64,000 nt of DNA from Eledone cirrhosa (Eukaryota), in the NCBI GenBank assembly GCA_964016885.1, contig OZ024753.1:44020001-44084000 (forward strand), given 5' to 3'. Shown here piece after piece: positions 1 to 64,000 of the stretch. The notes under the pieces are model-generated. The model saw only the letters and a program-made list of their open reading frames with translations, was not told the origin of the DNA and searched no databases. Each line of letters begins with the position of its first letter. Position 1 is the stretch's first letter. A program made the position numbers and the translations under genes.

Positions 1-47
1 CCACCACCACCACCACCACCACCACCACCACCACCACCATCACCACC

Positions 48-114
<67 letters not shown>

Positions 115-170
115 CCATCATCATCACCATCGTCACCATCACCATTTTCATCATCATTTCATCATTTTTA
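1..170. repeat. (CCA)n/(CAT)n trinucleotide microsatellite
   Basis: Direct reading of the sequence. Confidence 0.95.
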
Positions 171-353
171 TCGTCCATTTTTCCATGTAACAAAGGTTGG
201 AATTTCCCCCATAATTCTATAAAAACCATCTTTTGTTGTGTTCTAAACATCAGAGTTTAACGATTATTTTCAAAACCAATTGAAACACATTGAATGTATT
301 TCAGGAGAAATATGGTCGTGAAAATGTTAAAGGTTGTTGCAAAAACGTAGCTT

Positions 354-545
354 ACGAGGGTCGACTGAAACATTCATAGGCTGACTATTAAAGATTGATG
401 CTAGAGCTGTGAAATCTTGCATGCGTTAATTTCAAATCTTTATTAAAAACTGCATGGTTTCTTTCCAAGGACTATGTTGAAGAATAAACCTCATTTTGGT
501 CATTCCAAGAGAGAATCTTGGTCATAGACTGACTATGAAAGAGTG
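354..545 (+). mobile_element. Internally deleted mariner-like DNA transposon remnant
   Basis: Starts TA-CGAGGGTCGACTGAAA, a mariner-type TIR start. Contains GAC TAT GTT GAA GAA TAA (DYVEE*), resembling the mariner transposase C-terminus. A related fragment lies near 7235-7300. Confidence 0.5.
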
Positions 546-1870
546 ATATTTGTGGTACTCGTGTATTAGTTGCAGTTATGGAAGCCTATATTTGTGGTAC
601 TCGTGTATTAGTTGCAGTTATGGAAGCCTATATCTGTGGTACTAATGTATTAGTTGCAGTTATGGAAGCCTATATTTGTGGTACTCGTGTATTACTTGCA
701 GTTATGGAAGCCTATATCTGTGGTACTCGTGTATTAGTTGCAGTTATGGAAGCCTATATTTGTGGTACTCGTGTATTACTTGCAGTTATGGAAGCCTATA
801 TTTGTGGTACTAATGTATTACTTGCAGTTATGGAAGCCTATATTTGTGGTACTCGTGTATTAGTTGCAGTTATGGAAGCCTATATTTATGGTGCTAACGT
901 ATTAGTTGCAGTTATGGAAGCCTATATTTGTGGTACTAATGTATTAGTTGCAGTTATGGAAGCCTATATTTGTGGTACTCGTGTATTAGTTGCAGTTATG
1001 GAAGCCTATATTTATGGTGCTAACGTATTAGTTGCAGTTATGGAAGCCTATATTTGTGGTACTAATGTATTAGTTGCAGTTATGGAAGCCTATATTTGTG
1101 GTACTAATGTATTAGTTGCAGTTATGGAAGCCTATATTTGTGGTACTCGTGTATTAGTTGCAGTTATGGAAGCCTATATTTATGGTGCTAACGTATTAGT
1201 TGCAGTTATGGAGACCTATATCTGTGGTACTAATGTATAAGTTGCAGTTATGGAAGCCTATATCTGTGGTACTAACGTATTAGTTGCAGTTATGGAAGCC
1301 TATATCTGTGGTACTCGTGTATTAGTTGCAGTTATGGAAGCCTATATCTGTGGTACTAATGTATTAGTTGCAGTTATGGAAGCCTATATCTGTGGTGCTA
1401 ACATATTAGTTGCAGTTATGGAAGCCTATATCTGTGGTACTCGTGTATTAGTTGCAGTTATGGAAGCCTATATCTGTGGTACTAACGTATTAGTTGCAGT
1501 TATGGAAGCCTATATTTGTGGTTCTAACGTATTAGTTGCAGTTATGGAGACCTATATCTGTGGTACTAATGTATAAGTTGCAGTTATGGAAGCCTATATC
1601 TGTGGTACTAATGTATTAGTTGCAGTTATGGAAGCCTATATCTGTGGTACTAATGTATAAGTTGCAGTTATGGAAGCCTATATCTGTGGTACTAATGTAT
1701 TAGTTGCAGTTATGGAGACCTATATCTGTGGTACTCGTGTATTAGTTGCAGTTATGGAAGCCTATATTTGTGGTTCTAATGTATAAGTTGCAGTTATAGA
1801 AGCCTATATTTGTGGTTCTAATGTATAAGTTGCAATTATGAAGGCCTATATTCGTAATGCTAATGTATTT
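546..1870. repeat. 42-bp minisatellite, ~31 copies
   Basis: Unit TATATTTGTGGTACTCGTGTATTAGTTGCAGTTATGGAAGCC. It explains the MEAYICGTRVLVAV repeat ORFs. Confidence 0.97.
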
Positions 1871-2069
1871 TTCCTCTTCCGTTCTGCCGTTCTGGTTTAT
1901 TGTAAAGCCTCCCATATTCTACTCTAATCAATTAATTAATGAAGAATTTGGAAGGCTTTACTAAAATTAATTATTTCATTAAGATGGCATTTATAACACA
2001 ATTTAATGAAATGTTCATATAAAAAATTATGTTGGAGGATTTAATTTAAATAGAAACCTTTTAAAATGG

Positions 2070-2265
2070 TAGAGGTGTATGGCATAATGGTAAGTGTGTT
2101 CAATTCATGGACTGGTTTGTGTTGTGTTCATGAGCAAATAATTTCCTTTCACATTGCTCCAGTATACTCAGCAGAACATGAGTACCAGCTATAGCTGGGG
2201 GTTTAACCCTGTGATGGAGTGGTGTCCTGTCCAGTGAGGTGTCTTGTACTCCCAGTCACATAGCA
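2070..2265 (+). mobile_element. Degenerate tRNA-headed SINE (related to SINE-A)
   Basis: TGGCATAATGGTAAG head plus CACATTGCTCCAGTATACTCAGC core shared with SINE-A and with 20370-20650. Confidence 0.6.
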
Positions 2266-2316
2266 GCAATCATAATTCTCTATATAATGTTTCTCATTGA
2301 AATATTTAATCATAAT

Positions 2317-2368
<52 letters not shown>

Positions 2369-2371
<3 letters not shown>

Positions 2372-2522
2372 AAAAGCATCAGAACCCCGACGGCAGAGCT
2401 CAAGACATTTCGATAGCTTAGCTGGGATCCTGACTCTTTTCCTATTTCCTACTCTACTACCCTAAGTATCGAGTACTCTGGTGTGTTATGGTCCACCTGG
2501 TTCCTTACCACACTTCCTTCAT
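2369..2522 (+). mobile_element. Family P fold-back Penelope-like element (half-hammerhead), TA-flanked
   Basis: Inverted 5' arm GGAAAAG..ACCCCGACGGCAGAGCTC followed by tail CTCTACTACCCCTAAGTATCGAGTACTCTGGTG..GGTTCCTTACCAC, shared with five other copies. Confidence 0.7.
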
Positions 2523-3462
2523 TATATGTATATATATTATATATATATATATAGCATTCATGCATATAATTTCCAAGCATTAACGTAAGCAAATTATATA
2601 ATTATACAGTTTTAATGTAAGCTCTCATATATATGTTTAAGCTAAACATATATAATACATAAATAAAATGCTCAGCCCTGACATATTCACAATATAAGCT
2701 CACCTGATGTGAAATCTGAAGTATTTAAGTAGCATTAATAGACTTTGATATCATCTCTAAGTTTGCGTGATATAGGAATATATATTGCTAGAAATGTATC
2801 TCATATGTTTACATAAAAGTATGTTCTCTCTAACAGCTTTGTATATTGATTGTTCCACAGAGAAAGATACCATGCATAGCACTGGCAAGCCAGCACTTGC
2901 TGAAAGTCTATATACATGCATGCCTATATATATATAAAAAAAAAAAACATATATTCTCAAAGTCTACAGACAAATAATTGAAAATGACAAGGGAAATATC
3001 TGTTTTAGCAATTAATAACCCCCGTTTTTCTCATCTGAAGGAGAAAGAAAATTCACCATGCTTTCTTTATCTTGAGGCACTAAAACATTTCATTTATAGC
3101 ATTGCACGGAATGCTTTTAGTAAACTATTTTCAATTTACCCCCTTTATGTCACTGCTGTAGCAATTGGTTTTGACAACAATATTGATTTATATCCTTTTA
3201 AATTATTCAGGGGAGAAATTTCCATTTAATATCGTATTTAATACTCATATTCAATCTATAATCATGAATCTCACAATACTGCAGGTAAGCTGAGCTGAGG
3301 AAATTCTATAAAACTTATCAACTTTTTCCTTTGGTTTCACTAATAGATGGAAGGGAAAGATTGTTGAGTCTTTATTTATTATATTTATATCTAAATATCT
3401 CTCTAGACAACCTTCTCACAACTTCTCCCTCTTTCTACACTTGTGTGCACACATACACATAC

Positions 3463-3507
<45 letters not shown>

Positions 3508-3536
3508 CATACATACATACATATATACATATATAT

Positions 3537-3575
<39 letters not shown>

Positions 3576-3902
3576 TTGTTCACTGTTCATTGTTCAGTTG
3601 AAGTAAATTATGAAAGAAAAAGGAACATAAAATATGTAATAAATAAAATAATATCAAGAATGCTGTCCTGTTAGCTTATGTGTGTTCTTCAGAATTGATA
3701 ATAGATAGTTGAGAGGCTTTATCACATCAGTGAATTTCTCATAGCTTTATAGTTCATTCAGAAAATACAAATGTAGATATTGGTTCTAAAAGTGTTTGGT
3801 TACTTTTAACAGTTAGGTTGGGAAATTTTCTTCAAATGTCTTCCATCATCGCAGGAGATGAAGTAAAGTCTGAATTTTCACTTCATTTGCCTTGTCTATA
3901 TA

Positions 3903-4436
3903 TCATCATCATTATCATCATTATCATCATCATCACCGTTTTACATCCGTTCTTCCACACTAGCATCGGTTAGATGGGTTGTCCTGTTGTGGGCAGTGTC
4001 CAGTCAGATGACCTTGTCTTGCTCATACAGGAACTGATTCTGGCTTGATTTCTACAGCTGGGTGCCCTTCTTAACACCAACGTCATTTACAGTGAGTGCT
4101 GGGTGCTTTTTTTCCGTGGCGCCTACATGACCACTTTGCAGTGTGGGCTGGGTTCTTTTTTTCTGTGGCACCTCCACGACCACTTTGCAGTTGGAGGGTG
4201 TGGGGGCATATTGTCTGTATGCTTCAGCTTCGGCGTGTACCTGTGGGAAGTTGGGTTTTTCTGTATTACTGCGTGACGCCAGAGGTCACGGTCCTGTCTC
4301 ATCGCCCTTGAGAGGTTCAATTGGGCAAGGTCGGTTTTTATCACCTCATCCCAGGTCTTCTTGGGTCTCCCCACTCCGCGGCTTCCATCAACTTCTAGTG
4401 CTCTGCACCTTTTTATGCAGCTGTCATCCTTCATAC
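3903..4436 (-). mobile_element. RTE-clade LINE 3' end (ORF C-terminus + 3' UTR + (GAT)n tail)
   Basis: ORF 4123-4434 contains VDGSRGVGRPKKTWDEVIKTDL...DRDLWR, typical of the RTE C-terminus. A (GAT)n tail lies at 3903-3935 on the minus strand, and the element is 5'-truncated next to a TA tract. Confidence 0.85.
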
Positions 4437-4448
4437 GTATATATATAA

Positions 4449-4498
<50 letters not shown>

Positions 4499-5371
4499 CG
4501 TAAAGATTATTAAGAAAAAAGACATATATATAACATCATAGTATCTTGTCAACCTCCACTGTTGTAACCCTTTCAATTCAAATTCCAACCAGTTCTGGTT
4601 CTAAGAAACAAAACAACCCATTTTAAAGGGGACCTAATTAAATTAAAACCTTCCAGCATAATTTTATATAAAAACCTTTTGTTCAATATATTATCTTAGC
4701 AATGAAATAATAAATTTGGATCATAATATTTTGTTAACCTCCACTGTTGTAAGTCTTCTATTTCCAACCAGTTCTGGTTCTGTGAAATAAACCAGAACAT
4801 TTAAAAGGTTCCTAATTAGATTGAAACATTCCAACATAATTTCATATAAATATCTTTAGTCATATTATCTTAGTAATGAAATAATTAATAATTTTAGTAA
4901 ATTCCTTTTAATTCCTAATTAATTAGTTAATTGAAAAAACTACATTTCATAAGCAAAATAGTAAAGAGATGGTTAAACTAAAAGTTTTTCCCCTTTGCAT
5001 GGGTTGGACAGGTCCTTCTCATCATAACATCCCTCCACTCACCGCATTCCTTTATCAATTTATATATTTTACATATTATGTTTTGTTAAGAGAGCAGTGA
5101 TGTCGTGTTATACATGGTTATTTCCACCCAACCAAATGATGGAATTGGCCCCAGTTCATTACTGGTACTTTATTTTATTGAAGCTGCAAGGATGAAAGGA
5201 AAAGCTCACCTTGGCGGATATTAATAAATAATGGTTTATCTTGTCATGGCCACTCTGCTGGGTTAGTCATCAACACCCTTAACTCTCAATAGCTATGTTA
5301 GTCTAGTTGGTTTATTTGTACTGTTGTCATTTCTAAATAATACCTACATATATATATATATATATATATAT

Positions 5372-5452
5372 GAAAAAACTCAGAACCTCGATGGCTGAGT
5401 ATTGAGTACTCTGGTGAGAAATGGTCTAACTGGTTTTTACCACCTCCATTCA
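5372..5452 (+). mobile_element. Family P short copy
   Basis: Inverted arm remnant (AACCTCGATGGCTGAG) fused to tail GTATTGAGTACTCTGGTG; TA-flanked. Confidence 0.55.
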
Positions 5453-5471
5453 GATACATATACATAAATAT

Positions 5472-5505
<34 letters not shown>

Positions 5506-5769
5506 GAAAACAGGGAGAAAAAGACGATTATCAGGAAGAAAAATTTTTTTTTTCTTTTTCATTTCTTTCTCTCTTTTTTTCTGGGTTAGAAAATGATTAA
5601 AATGAAATATTTTACTTTGTGTGAAGTGTTAAGGTATTAGTTTATTTATTTATTAGATATTATATATATATATGTATATATATACCAACATGGAAAAATG
5701 GATGTGAAACGTTGGTGATTATATATACATACATACATACATACATACATACATACATACATACATACA

Positions 5770-5805
<36 letters not shown>

Positions 5806-5811
5806 GAGAGA

Positions 5812-6140
5812 GAGGCACATGGGTTAGTGATTAGAGCATTGGCCTTGCAATCGAAAGGTTGTGAGTTCAGTTCTCAGACCGGGTGATGTGTTGTTTCCTT
5901 GAGCAAGACACTTTATTTCACATTGCTCCAGTTTACTCAGCTGTAGAAATGAGATGATAGGGATTGGGGTCCCTATCATTCCACTGCAAAGTGGTCGTGG
6001 AGGTGCCACGGCAAAAAAGCACCCAGCACTCACTGTAAATGAGGTTGGTGTAAGGAAGGGCATCAAGCCAGAATCAGTTCCCGTCCCACCCTTGCAAGCA
6101 GGGAAAAAGCGGACGTAAAATGAAATGATGATGATGATGA
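5812..6140 (+). mobile_element. SINE-A: tRNA-derived SINE with RTE-derived 3' tail
   Basis: A box TGGGTTAGTG, B box GTTCAGTTC, 3' part shared with the RTE 3' UTR at 3903-4195, (GAT)n tail. Five near-identical copies occur in the window. Confidence 0.9.
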
Positions 6141-6342
6141 TATACCTACATTTTCATTTCAATCCTATCAACAGTCGGTTGTGCCATTTTGACACAATTG
6201 AAGAATTTGTCTTCATGTAATTTATGGAAATATCCACTAAACTGATTGTTCCATTAACTTATTAATGCCCAGAGGAAAATATGAAACCTGCAATACAATC
6301 TAATGAAATACTGGCTAATTAGACAGTCTGTTGTTGTTATTA

Positions 6343-6515
6343 GATTGGCAGTATTGATAGAGTGTCAGACAACATACTTTACAACAGAGAGTTTATAGCC
6401 CTTTACATTCTATGTTCAAATCCATTCTTGGTTAGCTTTGCCTTTCATCCTTACAGAGTCGATAACATATAGTACCAGTAATGCACTGGAGTCAATCTAA
6501 TCGACTTTCTCCTCC
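6343..6515 (+). mobile_element. SINE-B (second tRNA-like SINE family), degenerate
   Basis: GATTGGCAG..GTTCAAATCC..TTGCCTTTCATCCTTAC..GTACCAGTAATGCACTGG. Confidence 0.7.
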
Positions 6516-6539
6516 TCTTGCACAATTAACTAACATATA

Positions 6540-6680
6540 TAAGGGTGAAAGCAGTGATTCTTTGCTTAAACTTTAATCTGTTATTTTAATAAATATTTGC
6601 TCTAGGATTCTTATATATTTGATATATATATTATCCTTATCGAACCTTCTTCGGATTTTAGTCTTGACACTTATTATTAT
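6540..6680 (+). mobile_element. Family Q Penelope-like element, 5'-truncated within HHR stem II
   Basis: AAGGGTGAAAGCAGTGATTCTTTGCTTAAACT plus tail, homologous to 39655-39872 and 57581-58030. Confidence 0.7.
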
Positions 6681-6699
6681 TACTATATATATATATATA

Positions 6700-6905
6700 T
6701 TTAATATAGAAAAGCTTCTACAGGTCTAGAACTGTTTCATTCGTGAGAAATCATCAGGAAGCTGATTGTCCAGCTTCCTGCTGCTTTCTCACGAATAAAA
6801 CAGTTCTAGTCCTGTAGAAACTTTTCTATATTAAATATTTATACTCTGCTTTGTATTGAGTACCTTACTTACTGTGGTTAACCCCCTTCAACCCGGGATA
6901 AACTT
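6700..6905 (+). mobile_element. Family R fold-back Penelope-like element
   Basis: Inverted repeat of ~65 bp (6700-6764 vs 6771-6836) plus a ~70-bp tail, flanked by (TA)n. A rearranged relative lies at 19638-19740. Confidence 0.75.
6713..6763 (-). ncRNA. Type I hammerhead ribozyme, full stem III
   Basis: Minus strand reads AGCTTC-CTGATGA-tTTC tcac GAAt-GAAA-CAG ttctagac CTG-TA-GAAGCT: 6-bp stem I, GUA cleavage triplet. Confidence 0.85.
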
Positions 6906-8949
6906 ATATATATATAATAGTTACAGCAGTGACAAACAGGTACTTAAGTTTCGTTGGATTATTTGGAACTATTTTATGAATTATCTACCCTTGTTTAAAC
7001 TCTCAAGTTCTATTCTGAAAGGAAACCAAATCTAAATTCTGGTGGCCATTATTTATTTTTATTTTTCCTATTACAGGTTGAATGTGTTGAGGTCCAGAAC
7101 CAAACACAATTTAAATACATGTTTATATAAGTATTGTAACTATTAATATTAAACTCATTCTATAGACTGAGTACTCTTAGATATTTTTACCTTGGATATT
7201 ATTACACTGGATATTTTTACCTTGAACTGAAATAATGCAGGAATTAATTTCAACTCCTTTTATTAATAACTGCATTGTTTCTTTCTAGTTACTATGGTGA
7301 TCAGGTAGGAAGTTTTCTGTTTATATGTTCAAAGCTAGCAGAGTATATAATATATGAAGTTATATCCCTGTTAGTTTTGTTTTTTCAATCTCCACCCAGG
7401 CTGGTTGTTAATGTAATCGAGCTGCTATTTCTAACGTCATTTTAAGCCTGTTGTGTAGTCTTAATATATTAAGAGATTTGACCATTTAATAGTTCAATAA
7501 CACATGTTTTGGACAGCATGCTGCCTCAGTAATTGAAACTGTATGTATAATTTCATTATCAATATAGCTTCTTAGTTTTGAAGAATATAGTCCCCTGAAG
7601 AGTATTGTTGATTCTTCCAATATTGTTTTTTCGAATAAATAGTTTCTTCCAGGAACAAAACCATGGCAGGGAGATCTTTATATAAATTAGACTTAATTTT
7701 GTCTGCCTGGCTTATACTCTCATAAATAGAGTTTTTTTCATTAAAATTTTTATAGTTGTGTCGATTACATTGACTAACCCCTAGTCCCTTACTAATATTA
7801 CCCCACTGACACCTTATTGTTGTTATTTATAAAAAAAAAAGAAGATTAATATTAATTGAGAGAAAAGAAAACTATTGTTGTTGTTGTTGTTATTATTACT
7901 AACTAAACCTTTTTGATACCAACCTGATTCCCTGTGAAACTATGACCACTTATTTTAAGAGTTCCAATTTTGATTGAAATATACACAGCTAAGCACAAGT
8001 CTTGTTGAAAGTCATTTCACCCACCACTCCCCTCAGTTAAGTGGATTGGACCAACGGTAAATAAAGTGTTGTGTTCAAGGACAGACTGTACCACCTCCCC
8101 CAGTACAGGGATCAAACTCACTATCATATGATTGTGATCTCAACACCTTAACTCAGCTATGAACCTTCACAAATATATGGTCTGGTCTCTTCCCATCCTC
8201 ATTGCTGAGGGTCAGGGACCAATGACAATAGCACCAATAGGGTGTCCTGAATCCTCATCTGTCCATTACTTTGAAACTAGCTACTGAACTGATGCTCATC
8301 TGCCTTACAAGGATGAAGCCGTTGGCCACTTGAAAGGTTGTCACTCAGCTAATAATAGGATCCCACCTACAGTGGGTTTGAAATCAAAGTGATCCTTTTC
8401 CTAGTCATACTGCCTACCAAGGCTAACAAGCTCAGAGTGCCTGTTTTCTTTTCTTTTTACACACTATTGGATGGCCATTGACTCTCCTAAGTTCCTCCAC
8501 CATTTGAAGGGTTTTGTGTTTCATCCTGCAGTGTGTCCAGAAATCATCCTCATCAAGCAAGGTTGGTGAATTTGCCAGTTTAGTCACCAATAACCTGACC
8601 ATGTGGTGAATCATACTGCGTTATGTTACCAGTAGTGCTCAAGAGCAACTTGACATTCCACAAATATCACAACATTGAAATAATAATTTTAGTAAAACCC
8701 TCCAACTTCATTAGAAATACAGTAACAAAAGGGTTAACTTTTTTAAATGTTTTGTTTAAATTAATATTTTGAAATTAAATTGAAAAAAAAATGACATTTA
8801 TAAGCAACGAAAAGATGACATTTATAAATTGAATTTTTAATTATTTTGGGGAAAATTTTGCAATAATACAAAGAGACTGTAAATATTTCAATTTTAATTA
8901 TTGCTAATTAATATATCTTCGATATCAGCATTTTGGTATATTTAGTTTT

Positions 8950-9420
8950 TCCATTTTTGCTTGTGTGGGTTGAACAGGTCTTCTCTACCACTTCTGCCCA
9001 CGTCTTTCTTGGCAATCATTCATTTTATGTTTTCCTTCTACTCTACTCTACACTATCTCCATTTGATTGTCAAACTCTTTACATAGTGGAATGGGTAAAT
9101 TTTATCATGGTATCAGCTCTAGAGAGGTTGCCACAGGACAAAAGGGGTTCTCTTGATCCTTTTGCCTAAGTTTACCATGGAATACCTCTACCCCAACGTA
9201 CTTCTATCTTTTTTGTGAGGTTCACTCTCCGGAGATCAACTTCCATAACATCTGGCTAAGTCTATCTTGGAATGCCTCTACCCTGTCTTCCATCCATCTA
9301 TGTCTTTCCTTTGTAAGGTTCCCCCTCTTGAGATCAATTTTCCCCATGTCACCCAAATCCTCTCTGGCCCACCTTTATCACATATCCTCTCCTCCACTTG
9401 GATCCAGAAATGTTTTTATG
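8950..9420 (-). mobile_element. Degenerate RTE-like LINE 3' fragment
   Basis: Minus strand encodes decayed DVMEVDLRRVNLT-type RTE C-terminal text, apparently duplicated. Confidence 0.35.
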
Positions 9421-10046
9421 TCCCCAACAAGACTCTATGTTTTATTGTAATCGTTATTACTAATTAAAGGAAATTATTAAAAAGTATTTACAAAAAAACA
9501 AATATTTTTGTTAGTTCAAATAATTTTATCATTTCTTCTGTTGAAATATTTCATAAGTGCAGGTATGTTCATGTATAAGGGTTATAATTTCGATGTTGGC
9601 ATGGGTTTCCCTCAAAGAGGCACAGGAATTGATGAATTGCTTTTTACTTGCCTGTAAGACTTTTGGTCAAACAATCAGCATCAAGAACTAAGGTGGTACT
9701 TAACCAAGGGGTTCCAGCCACAAAGTAATGGGTTAAAGCCATAAACCTCATGGTAACAAATTAAACACCATAATCATTTAACCCTTAGTCATAGTCATGC
9801 CTGCACATTTGAATAAAATAATTTTGCAAAATATATAAATCCAACCTATATATGGTATGTATATATATTTTGACACCACCATGAGGAGCAGAATGACAAC
9901 ACAACACCCTGATCAGGGGTTCCAATCTCCTTGATCACCCTGCAAGTAAGTGGGCCATTTATCATATTTTGAAAGAAATAGGGTCCTTGTAATCCCATTT
10001 TCTTTCCACTGTTGTATTGTACCGTACCCAATTGCTTAATGCTACT

Positions 10047-12210
10047 TTCTTTTCCGCATCGCGTCGTATTTGGTTGGTTAATCCTACTGTCTTTTCCGCA
10101 TCACATTTGATTGGTTAATCCTACTGTCTTTTCCGCATCACATTTGATTGGTTAATCCTACTGTCTTTTCCGCATCACGTCGTATTTGGTTGGTTAATCT
10201 TACTGTCTTTTCCGCATCACGTCGTATTTGATTGGTTAATCCTACTGTCTTTTCCTCATCACATCACATTTGATTGGTTAATCCTACTGTCTTTTCCGCA
10301 TCACATCACATTTGATTGGTTATTTCTACTGTATTTTCCGCATCACATCAGATTTGATTGGTTAATCCTACTGTCTTTTCCGCATCACATCACATTTGAT
10401 TGGTTAATCCTACTGTCTTTTCCGCATCACATCACATTTGATTGGTTAATCCTACTGTCTTTTCCGCATCACGTCACATTTGATTGGTTAATCCTACTAT
10501 TTTTTCCGCATCACATCACATTTGATTGGTTATTTCTACTGTCTTTTCCGCATCACATCACATTTGATTGGTTAATCCTACTGTCTTTTCCGCATCACGT
10601 CACATTTGATTGGTTAATCCTACTGTCTTTTCCGCATCACGTCACATTTGATTGGTTAATCCTACTGTCTTTTCCGCATCACGTCACATTTGATTGGTTA
10701 ATCCTACTGTCTTTTCCGCATCACGTCACATTTGATTGGTTAATCCTACTGTCTTTTCTGCATCACATCACATTTGATTGGTTAATCCTACTGTCTTTTC
10801 CGCATCACGTCACATTTGATTGGTTAATCCTACTGTCTTCTCCGCATCACATCACATTTGATTGGTTAATCCTACTGTCTTTTCCGCATCACGTCACATT
10901 TGATTGGTTAATCCTACTGTCTTTTCCGCATCACGTCACATTTGATTGGTTAATCCTACTGTCTTTTCCGCACCACATCACATTTGATTGGTTAATCCTA
11001 CTGTCTTTTCCGCATCACGTCACATTTGATTGGTTAATCCTACTGTCTTTTCCGCATCACGTCACATTTGATTGGTTAATCCTACTGTCTTTTCCGCATC
11101 ACATCACATTTGATTGGTTAATCCTACTGTCTTTTCCGCATCACGTCACATTTGATTGGTTAATCCTACTGTCTTTTCCGCATCACGTCACATTTGATTG
11201 GTTAATCCTACTGTCTTTTCCGCATCACATCACATTTGATTGGTTAATCCTACTGTCTTTTCCGCATCACATCACATTTGATTGGTTAATCCTACTGTCT
11301 TTTCCGCATCACGTCACATTTGATTGGTTAATCCTACTGTCTTTTCCGCATCACATCACATTTGATTAGTTAATCCTACTATTTTTTCCGCATCACATCA
11401 CATTTGATTGGTTAATCCTACTGTCTTTTCCGCATCACGTCACATTTGATTGGTTAATCCTACTATTTTTTCCGCATCACATCACATTTGATTGGTTATT
11501 TCTACTGTCTTTTCCGCATCACATCACATTTGATTGGTTAATCCTACTGTCTTTTCCGCATCACGTCACATTTGATTGGTTAATCCTACTGTCTTTTCCG
11601 CATCACGTCACATTTGATTGGTTAATCCTACTGTCTTTTCCGCATCACGTCACATTTGATTGGTTAATCCTACTGTCTTTTCTGCATCACGTCACATTTG
11701 GTTGGTTAATCCTACTGTCTTTTCCGCATCACGTCACATTTGGTTGGTTAATCCTACTGTCTTTTCTGCATCACGTCACATTTGATTGGTTAATCCTACT
11801 GTCTTTTCCGCATCACGTCACATTTGATTGGTTAATCCTACTATTTTTTCCGCATCACATCACATTTGATTGGTTATTTCTACTGTCTTTTCCGCATCAC
11901 ATCACATTTGATTGGTTAATCCTACTGTCTTTTCCGCATCACGTCACATTTGATTGGTTAATCCTACTGTCTTTTCCGCATCACGTCACATTTGATTGGT
12001 TAATCCTACTGCCTTTTCCGCATCACGTCACATTTGATTGGTTAATCCTACTGTCTTTTCTGCATCACGTCACATTTGGTTGGTTAATCCTACTGTCTTT
12101 TCCGCATCACATCACATTTGATTGGTTAATCCTACTTTCATTTTCACATCCCATCATATTTGATTGGTCAATCATACTTTGTCTCACATTGCGTCATATC
12201 TGATTGGGCA
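10047..12210. repeat. 42-bp minisatellite, ~51 copies
   Basis: Unit CTTTTCCGCATCAC(G/A)TCACATTTGATTGGTTAATCCTACTGT. Confidence 0.97.
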
Positions 12211-12254
12211 ATATTTACTTCCACTTTTTGCAAAACCCATGTAAAGAGGAAGTG

Positions 12255-12450
12255 TCAGAAAGTAAGGTGAGTGAGGAATTCAAGGTAGAAGTAGGAGTTC
12301 ATCAAGTATCCGTTCTTAGCCCACTGCTGTTCACCATAGTTCTCCAGGCCATAACAGGAGTTTACAGTTGGCTATCCAAGGGAACTTCTCTATGCAGATG
12401 GTCTGGTCCTTATAGCCAAAACCATACAAGAACTAGAGAATAAGTTCTGA
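12255..12450 (+). mobile_element. RTE LINE reverse-transcriptase fragment (frameshifted)
   Basis: SEEFKVEVGVHQVSVLSPLLFTIV (RT motif B), then after a frameshift ELLYADGLVLIA (YADD motif). Confidence 0.85.
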
Positions 12451-12926
12451 CTATATAATGTAAAATAAATATTATATTCCCCTCTCTTTGTACTATAGAA
12501 TGCATGTAAAATGTTTGTGTGTGTGTGTAGTTATTGATGCACTGGGGATAGACATATTGTCTTTAATGCATTTAAATGTCCAAGACCCCCAGCAGACAAC
12601 TGAAGAAGGGACTGTCCCTTGTTTGTGCTTTCCTTTTATTTCTAAATACTCTTTATCAAGTAATCACACAGCCCCGTGTTCCTTCTAAATAATAAATATT
12701 TATATATATATACATATATATATATATATTTGACAAAAGTCGATCGACTGTCAATATATATATATATATACACACGCACGCACACACACACACGCACACA
12801 CAAACATATATATATTCATATATAATTACGTGTATATCTGTATTTGTATAAAATGAAATGAAATGCTTTCTTTTCAAACCTGAACATATTTCAATAGTAC
12901 AATAACATGAAAGAAAGACAGATTGG

Positions 12927-12961
<35 letters not shown>

Positions 12962-13199
12962 CAAGGTTGACAGATGACAAGAAAGCAATAAGATTAAGAC
13001 TAATATATCAGGTCAGAAATATAGAACAGCCAGTCTACCAATGCATTTCACAAATTGCTTAAAATAAACTCAAAGAAAAAGAAACTTTAGCATATTTGCA
13101 AAAATTTTCATTAATCTAATGAAAATTCTTGCATATCTGAGATTTGTATATGAATGCATATGTTTACACATATACATATACAAACATGCACTCGCTCAC

Positions 13200-13318
13200 T
13201 TCTACACATGCATGCACATACATGTGTTTATAAGTTTATATATATATATGTATGCATGTATAGGCATATGTATGTATATGTATATATTTGAATATGTATG
13301 TATATATTTATATGTATG

Positions 13319-13349
<31 letters not shown>

Positions 13350-13453
13350 GTATGTACATATATGTATATATGTATGTATATATGTATGTATATATATTTG
13401 TACATATACACATATATGTATATATGTATGTATATATATTTGTACATATACAC

Positions 13454-13496
<43 letters not shown>
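13200..13496. repeat. (TA)n/(TATG)n compound microsatellite
   Basis: Direct reading. Confidence 0.95.
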
Positions 13497-13498
<2 letters not shown>

Positions 13499-13595
13499 AA
13501 CATAAATGGAAATGTGCATTTCCAGTTGATGTTTCATACACAAAAATTTATATAAAATTTTAGCTTGTTCTTTTGTGAGTAGCAATTGAGTAAAT

Positions 13596-13632
13596 GTTAC
13601 TGATGATGGATAAACATCCAGAAACATGTGAC
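13596..13632 (+). ncRNA. Degenerate minimal hammerhead lacking the UH cleavage dinucleotide
   Basis: GTTA-CTGATGA-TGGAT aaac ATCCA-GAAA-CATG-(no UH)-TGAC, inside TA-flanked segment 13497-13712. Confidence 0.5.
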
Positions 13633-13810
13633 TGCCATTCTCATCAGCTACTGAGATAGCTGTAGCTGTATCACAATTTAAAATCTTAATAGTGAAACTC
13701 TTGTACACCACTAATATATATCTATCTATCTTTATATATATCATCATCATCATGATCATCATCGTTTAACGTCCATCTTCCACGCTTGCATGGGTTTGAT
13801 ATGTATATAT

Positions 13811-14171
13811 ATATTAATAAAAGAACGGTGGTATATTCAGTTAGTTCAGGTTTATTTAAACCTCTGTTTAGATATCCTGAGCTCTTCAGACAGCAAAACC
13901 TAAAATAAACATTGAAAGTTCCTAATAAACATTTAAATTTGGAAAACTCCAATAATTTCCATAAAAAAGATTTTCTTTTCATGATACATGGTGTACGGCT
14001 GGCACCATGTCTCATGGAAGGAAAGTCTTTATTAGGAACTTTCAATGTTTATTTTAGGTTTTGCTGTCTGAAGAGCTCAGGATATCTAAACTGATGATCC
14101 TCAGTGAAATATGTATCACAGAGATTTAAATAAACTTGAACTAACTAATATGGCCTCCGATCTTTTATTAA

Positions 14172-14174
<3 letters not shown>
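13811..14174 (+). mobile_element. Fold-back Penelope-like element with HHR in right arm
   Basis: Inverted arms 13811-13929 and 14029-14174 around a ~100-bp spacer, TA-flanked. The left arm lacks 28 nt of the HHR. Confidence 0.75.
14064..14121 (+). ncRNA. Type I hammerhead, minimal stem III
   Basis: CTGT-CTGAAGA-GCT c AGG..CCT c AGT-GAAA-TATGTA-TC-ACAG; predicted cut after 14117. Confidence 0.75.
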
Positions 14175-14203
<29 letters not shown>

Positions 14204-14204
<1 letters not shown>

Positions 14205-14544
14205 CATCATTCATCATCATTTCATTTTACGTCCGCTTTTTCCCTACTTGCAAGGGTGGGACGGGAACTGGTTCTGGCTTGATTTCTACAGTTGGATGCC
14301 CTTCCTAACACCAACCTCATTTACAGTGGGTGCTGGGTGCTTTTTTGCCGTGGCACCTCCACGACCACTTTGCAGTGGAATGATATGGACCCAGTCCCTA
14401 TCATCTCATTTCTACAGCTGAGTAAACTGGAGCAATGTGAAATAAAGTGTCTTGCTCCAGGAAACAACACATCACCCGACCTGAATTGAACTCCCAACCT
14501 TTCGATTGCAAGGCCAATGCTCTAACCACTAAGCCCTGTGCCTC
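14204..14544 (-). mobile_element. SINE-A copy
   Basis: Reverse complement of 5812-6140. Confidence 0.9.
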
Positions 14545-14602
14545 TCTCTCTCTCTCTATATATATATCTATATATCTATATCTATATATATATATATATA
14601 TC

Positions 14603-14790
14603 GGAAAAGAGTCAGGACCCTGACGGCTGAGCTCCGGCCATTTCGACAGCTGTTCAGGCCTAGCTGTTGAAATGGCTGGAGCTCAGCCATCGGGGTCCTG
14701 ACTCTTTTCCTATTTCCCACTCTACTACCCTAAGTATTGAGCACTTTGGTGCGTTATGGCCCAACTGGTTCCTTACCACACCTTCTTTCT
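14603..14790 (+). mobile_element. Family P fold-back element
   Basis: Near-perfect palindrome 14603-14710 containing GAAA-TGGCT ggagctc AGCCA-TC-GGGGTC, then the tail. Confidence 0.75.
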
Positions 14791-15623
14791 TATATATATA
14801 TAAAGTAAATCTCTCCAAATTCCTGATTATTTCCAATATTATTTGAAAACCATATGTAGTGTCTTACATCAGAAATATAGTAACTGTTGGTTTAATACTC
14901 TACGAACTTGCAGAATAAGTTTTCTAGCCACTGTATATAGTTTTGCAACAGAAATTCTATCTGTTCTCATATAAATGAAATCATGTGCATAGCACCAAGT
15001 GTCTTGCTTCTTAAGCATTATATGCTGCCAATGCCTGGCCTTTGATATTATGACCTTTTTGCTTAGCCATAAGCACTCGGTTATTTTCTCTGATATTTAT
15101 ACTTGTATGTATATTATGCTAAAAACAGAATGTACAAGCAAGATGTAGGAGGGCAGTAACTCCAAATAAAAACTGACAAAGAACATGATAACCCATTTGA
15201 ACCATGGCGGCATGAAAACCAAACATAAAATACTGCTGCCAATGATAATAATAATAATAGTATGCACACAAATGTTTATGTATATTCATACTGTTATAAT
15301 TAAGGTACATGGATGGAGGAATTAAAAAGAAAAACTGTATTTAGAATTTTCCATGCCTTTGTGGAAGGTTTTCAAATGAGAAGACATAACTTCAAAAAAT
15401 CAGAATGCAAGTATATCCAAAATGTTTGATCATTTGAGAGCGACCTCCATCAGAAATAGGAAATCACAGCCTGGAAAAAATATCAGCTAGTGCTATGAAA
15501 TGAGGCTTCCATTATAGACAAAGAACTACAGAGGAAACGACAATAAAAGGGTTTGTATATAGAAGCTAAATAGTAACCACAGATCTGACTTAAGTAGAAT
15601 AGGGATAAGATTTCTGAAATTGC

Positions 15624-16175
<552 letters not shown>

Positions 16176-16268
16176 TAGGTGCAAGCTTGACTGTGTGATT
16201 AAGAAGTCTTATGCAATTATATAGTTCTGTGTTCAATCCTATTACATAGCACTTTGAGTATTTTGTCC

Positions 16269-16437
16269 AACGCTCTACCGATACTGCCAATCCACCACTC
16301 TGTTTTGAAATAGTAATTGTTTCCAATTTTGGCACAAGGCCAGTAATTACCCCAGTACATTACTGGTACTTTATTTAATCGACCCCGTAAGGATGAAAGG
16401 CAAAGTTAACCTTGGCAGGATTTGAACTCAAACTGTA
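16269..16437 (-). mobile_element. SINE-B partial copies
   Basis: Head and body fragments of SINE-B in reverse orientation. Confidence 0.7.
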
Positions 16438-17318
16438 AATGCAAATGCAAAGTAGGAAGTTTCAAGTTTAAACTAAGTACTGCATATATGTAAAAAAACA
16501 ACAATTACCTATTTATGTGTGAAGTTAAAACAGATTTGAAGTGTGAGCTCATTCTGTTATTCCTTCAAAATACACTAAAATAATATACAAAAATATGCAA
16601 CTGTACAGAGAAAATGGCTTTACAGACTCAAAACACACAAATAACTGTAGATTAGATAAATATAGTAAATACTTCATTACCACATTAAAGGAGATTAATA
16701 TTATAGTCACCATGAATATATACACAGTTAACTTTCTAGTCATAACATGAAATCTAGAGAGCAGTAAATATTAACAATACAGAAAGTCTGAAAAAAAAAA
16801 TAAGCTCATGTATATAAATAAAGTTTTTATCCTCTTAATATAATAATAGCGAGCAAACTTCAAAGGCTGAATTAGAATTAACACTCAGTTGACCAAACAT
16901 AATTGCAGGCTACAAAGAAACCTGTTCTTTTAATGGTTAAATGATTTCATAGATAATTGATTTCTTTAAGGAAATCAATTATCCATGAAGTGAAGGTAAC
17001 ACCTCAAGCGGAAACCAAATTATGTTATGTCTATTTCTGCAAAGGTAGTTTTAAAGGCCGTTTCCTCAAACCTTATATCCACCTTCCGGAATGAAGGGAA
17101 AAAACCCCATAAACTTATCCAGATATGAATGTTTAAAAGACTATTGTTTTGACTGTTGAAATATCTTCTGGTCAATCATTGAATGTAGAATACCCTTTTA
17201 TAAATGAAACAAGAAAGCAAAGCAATACCAACTATGCCCTTTATGAGAACAAATTCTAGTAAGCCACAGCAGCAAAATAGAATCTGATTGACCTACTGGA
17301 TGGTAGACAAATGAGACT

Positions 17319-17448
17319 AGGGTCATATTTATCAGTGGGTGGAAGGGGCCCTGGGCACCACATGTCAAACAGGGCTCTCTCATGAAACAGCCCTGGCACC
17401 CACAAACCTGAACTGTCTCAGGCTCCACAAGGTCTACATATGTCCCTG
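17319..17448. mobile_element. Putative hAT-like MITE
   Basis: Imperfect TIRs TAGGGTCATATTTAT ... CTACATATGTCCCTG; no clear TSD. Confidence 0.35.
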
Positions 17449-18520
17449 CATAAAACCAAACAAATATTTACAAAACACCTTCTACTAATTAATCATTTTA
17501 TTCCCATATTCCCAATGAAATGTATTGCCTCTTATTTTCAAATTCCTTGATTTCAGTAAGGTCTTTGATAGGGTTTATCACAGCATCCTTTTGTAGACAT
17601 TATCCAACATCTGTGGGAAGCTACTACAGTGATGCTACTAAGTTAGACATGGCTGGGACTAACAATGACTGAAAACTAAAGTTACATATGATGCACATAT
17701 TCATCTATGCACATTTTTCTTTGCATTCGCATTTGTTTTACTATTATTATTTTTTTTTTTTCTAGAGATTCTATTGCCATAGAGTTCTCTTTGATTCAAA
17801 GGATCACCTCAACAAAGAGATAAAAAAAACACCCAATATTAGATGGGAAATTAGATATGAAGTTGTGTTTGGAAGTAGTACATTCTTTGGCTGAAACCCA
17901 GAGACTGTTGGTTTGGTATTTCACCCAGAACATGAGACATCATTAGTCATTTAACAATTTGGAATCTGCCAAAATAGTAAATTCTCTGTTGTATTTCCTT
18001 TTTTTATCATCGATCTCAAAACATATCACTAAGAAGAACCTCTATATGGTTGCACAATCTGCTAGAAATTGCAGCTAAATTTCCTATAATCCCTTTGATA
18101 TCAAACCACCTAAAACTGGTCCTTGTTCGTACAAGACAAAACTGTTTATTTTTAAGTATTTATGTTCATTTAAAAACTTGCCAACAGAATTTTATGTAAG
18201 AGCTTTATGTTATGTTCTAAACATCAGCTTAATAATGAAAAAGTTGTTATATTACTACATACCCCAAATGAGATTACCTAAAATTATTTATCAACAACAA
18301 TAACTACTATATTTTTTGAGGGACAGTTCACTTCATGGTCCCAACGAACAGAGTGGCGAAGATGTTACCCCAGAGGATGGTGAAGGAGATGTACTAGAAC
18401 TGCCTCTTCAACTCAGTCCTTGCTCTTGTGGGTAGCCAACACCATGTCGGTAAAAGTCAGTAGGGATTTGAAAATTATATGTGGTGACTTTCTTTGGAAA
18501 TATGGTAACACAATGGTTAA

Positions 18521-18697
18521 CCCTTTAGCATTTAAACTGGCCATATCCAGCCAGAATTCTCTCACCTCTTTCTCTTCAAACTGGCCACAACCAGCCTTCC
18601 ATAGTTATGTTAAGTTGTTCTCAAAATAATTATGTGAGGTAAAGTGTTTACCATGGAAATACAGTAGTAAATATAGAGTAATGTGAATCCTAAAGGG
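18521..18697. mobile_element. piggyBac-type MITE
   Basis: TTAA|CCCTTTAGCATT ... AATCCTAAAGGG|TTAA; homologous to 28309-28529. Confidence 0.7.
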
Positions 18698-19637
18698 TTA
18701 AATCATACCCTACCATTTAAAAAACACAGCACATTACATAATGTAGTTTTACATAGACCATACCTGTAAGTGCAAACCCTATGGTCATTTTTGACCGAAG
18801 GGATCTTTATCATTTACTGTAAGTATACGATTCTATATTTTGACAGTGGCTGCTTCACTTTGCCAAGCTGAATCATGATGGAATGGTATCTACCTTAGTT
18901 CAGTGTCCTAGCCAGAAAGTCAGTTTTCTCTCCCATCATTTTAATGCCATGAAGAGAGAGATAAACATTAATTCTTTGGACATATTGATTGTGTTGTAAA
19001 CATTAATTATGTAGTTTACTATTGACTTGTATGGAATTAAATTTAGAGTATCATTCTTGGAGAGAGAGAGAAATTTGTATGTGGGTTATATATGTCATAA
19101 TTAATATCTCATAGAATGTTAAAATCATGGGAATCTAATTTTACTGCAATATATCTGTATTTGAAACTATCTAAATTATAGCTTTGGCCAGAGTAGTTTG
19201 CTGTGTGTTATGGATCAAAGAATTAAATTTCCAATGTTACACAGCATTTTGAAATTCCTCCTTTGAACTTACATCAGCATATTAAAAGTAGTCATGAAAA
19301 ATGTATGGATCCATAGTTGTAACATGATTGGTGTAGGGGGGACATCCAGCCGTAAAAAGCTTGCCAAACAAAGGGTTGGGAGTGCCCCTTAGTTGTCTCA
19401 AGGACATGAGTTTCCCCAGTGCAGATGATCTCCCCCATTGAATCACCCAGTACATGCTGTAAAGTGGTTGGTGATAGGAAGGCCATCCAGTTATAGAAAA
19501 CTTCTGGCAGTTAGAACATATCTTTGTACTTTTACACTTTTACATTTTACCAATAATCTTTGATCTGTATGGAACTTTACTTTACTCTCATTTTTCAATT
19601 ATATATATTCATGTATGTATGTGTGTATATATATATA

Positions 19638-19735
19638 TGATTCCCAGGTTCAATCAAAGGTAACCACAGTTAGTAAATCATCAGATTTCTTTTGAATGAA
19701 ACAGTTCTAGTCCCATAGAAGCCATTTTTATATTA

Positions 19736-19740
<5 letters not shown>
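19638..19740. mobile_element. Family R rearranged remnant
   Basis: GAATGAAACAGTTCTAGTCCCATAGAAGC (HHR 3' half) plus the inverted tail; TA-flanked. Confidence 0.6.
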
Positions 19741-19815
<75 letters not shown>

Positions 19816-20369
19816 TTACAGGTCACACCTACATGGGTTTGTTGTCCTCTTAGAAGGTTGCATGTTATAAGTAGTTTCCTGGATGTTTTTATAATAAAGG
19901 GTTCCATCTTGTCATGAAAAACAATGTGAAATGAATTGTCTTGCTCAAGAACACAAGTATTCTTATGAAAAGCAATGTGAGTTTAAGCCTTTGACTCACA
20001 AGTACAATACTCCACCTGGTCCAGAAATAAACTAATACTTTATCCTCTAGGCCATGGACTTCCACTCTTATGAACATACTATAAAGATGAGAATGTTTCT
20101 AGTTCTTTTTAACATGAGTAGGCTTAACACAAGAAGGTGAGTTTTGAGTTGTATTAAATGTCAAATTAATCTGCAATGTCTATAATTAAGCTACCTTTAA
20201 ATCTAGATACAGTTCAGTAAAACTAGAACCTATTCAATATCTATATATGCATATATTGATTTCTGATATTAGCATAAAACCATGTAATTTTGGGAATGGT
20301 GAAGTTGATTAAATCATCTGTGCTTCTTAGCTGGGTCTTTATTTCATTGATGCCGGAAGGATGAAGTGG

Positions 20370-20650
20370 AAGCACAGGGCTTAATAGTAAAGTTGTTGGA
20401 ATTACAATCATAATGTCTTGGGTTCGATTCCTGGACTGTGTTGTGTTCTTGAGTAAAAATACTTAATTTCACATTGCTCCAGCATACTCAGCTGGAAATG
20501 AGAACCAGCAACAGCTGTGGGTTTAACCCTGTGATGGACTGGTGTCCTGTCCAGGGGGGAAGTCTTGTACTCTCACATACTTTAAGCCATGGAAACTGGA
20601 ATAAGCACCGGCCTGAAGAGATTCAAGGCTTGAGCCAGACATTTGTTTTT
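20370..20650 (+). mobile_element. Older tRNA-headed SINE related to SINE-A
   Basis: B box GGTTCGATTCC and core CACATTGCTCCAGCATACTCAGCTG. Confidence 0.65.
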
Positions 20651-21680
20651 AGGAAGGATAAAAAGTAAATCTAGCCTCAGCAATATTTGAACTTGGAACA
20701 GCAGAGCCTTACCAAAATGTTGCAAAACATACTGCTAATTTGCCATTAATTCATATTTTTTTAAAATTGAACATTTTAAGAAGCTCCACTGTGAAAAAGA
20801 AAACCTCCGTTTGGACTGCTAACCCTTTTAATACAAACCCCACACAAGACCGGCTTTAAAGGATTCCTATTGAAATTAAACTCTTCCAAAACAATTTCAT
20901 ACAAGGACCATATGTTCCCTTACTATCTTAGTAATGAAATAATTAATCATTTTAGCAGTAAATCCTTCAAAATTCTTCATTAATTAATTTTAATAGGGTT
21001 TGTTTTATTAGAAATCTTGTCATGAAAGAGTTAATATTCTTAGGTTGGATCACAGAATCAGTAGAGTTCTGGACAACATTATATGTGTTTCAGTATGTAT
21101 ACAAATAAGAGAAGAGGTACTCAATATGTGTGGTAGAATTTATTTATTAATTGCCTTTTAAGGATAAAATAAAGCAAAGTTCTCTGCATAGCAACGGAGA
21201 GAACCATCAGGTTCAAGCAAATATTTGTATCATTAAAATTATGGACAAGTTTTGACATGTTTTTTTACCAAATGTTTATCACATTTCTTTATTTGTTTTA
21301 AGAAACGCCATAAATAGAGAAAGTCCTGCAACATTTCAAGAACTTCTCAATCTTATCTTCTGGCTTAAATGATTTTTATGGCAGTTGCTATTGCCATTTT
21401 TATGACAAATAAGAATCACAAGAGCACTTTTCATTCTTTATCACTGAATTAAATATTTTTGTCAGTTTATATTCAGTAGCTCCAGAAATAGTTTAGTTGC
21501 AGTAACTAGTATTAGTTCAGTAACAAGACACTACACTATGATCTCTCTATTGAGTTTGGATCTATTTAGATCTAGTATTATTATAGCTTTCTTAAGAGTA
21601 GTGGACTGGCAGAATTCTTAGAATATTGGACACGATGTTTCATGGCAGTCCCACATAGATTAATACAACGAATCATCAGT

Positions 21681-22002
21681 GAGAGGCATACGTAGAGTAT
21701 GGCAAGTATGGCACATGCCATAGGTGTCACTTAAAGAAGGGCTCCTCTTGGACTAGGAACACTTTCTATTAAAGTCAGAAAAGCTATTGTCAGAGAATTA
21801 AAAAAGAAACACCATAGACAAAAAATTCACATCATTAAAAGCAAGGAAGATGCAAATATAATTTTCATTAATTTTTTGCAATTAAAAGAAATAACAAACG
21901 TGATTGGTATTTTTGATCTGATTTTATGGGTGTCAGATGTTTGGGCAAGGGTAAAATTTCACTGCTTGCCATAGATACTATTTTCCCCTAGCTATGTCTC
22001 TG
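21681..22002. mobile_element. hAT-like MITE
   Basis: TIRs GAGAGGCATACGTAG ... CTAGCTATGTCTCTG; degenerate 8-bp TSD TCATCAGT/TTACCAGT. Confidence 0.55.
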
Positions 22003-22319
22003 TTACCAGTGATACACTTGGGTTGATCTAATCCACTCTACACTTGTCAAGCATGTGTGGCTGTGTACTAATGTTAAATTATTATTATGCTAGACACACA
22101 AACACAGTCATTCATGTGATTAATACAAATTTTCTATCAGAAAATGGAATAGTTTTTGATAATGGAGTCTATAAAATATGTTTTAGTTGAAAACTTGTTT
22201 GGTTTTCTTGTTGTGGCCTTGTTTTGGTTTTCTTTTGTTTGTGTTTGGTTTTTCTTGTTGGTAGAATGTGTTATTTATTAGTAGAATGGGTTTAACTGCA
22301 GTACTGGCTTAAAAGTTAC

Positions 22320-25060
22320 TTGTTGTTGTTGTTAATGTTGTTGTTGCTTCTGGTGGAGGTGGTGCTGCTGTTGCTATTTGTTGTGTGGTGGTGGTGGTGA
22401 TATTGATTGTGGTGGTGGTGTTGATGTTGTTATTGGTAGAGTGGTAAACTTGGTGTTAGAGGTAGAGGTGGTGGTGATGTTGTTGGTGGTGGTATTGTTT
22501 GTGGAGATGTTGGTGGTGGTGTTGGTTGTGTTGGTGATGTTGATGTAAGTGTTGGAGGTGTTGTTCTTGTTGGTGTTAGTGATTGTTGTGGTGGGGGTGT
22601 TGTAGGTGCTGTAGGTGGTATTTTGTCTTTGCTTGTTTACCATATATTAATTTGAAAATTGCTAAGTCAAGCATTAAAGAACAACAAGAACAACAACAAC
22701 AGTAGCAGTGGAAACAACAACAATAACAACAACAGCAGACTCAACAACAGCAGCAGCAGCAGCAGAAAGAACAACACCAGACCACCACCACCACCAACAA
22801 TAACAACAACAACAACAGAAACACAAAACACTTAACCAACTTTAGTGAAAGTTTCTCTCTAAATTTATTGATACATAATTTTTAAAGTTAGGGCAACTGG
22901 GAAATTTCCTCTGTGGAAGTCATATTGTATGTCTGGAATATTATACACACGTCCAATACTATATGCACACCTCCAATATTCTACACATCACCTCCAATAT
23001 TATACACACCTCCAATAATATATACACACCTCTAATATTCTACACATCACCTCCAATATTCTACACATCACCTCCAATATTATACACACCTCCAATACTA
23101 TATTCACACCTCCAATATTATACACATCACCTCCAATACTATATACACACCTTCAATATTCTACACATCACCTCCAATATTATACACACCTCCAATACTA
23201 TATACACACCTCCAATACTATATGCACACCACCAATATTCTACACACCACCAACATTATACACACCACCAATACTATACACACCTCCAATATTATACACA
23301 CCTGTATAAAATAACGTAATTGGTATTGTTGATGTTCATTAATGCATTTAGTGTTGTTGTTGTTGTTGTTTACAGTTGTGCAGTTTCTGTTTGGTATATT
23401 GTTCCTCTTAATATCATTCATTAGACACACATACACACGCACTGACATACACACAGACACACACACGCACTGACATACACATACACACGCACTGACATAC
23501 ACACACTGACACACACACGCACTGACATACACACACACACTGGCACACACACTGACACACACACACATACACACGCACTGACATACACACACTGACACAC
23601 ACACACACTGACATAAACACACACACTGGCACACACACACACACACTGATACAGACACACACACAAACATGTCAGTACTCCAATATGTTGCTTGACAAGG
23701 CAGCTTTTCCTCTTTAACTCAATAATTAATCTTTTAAGAGAGAAACTAGGATTCCACTGCTACCACCACTACCACCACTACTGCTACCACCACTACCACC
23801 ACTACTGCTACCACCACTACCACTACTGCTACCACCACTACCACCACTGCTATCACCACTACCACCACTGCTACCACCACTACCATCACTGCTACCACCA
23901 CTACCATCACTACTACCGCTACCACCACTACCACTGCTACTGCTACCACCACTACCATCACTACCATCACTACTACCACTACCACTGCTACTGCTACCAC
24001 CACTACCATCACTACCATCACCAATAACAATAGCACCACAACAACCACCATCACCACTATCAACAACACCAGCACCACCACCACCACCAATAACATCACC
24101 ACTATCACAACCATCACCACCACAAGCACCATCACCACCACCACCATCACCACCACCACCACCACCACAAGCACCACCACCACCACAAGCACCATCACCA
24201 CCACCACAAGCCCCACCACCACAACCAACACCACTACCACAAGCACCATCACCACCACCACCACCACCATCACCACCACCACCACCACCACCACAACCAA
24301 CACCACTACCACTACACCACCACCAAGTCTAACTATGGTAGAACAATAACAGAGACTCAGCCTTGTTAAGTAGCAGAAAAAATGGTTGTTTGGCTGATAA
24401 TGCCACCAAAACTAAATATGGAACCAATCAAGCGGAACATTGGTTTTTCCTGATCAACTCTTATTATTGATTATTGCTTGGTTTCCTACTGATTTAGCAG
24501 CAGAAAACACATGCAGGGCTGGGTGAGGGGGAGCTGGTGAAGTTGGAGGGTGGGGTGAGGCTGGGGGGTGGGTGAAGTGGGAGGGCTGGTGGTATGGATG
24601 GTGAAGCGGGTGGGTGTGGTGTGGATGGTGAAGAGGAGGGTAGGGTGTGGATGGTGAAGAGAAGGGTAGGGTGTGGATGGTGAAGCGGGCGGGTGTGGTG
24701 TGGATGGTGAAGAGGGGGGTAGGGTGTGGATGGTGAAGCGGGCGGGTGTGGTGTGGATGGTGAAGCGGGCGGGTGGAGTGTGGATGGTGAAGTAGGAGGG
24801 TAGGGTGAAGGTAGAGTGTGGATGGTGAAGCGGGCGGGTGTGGTGTGGATGGTGAAGCGGGCGGGTGGAGTGTGGATGGTGAAGTAGGAGGGTAGGGTGA
24901 AGGTAGAGTGTGGCTGGTGAAGCTAGGGGGATGAAGCTAGGTTTGGGTGGTGAAGCGGTAGGTTGATTGGCGGCAATGGTGAAGCGGTAGGGTGGGGTGA
25001 GAATGGTGAAGCGGCAGGGTGGGGTGAGGATGGTGAAGCGGCAGGGTGGTATATTGTGGC
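22320..25060. repeat. Block of low-complexity repeats: (GTT/GGT)n, (AAC)n, ~22-bp CACCTCCAATATTATACA minisatellite (22940-23300), (CA)n variants, (CCA/CTA)n, G-rich GTGTGGATGGTGAAGCGGG minisatellite (24590-25050)
   Basis: Direct reading; explains the poly-V/H/T ORFs. Confidence 0.9.
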
Positions 25061-25429
25061 CGGTGAAGCAGGACAATCGGGTGTAAGATGGAAATTTCTT
25101 GCAGAGCGAAGAGAAAATTTTCAGATAATCTTAGAAAGATATTTAGAAATTTTGCAAATGCTGCTTCATCTCATTTTAAATTCTTCCCTGGTCTCACATT
25201 CTACCCCCCTCTTTCTTTCCCCTCTTCCTTGTTTTAATTTTAAATTCTTCCGTGCTCTCTTATTCTCATTCTGCTTTCTTTCTTTCTTTCTTTCTTTCTT
25301 TCTCCCCCTCTATCCACCCCCTCATACTATCCCCCACCACCACCCTCTACAGTTGTTCCACTTCATCGTTCATCAGCAGTTGACATCAGTGACTTGTAAG
25401 ATTATAAATTACAATAAAGAAAATCAAGC

Positions 25430-27159
<1,730 letters not shown>

Positions 27160-28308
27160 CTTAAAAGGGGACAATTAAATGACCGATACTAATCTTGACT
27201 TGATTTAGAGATATTGCTTGTGATTTAATGCTTCTTTATTTTTAACTTTTACCTCCCTGGAATTTATCGATATTTTATTTTTCGCCTCCATTAAACACAT
27301 TCAGTGACTGCCTCTGTTTGTCTGATCTCCTCCTTAATGCTTAAACAACATTGGCGACGACGGATAAAACTAAAAACAATTTTCAGATCCCTCTTCTTCA
27401 TTTTAACTGCTGTGAAAAGTCATTTCTAGAAAGCAATTAATCATTTGTTATTGTTCGTGTACAAAATTAGTAAGTAGGTATGTTATTGCTACTAAATCTT
27501 CTTCCTAAGCCTCCTTCAATAACTGAGTAATATAACATGTGACTCAATATTTCATTGGTCTTAACCCTCTTCAGTAACAAAGTACCTGCAACCGCCCCTT
27601 GGTTTTATTATACAAAACTCTTTAATTTTTAATTGTTTATATTTATCTAGTTGATCTCATTTATCTAAAAGTTTCTTACCATAATTTTATGTAAGAACAT
27701 TTGAATTAACTCAGCATGGGAAGCCAACAAACGTAGGTCTTAAAGAATTAAAGATGAGAGACAAAAAATAGAAATAAAAAAAAAATAAATGGTTTTATTA
27801 GAATCTATTTATTTAATTTGTTAAATTATATTTCAAACACCAGATAAATAATGTGAAAGTTAGTTATATTACTAAATCTTTTCAACATGTGACTCTATAT
27901 TTCATAGGTTTTGACCCTTTTCAGTAACGAACTGCCTGAAACAACGCCTTGGTTCTATCATAAGAAAGTCTTTATTTTTTAATTGTTTATATTTATGTAG
28001 TTGATCTAATTTATCTAAAACCTTGCACTATATTTTTATGGAGGAACATTTGTTAAATTTTATTCCAAACACCAGATAAATGATGTTAAAGTTAGTGGCT
28101 ATGGTAACCATGGCTTTTCTTGTGGGCTTTCTCCACGATAAGCCCTCGGAGGTCTCCCCCACTATTGGGAATTTTTCATCGTTTCCTTTTGTCACACTCT
28201 GCTTTTGTTTTTTTTTACACACACAAATGCCCATTTGCACCGTCCTGTGTTGTCCTTAATGTTATACTTTGTGTCAACCCTTGTGGTTAATAAAGTAAGC
28301 ATTATTAA

Positions 28309-28529
28309 CCCTTATAAATTTAAACCAACTGTATCTGGCCAGAATTCTTTCCCCTCTTTCTGTTCAAACCAACTGTAACTGGCCACTCAAACTGATGATA
28401 AGGTATTGTTTTCAAAATAAATGAAATTAAAATTTCATAGATTCAATATTATGTGAGATAATTGTGTAAGATAAAGCCTTTCCTGTGGAAATATAATACT
28501 ATATATAGAGTAATGTAAATGTTAAAGGG
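28309..28529. mobile_element. piggyBac-type MITE
   Basis: TTAA|CCCTT ... AAAGGG|TTAA; same family as 18521-18697, with a partial copy near 57400-57535. Confidence 0.7.
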
Positions 28530-29521
28530 TTAAACCCTTTCAAATGATTGATTATATTTCAAAATTATTTATAAACCATTGGCAGCAGTGTCTTTCATTA
28601 GAAATATAATAAAAAAAATGGGTCGAAAATAAAAAAAAATAGAAATATCAACCAGTATATATATAGTAAAATATCACAATATATATATATGTATAAAATA
28701 TAGGACAATAACTCTCTTCTCCACCCCTAAAACAACAATATTGAAATGCCAAGGTAAGTAGATTGGTCCAATTACAGAGCATTCAGGTGAATGGCTAAAT
28801 TAGTTGACTTGTTTGGTTGTAAACAGGTAAAAGGAATTGTGCTGTAGTTCAGTGGAGCTCTCCATGTCCTGTTGTATGGTAAACTGCTTGATCTTGCCTT
28901 GTCTTGTAATTTATCCATTAACATTGGTGTATCTGGTCTGTTGGTGTGTGGAGAGATAGGAGGGGTGGAGGAGAGGGGAGGAGGAGAGTGAGACAGAAAT
29001 TGGGAGAGTGGTAGAGAGATAGGGAGAGAGGAGGAGGAGGGAAAAAAGACTAGAGAGATGGAGGGATAGGGAAGTAGAGGAAGAGAAAAAGAGACAGGAG
29101 GAGGAGAGAGAGAGGAAGTAGAAGAAAAGGAGGAGATAGATGGAGAGAAAGAGAAAGAGTGGGAGTAAGAGAAAGACAGAGGATGAGAAAGGAAAGGGTG
29201 AGAAAGAGTGGGAGTGTGAGTGAGAAGGAGAAAGATAAAGGAATATAGGGAAAGAGGTGAAGTGTGAGAGAGTTAAAGCAATACTTGTAGAAGTATTGTT
29301 AACTGTTTACTAAGACCTGGAAGATGGTGGTCTTTGTAGTTAGACTAACATGTTAATATGTTTGTAATAACTTTCCTAGACTCAACTAAAATTACCATAA
29401 CTCTTTGCTGCAAAGCATGGTGTCTGACGCTCTACCGATTCTGCCAATCCACATAATAATAATAATAATTATAGTCAGTATAACATCTACCAGAACAAAA
29501 GCGTCATGAATAATAATAATT

Positions 29522-29710
29522 ATTATTTCTACTTTTTGGCACAAGGCCAGCAATTATCCCAGTGTATTACTGGTACTTTATTTTATCGACCCTGTAAGGA
29601 TGAAAGGCAAAGTTAACCTCGGCGGGATTTGAACTCAGTCCGTAAAGGGACGTAACTATGCTGGAAAGCATGGCATCCGACCCTTTACTGATACTGCCAA
29701 TCCACTGCCT
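29522..29710 (-). mobile_element. SINE-B copy (plus head fragment at 29401-29452)
   Basis: Reverse complement of the SINE-B consensus with an (ATT)n tail. Confidence 0.85.
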
Positions 29711-29749
29711 TAATATAATAATAATAATTTTACCAAGATTACTTCCATA

Positions 29750-30400
29750 TCACCACCACCACCACTCCTTCTACTACTACTTCTATTATTACTACCACTA
29801 CTACTACTACCGCAACTACTACTATCATTACCACCACCACTACCACCGTCAGCACCAACACCACTACTGCCTCTACCACAACCACTCCTACTACTACTAC
29901 TAATTCTATTATCATCACCACCACTACACCACCACCACAACCACCACCATCACCACCACCACCAACACTACCACCACCAACACTACCACCCCTACCCTCA
30001 CCACCAACACTACCACCACCATCATCACCACCAACACTACCACCACTATCATCACCACCACCAACACTACCACCACTAACACCACCACCCCTACCCTCAC
30101 CACCACCACCACCACCACCACCACCATCACCACCACCACTAACACTACCACCACTACCAACACCACCACCAACCCTACCACCACTAACACTACCAGCCCT
30201 ACCCTCACCACCACCACCACCCCCATCATCACCACCAACACTACCACCCCTACCCTCACCACCACCACCATCACTACCACCCCTACTCTCACCACCACCA
30301 ACACTACCACCCCTACCCTCACCACCACCACCATCACTACCACCCCTACCCTCACCACCACCACCACCACCAACACTACCCCCCCCCCACCACCATCACT
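29750..30400. repeat. (CCA/CTA)n low-complexity tract
   Basis: Direct reading. Confidence 0.95.
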
Positions 30401-30671
30401 CTACTGTTCAAACCCGAGGTGTTACCTCCAACCAACCCACCCAGTCAAATCAGTTGACTTTGAAATGGTAAATTGTGAGAAATTAATAAAACTGTATAGC
30501 CTGAAGCATATTAATTTAGGCAATCACTAGTAGGTACTTCAACTGTAGACTCTGTCACATCTTTTGACCAACCAATATTTTCTGATACCAACATCATCTC
30601 TTGGCTATTAGTCAGTCATTTCTTCATAAGCTCATGTCTTAATTAAATGACATTTGAAAAAGAGAAACAGG

Positions 30672-30741
30672 ATATATATATAGGTGTATTTATATATTTA
30701 TATCTGTATGTATATATTTGTGTATGTATGTATGTATATAT

Positions 30742-30795
<54 letters not shown>

Positions 30796-31394
30796 ATATA
30801 TATATATGTGTGTGTGTATATATATATATGTGTATGTATGTATATATATATGTGTGTATATATATATGTGTGTATATATATATATATATGTATGTGTATA
30901 TATATATATATGTGTATGTATGTATATATATATGTGTATGTATGTATATATATATATATGTGTGTGTATGTATACATGTATATATATGTGTATGTATATA
31001 TGTATATATATGTGTATGTATGTATGTGTATGTATGTATATGTGTATGTATGTATATATGTATGTGTGTATATATATATATATGTGTGTGCATATGTATA
31101 TATGTGTATATATATATATATATGTATGTGTATATATGTATATATATATATATATGCGTGTATATATATATGTATATATATGCGTGTATATATATATGTG
31201 TATATATGTATATATATATATATGCGTGTATATATATATGTATATATATGCGTGTATATATATATGTATATATATGTGTGTATGTATGTATGTATATATA
31301 TATATATGTATGTATATATATATGTATGTATATATATATATATATATATGTGTATATATATATGTATATATATGTGTGTATGTATGTATGTATG

Positions 31395-31432
<38 letters not shown>

Positions 31433-31495
31433 TATGTATGTATATATATATATATATATATATGAATGTATGTCTATATGCATATATATATATGC

Positions 31496-31557
<62 letters not shown>

Positions 31558-31703
31558 TTTAAATCAATATTTGCTATTGGTTTCTGACTGGACATAGTAT
31601 CTTGATATATTGATTTTATTGATCTTTTTAACAAGGGTATGTGCCAAAGTTGCATAAGAAAGTGATACATACATATATATATATGTATGTGTATATATGT
31701 GTA

Positions 31704-31758
<55 letters not shown>

Positions 31759-31760
31759 AA
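30672..31760. repeat. (TA)n/(TG)n compound microsatellite
   Basis: Direct reading. Confidence 0.95.
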
Positions 31761-31964
31761 TCAAGTAAGTTAAGTTGAACGGATTTTTATGCCATCTATA
31801 GTTCAATAAAGGAGGAGGTTATAAGTAAAGTTGAACCTAGTTTTATTTGAACCCAGGACAGTGATCCACCCCTCACTTGTAAAGTAACCAATCAGGTGTT
31901 ATATTATCTCTGTTGTATCCACTAACTTTCCTGGCTGCTACTTCAGTATGGAGTTCTACAACAG

Positions 31965-32002
<38 letters not shown>

Positions 32003-32366
32003 GGGGACTAAAGAACCAACTAGGTATGATATATCTTATTACTAATTATGTCTAATGTTTCTTCTCTCTTCATAATGTACTTTATAGCTCTGATACTGGT
32101 TCAGTCTAATCCATTCGGATTGGTTTGTCCCAGTTATTCATAGAGCAACATCGGTTGAGGTTGGCACCACTAACTCAGGGATATGTGTGGATATATTCAT
32201 GTATATGTATGTGTCTGCATGTATCTGTGTCTTTCTCTATATATATTGTATATATATACAGTATATAGTGCTAAGTACTATACTATAGTACTAGTACTAT
32301 ATATATATATATATAGTGAAAGAGTGAAGAATAACATGGTCAACAGTACAAGAAGGGTTTTATTTA

Positions 32367-32478
32367 CAGTATTAACAATTGTTTCATTGATTAGGGTGTC
32401 TTAAAATTGCTAATCACTTGAAGTTGTGTCACTCAATTTTAAATACAATGTTTGCCTAACCAAATCATCAGATAACTG
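32367..32478 (-). ncRNA. Type I hammerhead with long stem II insertion
   Basis: Minus strand: CAGTtat-CTGATGA-tTTGGTTAGG..~57 nt..CCTAATCAAt-GAAA-CAATTG-TT-aatACTG; stem I is imperfect. Confidence 0.65.
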
Positions 32479-33298
32479 AATAAAATTATACATAGCGTTT
32501 ATAAATTCAAATTACAACATCAGTAATAAAGTATATAGTACTAGTACTATAGTAATTAGCACTACCTTCCATATTTATAATTGTATATAAACCATATATA
32601 AGTATAAATATTATTATTATCACTATATATTTATATATATATATATGTATATACAAAAGTTTATATATTAAGTGTGAAAATGTTGCCAGAAAAGAAATGA
32701 AAATAAGAGAAATGGAGTTGGAAGATGAACCTCAATTCTATTTATTGCTGATAGAATTTGAAGTTGTTTTACATTCTAAACCCTTACAAAGTCTCTTTTA
32801 TTTGAGGAAATATGAGAATTTGAAGATCTCTTACAATTCAAACCCTTAGAAAGTCTTTTTTATTTGAGAAAATATGATGTATTACTAAGGGTTTTCAATT
32901 GTCTTGTTAAATATGTCATCATAAATAAGTATATTTTTCATTAAAAACAAACAATTGACAACAAAAACTACATGACAATTTGATGTAGTACATTGACAAT
33001 ACTGAATAACTGTTGTCTAACTTACAATATAGCTTCTTATTTGTGAGTTTGGGAATAAAAACTAACTATTAAATTACAAACAGTATATTCCAATAATATT
33101 TTGGTAGATATTTGAGAATATATCCCATATAAAGACAAGAAACAAAACAACAAACTTCTCTTAGTATGTGTAAAACTAACCAGTTTATCATCCACCAGCT
33201 TCTCCATGTTTCAGAAAGGAAACAAACCTACAATATTATTTCACAGAATACATTCCTAATATATTTTCAAATTAATTTCTTGTTTTCATTCCTGTTAG

Positions 33299-33635
33299 AT
33301 ATGAAATATATATAATACATAAGATAAATACAACCTTAAAGAAGAATTATCATGAGAGAAGACCAACATTTATTAATGTTAGAGAAACTAACATATTCTA
33401 TAGCAAATGGGCTGCAATATTAAATGTGACATTTGATAACTGTGATCAGATATCTATCGGATATGAAACTTATTATATACTAGAAGTGATAGAAGGAAAA
33501 ATGCCTGTTTGTGCTTGGATGAAAGTTTTCTCTGTCAGATGGATTGTAATTTCATACGTTTTGCAGTCATGTTGGTGAGATATGTAACTCTGCATGCCAT
33601 ACTGATCTTGGCAGGACTGAAATATTTACTTCATT
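33299..33635 (+). pseudogene. Possible frameshifted exon encoding a Cys-rich WSC-like domain
   Basis: Acceptor TTTTCATTCCTGTTAG, then a ~93-codon stop-free frame. Adding one base in A5 (33497-33501) and one in T4 (33559-33562) gives ...VTFDNCDQISIGYETYYILEVIEGKNACLCLDESFLCQMDCNFIRFCSHVGEICNSACHTDLGRTEIF, followed by GTAAAT. Confidence 0.35.
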
Positions 33636-34085
33636 GTAAATATACTTAAAGTTTATGCTTGGTGAGATAAAACTGAGTGAAACAATTCCAGTGAATGTTG
33701 CTGATAAAAGTCTTTTACATGATTCTCTCTTATACAATGTCACAAGTTGTTTATAACTTGATGACATAAAACTGTATTATATATCATCAACATCAGTAAT
33801 GGCAGTATCATCATCATTTACACCATCATCATTTACATCATCATCATTTACACCATCACCATTACCATTATCATCCCTATCATTATCATCATCATCATCA
33901 TGACTATCATCATCATCATTATCATGACTATCATCATCATTGTCAACACTGTCGTCTTTGTTGCCATCACCATGTCTTGCCCATACAAACTGGTTTTTGC
34001 TTGGTTTCTACAGCTGGATGTCCTTACTAACACCAACCACCATTTACAGTGTATATATACATATATACACTGTAAATGGTGGTTA

Positions 34086-34428
34086 GGAGGCACATGGCTT
34101 AGTGGTTAGAGCATTGGCTTTGCAATCGAAAGGTTGTGAGTTCAATTCTCAGACCGGGTGTTGTGCTGTTTCCTTGAACAAGACACTTTATTTCACATTG
34201 CTCCAGTTTACTCAGCTGTAGAAATGAGATGATAGGACTGGGGTCCCTATCATTCCACTGCAAAGTGGTCGTGGAGGTGCCACGACAAAAAAGCACCCAG
34301 CACTCACTGTAAATGAGGTTGGTGTTAGGAAGGGAATCCAGCTGTAGAAATCAAGCCAGAATCAGTTCCTGTCCCACCCTTGCAAGCAGGGAAAAGTGGA
34401 CGTAAAATGATGATAAAATGATGATGAT
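34086..34428 (+). mobile_element. SINE-A copy
   Basis: A box TGGCTTAGTGG, B box GTTCAATTC, RTE-like tail. Confidence 0.9.
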
Positions 34429-34944
34429 ATGTATTGGTTTTAAGAAGGGTATACATCTGTAGAAATCATGCTAAATAAAGGGTTGAAAGAAGTTTTCATT
34501 TGTGTCAAAAACAAAACAACCTCCCTCGGGTCAGTGAGTGCCACAATAATATACACCCAGTGGAATCTGTAAATGTTAGACCTTAAGTAAGATAAAGGAC
34601 TCTGGCCTAATTCAGACTACAGTAGTCTGAACTAAGTACTACCCTGTTCTGCTGTTGTGACCTCTCAGCATTTAGATGCCAGTACGGAGAAATGATGATG
34701 ATAATGATGTTAAGATAGGATTAGAGAAATACATTCCCAGTACAAGTATTAAAAACAGAATAATTTAAACAAAAAAAAAAAAAACCTTCATCCAACTCAT
34801 AGAAGTTAGTAAATGGATTATAAAATTTCAAATACATAAAAAAAAAAAAAAATAATAATGAATCAATTTTAAGTGATTTACATAATATGTGATATATAAC
34901 GAATACACAACAAATACGATAGAACTTCTATAGACACGACTTAA

Positions 34945-35145
34945 AGTAATGTCACTTTTATAAATAAAAGGTTTTATATTAATAAGAAAAAATATCTTAC
35001 AGAAGAATTGAAAATATATGAAAACGAGAAAAAATGAGAACTCCAAATATTATATAGATTGAAATGAGATACAAATGATTTAGAAGAAGAAAAAATATCT
35101 GATACAAATATGTTTAACTTCGATGAGTTAAATAATTATGATGTT
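34945..35145 (+). pseudogene. Possible decayed exon with two in-frame TGA codons
   Basis: SNVTFINKRFYINKKKYLTEELKIYENEKK*ELQILYRLK*DTNDLEEEKISDTNMFNFDELNNYDV, then GTAAGT. Confidence 0.25.
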
Positions 35146-35939
35146 GTAAGTACCATCTATCTATCTATATATCTATCTATCTATATTTAAATACCTATCT
35201 ATCTTTATACATATGTATGAATATATGTATATATATGAATATATATATATATATGAATATACGTACATATATATGTACATATATATATAAATATATATAT
35301 GTATGTATAAATAAATATATACACACATATGCACATGTATATGTGTATGTATATACATCTCTATACACATATACACACACATATATATATGTATATATAT
35401 GTATATATATAACATTTCGAAGCTACATAAAAATTAGATAATAGCTAGATTCATATTTTTGCCAGAAAAAGCTCTCTAAAACCCTAAACTATCAAAATAA
35501 TAAGTACATTAAAACTAAAATACTAAATTATAGAAAAACATGTTCTATGAAACTATCAAATATTTGTCGAATATAATTTGAAACAGGATTATTGACAACC
35601 TAAGCATAGTTATAAAAATATGACAAAAAACTTATTAAAAAAAAGTAATAAATGATTTAGGAAACTCTCAAGAGTTGTGACTTCATGACTAAAAATCTGA
35701 AATTTGACATATTTTATAACTTATTTCCCCATGGTCCCGATGGCAGTTTCCTTTTCGAGGTAAGGTTTTCCATCAGGATAGCCCTTCTTGGCATTAACCC
35801 TTTTAGTCACCTCCTTAAAAATGACATTTATATAGGGTACTTGCTCTAAACAATGACACACAGTCAGAAGAAGTGATAAATAAAATTGTAAACAAATTAT
35901 GAATGGATGTCATGAAAATGACAATAAATAGAAATTTAG

Positions 35940-36515
35940 CACCCAGTACACTCTGTAAAGTGGTGGTGCTGGTGTCATGATAAAATACACCCAGTACACT
36001 CTGTAAAGTGGTGGTGTTGGTGTCATGATAAAATACACCCAGTACACTCTGTAAAGTGGTAGTGCTGGTATCATGATAAAATACACCCAGTACACTCTGT
36101 AAAGTGGTGGTGTTGGTGTCATGATAAAATACACCCAGTACACTCTGTAAAGTGGTAGTGCTGGTCTCATGATAAAATACACCCAGTACACTCTGTAAAG
36201 TGGTGGTATTATGTCATGATAAAATACACCCTGTATACTCTGTAAAATGGTAGTGTTGGTGTCATGATAAAATACACCCAGTACACTCTGTAAAGTGGTG
36301 GTGTTGGTGTCATGATAAAATACACCCTGTATACTGTAAGGTAGTTGGCAGAAAGAAGAGCATCTAGCCATAGAAATAGAAACCTTGCTGGATATGATAT
36401 ATATGAACTGTAAATGAGGTCCATCCAACTTATCTAGTCTCGGGGGGCAGTGACAATCTGTCCAACTCATGCCAACATAGAAAGCGGACACAATACTATG
36501 ATGATTTGATGATGA
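35940..36515 (+). repeat. 48-bp minisatellite (~8.5 copies) inside an RTE 3' UTR remnant
   Basis: Unit ACCCAGTACACTCTGTAAAGTGGTGGTGYTGGTGTCATGATAAAATAC, followed by RTE-tail sequence and GATGAT. Confidence 0.85.
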
Positions 36516-37166
36516 TATATAAGCAGGAAATGTATTAAAGTCTATCTTCTAAGTGTGAAAACATAGTTAGTATTCTGTTAGCTTTATACATATCATATGG
36601 AACATACATAGATTTAGAATGATGTTTATATATAAGTATATAGGTATATATACATGATTCTTATAAGTGTAAATCATAATTTGGAGATAAAAAAATTAAT
36701 ATATATATAGAGAGAAATAATAATTAGATTTCTTTACATATAAATTATGGTAAATGAATATGTTTAGAATGATGTAGCAATAATTCTTATGTGATAAACA
36801 TATTTCTAAATATTTATTGAGAAAATTAAGTGCAATCTTTTATACTTTGGAATCAATGTATCCAAAGGAATGAAAATGTTAAGGAGGTAGATAAATAAGC
36901 ATTTAAATGGATTTATTTGATTAAATGAAATAATAATTGAGTTGAAATATAACTTATTTAAAAATGAAATATTCAACACTAAAATCTTGATAAATCTATT
37001 GTAGCTTTATTACAGCTATCATGTTAAAATAGAGGTAGAAGTTAAGAATTCTGCCTTAAGAACTCTTAATTCAAGGTAGGATCTTATTGTAACACCCTGG
37101 ATGAATGTCTTCTTCTCTAAGCCTCTGGGTCAGCTACATATTATATATATATATATGCATAACTGC

Positions 37167-37217
<51 letters not shown>

Positions 37218-37240
37218 TAACTGCACCAATGATTATGTAA

Positions 37241-37291
37241 GCACCTGATGAAGTCACATGAATAACCATGTAATAGAAATATACACAATGC
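37241..37291 (+). ncRNA. Degenerate minimal hammerhead
   Basis: GCAC-CTGATGA-agt c ACATG aataac CATGT a ata-GAAA-TATACA-CA-ATGC; mutated cleavage site; next to a TA tract. Confidence 0.5.
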
Positions 37292-37336
37292 AATAAACAA
37301 TATGGTGATATAATCCCATCTTAACTACCATTATAC

Positions 37337-37650
37337 CGCCGAGGTTAACTTTGCTTTTCATCCTTACGGGGTCGTTAAAATAAAGTACCAGTAATGCACT
37401 GGGGTAATTGCTGGCCTTGTGCCAAAAGTAGAAACAATTATTTAATATATATATAATGGCGGTGGATTGGCAGAATCAGTAGAGCATCAGACACCATGCT
37501 TTGCCGCATAGAGTTACAGCTCTTTATGATCTTAGTTCAAATCCCACCAAGGTTAACGTTGCCTTTCATCCTTACGGGGGACGAAAAAATAAAGTACCAG
37601 TAATGCACTGGGGTAATTGCTGGCCTTGTGCCAAAAGTAGAAACAATTAT
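37337..37650 (+). mobile_element. Tandem SINE-B copies (3' half at 37337-37442, full at 37458-37650)
   Basis: A-box-like TGGCAGAATCAG, B box GTTCAAATCC. Confidence 0.85.
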
Positions 37651-37671
37651 ATATATATATATAAATATATA

Positions 37672-37864
37672 ACGAAGGAAATGTGGTAAGGAACCAGGTG
37701 GACCATAACGCACCAAAGTACTCAATACTTAGGGTAGTAGAGTGGGTAATAGGAACAAGTAAGACCCCGACAGCTGAGCTCAAGCCGTTTCGACGGCTAA
37801 TTCTGTGACAGAATTAGCCGTCGAAACGGCTTGAGCTCAGCCGTCGGGGTCTTACTGGTTCCTA
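37672..37864 (-). mobile_element. Family P fold-back element
   Basis: Near-perfect palindrome 37749-37865. Each arm carries GAAA-CGGCT tgagctc AGCYG-TC-GGGGTC; the tail is on the left. Confidence 0.8.
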
Positions 37865-38441
37865 TATATATATATATATATATATTGTTATACTTTGGGA
37901 AGGTTTTGCTGCCAATAAAAATACACACATCTATTGGTCTTCCGAGATATGCCACATTGACATATGACATATCTAGAAGATTTTAAAACCTGGGGAAGCG
38001 CATCTTCTCTCCAGGTCTGAATGCAACAAAATTCTTCCGGAGAAAGATAGAGAGTGAGATAAAATTATAGAGGAAGAATCAGCCCCAGTACTAGGCTGGT
38101 ACTTTTCTATTGACCTCAAATAGATGAAAGGAAAAGTTGACCGACAAATATTTTAGTCATTGTATGTAGGACATATAGTAAAATTGTGTAATACACTTGG
38201 AATATCTTCTTGCTTTATCTTGTGTTACTTAACATAAATGTTACCATATTACGTACACTATTTACTATATATTACATCATGCCTCACTGATATAGAAAAC
38301 TTCACATAACATTTTCACCTGCAATTTAAGGAGATGTTTTTCTTTGTCAAAAGCCTGTTTTTGTGATGATGCAGCAATTCATTAGGAATTATAAATGTAC
38401 AAAGTATATATATATATATATAGTTATATATATATATATAT

Positions 38442-38785
38442 GGAGGCACATGGCTTAGTGGTTAGAGCATTGGCCTTGCAATCCAAAGGTTGTGAGTTCA
38501 ATTCTCAGACCGGGTGATGTGTTGTTTCCTTGAGCAAGACACTTTATTTCACATTGCTCCAGTTTATTCAGCTGTAGAAATGAGATGATAGGGACTGGGG
38601 TCCATATCATTCCACTGCAAAGTGGACGTGTAGGTGCCAAGGCAAAAAAGCACCCAGCACTCACTGTAAATGAGGTTGGTGTTAGGAAGGGCATCCAGCT
38701 GTAGAAATCAAGCCAGAATCAGTTCCCGTCCCACCCTTGCAAGCAGGGAAAAGCGGACGTAAAATGAAATGATGATGATGATGAT
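38442..38785 (+). mobile_element. SINE-A copy
   Basis: As above; inserted in a TA tract. Confidence 0.9.
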
Positions 38786-39134
38786 ATAGTTATACTTGGG
38801 GAGGGTCATATTGTTGTAATAATATTGCCAGAAATGATATATATATTTATTAAAATAACAGATTAAAGTTTGAGCAAAGAATTGTTGCTCTCACCCTTAA
38901 CGGGATTATTACTATTATTATTATTATTATATATATGTGCGTATATATATATATATATATTTATATATGTATGTATATATATATAACCAAATGTTAAACA
39001 AGGTTCATTTTTTATCTTCATCTTTGTATCTTTTTCCCTTTTCTCTTCTAATTAGCATTCTCTCTCTCTTTTGGGTTTTTCTCTATCACGGATATTTACA
39101 TATTTAAATATTTAACATTTATATACTTATGTGT

Positions 39135-39169
<35 letters not shown>

Positions 39170-39357
39170 TTCTATACTTTCTCCTACTCACCCCCTCCTA
39201 ATACTTATATCTCGCTACCTATCCCTCTCCATCATATTTAGTTTGTCGCACTATTACTTGTGGTATTTAAATATTGAGTTTTGTTGTAATAAATCACCCC
39301 AAAAACTGGAATTGAACCATCAGCACAGTTGAGGTATGTCATACATCAATTTATGTA

Positions 39358-39419
39358 TTTTATCTGATGAGGACGTACGGAAAAAACAGCACAGTACCTC
39401 CGAAATATATATAATAAAA
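39358..39419 (+). ncRNA. Type I hammerhead, palindromic stem III
   Basis: TTTTAT-CTGATGA-GGA c GTAC..GTAC c TCC-GAAA-TATATA-TA-ATAAAA; predicted cut after 39413. Confidence 0.85.
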
Positions 39420-39463
39420 CATATATTTTGATTATGTGAATGTATCCATTTATTAATATTTTG

Positions 39464-39499
<36 letters not shown>

Positions 39500-39544
39500 T
39501 TCAATGTCTTGGATTTGTTATTGCTTGTATGGTATGTAATTAAC

Positions 39545-39602
39545 CTTTATGCTCTGATGAGTCCCACTTATAGTGCGGATGAAACAATGTTAGCAAGTAA
39601 AG
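39545..39602 (+). ncRNA. Type I hammerhead, minimal stem III
   Basis: CTTTA TGCT-CTGATGA-GTCC CAC ttata GTG c GGAT-GAAA-CAATG-TT-AGCA ag TAAAG; predicted cut after 39591. Confidence 0.8.
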
Positions 39603-39654
39603 ATATGCATATGCTATAGGCGTTCTTTGTTATTTATTATATATATATATAGTA

Positions 39655-39863
39655 ATAATAATAAAATTGAAGACTAAAATCCAAAGAGGGCTCGATAAGG
39701 AAAATATATATCAAATATATAAGAACCGAAGAGCAAATATTTATTAAAATAACAGATTAAAGTTTAAGCAAAGAATCGCTGCTTTCACCCTTAATGCGTT
39801 TCAGAAGATCCTGTTAAGGGTGAAAGCAGCGATTCTTTGCTTAAACTTTAATCTGTTATTTTA

Positions 39864-39872
<9 letters not shown>
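39655..39872 (-). mobile_element. Family Q fold-back element; inverted arm carries the CAGAAGA hammerhead (+ strand 39798-39846)
   Basis: GTTT-CAGAAGA-tCCT gttaa GGGt-GAAA-GCA gcgattctt TGC-TT-AAAC. A further fragment lies at 38846-38907. Confidence 0.75.
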
Positions 39873-39911
<39 letters not shown>

Positions 39912-40463
39912 ATATAAACTTCTAACTATGCATGTAGTAATCCTGGACAGAGAGAATAACCTTTTCTCAAACACACGCACACACTTATATATATTAAGAT
40001 GGAAAACTTTATGTTGATCACCAAGGGTGTATCATATAAAATCTACAGCACTTAACTCCTAATTACTATTCTGATCATATATTTTAGCTAAAACAAAACA
40101 CATCATCAATGTGTGATTTAATGACTTTAGTTAATACTGAGTAAAATGCCAACATGTACAGCCTGTTTTATATTCCTAATCCCACTTGCTGTTGACTGTA
40201 AAGGAAACTACGTGTCTGACGTTTCAAGCCCATTACTTTACATCAAAATCTGTGCCTTGAATTTAAATAGAAGATATGATTAAATTAAAGTGATTTTTGC
40301 TGTGTGTGTCCATTTTGTTTTCATCAGGTACATTAAAATGGATGCTTTTTTCAAGGGAAGTAACTCTCCAATTAACGTGATTTACAATGTGTAATCTTTG
40401 TTTGTTCATCGTCTGTGGAACACTAAAAATATTTGCACTGAATTAAATAATAAAATGATGTGC

Positions 40464-40600
40464 GGAACTAGCTGTTGAAATGGGAATAGCTCAGCTGTCG
40501 GGTCCCAACTCTTTATAATATAACCATACTCTATTATCCCAAGTATCGAGTACTCTGTTGAGTAATGATCTAACCAGTTTCAAACCGAATCTATCTTAAT
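40464..40600 (+). mobile_element. Degenerate family P copy
   Basis: CTAGCTGTTGAAATGG..GCTCAGCTGTCGGGTCC..AAGTATCGAGTACTCTG. Confidence 0.55.
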
Positions 40601-40607
40601 TTATATA

Positions 40608-40783
40608 CAGTGAAATTCCGTTATAACTAAATTCATGGGATATAAAAAAAAATTTGTTGTAACGATAAATTCTCTATAACGACATTGACCAAACACATCC
40701 AGTGTTTGGCCGGGTGTTGAAAAAAATTTCTTTATACTGAAAAATTTGTTATAATGGTATTCATTATAGTGGAATTTTACCTG
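40608..40783. mobile_element. Tc1/pogo(Tigger)-type MITE
   Basis: TA|CAGTGAAATTCCGTTATAAC ... ATTATAGTGGAATTTTACCTG|TA. Confidence 0.65.
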
Positions 40784-40890
40784 TATATATATATATATAA
40801 ATAATGAGTTATTTGGTTTGTTGATTATTCAACAAAGTTAATTTTACAACAGATTAGAAGCACTCAACGGCATTTATCTGGAGTATCATT

Positions 40891-41101
40891 AATATCAATA
40901 ATATTAATAAATGGAAAATATCTTTATGAAACCGTATATATTTTATTATACGTATTTCAAGGGTACTAATACTATCTTTACACCAATTATTATATTTTAT
41001 CTGATGAAAGCGTACTTAAATATTAGTATCCTTGAAATACGTATAATAAAGTAAATATGGTTTTATAAAAATATTTTCCATTTATTAATATTATTGATAT
41101 T
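40891..41101 (+). mobile_element. Fold-back element containing a hammerhead at 40995-41051
   Basis: Arms 40891-40972 and 41022-41101. HHR reads TTTTAT-CTGATGA-AAG c GTACT..AGTAT c CTT-GAAA-TACGTA-TA-ATAAAG. Downstream text is homologous to the 39358 copy. Confidence 0.85.
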
Positions 41102-41319
41102 ATATATATATATATATATTATATATATATAAATAAACTTTGGTAAATGGATTGCTGAATGGAGAAATTCTTTTACTGTCTGAAGACACATTTGAACTTT
41201 GGTGAACATATTTGCTGGCTGGAGAAGTTCTTTTACCAATATTACACTTCTGTAACTATAAATATCTTACAAAGAATTTAGTCAAACTAATATTTACTAT
41301 TTTCAGACATACCGCAGTC

Positions 41320-42202
41320 ATCCCACACACACACATACACACACATACACACACACACACACACACAAATACACACAAATACACACACCCACACACACAT
41401 ACACACACACACATACACACATACATACACACATATACACACACAAATACACACACACACACACACACACAGATACACACAAATACACACACATGCATAC
41501 ACACACATACACACACATACACACACACACACACAAATACTCACACATACACACACACATACACACAAATACACACACAAACATAGAGATGTTATATGTA
41601 GATACACACACAAATACATAGATAATATATACAGGTACACACACAGAAACACACTTATATAGATATGATACACACACATACACACACACAAATACACACA
41701 CACACATATACATACACACACACAAATACATACACACACACATACATAGAGATGTTATATGTGGGTACATACACACATATAAGCACAGATGGTAACATAT
41801 ACAGGTACACACACACATACGCACACAGATGATAATACAGGTAGGTACACACACACAGATGATAGTACAGGTACACACACACACACACCAATGATATATA
41901 CAGGTACACACACACATACATATAATATGGATACACACACACGCACAGATGATATATACAGGTACACACACATACACACACATGATAATACGGGTGCACA
42001 CACACACACACACACGCGCGATAATACGGGTACACAGACACACAGATGATATGTACAGGTACACATATATACACATACACACGCTAATAAGGGTACACAC
42101 ACACACATGATATATACAGGTACACACACACAACACATACACGATGTATACAGGTACACATACACGCACACACACACACCTACACACACACACACACATA
42201 CA
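41320..42202. repeat. (CA)n microsatellite grading into a degenerate GATGATATATACAGGTACACAC minisatellite
   Basis: Direct reading. Confidence 0.9.
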
Positions 42203-42481
42203 TGTACTGCCTACAGTTATTTTTGGTTAACTTATTACCTTGTAAAGACTTATGAGGTTCTTCTCAAGTTTAAAATGTTGTTATTTTGGTAGAGTTCAGT
42301 TAAAAAAACAAAAATGGTGAACTTTGACTTGGAACTCCAAATGAAATATAATGGTTGAAAATAGTATTTTTGGTACCAAAATATGCAACTGTGCCTTTTA
42401 GCCATCTTTGGTAAACCTCATTTTCAAGAAGTGCTCTTTAACCTACATATTACTTTAGAGAGTTTTTATCAAAAGTATTTA

Positions 42482-42532
<51 letters not shown>

Positions 42533-43240
42533 GTAGATAGATATACAAACACACACATGTATATATGTGTGTATGTATGTATATATATATATTTTTTTTT
42601 TTCTTGAGATTTCATGAAAAAAATGGCAAAAGAAGAAAGAAAATAGCCTAATAATTCCTTTCCTTAAACAAGCTCTGGTTGTAGAAAATCAATGCAAGTT
42701 ACTCAGAAGAAAATTCTGGATATTCTGTTTGTTTATTTATTTATTTATTTATTTATTTAGATATTTAGTTTTCCTTTCAAAAGTGTCATTGGTGCTTTTT
42801 TTGTATGATATGTTCCTTTGCTGTACTTACGTAAAAAAAAAAAAACTAATAAAAGGAATAAAAATTATCTCTGAGAAAAATCTTACAATTCTGAAGCGTT
42901 GCCATTACCTTTCACAGTAAAATAGTTTATTGCTGAAGTTTGAATGTTAGCTAGCACACCAAAACTATTTGTTACATCAAAAGGTAGCCACTGCTTCAAG
43001 ATGTCTTTTGTCTCTATTTTATTTTTATTTTGTCTCTCTTTTCTTTCTTAGCAAACAAATATACTTTCATAATTCGGCATATTCCTTTAATATTGCTTAA
43101 ATATTCATAACAGCACAAACTTGTTGAAAACTTCATGAATGTGTTTAGATAATGCTCAAACATTTCTTCCTGTGTCTGATAATGTTCTTGATTGATTTCT
43201 GCCATATCTGTAATTACCTTTCCAGTTACATTATTTCCAA

Positions 43241-43415
43241 GGTGGATTGGCAGTGTCGGTAGAGGGTTGGATGCATAGAGTTACGGCCCTTGCCATTCTG
43301 AGTTCAAATCCCGCCGAGGTTAACTTTGCCTTTCATCCTTACGGCGTTGATAAAATAAAGTACCAGTAATGCACTGGGTAATTGCTGGCCTTGTGCCTAA
43401 AGTAGAAACAATTAT
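43241..43415 (+). mobile_element. SINE-B copy
   Basis: GGTGGATTGGCAG..GTTCAAATCCCGCCGAGG..GTAGAAACAATTAT, flanked by an ATTATTTCCAAGG duplication. Confidence 0.85.
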
Positions 43416-43644
43416 TTCCAAGGAAATTATTTTCTATATAAAGATAAATACATTCTCTAAACACAAGCTTGGTTTCCATCATTAGACTACAACCCTCCTG
43501 GGACATCGCATTAAAGGGATTTTAGTTGATCTTATTAACTCTAGTATTTATTTATTCTAGTCTGGTACTGATTGATACAGGAAGCAGTTTTCAAAGGGAT
43601 GAGAATGTGCGTGTATGGTACTCACTTGCTGAGAAAAGGTGAAC

Positions 43645-43905
43645 AATCAGTTGTTAGCTGTTGGGACACTGTATCTTTCAAAATTTACATGCTTCCTGAA
43701 ATTTGTCAACACTACACCTGATATTCCACCTCCATACACATGCACACATTTCTATATGCCTGTGTGTATATTATGACTCATACACTGTTCACCTTCCTGA
43801 CATTTGTACATTGTTCTATGTGTTATACATGCACCATTGATGAGTTATAGTGCACCTGAGCACTGGACACAATAATTTTCATTATTGTTATTCATTATTA
43901 TTCAT
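43645..43905 (+). mobile_element. CR1-like LINE 3' end
   Basis: Homologous to 45040-45425; (ATT)n tail. Confidence 0.65.
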
Positions 43906-44867
43906 AATTAGATTTTTGAATGTTCGGCATTAAATATATTCACACTTGTTTAAAATAAGAGTAATTGTAAAGAAATGTCTCACCTGAGAATTGAACCTAC
44001 AAATCTATGGCACTGCTATCAACGTTACCTTATTTCAATAATACGTCACTCTCCGTTCAATGTTAAAATGCAAATCAATTACCAAGGTAATAGACTCTAA
44101 CGCATATCAAAATTTAGTCTTTGATTGTATTAATTTCTGTCTAGAAATAAGAATATATAATTGACATGTTTTTAATTAACTTTTACAATTTAGCTCAGTG
44201 TATTATTGACTCTATATTATTGATCTTCAAATAATGATAGGCTCTGTTTTCCCTTGACCCAAACAACATGTAATAAATGTAGCATTCATTGCAAGCCTGT
44301 GATGCTAAATTCTTCTCTCTGTTATGGTTTTCAAATTGTAACATTTTAATTTCTGATATAACCTGGATTTGAAACTAGTATATATCTGCTGAGAAATTTG
44401 TTCAATTAGATTTCTTATCACATCAAACATGATTTATGGTGTTTTTCTCGACTAATCTATGATGTTTCCAATGTAATAGCGACATTAATTGAATGAGTGG
44501 CCTGATTATCACAGCAGACTGCAGTAATTACACTGCCAGTGTAATTAGAAACTTACCAGTGATAGGGGCTTAATTATTTTTCTTAATAATGGTTACAAAT
44601 GCCAGCCATTTATCAACTTTGCAATGAATCTTAACAAAACTTTTGTTTCTCTGAGAGACTGTTTCCTTCAGTGCCAACTATTGCTTCAGACCACTGAGGA
44701 ATTGTTCTCTAACTCTAGTCTATAGAATCTTTCACTATTGACAGTATTTTGGTATCTTAAAGGTTCAATAATTGATTTGTCATAGCTAAGATGGTGGTTT
44801 GTTTTGTTTTGTTCTGTTTTGTTGCTCAATGCAAAACTTATTTGATAACATTTAGACAAGAAATATT

Positions 44868-45520
44868 CCTTGCGATGGTCAAACGATGGAAGCTTGCCTG
44901 GTATGGTCATTGGTCATGTATTCCACCACAACTCCTTATCGAGGGAGGGTGAAGAAGAGGCTGACAAAGGAAATTATAGTTCGACAACATCAAAGACTTC
45001 ACTGGTCTCAACACTAAAACACTTCTATGCATAACAAGGCATGCCAACAAGGCCAGAAAACAGCAAAGCTCCCATGATTTTTGGGAAACATTTTTTCACG
45101 CTCAGAATTGCCGTAGCATGGAACAAACTCCCTGCATCAGTTGTTAGCTGTCGAGACACTGCATCCTTTAAAACCTCCATGGAACAAACTACCTGCATCA
45201 GTTATTAGCTGTCGAGACACTGCATCCTTTAAAACCTCCATGCTTCCTGAGATTCACCAACACTACACCTAATATCCCCCCTCCATACACACGCACACAT
45301 GTATATCATGACTCATACAATATTTACTTCCCTGACATTTGTATATTATTCTATGTACCATACATGCACCTTTGATGAGTTGTAGTGCACCTGCACACTG
45401 TACACAATAATTTCATTATTATTATAATGGAGAATAGAGGCTAGTGGTGACGGCTGACAATGAAAGCGTCTAGAGTAGCACCTCAACAAAAGCCTTCCCC
45501 AGTTGTGGGAGTGTGCTTGA
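44868..45520 (+). mobile_element. RTE-like 3' end interrupted by a CR1-like 3' end (45040-45425)
   Basis: RTE part: LAMVKRWKLAWYGH..FDNIKDFTGLNTKTLL, resuming after the insert as E*RLVVTA. Insert: HFFTLRIAVAWNKLPASVVSCRDTASFK plus (ATT)n tail. Confidence 0.7.
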
Positions 45521-45924
45521 TACATCAGAAAGAAAGGACCTCTATCAGAAACCAATATATTTTATATATTTTGTTTAAATACTTCACTTAAAAATGTAAA
45601 GATGATGTGTATCAGAAAAGAGAAATTTTGATAAATTAAAAATAAGGATGGACAAACATCTAGAAAGATGTATTTGTCTGTTTGTGTTATATAATACATT
45701 CTGCTGATACTATATATATATATGCTGGTCACTGCCAGGTGGCGATAGCTGTCGGTTGTTTTACATAGCTACGGCTTGCTAAATATTAATTCACAAACAT
45801 ACTGTATTTCTTTAGAAATACGAAATTTCAATACATATCTGTATACAGTTATGCTCGAAGCTAAATTCTAATTCTCTCTCTCTCTATATATATCTATCTC
45901 TCTCTCTCTATATATATATATATA

Positions 45925-46280
45925 TTGATATACTTTGGGAGGGTCATGTTGCCAATAAGAAACACACGCACCAGTTGCTTCAATTTATTATAATAAATTT
46001 ATAAATTTAGGAATTTATAAATTTCCGGTTGGTTGGTTGGTTCCACAACCAGATGATTGTTTATATATTGTCAAAGTTCTTTCGTCACACATACTGTGAC
46101 GTCTTCAGTGACTGGGGATTCTTTTTTTTTGTTTTTGTGCCTCTCCTTTGTTCTGTCCTACGCCAGTCAATGAAGAGGTGGAACCAACCAACCGGAAATT
46201 TATAAATTCCTAAATTTATAAATTTATTATAATAAATTGAAGTGAAAGCAACTGGTGCGTGTGTTTCTTATTGGCAACAT
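45925..46280 (-). mobile_element. Family S fold-back element with hammerhead at 46070-46112 (-)
   Basis: Arms 45946-46046 and 46178-46280. HHR reads GTCA-CTGAAGA-c-GTCACA gtatg TGTGAC-GAAA-GAAC-TT-TGAC. The tail TATACTTTGGGAGGGTCAT also occurs at ~37886 and ~38788. Confidence 0.75.
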
Positions 46281-46314
46281 TCTTTCTCTCTCTCATGTGT
46301 TTTCTTCTCTATAT

Positions 46315-46360
<46 letters not shown>

Positions 46361-47219
46361 ATGTGTAATAACAGTTACAGGCAGCGTGCCATTCGAAACA
46401 CTCAATACTTTGTGAGGTCTCAGTTTGTTGTTTTACGATCGTTTAGAAGTTTAATTGATCATGATAAATCGACATAATAGATCAATCTCACCATCTTCAT
46501 ATATATACATATATATATACACACACTCTCAGACACACACACACACATACATATATATACACACACATATATTATATGTATAATATCATCATCATTTAAT
46601 GTCTAATATATATATAAAGTTCCAGACACAGGTGTAATAAAGGAAGGTAATAGAATAAATTGTTCCATTATCTCCCTGCCTTAAATCAATCAATAAATAT
46701 ATAACCGTAAACTCAACTCAACTGGAAAACTCTGTCACGCTTCGCTACCCATTACCAATTGCTAAAACCCAAACACCATATGTTTATTTGTCTGAATAAT
46801 TCAAGTTACACTTCAGCCATAAAACAACCTTAACCCAACATATTGGTCGGAACTGTTCGACTGTCAGCTTCTTCCAGATTCTTCTACTAAATCTTTCACA
46901 TTGACTTATTCTCTAACTTTACCAAGGTACCTGACCATATGGTCACTTTTGTCAAAACACTTTCCACATCAACAACAAATTTCATCTCTTCTGAGGAGCT
47001 GTTTGTTAACACTGCATATTTCATGAGCATAATGCACAGAATTTGAAGTAATTTTATAATCTGTTCTAGACGCCTGCATAACTGTTATGCAATGAAAAAA
47101 CATTGCATAACAGTAATGAAAAAAACCATCTGGTTACAGGGGATACCACGAGTGTATGGAATGATATATTTATATATGTATGTATGTATATGTATATATA
47201 TGTGTATATGTATATATGT

Positions 47220-47378
47220 ATACTACACCTAATACCCCCCCCCCCCCATACACACACATGTATATCATGACTCATACACTATTCACTTCCCTGACATTTG
47301 TATATTATTCTATGTACTATACATGCACCTTTGATGAGTTGTAGTGCACCTGAGCACTGTACACAATAATTTCATTAT
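47220..47378 (+). mobile_element. CR1-like 3' UTR fragment
   Basis: Near-identical to 45262-45420. Confidence 0.75.
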
Positions 47379-47387
47379 ATATATATA

Positions 47388-47542
47388 TCATCATCACCAC
47401 CGTTTTACGTCCGTTCTTCCATAGACGGGTTGTCCTGTTGTGGGCAGTGTCTGGTCGGCTGACCATGCCTTGCTCATACAGGAACTAATTGTAGCTTGAT
47501 TCAGTTCCTGTATGAGCAAGGCATGGTCAGCCGACCAAACAC

Positions 47543-47580
<38 letters not shown>

Positions 47581-47800
47581 AGATCGAGATCGTGTAGGTG
47601 TCACAACAAAAAAAAAACACACACAGTTCCACACTGTAAATGTGGTTGGTGTTAGGAAGGGCATCCAGCCGTAGAAAACCTGCCAGATAGTCCTATATGA
47701 GCAAGACACGGTCACTCGAACAACCTTGCCTGAAGTGGGACAACTCGTGTCTAACCCATGCTAGCATGGAAAGTGGATGTTAAACGAGGATGATGATGAT
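47388..47800. mobile_element. Two RTE 3' ends: an inverted-duplicated tail (47388-47542) and a + strand tail (47585-47800)
   Basis: Homology to 3903-4040 and 59600-59860; (GAT)n tails. Confidence 0.75.
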
Positions 47801-47865
47801 ATAAAATAAAGAAAACCCCAAATGACTATATTCTTATAAGCAACTACTAAGAGTATTCATCATTT

Positions 47866-48042
47866 AATTGTTTCCACTTTAGGCACAAGGCCAGCAATTA
47901 TCCCAGTGCATTACTGGTACTTTATTTTATCGACCGCGTAAGGATGAAAGGCAAAGTTAACCTCAGCGGGATTTGAACTCAGACTGTAAAGAGACGTAAC
48001 TATGCAAGAAAGCATGGCACCTGACCCTCTATCGATACTGCC
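47866..48042 (-). mobile_element. SINE-B copy
   Basis: Reverse complement of SINE-B. Confidence 0.85.
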
Positions 48043-49939
48043 TTCATCATTTAATATTATTCAGAAAGTATGTTTCACAGCCATTCCTTCAGTTCACAAA
48101 TATGGCCAAAATCTGACAATATTTTCTTTGCTGTTTTTTTGTCGATATTGAAAAATCAGCAATTTCTAGCAGCTCAGAGAATCTACCCCAGAATGCAACA
48201 TAAAATATCTACATCTACATGAATAAACATATTTCATGCATTTTGAGTAAAATTCTAAATCAAAATGGTGAGAGTTGTCAGTTCTTTGAGGGATATAGGC
48301 ACATTCCTGTTGTCTATATATTTTCAGTACAGTGCATATTTTGTGTGCAGGGTTTTTTGGTTTGTTTTGTAGTTTTTCTTTCTTGCTTGCTTGCTATCTT
48401 TCTTTCTTTTTCTCTTGAAGGGTGGGTGGAGGGGGTGGACAGTTTCTGAAACAAATTATGGTAAAAGCAAAATTATTCTACTTCTTTTCAAATGATATTT
48501 TATTATCATATAAACAATATATATATATATATATATAGATATATATATATAGATATGTATATATGTGTTTGTGTATATATATATGTGTGTGTATGTATGT
48601 GTGTGTGTGTATGTTTATACATATACACATATCTATGTATTTACATGCATGTGTGCTTGCTTATGTATATAAATACATAGATATTATGTACATTAATTCA
48701 TAAAAACAGCCACATGCATATACGCATTTATAAATACACACACGCACACATATATATATCATCATCATCATATAACATCCACTTTCCCTGCTAGCAAATG
48801 GATTTCTTTCACAGACAGAATCTGTACTGAAGCAGAACTACTGAAAGATTCTCCCAACTCGTTGTTTGACAAGCTTTCTACAGCTGGATGCTCTTCCTAC
48901 CACCAACCACTTTACAGCATGCTTACGGGTATGTTTATTGTGTAGATCACCAACACTAGGGGGGCTGTCATGTCCTTGGTGTAACTTAGGGGGTTCTCTC
49001 AACCCAATTGTGCAAGGTTTCTACAGTAGGGTGCCCTTCCTATTGCCAACCACCTTACAGGATGTACTGGGTACATTTTTGTAGCACTGTCACTAGAGAG
49101 GGCGTTGATCTTTGTCACAACTGAAGAACTCGCTCTGCTCTGTGGTGTTTGGAGAAAGCAACAAAAAGAGAAGGGTGATTGGAACAAAAACTGTTAACAA
49201 GTGAGTGTGTGTGTGTTTGTGAGAGAGCGAGAGAGAGATAAAGGTTCTTCCTATTCACAAACTGCTTATTAATGACATCTTAAAAGTACAGTTTTATCTG
49301 ATTGATACCAATCTGTAATTAATATATACAAGATTTCACAGCTCCAGCATCACTCCTTCATCGTCAGCCTATGATCTTTTCAGCCGCCCCTCATAAGGCA
49401 CTAAATAGCCAGACACAGACCCTTGAATACCAAGTGACAGGGAGTAATATAGACTTAGAAAGAGAAGGGGGGGGGGGGGATAAAGTATGTGATGTTCTTG
49501 GAATAAGAAATCTACAGAAGTGGTGTGAGTGAACGTGAGTGAATGAACCGAAAGTCTCTTGCAAATTCTGATCCAAGAAATATTTTATTAAAGGAGATGA
49601 AATATCGTACTTGTTCCTGTCCACTGAAATATACTTTGACAATCTCTTTGGGACATCGTGGTGAAAGGAATGGAAATGAGGTGGAATGAATTAAAGGAAT
49701 TCAATTAAAGTGCTGATAAATACTGAATGAGTTGAAAAGTAGCCAAACGATGTGATAGTAAGGCAGGATTCTTTGAAAAGGAACAATGTCAAAACCCACA
49801 TTTAATTACAATAAATTAAACCTCAGAATTAGTTGAAATGGTTGGCACCATTTATTCATTATGTTTTCTTCATATTATTACCCACTCCATCAAACAAAAA
49901 GTCAAAGAAAGTTTTGTTCTTTTTACTTTAACCTTTTAT

Positions 49940-50397
49940 ATATCATCATTATCATCGATCTTCCACACTAGTATGGGTTAGACAGGAATTGTCCCGTTTG
50001 AGACAAGATTGGTTGGGTGACTGTGTCTCACTCGTATAGGACTATCTGGCAGGTTTTCTATGGCTGTATGCCCTTCCTAACACCAGCCACATTTACAGTG
50101 TGGACTGGGAGCTTTTTAGCGTGTTACCTACATGACCACATTACAGCGTGGACTGTGTTTTTTTGTTGTGACACCTACACAACCTCATTAGTTTGGACTG
50201 GATGTTGTGGTACCAACATAACTTTATAGAGAAAGGGTGGTCTTGGCGGGAGTGGAAGGATGAAGTAGGGGTAGTGGGTTGGGGTGTATGTTTGGATTGG
50301 AGGTGCCTACTGACTGTGGGTTAACTTTTCACGTAGGGAAGGCGGGTCTTCTGTATTACTGTGTGGTGTCAAAGATCTCGATCCAGTGACATTGCCT
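49940..50397 (-). mobile_element. RTE LINE 3' end
   Basis: Minus strand AMSLDRDL*HHTVIQKTRLP, then a 3' UTR matching 59545-59860. Confidence 0.75.
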
Positions 50398-51373
50398 GTA
50401 TGTATATATATGTGTGTGTGGTGTGTGTTTATGGGTGTCTGTATTCATGACTATGCTTATGTTTGTACTTTTGTCTCTAACTGTGTTTATGATCTTTAAC
50501 TTAGCAGTTGAACAACAAAAAAAGAGATCGATAAAATCAATACCGGACCCGAAAAATAAGTACTAGGGTCTATATGATTGCCTAAATCAAGGTAGTGCTC
50601 CAACATAACTACATTCTAATGACGGAAACCAGCATGAGAATAAAATAATTGGTTGTTACAGACTCTGGCATTATGACTTAAATTCACAGATTTTATCAAA
50701 ATACTATGCTAAGAAAATAGATAGAAATATGATATATTTCTATCTATATATAAGAAATATACTTCACTTATGGCAACTGGAGTAAAATAAGATATTTGGC
50801 ATGTCAGTTTCCACAAGATGGTATTATTTACTCAGTGATTTGAGAATGACCATCCTAATTTTATAGGAACATTCTGCAACAAGATTTATGGCTTTTGAAA
50901 ATAGTAAGGATCGGATTATGCTGCTGTTACATTGGGGAAATATCAAGTGATTGTGTCAAGTGCACAATAGTTATAGTTGACCTTTGACCTGAGATAAACA
51001 TTCCAGCAGCTTCAAAACTACTGTTTCCTTTTTGTTACAAGTTAATAGTTGGTGAGATGCTGAAGAAATGATGGGAACCTCCAGTGGAATCTTGTTCTCA
51101 GAATTGCAAATGATCGAATGTGAACACAGACACACACAAACCTCACATCACACACCTACACACTGAAATACACATACACATACTCTCATACAAACACACA
51201 CAAATATATATTTCTATACCAACTCATACATATCAATCTCCCCTCTCCATTCCACTGATGATGTCCAAGGAAAAGAAAGGCAAATACAGCTTGGTACCAG
51301 TGCATCACAATTCATTTCTTTAGTTGAGTGAACATGAGCAAAGTGAAATGAAGTGTATATATTTATATATACA

Positions 51374-51427
<54 letters not shown>

Positions 51428-51486
51428 ATATATATATATAATATGGAAAACGAAGAATCAGTGATGCATCGGAACACAATATATTG

Positions 51487-51577
51487 CATATTACAAATGT
51501 TTCTCCGGTGAACAGCTCGAGGTGCGATCTGTTTGTGGATCAAACCTGACTCTGGATTCGCAAGTTCCTCAGATATG
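51487..51577 (-). ncRNA. Type I hammerhead with ~62-nt branched stem II domain, in TA-flanked element 51441-51633
   Basis: CATAT-CTGAGGA-(62 nt)-GAAA-CATTTG-TA-ATATG. Confidence 0.6.
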
Positions 51578-51628
51578 TCTAGCGACTTCGAAGCATACCA
51601 CCTATGGAAGCATCCAAGCAACCTTAAC

Positions 51629-51689
<61 letters not shown>

Positions 51690-52010
51690 GAAGGCACAGT
51701 GGTTAGAGCATTGGCTTTGCAATCGAAAGGTTGTGAGTTCAATTCTCAGACCGGGTGATGTGTTGTTTCCTTGAGCAAGACACTTTATTTCACATTGCTC
51801 CAGTTTACTCAGCTGTAGAAATGAGATGATAGGGACTGGGGTCCCTATCATTCCACTGTGAAGGTGCCATGGCAAAAAAGCACCCAGCACTCACTGTAAA
51901 TGAGGTTGGTGTTAGCAAGGGCATCCAGCTGTAGAAATCAAGCCAGAATCAGTTCCCGTCCCACCCTTGCAAGCAGGGAAAAGCGGACGTAAAAATGATG
52001 ATGATGATGA
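51690..52010 (+). mobile_element. SINE-A copy
   Basis: As above. Confidence 0.9.
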
Positions 52011-52304
52011 TATATATATACTTTATATTTATATACTCTTTATATAAAGTTGTTAGGTGTGTAACGTTAGTTACAGGTAGGGCACCAGTTTGAGCACTCA
52101 ATAAATCTACAAGGTTCTAGATATGATGGTGAGTTTTTACACCCATATTAGCAAGGGTTATTAGCAGTTGCAACATGCAGTGTATTATTAATAAGCTGGT
52201 TATACATATTCTATTCCCATGGGTGCAGGCCCTAAACTAGGGTTATTCTGTGAGAAGGGTTTGGTGCGGCCAACTGACCTGTCTTTCCTCATAATGGTGC
52301 CATC

Positions 52305-52498
52305 CTGTCCCACACTGTAAATGTTGTTGGTGTTAAGAAGGGCATCCAGTTGTAAAAACTCTGGCTAAATTTTCAGTCCCATCAGAGCAAGGTACTGTGT
52401 GGCCAATACTGGCCACACTTATCTCTCACAAGGACAACCTGTCTGACCCATGCAGGCGTGGAAAAATGGACATCAAATGATGATGATGATGATGATGA
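52305..52498 (+). mobile_element. RTE 3' tail
   Basis: CACACTGTAAATGTTGTTGGTGTTAAGAAGGGCATCCAG ... (GAT)n. Confidence 0.7.
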
Positions 52499-53179
52499 CA
52501 TATTTAATTACCAATTAGATCACAGTGCAATCAAGTGTCCAACTTTTTAATCAATAGCTCCTCAGATATATGAGTCTAATGTGTATTTGGATGTTAGAAT
52601 TTACAACTAAGCCTATCCAATAGGCCATACACCTTCACTCTAATAAGTATGAAAACCATTTTCCCTTTAACAGAAACAGCCATTGCCTTTATTATCAGAA
52701 GCACATATTTTGAATGTTAAATACAAAGCTATAATATTAAAGACAGGAATAGCCTGGCTAGAATACTGATCAAAGAAATTTTAAGAAAGCTTGTTTTATA
52801 ACCCACTCTGAATATATACCCTGGAATTCCCAATTTAATTATAAAGAAACACAATTAATTACATATGACACTTTATTGCAAAGGACATAGATTTTAAAAG
52901 CTGAGAGCATGATAAGAAATAGTGCTATAAAACTATTGATGAGTGTGATAATGTAATATAGTTTAGTCATAATAACATAGCTAAACAATTGTGTTTAAGA
53001 TGCTAATTCCAGCTCATATTGGAACTAAAAGCAGTTACTATATAGCTGTGAGTCTGCTCTGTAATGTTTCTTTCCCTGTAGCTAAAACCTATCCTTATTT
53101 ATGTTAAGATTATAAGCGCAATATCTTCTGTATCAAACCGATAATAAAGATGAAATGAAGCATTAAAAGTTTAGAAAAA

Positions 53180-53560
53180 ATGGTAGTGGTACCATGATAA
53201 TGTGCACCCAGTACACCCTGTTAATTAGTAGTGCTTGTGCTTTGATAATATGCACCCAGTACACTCTGTAAAGTGGTAAAGTTTGTGCTTTGATAACATG
53301 CACTCAGTACACTCTGTAAAGTGGTAGTGACGGTATCATGATAACACCCACTCAATGCACTCTTTAAAGTGGTAATGATGGTGTCATGATAAATGCACCC
53401 TAATTCTGTAAAGTGGTTGGCATTAGAACAGGTATTTATCCATAGAAACCATGCCAAATATGGAGCATATAAGCAAGATAAGGTCTCTCTGTTGCTGTCT
53501 AGTCTCAAACAGTGACAGCCCTGGTCTAGAAAGCAGACATTAAAGTATGATTGTGGTGAG
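53180..53560 (+). repeat. Degenerate 48-bp repeat (~5 copies) in an RTE 3' UTR remnant
   Basis: CACCCAGTACACTCTGTAAAGTGGT units, as at 35940. Confidence 0.7.
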
Positions 53561-56500
53561 TATGATATGAATGGAATAACTAAAACATAATATTCATAAA
53601 CCTGTGAAGTAATGTTGACCACAGAAACATGTATAACAGTAATCTATATTACTAAGTATGCCACACATCTTGTTTTAGATATCTTGTCTCATTCTGCTTC
53701 TAATATCATGAATTCTTGAGGCAAAAAATACCAAGTGAATGAATTAATGCATTCTTTGAACTTAAAACGGTAATTTGTAAAGTTAGCAAATGATTTGTCA
53801 ATTATTCAGAGTAATTTGGCTCTTTACTCTCAAGATATTAACTCTTTCTCAGTTGATCTATTATGAAGTTTTTACAACGTTGCAGTTTCTGCGTTCCCTT
53901 AAGACATTTGCAAGATGGGAAATGTGATATATAAACTGCAAAGTAGGTTTGAAATTTTCCCAGTTTCAAAATCCAGTACATTACTGATTAGATAAGAATG
54001 CTATGCTGTGAGACACAAACTTAAAATGGTAATTTAAATAATGTATCGGAATCTTAAGCAAAATTGTCTTTTATGGGAAGCAATTACATCACATTCGATT
54101 CCATAGTATCTTCCTGATGTCCCTTAATATCTACACTAGCAATAAATGCTAGTAATAATATCCTGAACTTTTAAATCTGTTCCTATTAATTGGATCTTAA
54201 GAAAGGAATTTTACTCTAAAGCAATCTGGCTAGAATTTCCTCTCATTAGTAATTACGTTACATGCAATATTTAGTAGAGTTATTTCACCAAATTCAACCA
54301 ACATACATACACACTTTTTCTCTCTCTTTCTCTGTCTGCCTGTCATTCTATCTCTCTGTGTGTCACAACTTCACATTTACACACATATGCACGAAAATCT
54401 ACTTGTGGTTACTGTGTCAAACGTAGAAACAGTTGTATGACCTTGGTTGCAGTAAATGTCATTGCTTTCTCAGTTAACTTATCTAAGGATTTATTACCAG
54501 GAAATCTTCAAGGTAGAAAAATCAGTTTGTTACTTAAAAGAATCACAATGGCTGACTTGCTGGTATGGTTCTGGATTATTGATCTATTTTGATAGATTTT
54601 CTCTGTTGTTAGTAATATAAGATAAAGAGAAAAAGAAGGAGCAGAGAGGAAATACAGAAGGCAGTAAGTCATTGAAAAGGTCACAGACTGTGTGATGAAA
54701 GAACTTTGACATTGAGGTAAATAGCCAATTGACTGAATAACCCACTAAATCATCATCATCATCATCGTTTAACGTATATCTTCCATGCTAGCATGGGTTA
54801 GACGGTCTAAAGGATGGATTAATTAAATCACCTGGTTAATAATAAAAATTGAAGTAAAAATTTTTTAGAGAAAAATAACATATCCATCCATGTCACCATC
54901 TCTGGGCTTCTACAATGTTTCCATCTACAAATTATCACTGACAAGGCATAGTCTATTATATCTTTTTCCATGTAGCCATTAGGTTGGTGGTTAACATTTG
55001 AAATATTAGAATATTCTCTTATCCTTAATAACTCTGTTGTGATATGTTGCTGAAAGAATGACAATTATTTTAATGGTTCATTCTAATTTTCTGTAAAGTA
55101 GGTGCTGTAGGAGATGTTTAAATTCTGCTGTTACTTGCACTATAATGGGGGGCAAGTGTTTTTTCAACTGGAAATATTGCTCTCAGTGCTGCCTATGTGT
55201 CAAATGCAGAAGAAAGGGGCCTCTCTTTTTAATAATGTAATCCAATGAAAAATGAGAAAACACCCTTTCGTTAAAACCCCCACTCATTATGCAGTGCTAT
55301 TTCCATGAAATAGCACTGCATAACGAGTAATTCCTTTAGTGTTTATTGTTTTTTTGTTGGTAATTTGAATTTCTTTGTAAATGATGTATTTGTTTTATTA
55401 ATTTCTTCTAGAATAACAACTGCAACATCAAACATTTTAAAACCATTTTCCCTGTAAAGCACAGTTTAACCTTGAAGGTCTCCCCTACCCCTCCTCCTCA
55501 TGACAGGCTTGATTCTCACCATGGGGTAGTTTTAGAGGCAATACTTTACAGCCAGATACATTAACTGATGTCAACCCGTTTTAGTTGTCTTCCATGATAC
55601 ACAGCTAAACTCTAACCCCAAACTTTATTCTAAACAAGAAGGTTCACAAAATCTCTTCTAGCATCAAAACATTATTATCCGTCTTTCATCCTTAAAGGGT
55701 CGATAAAATAAAACATGAGTCCTGGGGTCAATTGAATTGTCTTTCCCCTCCCTCCAAATTGCTGGCTTTATACCTATAGTAGAAATCATTATCATCATCC
55801 TTTCTTCTTAGATTATTCAATGGCTTGTAACAGGATTTGTTTCAAAACTTTTGGAGATAAAACAACACTTCTCTTTGTTTTATTGAATCCTCCACCTTTC
55901 GAAGGTGAAGCATTCCTTTTATTTTTTATAATGGTTAGAATATAAGCAGCTAACACAATTAATATTAACATGCAATTTCTATATATTCTGTGTCCTCTCT
56001 CAGTCATTTCTACTGCTACTGCAAAGGCCTCTACTCATGAGACTTGGCTAACATCGATTCACCTCCACTCTGACGATCCTACCTCATTTGTGATTCTTCC
56101 TCTCATTGCTTCATATTATGACACTGCCCTCCTACCTCCTCAAGGGTTTGCACTAACCACTATGCCCAGTCTTCCCACTCAAAGCCACCTCACTCCACCT
56201 CTCAAAATATCTGCCCAAATGATTTCTCTCCTTACACACATTTTTTTCCTGCTAGAGTTCACCTAAAACAATTTAAACTCAACATCAACAATATCAACAG
56301 CAACATCAGTCTTGGAGGACCTGCAAAAGTCATCCAGATCTAGCAAAAAAAAGTAAAAATAAAAATATATTAATTTTCATGTATCTTCTCTTTTGACAGA
56401 ATTCATAAAGGAGGATAATGCCCCCATAGAAAACCCCCATAATTCATAATCTGTAATCCGTGTGAATCATTAAATGCAGTCTCCTTGATAAGTCTTCTCT

Positions 56501-57580
56501 TTTGCATTATCATGGCTATTGGCTGATAAGATTTTCTTTTATTCTTACAAAGAAGCTAACTTTTCATTCAGAAAGGAAAAAATAAAAATAAAAAATAGAA
56601 AAATAAAAGATGAAAAAAAAACAACTAAATTTCAATAGTCAGAAATGAAACAAAAGAAAAATCCAGTGTTTTTTTTTCTATTTTTTCCTGAAATTCATTG
56701 GATTCACATCTGATGTTGAAAGTATGTGTGTGGTTGAGAGGTTGTGATGTTTTAATTAATATGAGGCTTTGGGGAAAAGAAACTTTCAATCAATTACCAC
56801 TTTTGTTTTTAAACACTAAACACTGACAGAAATGATTCAATAGCAATTGTGAATAACAGAAATTTTTAGATTTTTAATATAAAAAAAAATAACAACAAAA
56901 ATCTCTTTTTATACAAAAGGACACTTCATCCTCTACTCATGTTTATCTTGTAGAATAAGTTAATTCAGAATAATGTATTTAAAAAAAAAATAACTATTTT
57001 GTTTTAAGGCTTAGAAACAATATGTTGATTACATGAATATTTTGTTGCTGAATGAAGAAGGAGCAAAAATATATTGACAAAGGTACATTTTTAATTTCTT
57101 AAGCTTTTCAAATATAATATCTAGTTAATTTTTTTTCTTTCTATAACTGTGAAATATCAAATTTTACAAGTTAAAGGAATCAAGGTTATGACTCTCGCCT
57201 TTAATTCATTCAACAAAAGCCTTAACTTTCCTCAAATCACTCCCTCCGGTTGTTATTTTAACACAAGACATCACAAACATTGAAACAATTTTAATAGCTT
57301 TATTTTGTGTTATTAGTGAGTATATACGGGTAGTGGATTGGTAGTATCGCTAGAGTATTGGACAACATGCTTTGTGACATATTGTTACGTCTCTTTAGTC
57401 CTTTAACATTTACATTACTCTTTATATACTATTATATTTTTCATGGTAAAAGCTTTATCTCACATAATCATCTCACATAATATTGAAGCTATGACATTTT
57501 GATATTGTTCATTCTGAGAACAATACCTTAACGTCATGTTTTCATTGCTCTATTCACACATATATATATATTTATTTAGT

Positions 57581-58030
57581 AATAATAATAAAATTGAAGG
57601 CTAAAATCCAAAGAGGGCTCGATAAGGAAAATATATATCAAATATATAAGAACCATAGAGCAAATATTTATTAAAATAACAGATTAAAGTTTAAGCAAAG
57701 AATCGCTGCTTTCACCCTTAACGGGATCTTCTGAAACTAACAAAGTCAATCTGTAAACGCAGAACTGGATATTTCAAAAAACGTTGCAACCGGAGGAAGA
57801 CAGGAAGACGATACTTTGGTTCGTGGAAACGTTCGCTGGCAAAGACTATTCGTTTTTTCCCGTTCTTTGCCAGCGAACGTTACCACGAACCAAAGTATCG
57901 TCTTCCTGTCTTCCTCCGGTTGCAACGTTTTTTGAAATATCCAGTTCTGCGTTTACAGATTGACTTTGTTAGTTTCAGGTGAAAGCAGCGATTCTTTGCT
58001 TAAACTTTAATCTGTTATTTTAATAAATAT
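57581..58030 (-). mobile_element. Family Q fold-back element, young; CAGAAGA hammerhead at 57688-57738 (-)
   Basis: Near-perfect inverted arms of ~180 bp (57664-57845 / 57864-58030). HHR reads AGTTT-CAGAAGA-tCCC gttaa GGGt-GAAA-GCA..TGC-TT-AAACT. The right arm lacks stem II. Confidence 0.85.
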
Positions 58031-58239
58031 ATATTTATTTATAAATATATGAAATTTAAAATGTGGGCAGCCCAATACAAATGATCATAGAGTGATTGAC
58101 TATTATTATTATGGTCATTTGAATCGGGATACACATATTTTGACCTGGAGAGGGATGGACTCCTGAAATACACTTTCTCCTTATTTCCTTAAACTACATT
58201 TACTCAACCTTTTATTTAATAAAATACATCCTTTTATTT

Positions 58240-58590
58240 TCTAAACTACACTTACTCATAATTTTATTTCCCTAAACTACACTTCCTTGTCTTTTTATTT
58301 AATGAAATACACTTACACATCGTTTTATTTTCTAAATTACACTTACACATTGTTTTATTTTCTAAATTACACTTACACATCGTTTTATTTTCTAAATTAC
58401 ACTTACACATCGTTTTATTTTCTAAATTACACTTACACATCGTTTTATTTTCTAAATTACACTTACACATCGTTTTATTTTCTAAACTACACTTACACAT
58501 CGTTTTATTTTCAAAGCTACACTTACACATCGTTTTATTTTCAAAGCTACACTTACACATCGTTTTATTTTCTAAGCTACACTTCCTAAA
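58240..58590. repeat. 30-bp minisatellite, ~10 copies
   Basis: Unit ACTTACACATCGTTTTATTTTCTAAATTAC. Confidence 0.95.
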
Positions 58591-59292
58591 TCTTTTAGCA
58601 TAGGTGTGTGAAGAAAACTTTGCATTATTTAGTAGTTTCAATTTCCTGTTCTATTGATTACACACCTGTAACAGTCATCAGTAGAACCAACAGAACTCCA
58701 ACAATAACAACTACAACAACAATAACTGATCCAATTAATTCGTGATAAAGCCATATATCTCCTCCATTTAAAATTAAGCTAAAGTGTTTCAGAATCGTTA
58801 AGTGTTTGGGATAATTTTGTATGATTAGTAGTTATAATGGAATATAAACTGGAATATATAATACACTACTACTAACATGGATATTTCTACCAGGACCTCA
58901 TCCATAACATTCCAATTCTTGCTAAGAACAGAAACTAAAGAGTCCTTCTTTAGAATTACTTCACCATTCTTTTAATTGTATGAGATTGAAATTTGAAATT
59001 TCTGCTGGAAGTGGTGATGATGGTTGTGGTAGTAGTGGTAGTTTTGTTGATAGTGGTGGCAGTGATGTCAGAGGAAGTGGTGGTGATAGTAGTAGTAGTA
59101 GTGGTGGTAGTGGTAGTACTGGTGGTCAAACTTTATATCATACTTCATCTATAAACTCTGCTATAGTACCAAGCGAACTCATTGGGGCCAACTCTAGTAA
59201 CCAACAAAATTACTGAATAACCTTCATATGCATGAGAGTGTGTGTGCATGTATGTGTATACACACACATGTACACACACATATATATGTATA

Positions 59293-59510
59293 TACACATT
59301 TTAAATACTTTTGAAAACCATACAATGCACTAGAAAATTAAAATTGTCAAGATAACAATAGAATCTTACCTTACCAAATTTAATAATTATTTGCAAAGGA
59401 AAGATTCTATTGTTATCTTGGCAATTTTAATTTTCTAGTGCATTGCATGGTTTTCAAAATTATTTAAATTTGTGTTTCCTATTCAACAATCCTTCAAGCA
59501 AACTACACAT
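59293..59510 (+). mobile_element. Family T fold-back element (hammerhead 3' half only)
   Basis: Arms of ~85 bp (59294-59380 / 59390-59476) plus tail; contains GAAA-GAT tctattgtt ATC-TT-GGCA. Confidence 0.55.
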
Positions 59511-59544
59511 ATATACATATATTTATATATTTATTTCGGCCGCG

Positions 59545-59862
59545 GATGACCAACATAACCCCATCTCCCTCACCCCTCCCACAACATCCAGTCCAAACTA
59601 AAGAGGTCGTGTAGGTGTCACAACAAAAAAAACACACAGTCCATGCTGTAATGTGGCCGTGTAGGTAACACTGTAAAAACCTCCCAGTCCACACTGTAAA
59701 CGTGGTTGGTGTTAGGAAGGGCATCTAGCCGTAGAAAACCCGCCAGACAGTCCTATACGAGCAAGACAACCAATCTTGCCTCAAGTGGGAAAATTCCCGT
59801 CCAAACCCATGCTAGCATGGAAGATGGACATTAAACGATGATGATGATGTTGATGATGATGA
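59545..59862 (+). mobile_element. RTE 3' UTR/tail
   Basis: Matches 49940-50220; (GAT)n tail. Confidence 0.75.
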
Positions 59863-59957
59863 TTGAGAGTTACCAGTTTAGACTAGTGATACCATTGTTC
59901 AGTTTAGTACTTGATGCTTACAACACAGCAAGAGCTCAGCTGTCATGCAGTAATATA

Positions 59958-59989
<32 letters not shown>

Positions 59990-60031
59990 CAAAATCATGC
60001 TATATATATATATATATCATCGTTTAACGTC

Positions 60032-60063
<32 letters not shown>

Positions 60064-60067
60064 TATC

Positions 60068-60118
<51 letters not shown>

Positions 60119-60833
60119 ATACATATATATGTATATATATGTATTTGTTTGTATCATTGTACATATTCTTTCTGATGCACACATAAATACACAGATACCT
60201 ACACTCAGTGAAACACAGAGAAATAATGTTATGTAAGTTAAAATTATACTTCTAAAATTATTACAATAACAATATCTGACATGATTGCTGTGGATGTAAA
60301 GAATGGTAAAATATATGAAAATAGTTGGAAAAAATAAAAGCAAAATGAAATAATGAAATTAAGTATAACAAAATAAAACAAATTATTGTCGATAAACAAA
60401 CGAACAAAGAAAATATATATCTAAATATATCACAGACAAAAAGTGTGTACCAACATCTAATACTTGCTTACAAAGAAAGTATGAAAAACACAAACAATCC
60501 AACATTGAAAAAAACATGGGAAAAACTATGGAATGAGAAATATGAAGTAATTTATTTTTCAATATTTCATTCAGTTGTTTGGGAAGTGACAAACCTATAT
60601 CTTTTTCTTTCTACCTGTGTAGATGAGGTTGTCAGAAGCATGATATGGTATCAGTAGGTGCATCTACTGAATAGACCGACATTACTATTACTATTTTACA
60701 TCTGTCTTCCATATGTTTGGTATGAATTAGACAGGGTGTCAATGCCTGCAACTAAATTGGTTGGAGAGACCATATCTTGTTTATAATAGTTCCCATAGAT
60801 GTTTAGTAATGTGTTCTGGAAAAACAAAAGATA

Positions 60834-60868
<35 letters not shown>

Positions 60869-60869
<1 letters not shown>

Positions 60870-61039
60870 CAAAGGAATAGTGGTAAGGAACCAGATGGAC
60901 CATAATGCACCAGAGTACTCAATACTTAGGGTAGTAGAGTGGGTAATAGGAAAAAGTATGACCCCCGACGGCAGAGCTCAAGCTGTTTCGATGGCTATTT
61001 CTGGACAGAAATAGCCGTCGGGGTCATACTTTTTCCTAT
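60869..61039 (-). mobile_element. Family P fold-back element
   Basis: ATAGGAAAAAGTATGACCCCCGACGGC ... GCCGTCGGGGTCATACTTTTTCCTAT with an internal deletion; TA-flanked. Confidence 0.75.
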
Positions 61040-61042
61040 ATA

Positions 61043-61096
<54 letters not shown>

Positions 61097-61389
61097 CATC
61101 TTACTTACAAGTCCCCCCTCCCACTTTTTCAAATGTCTATGTTTATTTTTTGTTTATTTGATATAATAAATTCTTTTTAAGCTTATTTTTTTATATCTGA
61201 ACTTCATTTCAATATATAAACTTTAATTACTGTAAAACTTTACTTATGTGATGGGGTCTGGGATGGGGTCTGGGATGGGGTCTGGGATAGGGTCTGGGAA
61301 AGGGACCATAAGTAATTTATGTTCCTTTAAGAATCAACAAATGTTGGTTTGTCCCCCACTCACATTTTTAAGGCCAATGCGGCCCCCTG

Positions 61390-61985
61390 GCTATCATGAT
61401 CATCATCACCATCATGTCTGTCTTATCACCATCACCATCATGTCTGTCTTATCACCATCACCATCACGTCTATCTTATAGCTATCACCATCACGGCTGTT
61501 TTATCACCATCACCATCACGTCTATCTTATAGCTATCACCATCACGGCTGTTTTATCAGCATCACGGCTATCTTATAGCTATCACCATCACGGCTGTTTT
61601 ATCAGCATCACGGCTATCTTATAGCTATCACCATCACGGCTGTTTTATCAGCATCACGGCTATCTTATAGCTATCACCATCACGGCTGTTTTATCAGCAT
61701 CACGGCTATCTTATAGCTATCACCATCACCATCACAGCTATCTTATAGCTATCACCATCACGTCTGTCTTATCACCATCACAGCTATCTTATAGCTATCA
61801 CCATCACGTCTGTCTTATCACCATCACGGCTATCTTATCACCATCACAACTATCTTATAGTTATCACCATCACGGCTATTTTACCACCATCACAGCTATC
61901 TTATAGCTATCACCATCACGTCTGTCTTATCACCATCACGGCTATCTTATAGCTAGCACCATCACCATCAAAGCTGTCTTATTGC
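61390..61985. repeat. Degenerate ATCACCATCACGGCTATCTTATAGCT minisatellite
   Basis: Direct reading. Confidence 0.9.
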
Positions 61986-62239
61986 TAAACCACAATAACA
62001 AACCATGGTTATATCCACATCATCATCACCATCAGTAATAGCTGTACAATAGTACCGTTATAGTTACCAAAATATAACAGTACCAATTGCAAGACATGCT
62101 GGGAGCTGTACTGAAATAATTCATTATTTAGCTGTCATCGTTTTTTGCTGAAATCCTAAATGTTCTTGTTTTTGTTTTTTTTTTCAAGTCTGACAATAAA
62201 AACTAGCATTAAATCAGTAGAAGTTGTCAGTCTCTGTCT

Positions 62240-62920
62240 CATTGATGGCGTTGGTGGGGTATAGGGTGGTGTGTGTAGGTGTGTGTGTATATATATGATG
62301 GCGTTGGTGGGGTGGGGTATAGGGTGGTGTGTGTAGGTGTGTGTGTATATATATGGTGGCGTTGGTGGGGTGGGGTATAGGGTGGCGTTGGTGGGGTGGG
62401 GTATAGGGTGGTGTGTGTAGGTGTGTGTGTGCGTATATATATATGATGGCGTTGGTGGGGTGGGGTATAGGGTGGTGTGTGTAGGTGTGTGTGTATATAT
62501 ATGGTGGCATGGGTGGGGTGGGGTATAGGGTGGTGTGTGTAGGTGTGTGTAGGTGTGTGTGTATATATATATATGATGGCGTTGGTGGGGTGGGGTATAG
62601 GGTGGTGTGTGTAGGTGTGTGTGTATATATATGGTGGCGTGGGTGGGGTGGGGTATAGGGTGGTGTGTGTAGGTGTGTGTGTATATATATATATGATGGC
62701 GTTGGTGGGGTGGGGTATAGGGTGGTGTGTGTAGGTGTGTGTGTATATATATGGTGGCGTGGGTGGGGTGGGGTATAGGGTGGTGTGTGTAGGTGTGTGT
62801 ATATATATATATATGATGGCGTTGGTGGGGTGGGGTAGAGGGTGGTGTGTGTGTATATATATGATGGCGTTGGTGGGGTGGGTATAGGGTGGTGTAGGTT
62901 GGCGTGTGGGTGTGTGTATA
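62240..62920. repeat. G-rich ~60-bp minisatellite (GGCGTTGGTGGGGTGGGGTATAGGGTGGTGTGTGTAGG...)
   Basis: Direct reading. Confidence 0.9.
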
Positions 62921-63114
62921 TATTAAATATATGACGTAAGATGTGAGATGTGTGTATATATATATATATATCCGTCTAACCCATGCTAGCGTGGAAAGAG
63001 GACGTTAAACGATGATGATGATGATATATCTTCATTATTGGAATATTTCTTACACCAGTAAAGACAGACACTATGGCATTACATCAGTTATACAATGTCT
63101 TACATCATTATTGT

Positions 63115-63946
63115 ATAGTAGTAGTGGGGGGGGGGTAGTAGTGGTGGTGTGAGTGATAGTGGTGGTAGTGTGGGTGGTAGTGGTGGTAGTAGTGGTGGTC
63201 GTGGTGGTGTGGGTGGTAGTAGTGGTGGTGGTGGTAGTAGTAGTAGTGATGGTAGTTGTAATAGTAGTAGTGGTAGTAGTAGTGATGGTGGTGGTGGTGG
63301 TAGTAGTAGCAGTAGTAGTAGTAGTAGTATTACTATTCTTGTTGTTGTCATCATCATGGCTAGTTTACTTTCAGCAATTATTTCTTTGTTTGTTTGTCAT
63401 TCTTTTACATCATCATCAACAACAACACTACAACCACAACCCATACCTCCATCCACTGTTATCACCATCACCTTCACCACCACAAACACTAACACTACCA
63501 CCACCACCACCATCATCACTACACCATCACAACCACCAACACCACTACACCACCACCACAACCACCAACACCACCACCAACAACAACACCACCACCACCA
63601 CAAACACTACCACCACCACCACCACAAACACTAACACTACCACCACCACCACTACCATCATTAGTACACCATCACCACTACACCACCACCACAACCACCA
63701 ACACCACTACACCACCACCACAACACCACCACCACAACCACCAACACCACCACAACCACCACCAACACCACCACCACCTCCAACACCACCACCACCACCA
63801 ACAACACCACCACCACCACCACAAACACTACCACCACCACAAACACTAACACCACCACCACCATCATCACTACACCATCACCACTACACCTCCACCACAA
63901 CCACCAACACCACCACCAACACCACCACCAACACCACCACCACCAC
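63115..63946. repeat. (GGT/AGT)n and (CCA/CAA)n low-complexity tracts
   Basis: Direct reading. Confidence 0.95.
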
Positions 63947-64000
63947 TGTCAGAAATACACGGAAGTGAGAGAAGTAGAAAGTGGAATATATTTAATAATT

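Follow-up and report, generated by a model that had tools for sequence, protein, structure and literature searches.

A hammerhead-like motif with adenosine fixed at core position 4 in a Penelope-like retrotransposon family of Eledone cirrhosa

The window considered here is a stretch of 64,000 nucleotides from Eledone cirrhosa (assembly GCA_964016885.1, contig OZ024753.1, positions 44,020,001 to 44,084,000 of the forward strand). It contains several ends of one repeat family, called family Q. Two of these ends carry a CAGAAGA core in the layout of a type I hammerhead, at 57733-57727 on the minus strand and at 39802-39808 on the plus strand, as a first, sequence-only reading had reported for both core-bearing copies. 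The minus strand from 57738 to 57688 reads AGTTT CAGAAGA T CCC GTTAA GGG T GAAA GCAG CGATTCT TTGCT T AAACT. In the Hertel numbering used throughout, U4 belongs to the conserved CUGA U-turn, and position 4 is here an A. The features needed below are the following, in coordinates of the window.

57679..57754, minus strand: extended type I hammerhead motif (sequence and folding), comprising the next ten entries
57754-57746, minus strand: outer stem I strand
57745-57739, minus strand: stem I bulge
57738-57734, minus strand: inner stem I
57733-57727, minus strand: core C3-A9
57726, minus strand: U10.1
57725-57715, minus strand: stem II
57714-57711, minus strand: U11.1-G12-A13-A14
57710-57694, minus strand: stem III
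57693, minus strand: U17
57692-57679, minus strand: stem I 3' strands
57732, minus strand: core position 4, A where the canonical base is U (sequence; fixed genome-wide)
57692..57693, minus strand: predicted cut between 57693 and 57692, after CUU (C16.2, U16.1, U17), from sequence
57664..57846, minus strand: sense arm, the 3' part of the pseudo-LTR, stopping at a fixed end 29 nt past the predicted cut (98% to the full element L073)
57576..57663, minus strand: 88-nt tail, the start of the element 5' UTR, running to a second fixed end at +117 and followed by (TA)n
57847..58030, plus strand: inverted arm, a second pseudo-LTR end without tail and without 15 nt of core and stem II
39638..39871, plus strand: second fold-back insertion (window sequence)
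39638-39794, minus strand: inverted arm of the second fold-back, with tail
39798-39871, plus strand: sense arm of the second fold-back, CAGAAGA at 39802-39808, stem I truncated
6540..6700, plus strand: truncated family-Q end without 5' core, with tail
38843..38906, minus strand: truncated, more decayed family-Q end without 5' core
6700..6765 (approximate bounds), minus strand: end of a sister Hydra family with a canonical CTGATGAT core starting at 6757, used as internal control

In the 57.7-kb copy, stem I (AGTTT/AAACT), the U10.1-U11.1 apposition, stem II (CCC/GGG), GAAA, stem III and the CUU site are all present, the latter as described before, with a predicted cut. Stem III reaches 5 bp with A15.1-U16.1 and a G-U pair, and folding predicts 9 further base pairs of stem I past a 7-nt bulge (pair probabilities 0.76-1.0). 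The stems had been called intact, which holds for this copy and not for the one at 39.8 kb, where the sequence is cut off inside stem I (CGTTT) and stem II has CCT. Family Q possesses C3, G5, A6, G8, A9, G12, A13, A14 and A15.1-U16.1, and its N17 is one of the bases covered by H. Both U4 of the CUGA turn and the purine-pyrimidine 10.1-11.1 pair are absent, 10.1-11.1 being U-U.

The 57.7-kb locus is a fold-back made of an inverted arm, a sense arm, the 88-nt tail and (TA)n, and is thus a truncated two-armed insertion of a family-Q end. The arms had been considered near-perfect; they do differ at one base only, but the inverted arm lacks the 15 nt of core and stem II. Over 211 nt, the sense arm is identical (100%) at four other loci among the matches listed. 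When the whole fold-back is folded, the arms are predicted to pair at -299 kcal/mol with the motif buried; if transcribed through, the window copy would pair arm to arm and is unlikely to adopt the ribozyme fold. Rfam gave no hammerhead among the 150 matches listed out of 204 in the window, and none for the full family-Q element or for the sister with its canonical core. Because the latter is likewise unmatched, Rfam is blind to the hammerhead architecture of both families. At 39554-39610 on the plus strand, separated by 90 nt from the family-Q insertion at 39.7 kb, is a third hammerhead-like motif, which has canonical CTGATGA, a longer stem II and GAAAC. A palindromic repeat, GC-rich and near-perfect, spans about 100 nt at 37758-37856 and recurs elsewhere in the genome (L031:5820-5920); it too adjoins (TA)n.

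The identity of position 4 was investigated across the 3.0-Gb genome with a pattern leaving this base open. It gave 18,681 exact matches, against 0 for the reversed control pattern, and the motif is therefore not a product of chance. The sequence-only reading would have been contradicted by a majority of CTGAAGA copies; A occupies the position in 18,491 of the 18,681 matches (99.0%). At 30 loci picked by their ORF alone, all 45 cores likewise have A4. The variant was therefore carried by the propagating master, as had been proposed, and the option of a natural core variant of a genuine hammerhead homologue is borne out by its fixation genome-wide. The 190 non-A cases, among the 100 listed, comprise about 40 G, 34 T and 26 C (hand count), a split as in random decay. 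Older copies were also collected with a flank-only pattern (58 matches, 30 read): A4 was found in 29 of the 29 that reach the core, and N7 was A in 16 rows, T in 12, G in one and a gap in one. Older sublineages with other loop II and loop III sequences and with A or U at N7 (138 matches) mostly read CAGA. A4 thus predates the young burst and is present in old and young sublineages alike, a finding that goes beyond the earlier reading.

Three further leads were followed. Within family Q, 912 matches of CTGAWGATCCC-N3-7-GGGTGAAA looked like a canonical ancestor, a reading that was rejected; most of the 30 loci read proved to be fold-back junctions, in which the reversed arm stops at the complement of TCAG and jumps into AGATCCC, producing a false CTGAAGA without stem I. 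Among these 30, L102 and L109 look like point revertants to CTGA. Other CAGA families were suggested by 4,567 matches versus 1,030 in the control; in a survey that read 17 loci from the first 100 matches listed, none of the 14 recurring TTC-stem loci showed a CAGA master, and these 14 are loci of the canonical sister, in many cases junctions or truncated copies; further CAGA families may exist beyond the loci read. As for a spread to other species, contigs of seven runs labelled as other organisms showed no change at position 4, several being low-depth and near-identical so that carry-over is possible, and the raw reads of an eighth such run gave one partial read; these data carry no weight in what follows.

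The earlier reading had not identified family Q, which is an autonomous retrotransposon. The publications drawn on here and below include Craig et al. (2021, PMC8557442), Frangieh (2024, PMC11167929), Perreault et al. (2011, PMC3088659), Cervera and de la Pena (2014, PMC4209133), Roberts (2023) and Myers et al. (2024). The unit of about 3.26 kb consists of a pseudo-LTR, a 709-aa ORF with reverse transcriptase and GIY-YIG domains, a 3' UTR and a second pseudo-LTR. Indeed, L033 and L073 both show motif, ORF, 3' UTR and motif, the two motifs lying 3,259 nt apart, and the ORF starts 158 nt after the predicted cut. This single ORF, seen as open frames of 713 codons, encodes the reverse transcriptase followed by a C-terminal GIY-YIG, which rules out membership of the Naiads. 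The protein displays RWR at 41 (a conservative variant of RWK), DKT at 119, YRDD at 350, the CxCx5C linker CNCRNRADC at 568, a GIY-YIG-like IVY..YIG at 587, CxxC as CDLC at 666 and CxH as CKH at 694. The Hydra-clade diagnostics are RWK, DKT, CxCX5C, CxxC and CxH around conserved E and N (Craig et al. 2021). The family-Q ORFs, including those in 20 stretches around motif matches, have no direct Pfam hit; the protein shares 40% identity over 704 aa with P0104, itself a match to Pfam GIY-YIG.

A protein search of the genome listed 86 copies at 95-100% identity, many with the 713-codon frame open, and a set of 7,997 candidates yielded 515 relatives, with a top identity of 57%. No closer relative emerged from a stricter genome search with P0002, which returned family Q only. 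Insertions lie in (TA)n, and pseudo-LTRs, tail and inverted truncated copies are all present. Among 227 segments, 60 stop at the fixed 3' end at +29 and 93 at the one at +117 nt past the predicted cut, and such a two-end tail signature is typical of Penelope-like elements (PLEs; Craig et al. 2021; Frangieh 2024). From its protein motifs and structure, family Q is classified as an autonomous Hydra-clade PLE. Several side observations were made on these elements and their surroundings. The element 3' UTR holds, directly upstream of the hammerhead, a tandem duplication (about 140 nt, diverged to about 75% identity; L033:3430-3700). Ends of different PLE families or sublineages share (TA)n tracts, often back to back (window 6540-6760, L174, L112). 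Unrelated long non-LTR retrotransposon ORFs lie near family-Q copies at L031:1206-3749 on the minus strand (RVT_1 with zf-RVT) and at L049:2210-5002 on the plus strand (endonuclease, RVT_1, PHD finger).

The sister Hydra family (minus strand at 6757 in the window) gave 21,430 genomic matches, with T4 in 97 of 100 listed. In L259, its hammerhead precedes an ORF with RWR, DKT and YRDD whose protein is 51% identical to that of family Q. The two families share their layout, the U-U pair, a long stem III and a similar copy number, and the spacing from hammerhead to ATG is close (137 nt in the sister, 158 nt in family Q). The sister differs by a canonical CUGAUGA core, a GUA site and other stem sequences, different sequences thus pairing at the same three-helix places. 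This autonomous family (window 6700-6765 on the minus strand; L248-L267; L259:1500-3022) keeps a canonical CUGAUGAU core, and its stem I covaries between subfamilies (GATTC/GAATC, GCTTC/GAAGC). Published Hydra rows read ctga in 26 of 26 cases (Craig et al. 2021, File S2). Since both the sister and these rows keep CUGA, A4 is likely a derived state of family Q. The abundance of the sister also means that high copy number is compatible with a canonical core. It had been suggested that the ribozyme might be deliberately attenuated; as a canonical CUGA family is about as numerous, success does not require attenuation, and selection for it is unsupported.

Inversion junctions are concentrated at the hammerhead core, with position 4 flipped as a result: some 900 places of junction type in family Q read CTGA (L081-L110), and the mirror event in the sister yields CAGA (e.g. 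L171, L177). Their occurrence in both families indicates that templates are often switched at the core, with U and A exchanged at position 4. In family Q, this position lies within the quasi-palindrome TTC-N-GAA, in which an in-place switch would give exactly U4A. Fold-back junctions of both families also use the stem I complementarity as microhomology (L274, L287, L288, L306, L307, L309), so that the reversed core abuts the base immediately following the predicted cut. In such genomes, descriptor searches will count false canonical or false variant cores.

The constraint acting on the motif was evaluated by comparing the majority sequence of old copies with the young element. The old set comprises 28 of 46 segments, after removal of 5 as young or duplicate and of 13 without the old 3' signature; it is small and pools several sublineages, which are not independent samples. 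None of the 56 core and stem positions differed, whereas bulge, loops and N7 together differed at 7 of 20 positions (Fisher p 4e-5) and the flanks at 45 of 172 (p 1e-6). The core alone (0 of 12) gives p 0.04 against the flanks, and the tail, with 13 of 83 positions differing, is also fairly conserved. This first set had been chosen partly by a core-containing pattern, and the comparison was repeated with the flank-only pattern: the majority line over the motif was the same, differing only in bulge, loops and flank. No covariation was seen within the family-Q lineage, and because of this the conservation of the stems could also reflect recognition of the element end by a protein.

Folding predictions are less favorable. 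All three helices can pair with stem I open, but the predicted minimum is another fold (-15.6 kcal/mol, against -13.5 for the hammerhead). Inner stem I has a pairing probability of 0.05-0.08, the short form a z-score of 0.58, and the fold itself a probability of 0.002 with A4 and 0.003 with U4. The idea that A4 acts as a conformational off-switch gained no support: pairing of A4 with U11.1 is predicted as possible in the young copy (p 0.39) and not in the old L241, and the fold probability is similar with either base. Loop II ends in A, stem I is bulged, and there is a U at 1.7, predicted to be paired; an A(L4)-U1.7 contact has been described (Myers et al. 2024).

Traces of cleavage were also sought in DNA, where copying of cut RNA would be expected to leave elements that start at the cut. 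Family-Q ends without U17 number 582, of which 30 were read: 11 are junctions, 17 point changes and 2 other. Boundaries of 5' ends at the predicted cut represent about 0.6% of some 35,900 ends, a denominator obtained with a search pattern that included the consensus base. In the sister, 14 of 30 read out of 169 show such a boundary, among 13,236 ends, which is again about 0.6%. There is thus no cleavage footprint in the DNA of family Q or of its canonical sister, and the same low rate does not tell the two cores apart. It follows that neither family is copied mainly from cut RNA. This agrees with the Poseidon PLE of Anolis, whose hammerhead cut only with its protein and whose insertion in vitro did not depend on cutting (Frangieh 2024). 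Published core variants bear on the question from both sides. A natural U4C viroid variant keeps its infectivity and U10.1-U11.1 is the best-tolerated mismatch (Perreault et al. 2011). In a phage selection, no escape mutants at U4 were found among 50 plaques (Olsthoorn 2014), and in a deep scan all single CUGA-turn mutants of a tertiary-stabilised hammerhead had low activity (Roberts 2023).

Several explanations compete on this evidence. The A4 motif may be catalytically dead and its three-way fold retained solely to serve the reverse transcriptase and endonuclease in recognition or positioning, beside two reverse-transcription start sites. The proximity of the motif to two fixed 3' ends (29 and 117 nt), the missing footprint, the lack of effect of catalytic mutants on the in vitro insertion of another PLE (Frangieh 2024), the low activity of CUGA mutants (Roberts 2023) and the invariance of the sequence itself, and not of pairing alone, all point in this direction. 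A purely structural role is nevertheless judged rather unlikely: the unpaired catalytic positions are unchanged while N7, the sole free core position, switched between sublineages (even if the core-only statistic is weak, p 0.04), N17 remained a permissive U, and the sister families have quite different stem sequences. A dead and unselected relic, left by a master that lost activity through U4A and hitchhiking through the burst, would also account for the missing footprint; Naiads multiply although they lack canonical hammerheads, and the possibility has been raised that hammerheads are no more than parasites of PLEs (Craig et al. 2021). This last scenario is very improbable and largely refuted by the conservation pattern, with 0 of 56 core and stem changes compared with 26% in the flanks and 35% in the loops, and with all sublineages A4.

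At the other extreme, loop II and the bulged stem I might form tertiary contacts that restore a near-normal speed and make A4 a true alternative core. The extended stem I (0.76-1.0) would permit this, the A at the end of loop II together with U1.7 corresponds to the A(L4)-U1.7 contact (Myers et al. 2024), and tertiary contacts have been proposed to offset core variants (Perreault et al. 2011). Full compensation is quite improbable all the same, as no second, compensating core change is present, U1.7 is predicted to be paired, and no rescue occurred within two mutations (Roberts 2023).

The explanation retained here lies between these extremes. The motif, situated in the pseudo-LTR of a young Hydra-clade PLE with A4 fixed in young and old sublineages, would, somewhat more probably than not, still be a slow, possibly protein-assisted self-cleaving RNA. 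U4 would have changed to A once in the Q lineage, a plausible route being a template switch at the TTC-N-GAA that has position 4 at its centre. The lost U-turn contact would lower the cleavage rate, and the long stem I, the monomer-type stem III and the predicted loop II-U1.7 contact would keep a residual activity. The slow or protein-assisted ribozyme may then trim transcripts, whether tandem or read-through, at a site 158 nt before the ORF, the loss of activity being tolerated, presumably, because uncut RNA is the template that is copied. In favor of slow cleavage, by analogy, are the infectious natural U4C, the tolerated U-U mismatch, the lack of escape mutants at U4 and the protein-dependent cutting in Poseidon. 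Against it stand two stacked handicaps, A4 and U-U at 10.1-11.1, the predicted minimum, which is not the hammerhead fold, and the low activity that CUGA-turn single mutants would lead one to expect (Roberts 2023). The 5' boundaries at the predicted cut are also rare, although the canonical sister shows the same rate. A bolder version, in which a natural CAGA-turn hammerhead achieves useful cleavage rates, either unaided or in complex with the RT-endonuclease of its element, having arisen by the element's template switching and been kept under selection through several transposition waves, appears unlikely on the sequence data. If true, the 'invariant' uridine turn could be rebuilt with a purine, and searches with a CUGANGA descriptor would miss whole retroelement families.

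No natural U4A hammerhead was found in the searchable literature text; a case or rate for U4A may stand beyond that text, in figures or in Lunse (2017), Nelson and Uhlenbeck (2008) or Ambros and Flores (1998). No relevant match was returned by the supplements of Perreault et al. 2011 (text only), Cervera and de la Pena 2014 (file 2) and Craig et al. 2021 (first 3 places per term), and the accessible parts of PMC11014351, PMC2553840, PMC6765202 and bioRxiv 10.64898/2026.07.22.740005 contain nothing on U4A. The role of PLE hammerheads is an open question (Craig et al. 2021; Frangieh 2024). The genome of Eledone cirrhosa offers a natural pair in this respect: two related, equally abundant autonomous families, CUGA and CAGA, with both folds conserved. 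A comparison of cleavage within this pair, in the presence and absence of their proteins, would distinguish a need to cut from a need to fold. If active, a U4A core would broaden the consensus of natural hammerheads along with the search descriptors derived from it; a slow or dead one would be a modest addition to the known core variants.

As judged from its sequence, family Q is a Hydra PLE whose motif is like a type I hammerhead except for U4, and its comparison with known systems makes this precise. It shares with the Hydra-clade hammerheads of Craig et al. (2021; e.g. Hydra-1_Ajap, Hydra-1_Crog, Hydra-1_Obim) a type I motif near the element 3' end, a short stem II and, as in many rows, an 8-nt core ending in U and UGAA (U10.1-U11.1), together with the protein motifs, the (TA)n targets and the tandem and inverted copies with tail. 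It differs by A4, the published rows having U4 (26/26 ctga), by a stem III of 5 bp with a 7-nt non-palindromic loop (3-4 bp and 1-3 nt in the published rows), by a stem I extended past the bulge, by a tail of 88 nt instead of 30-40 and by a unit of about 3.26 kb instead of <3 kb. With the natural core variants of Perreault et al. (2011), namely the U4C viroid, U3-A8, A6C and U10.1-U11.1, it has in common a single core deviation in an otherwise intact consensus and the U-U at the base of stem II; position 4 is here a purine and not a pyrimidine, activity is putative, and the change is fixed in about 18,500 copies across sublineages instead of being a rare variant. Finally, the minimal PLE hammerheads (Cervera and de la Pena 2014) and Anolis Poseidon (Frangieh 2024) resemble family Q by a hammerhead in the pseudo-LTR upstream of the ORF, an expected low intrinsic activity and a tail set by two start sites. 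Their cores are canonical or U3-A8, with little or no stem III (dimer type), whereas family Q combines a monomer-type stem III with A4.
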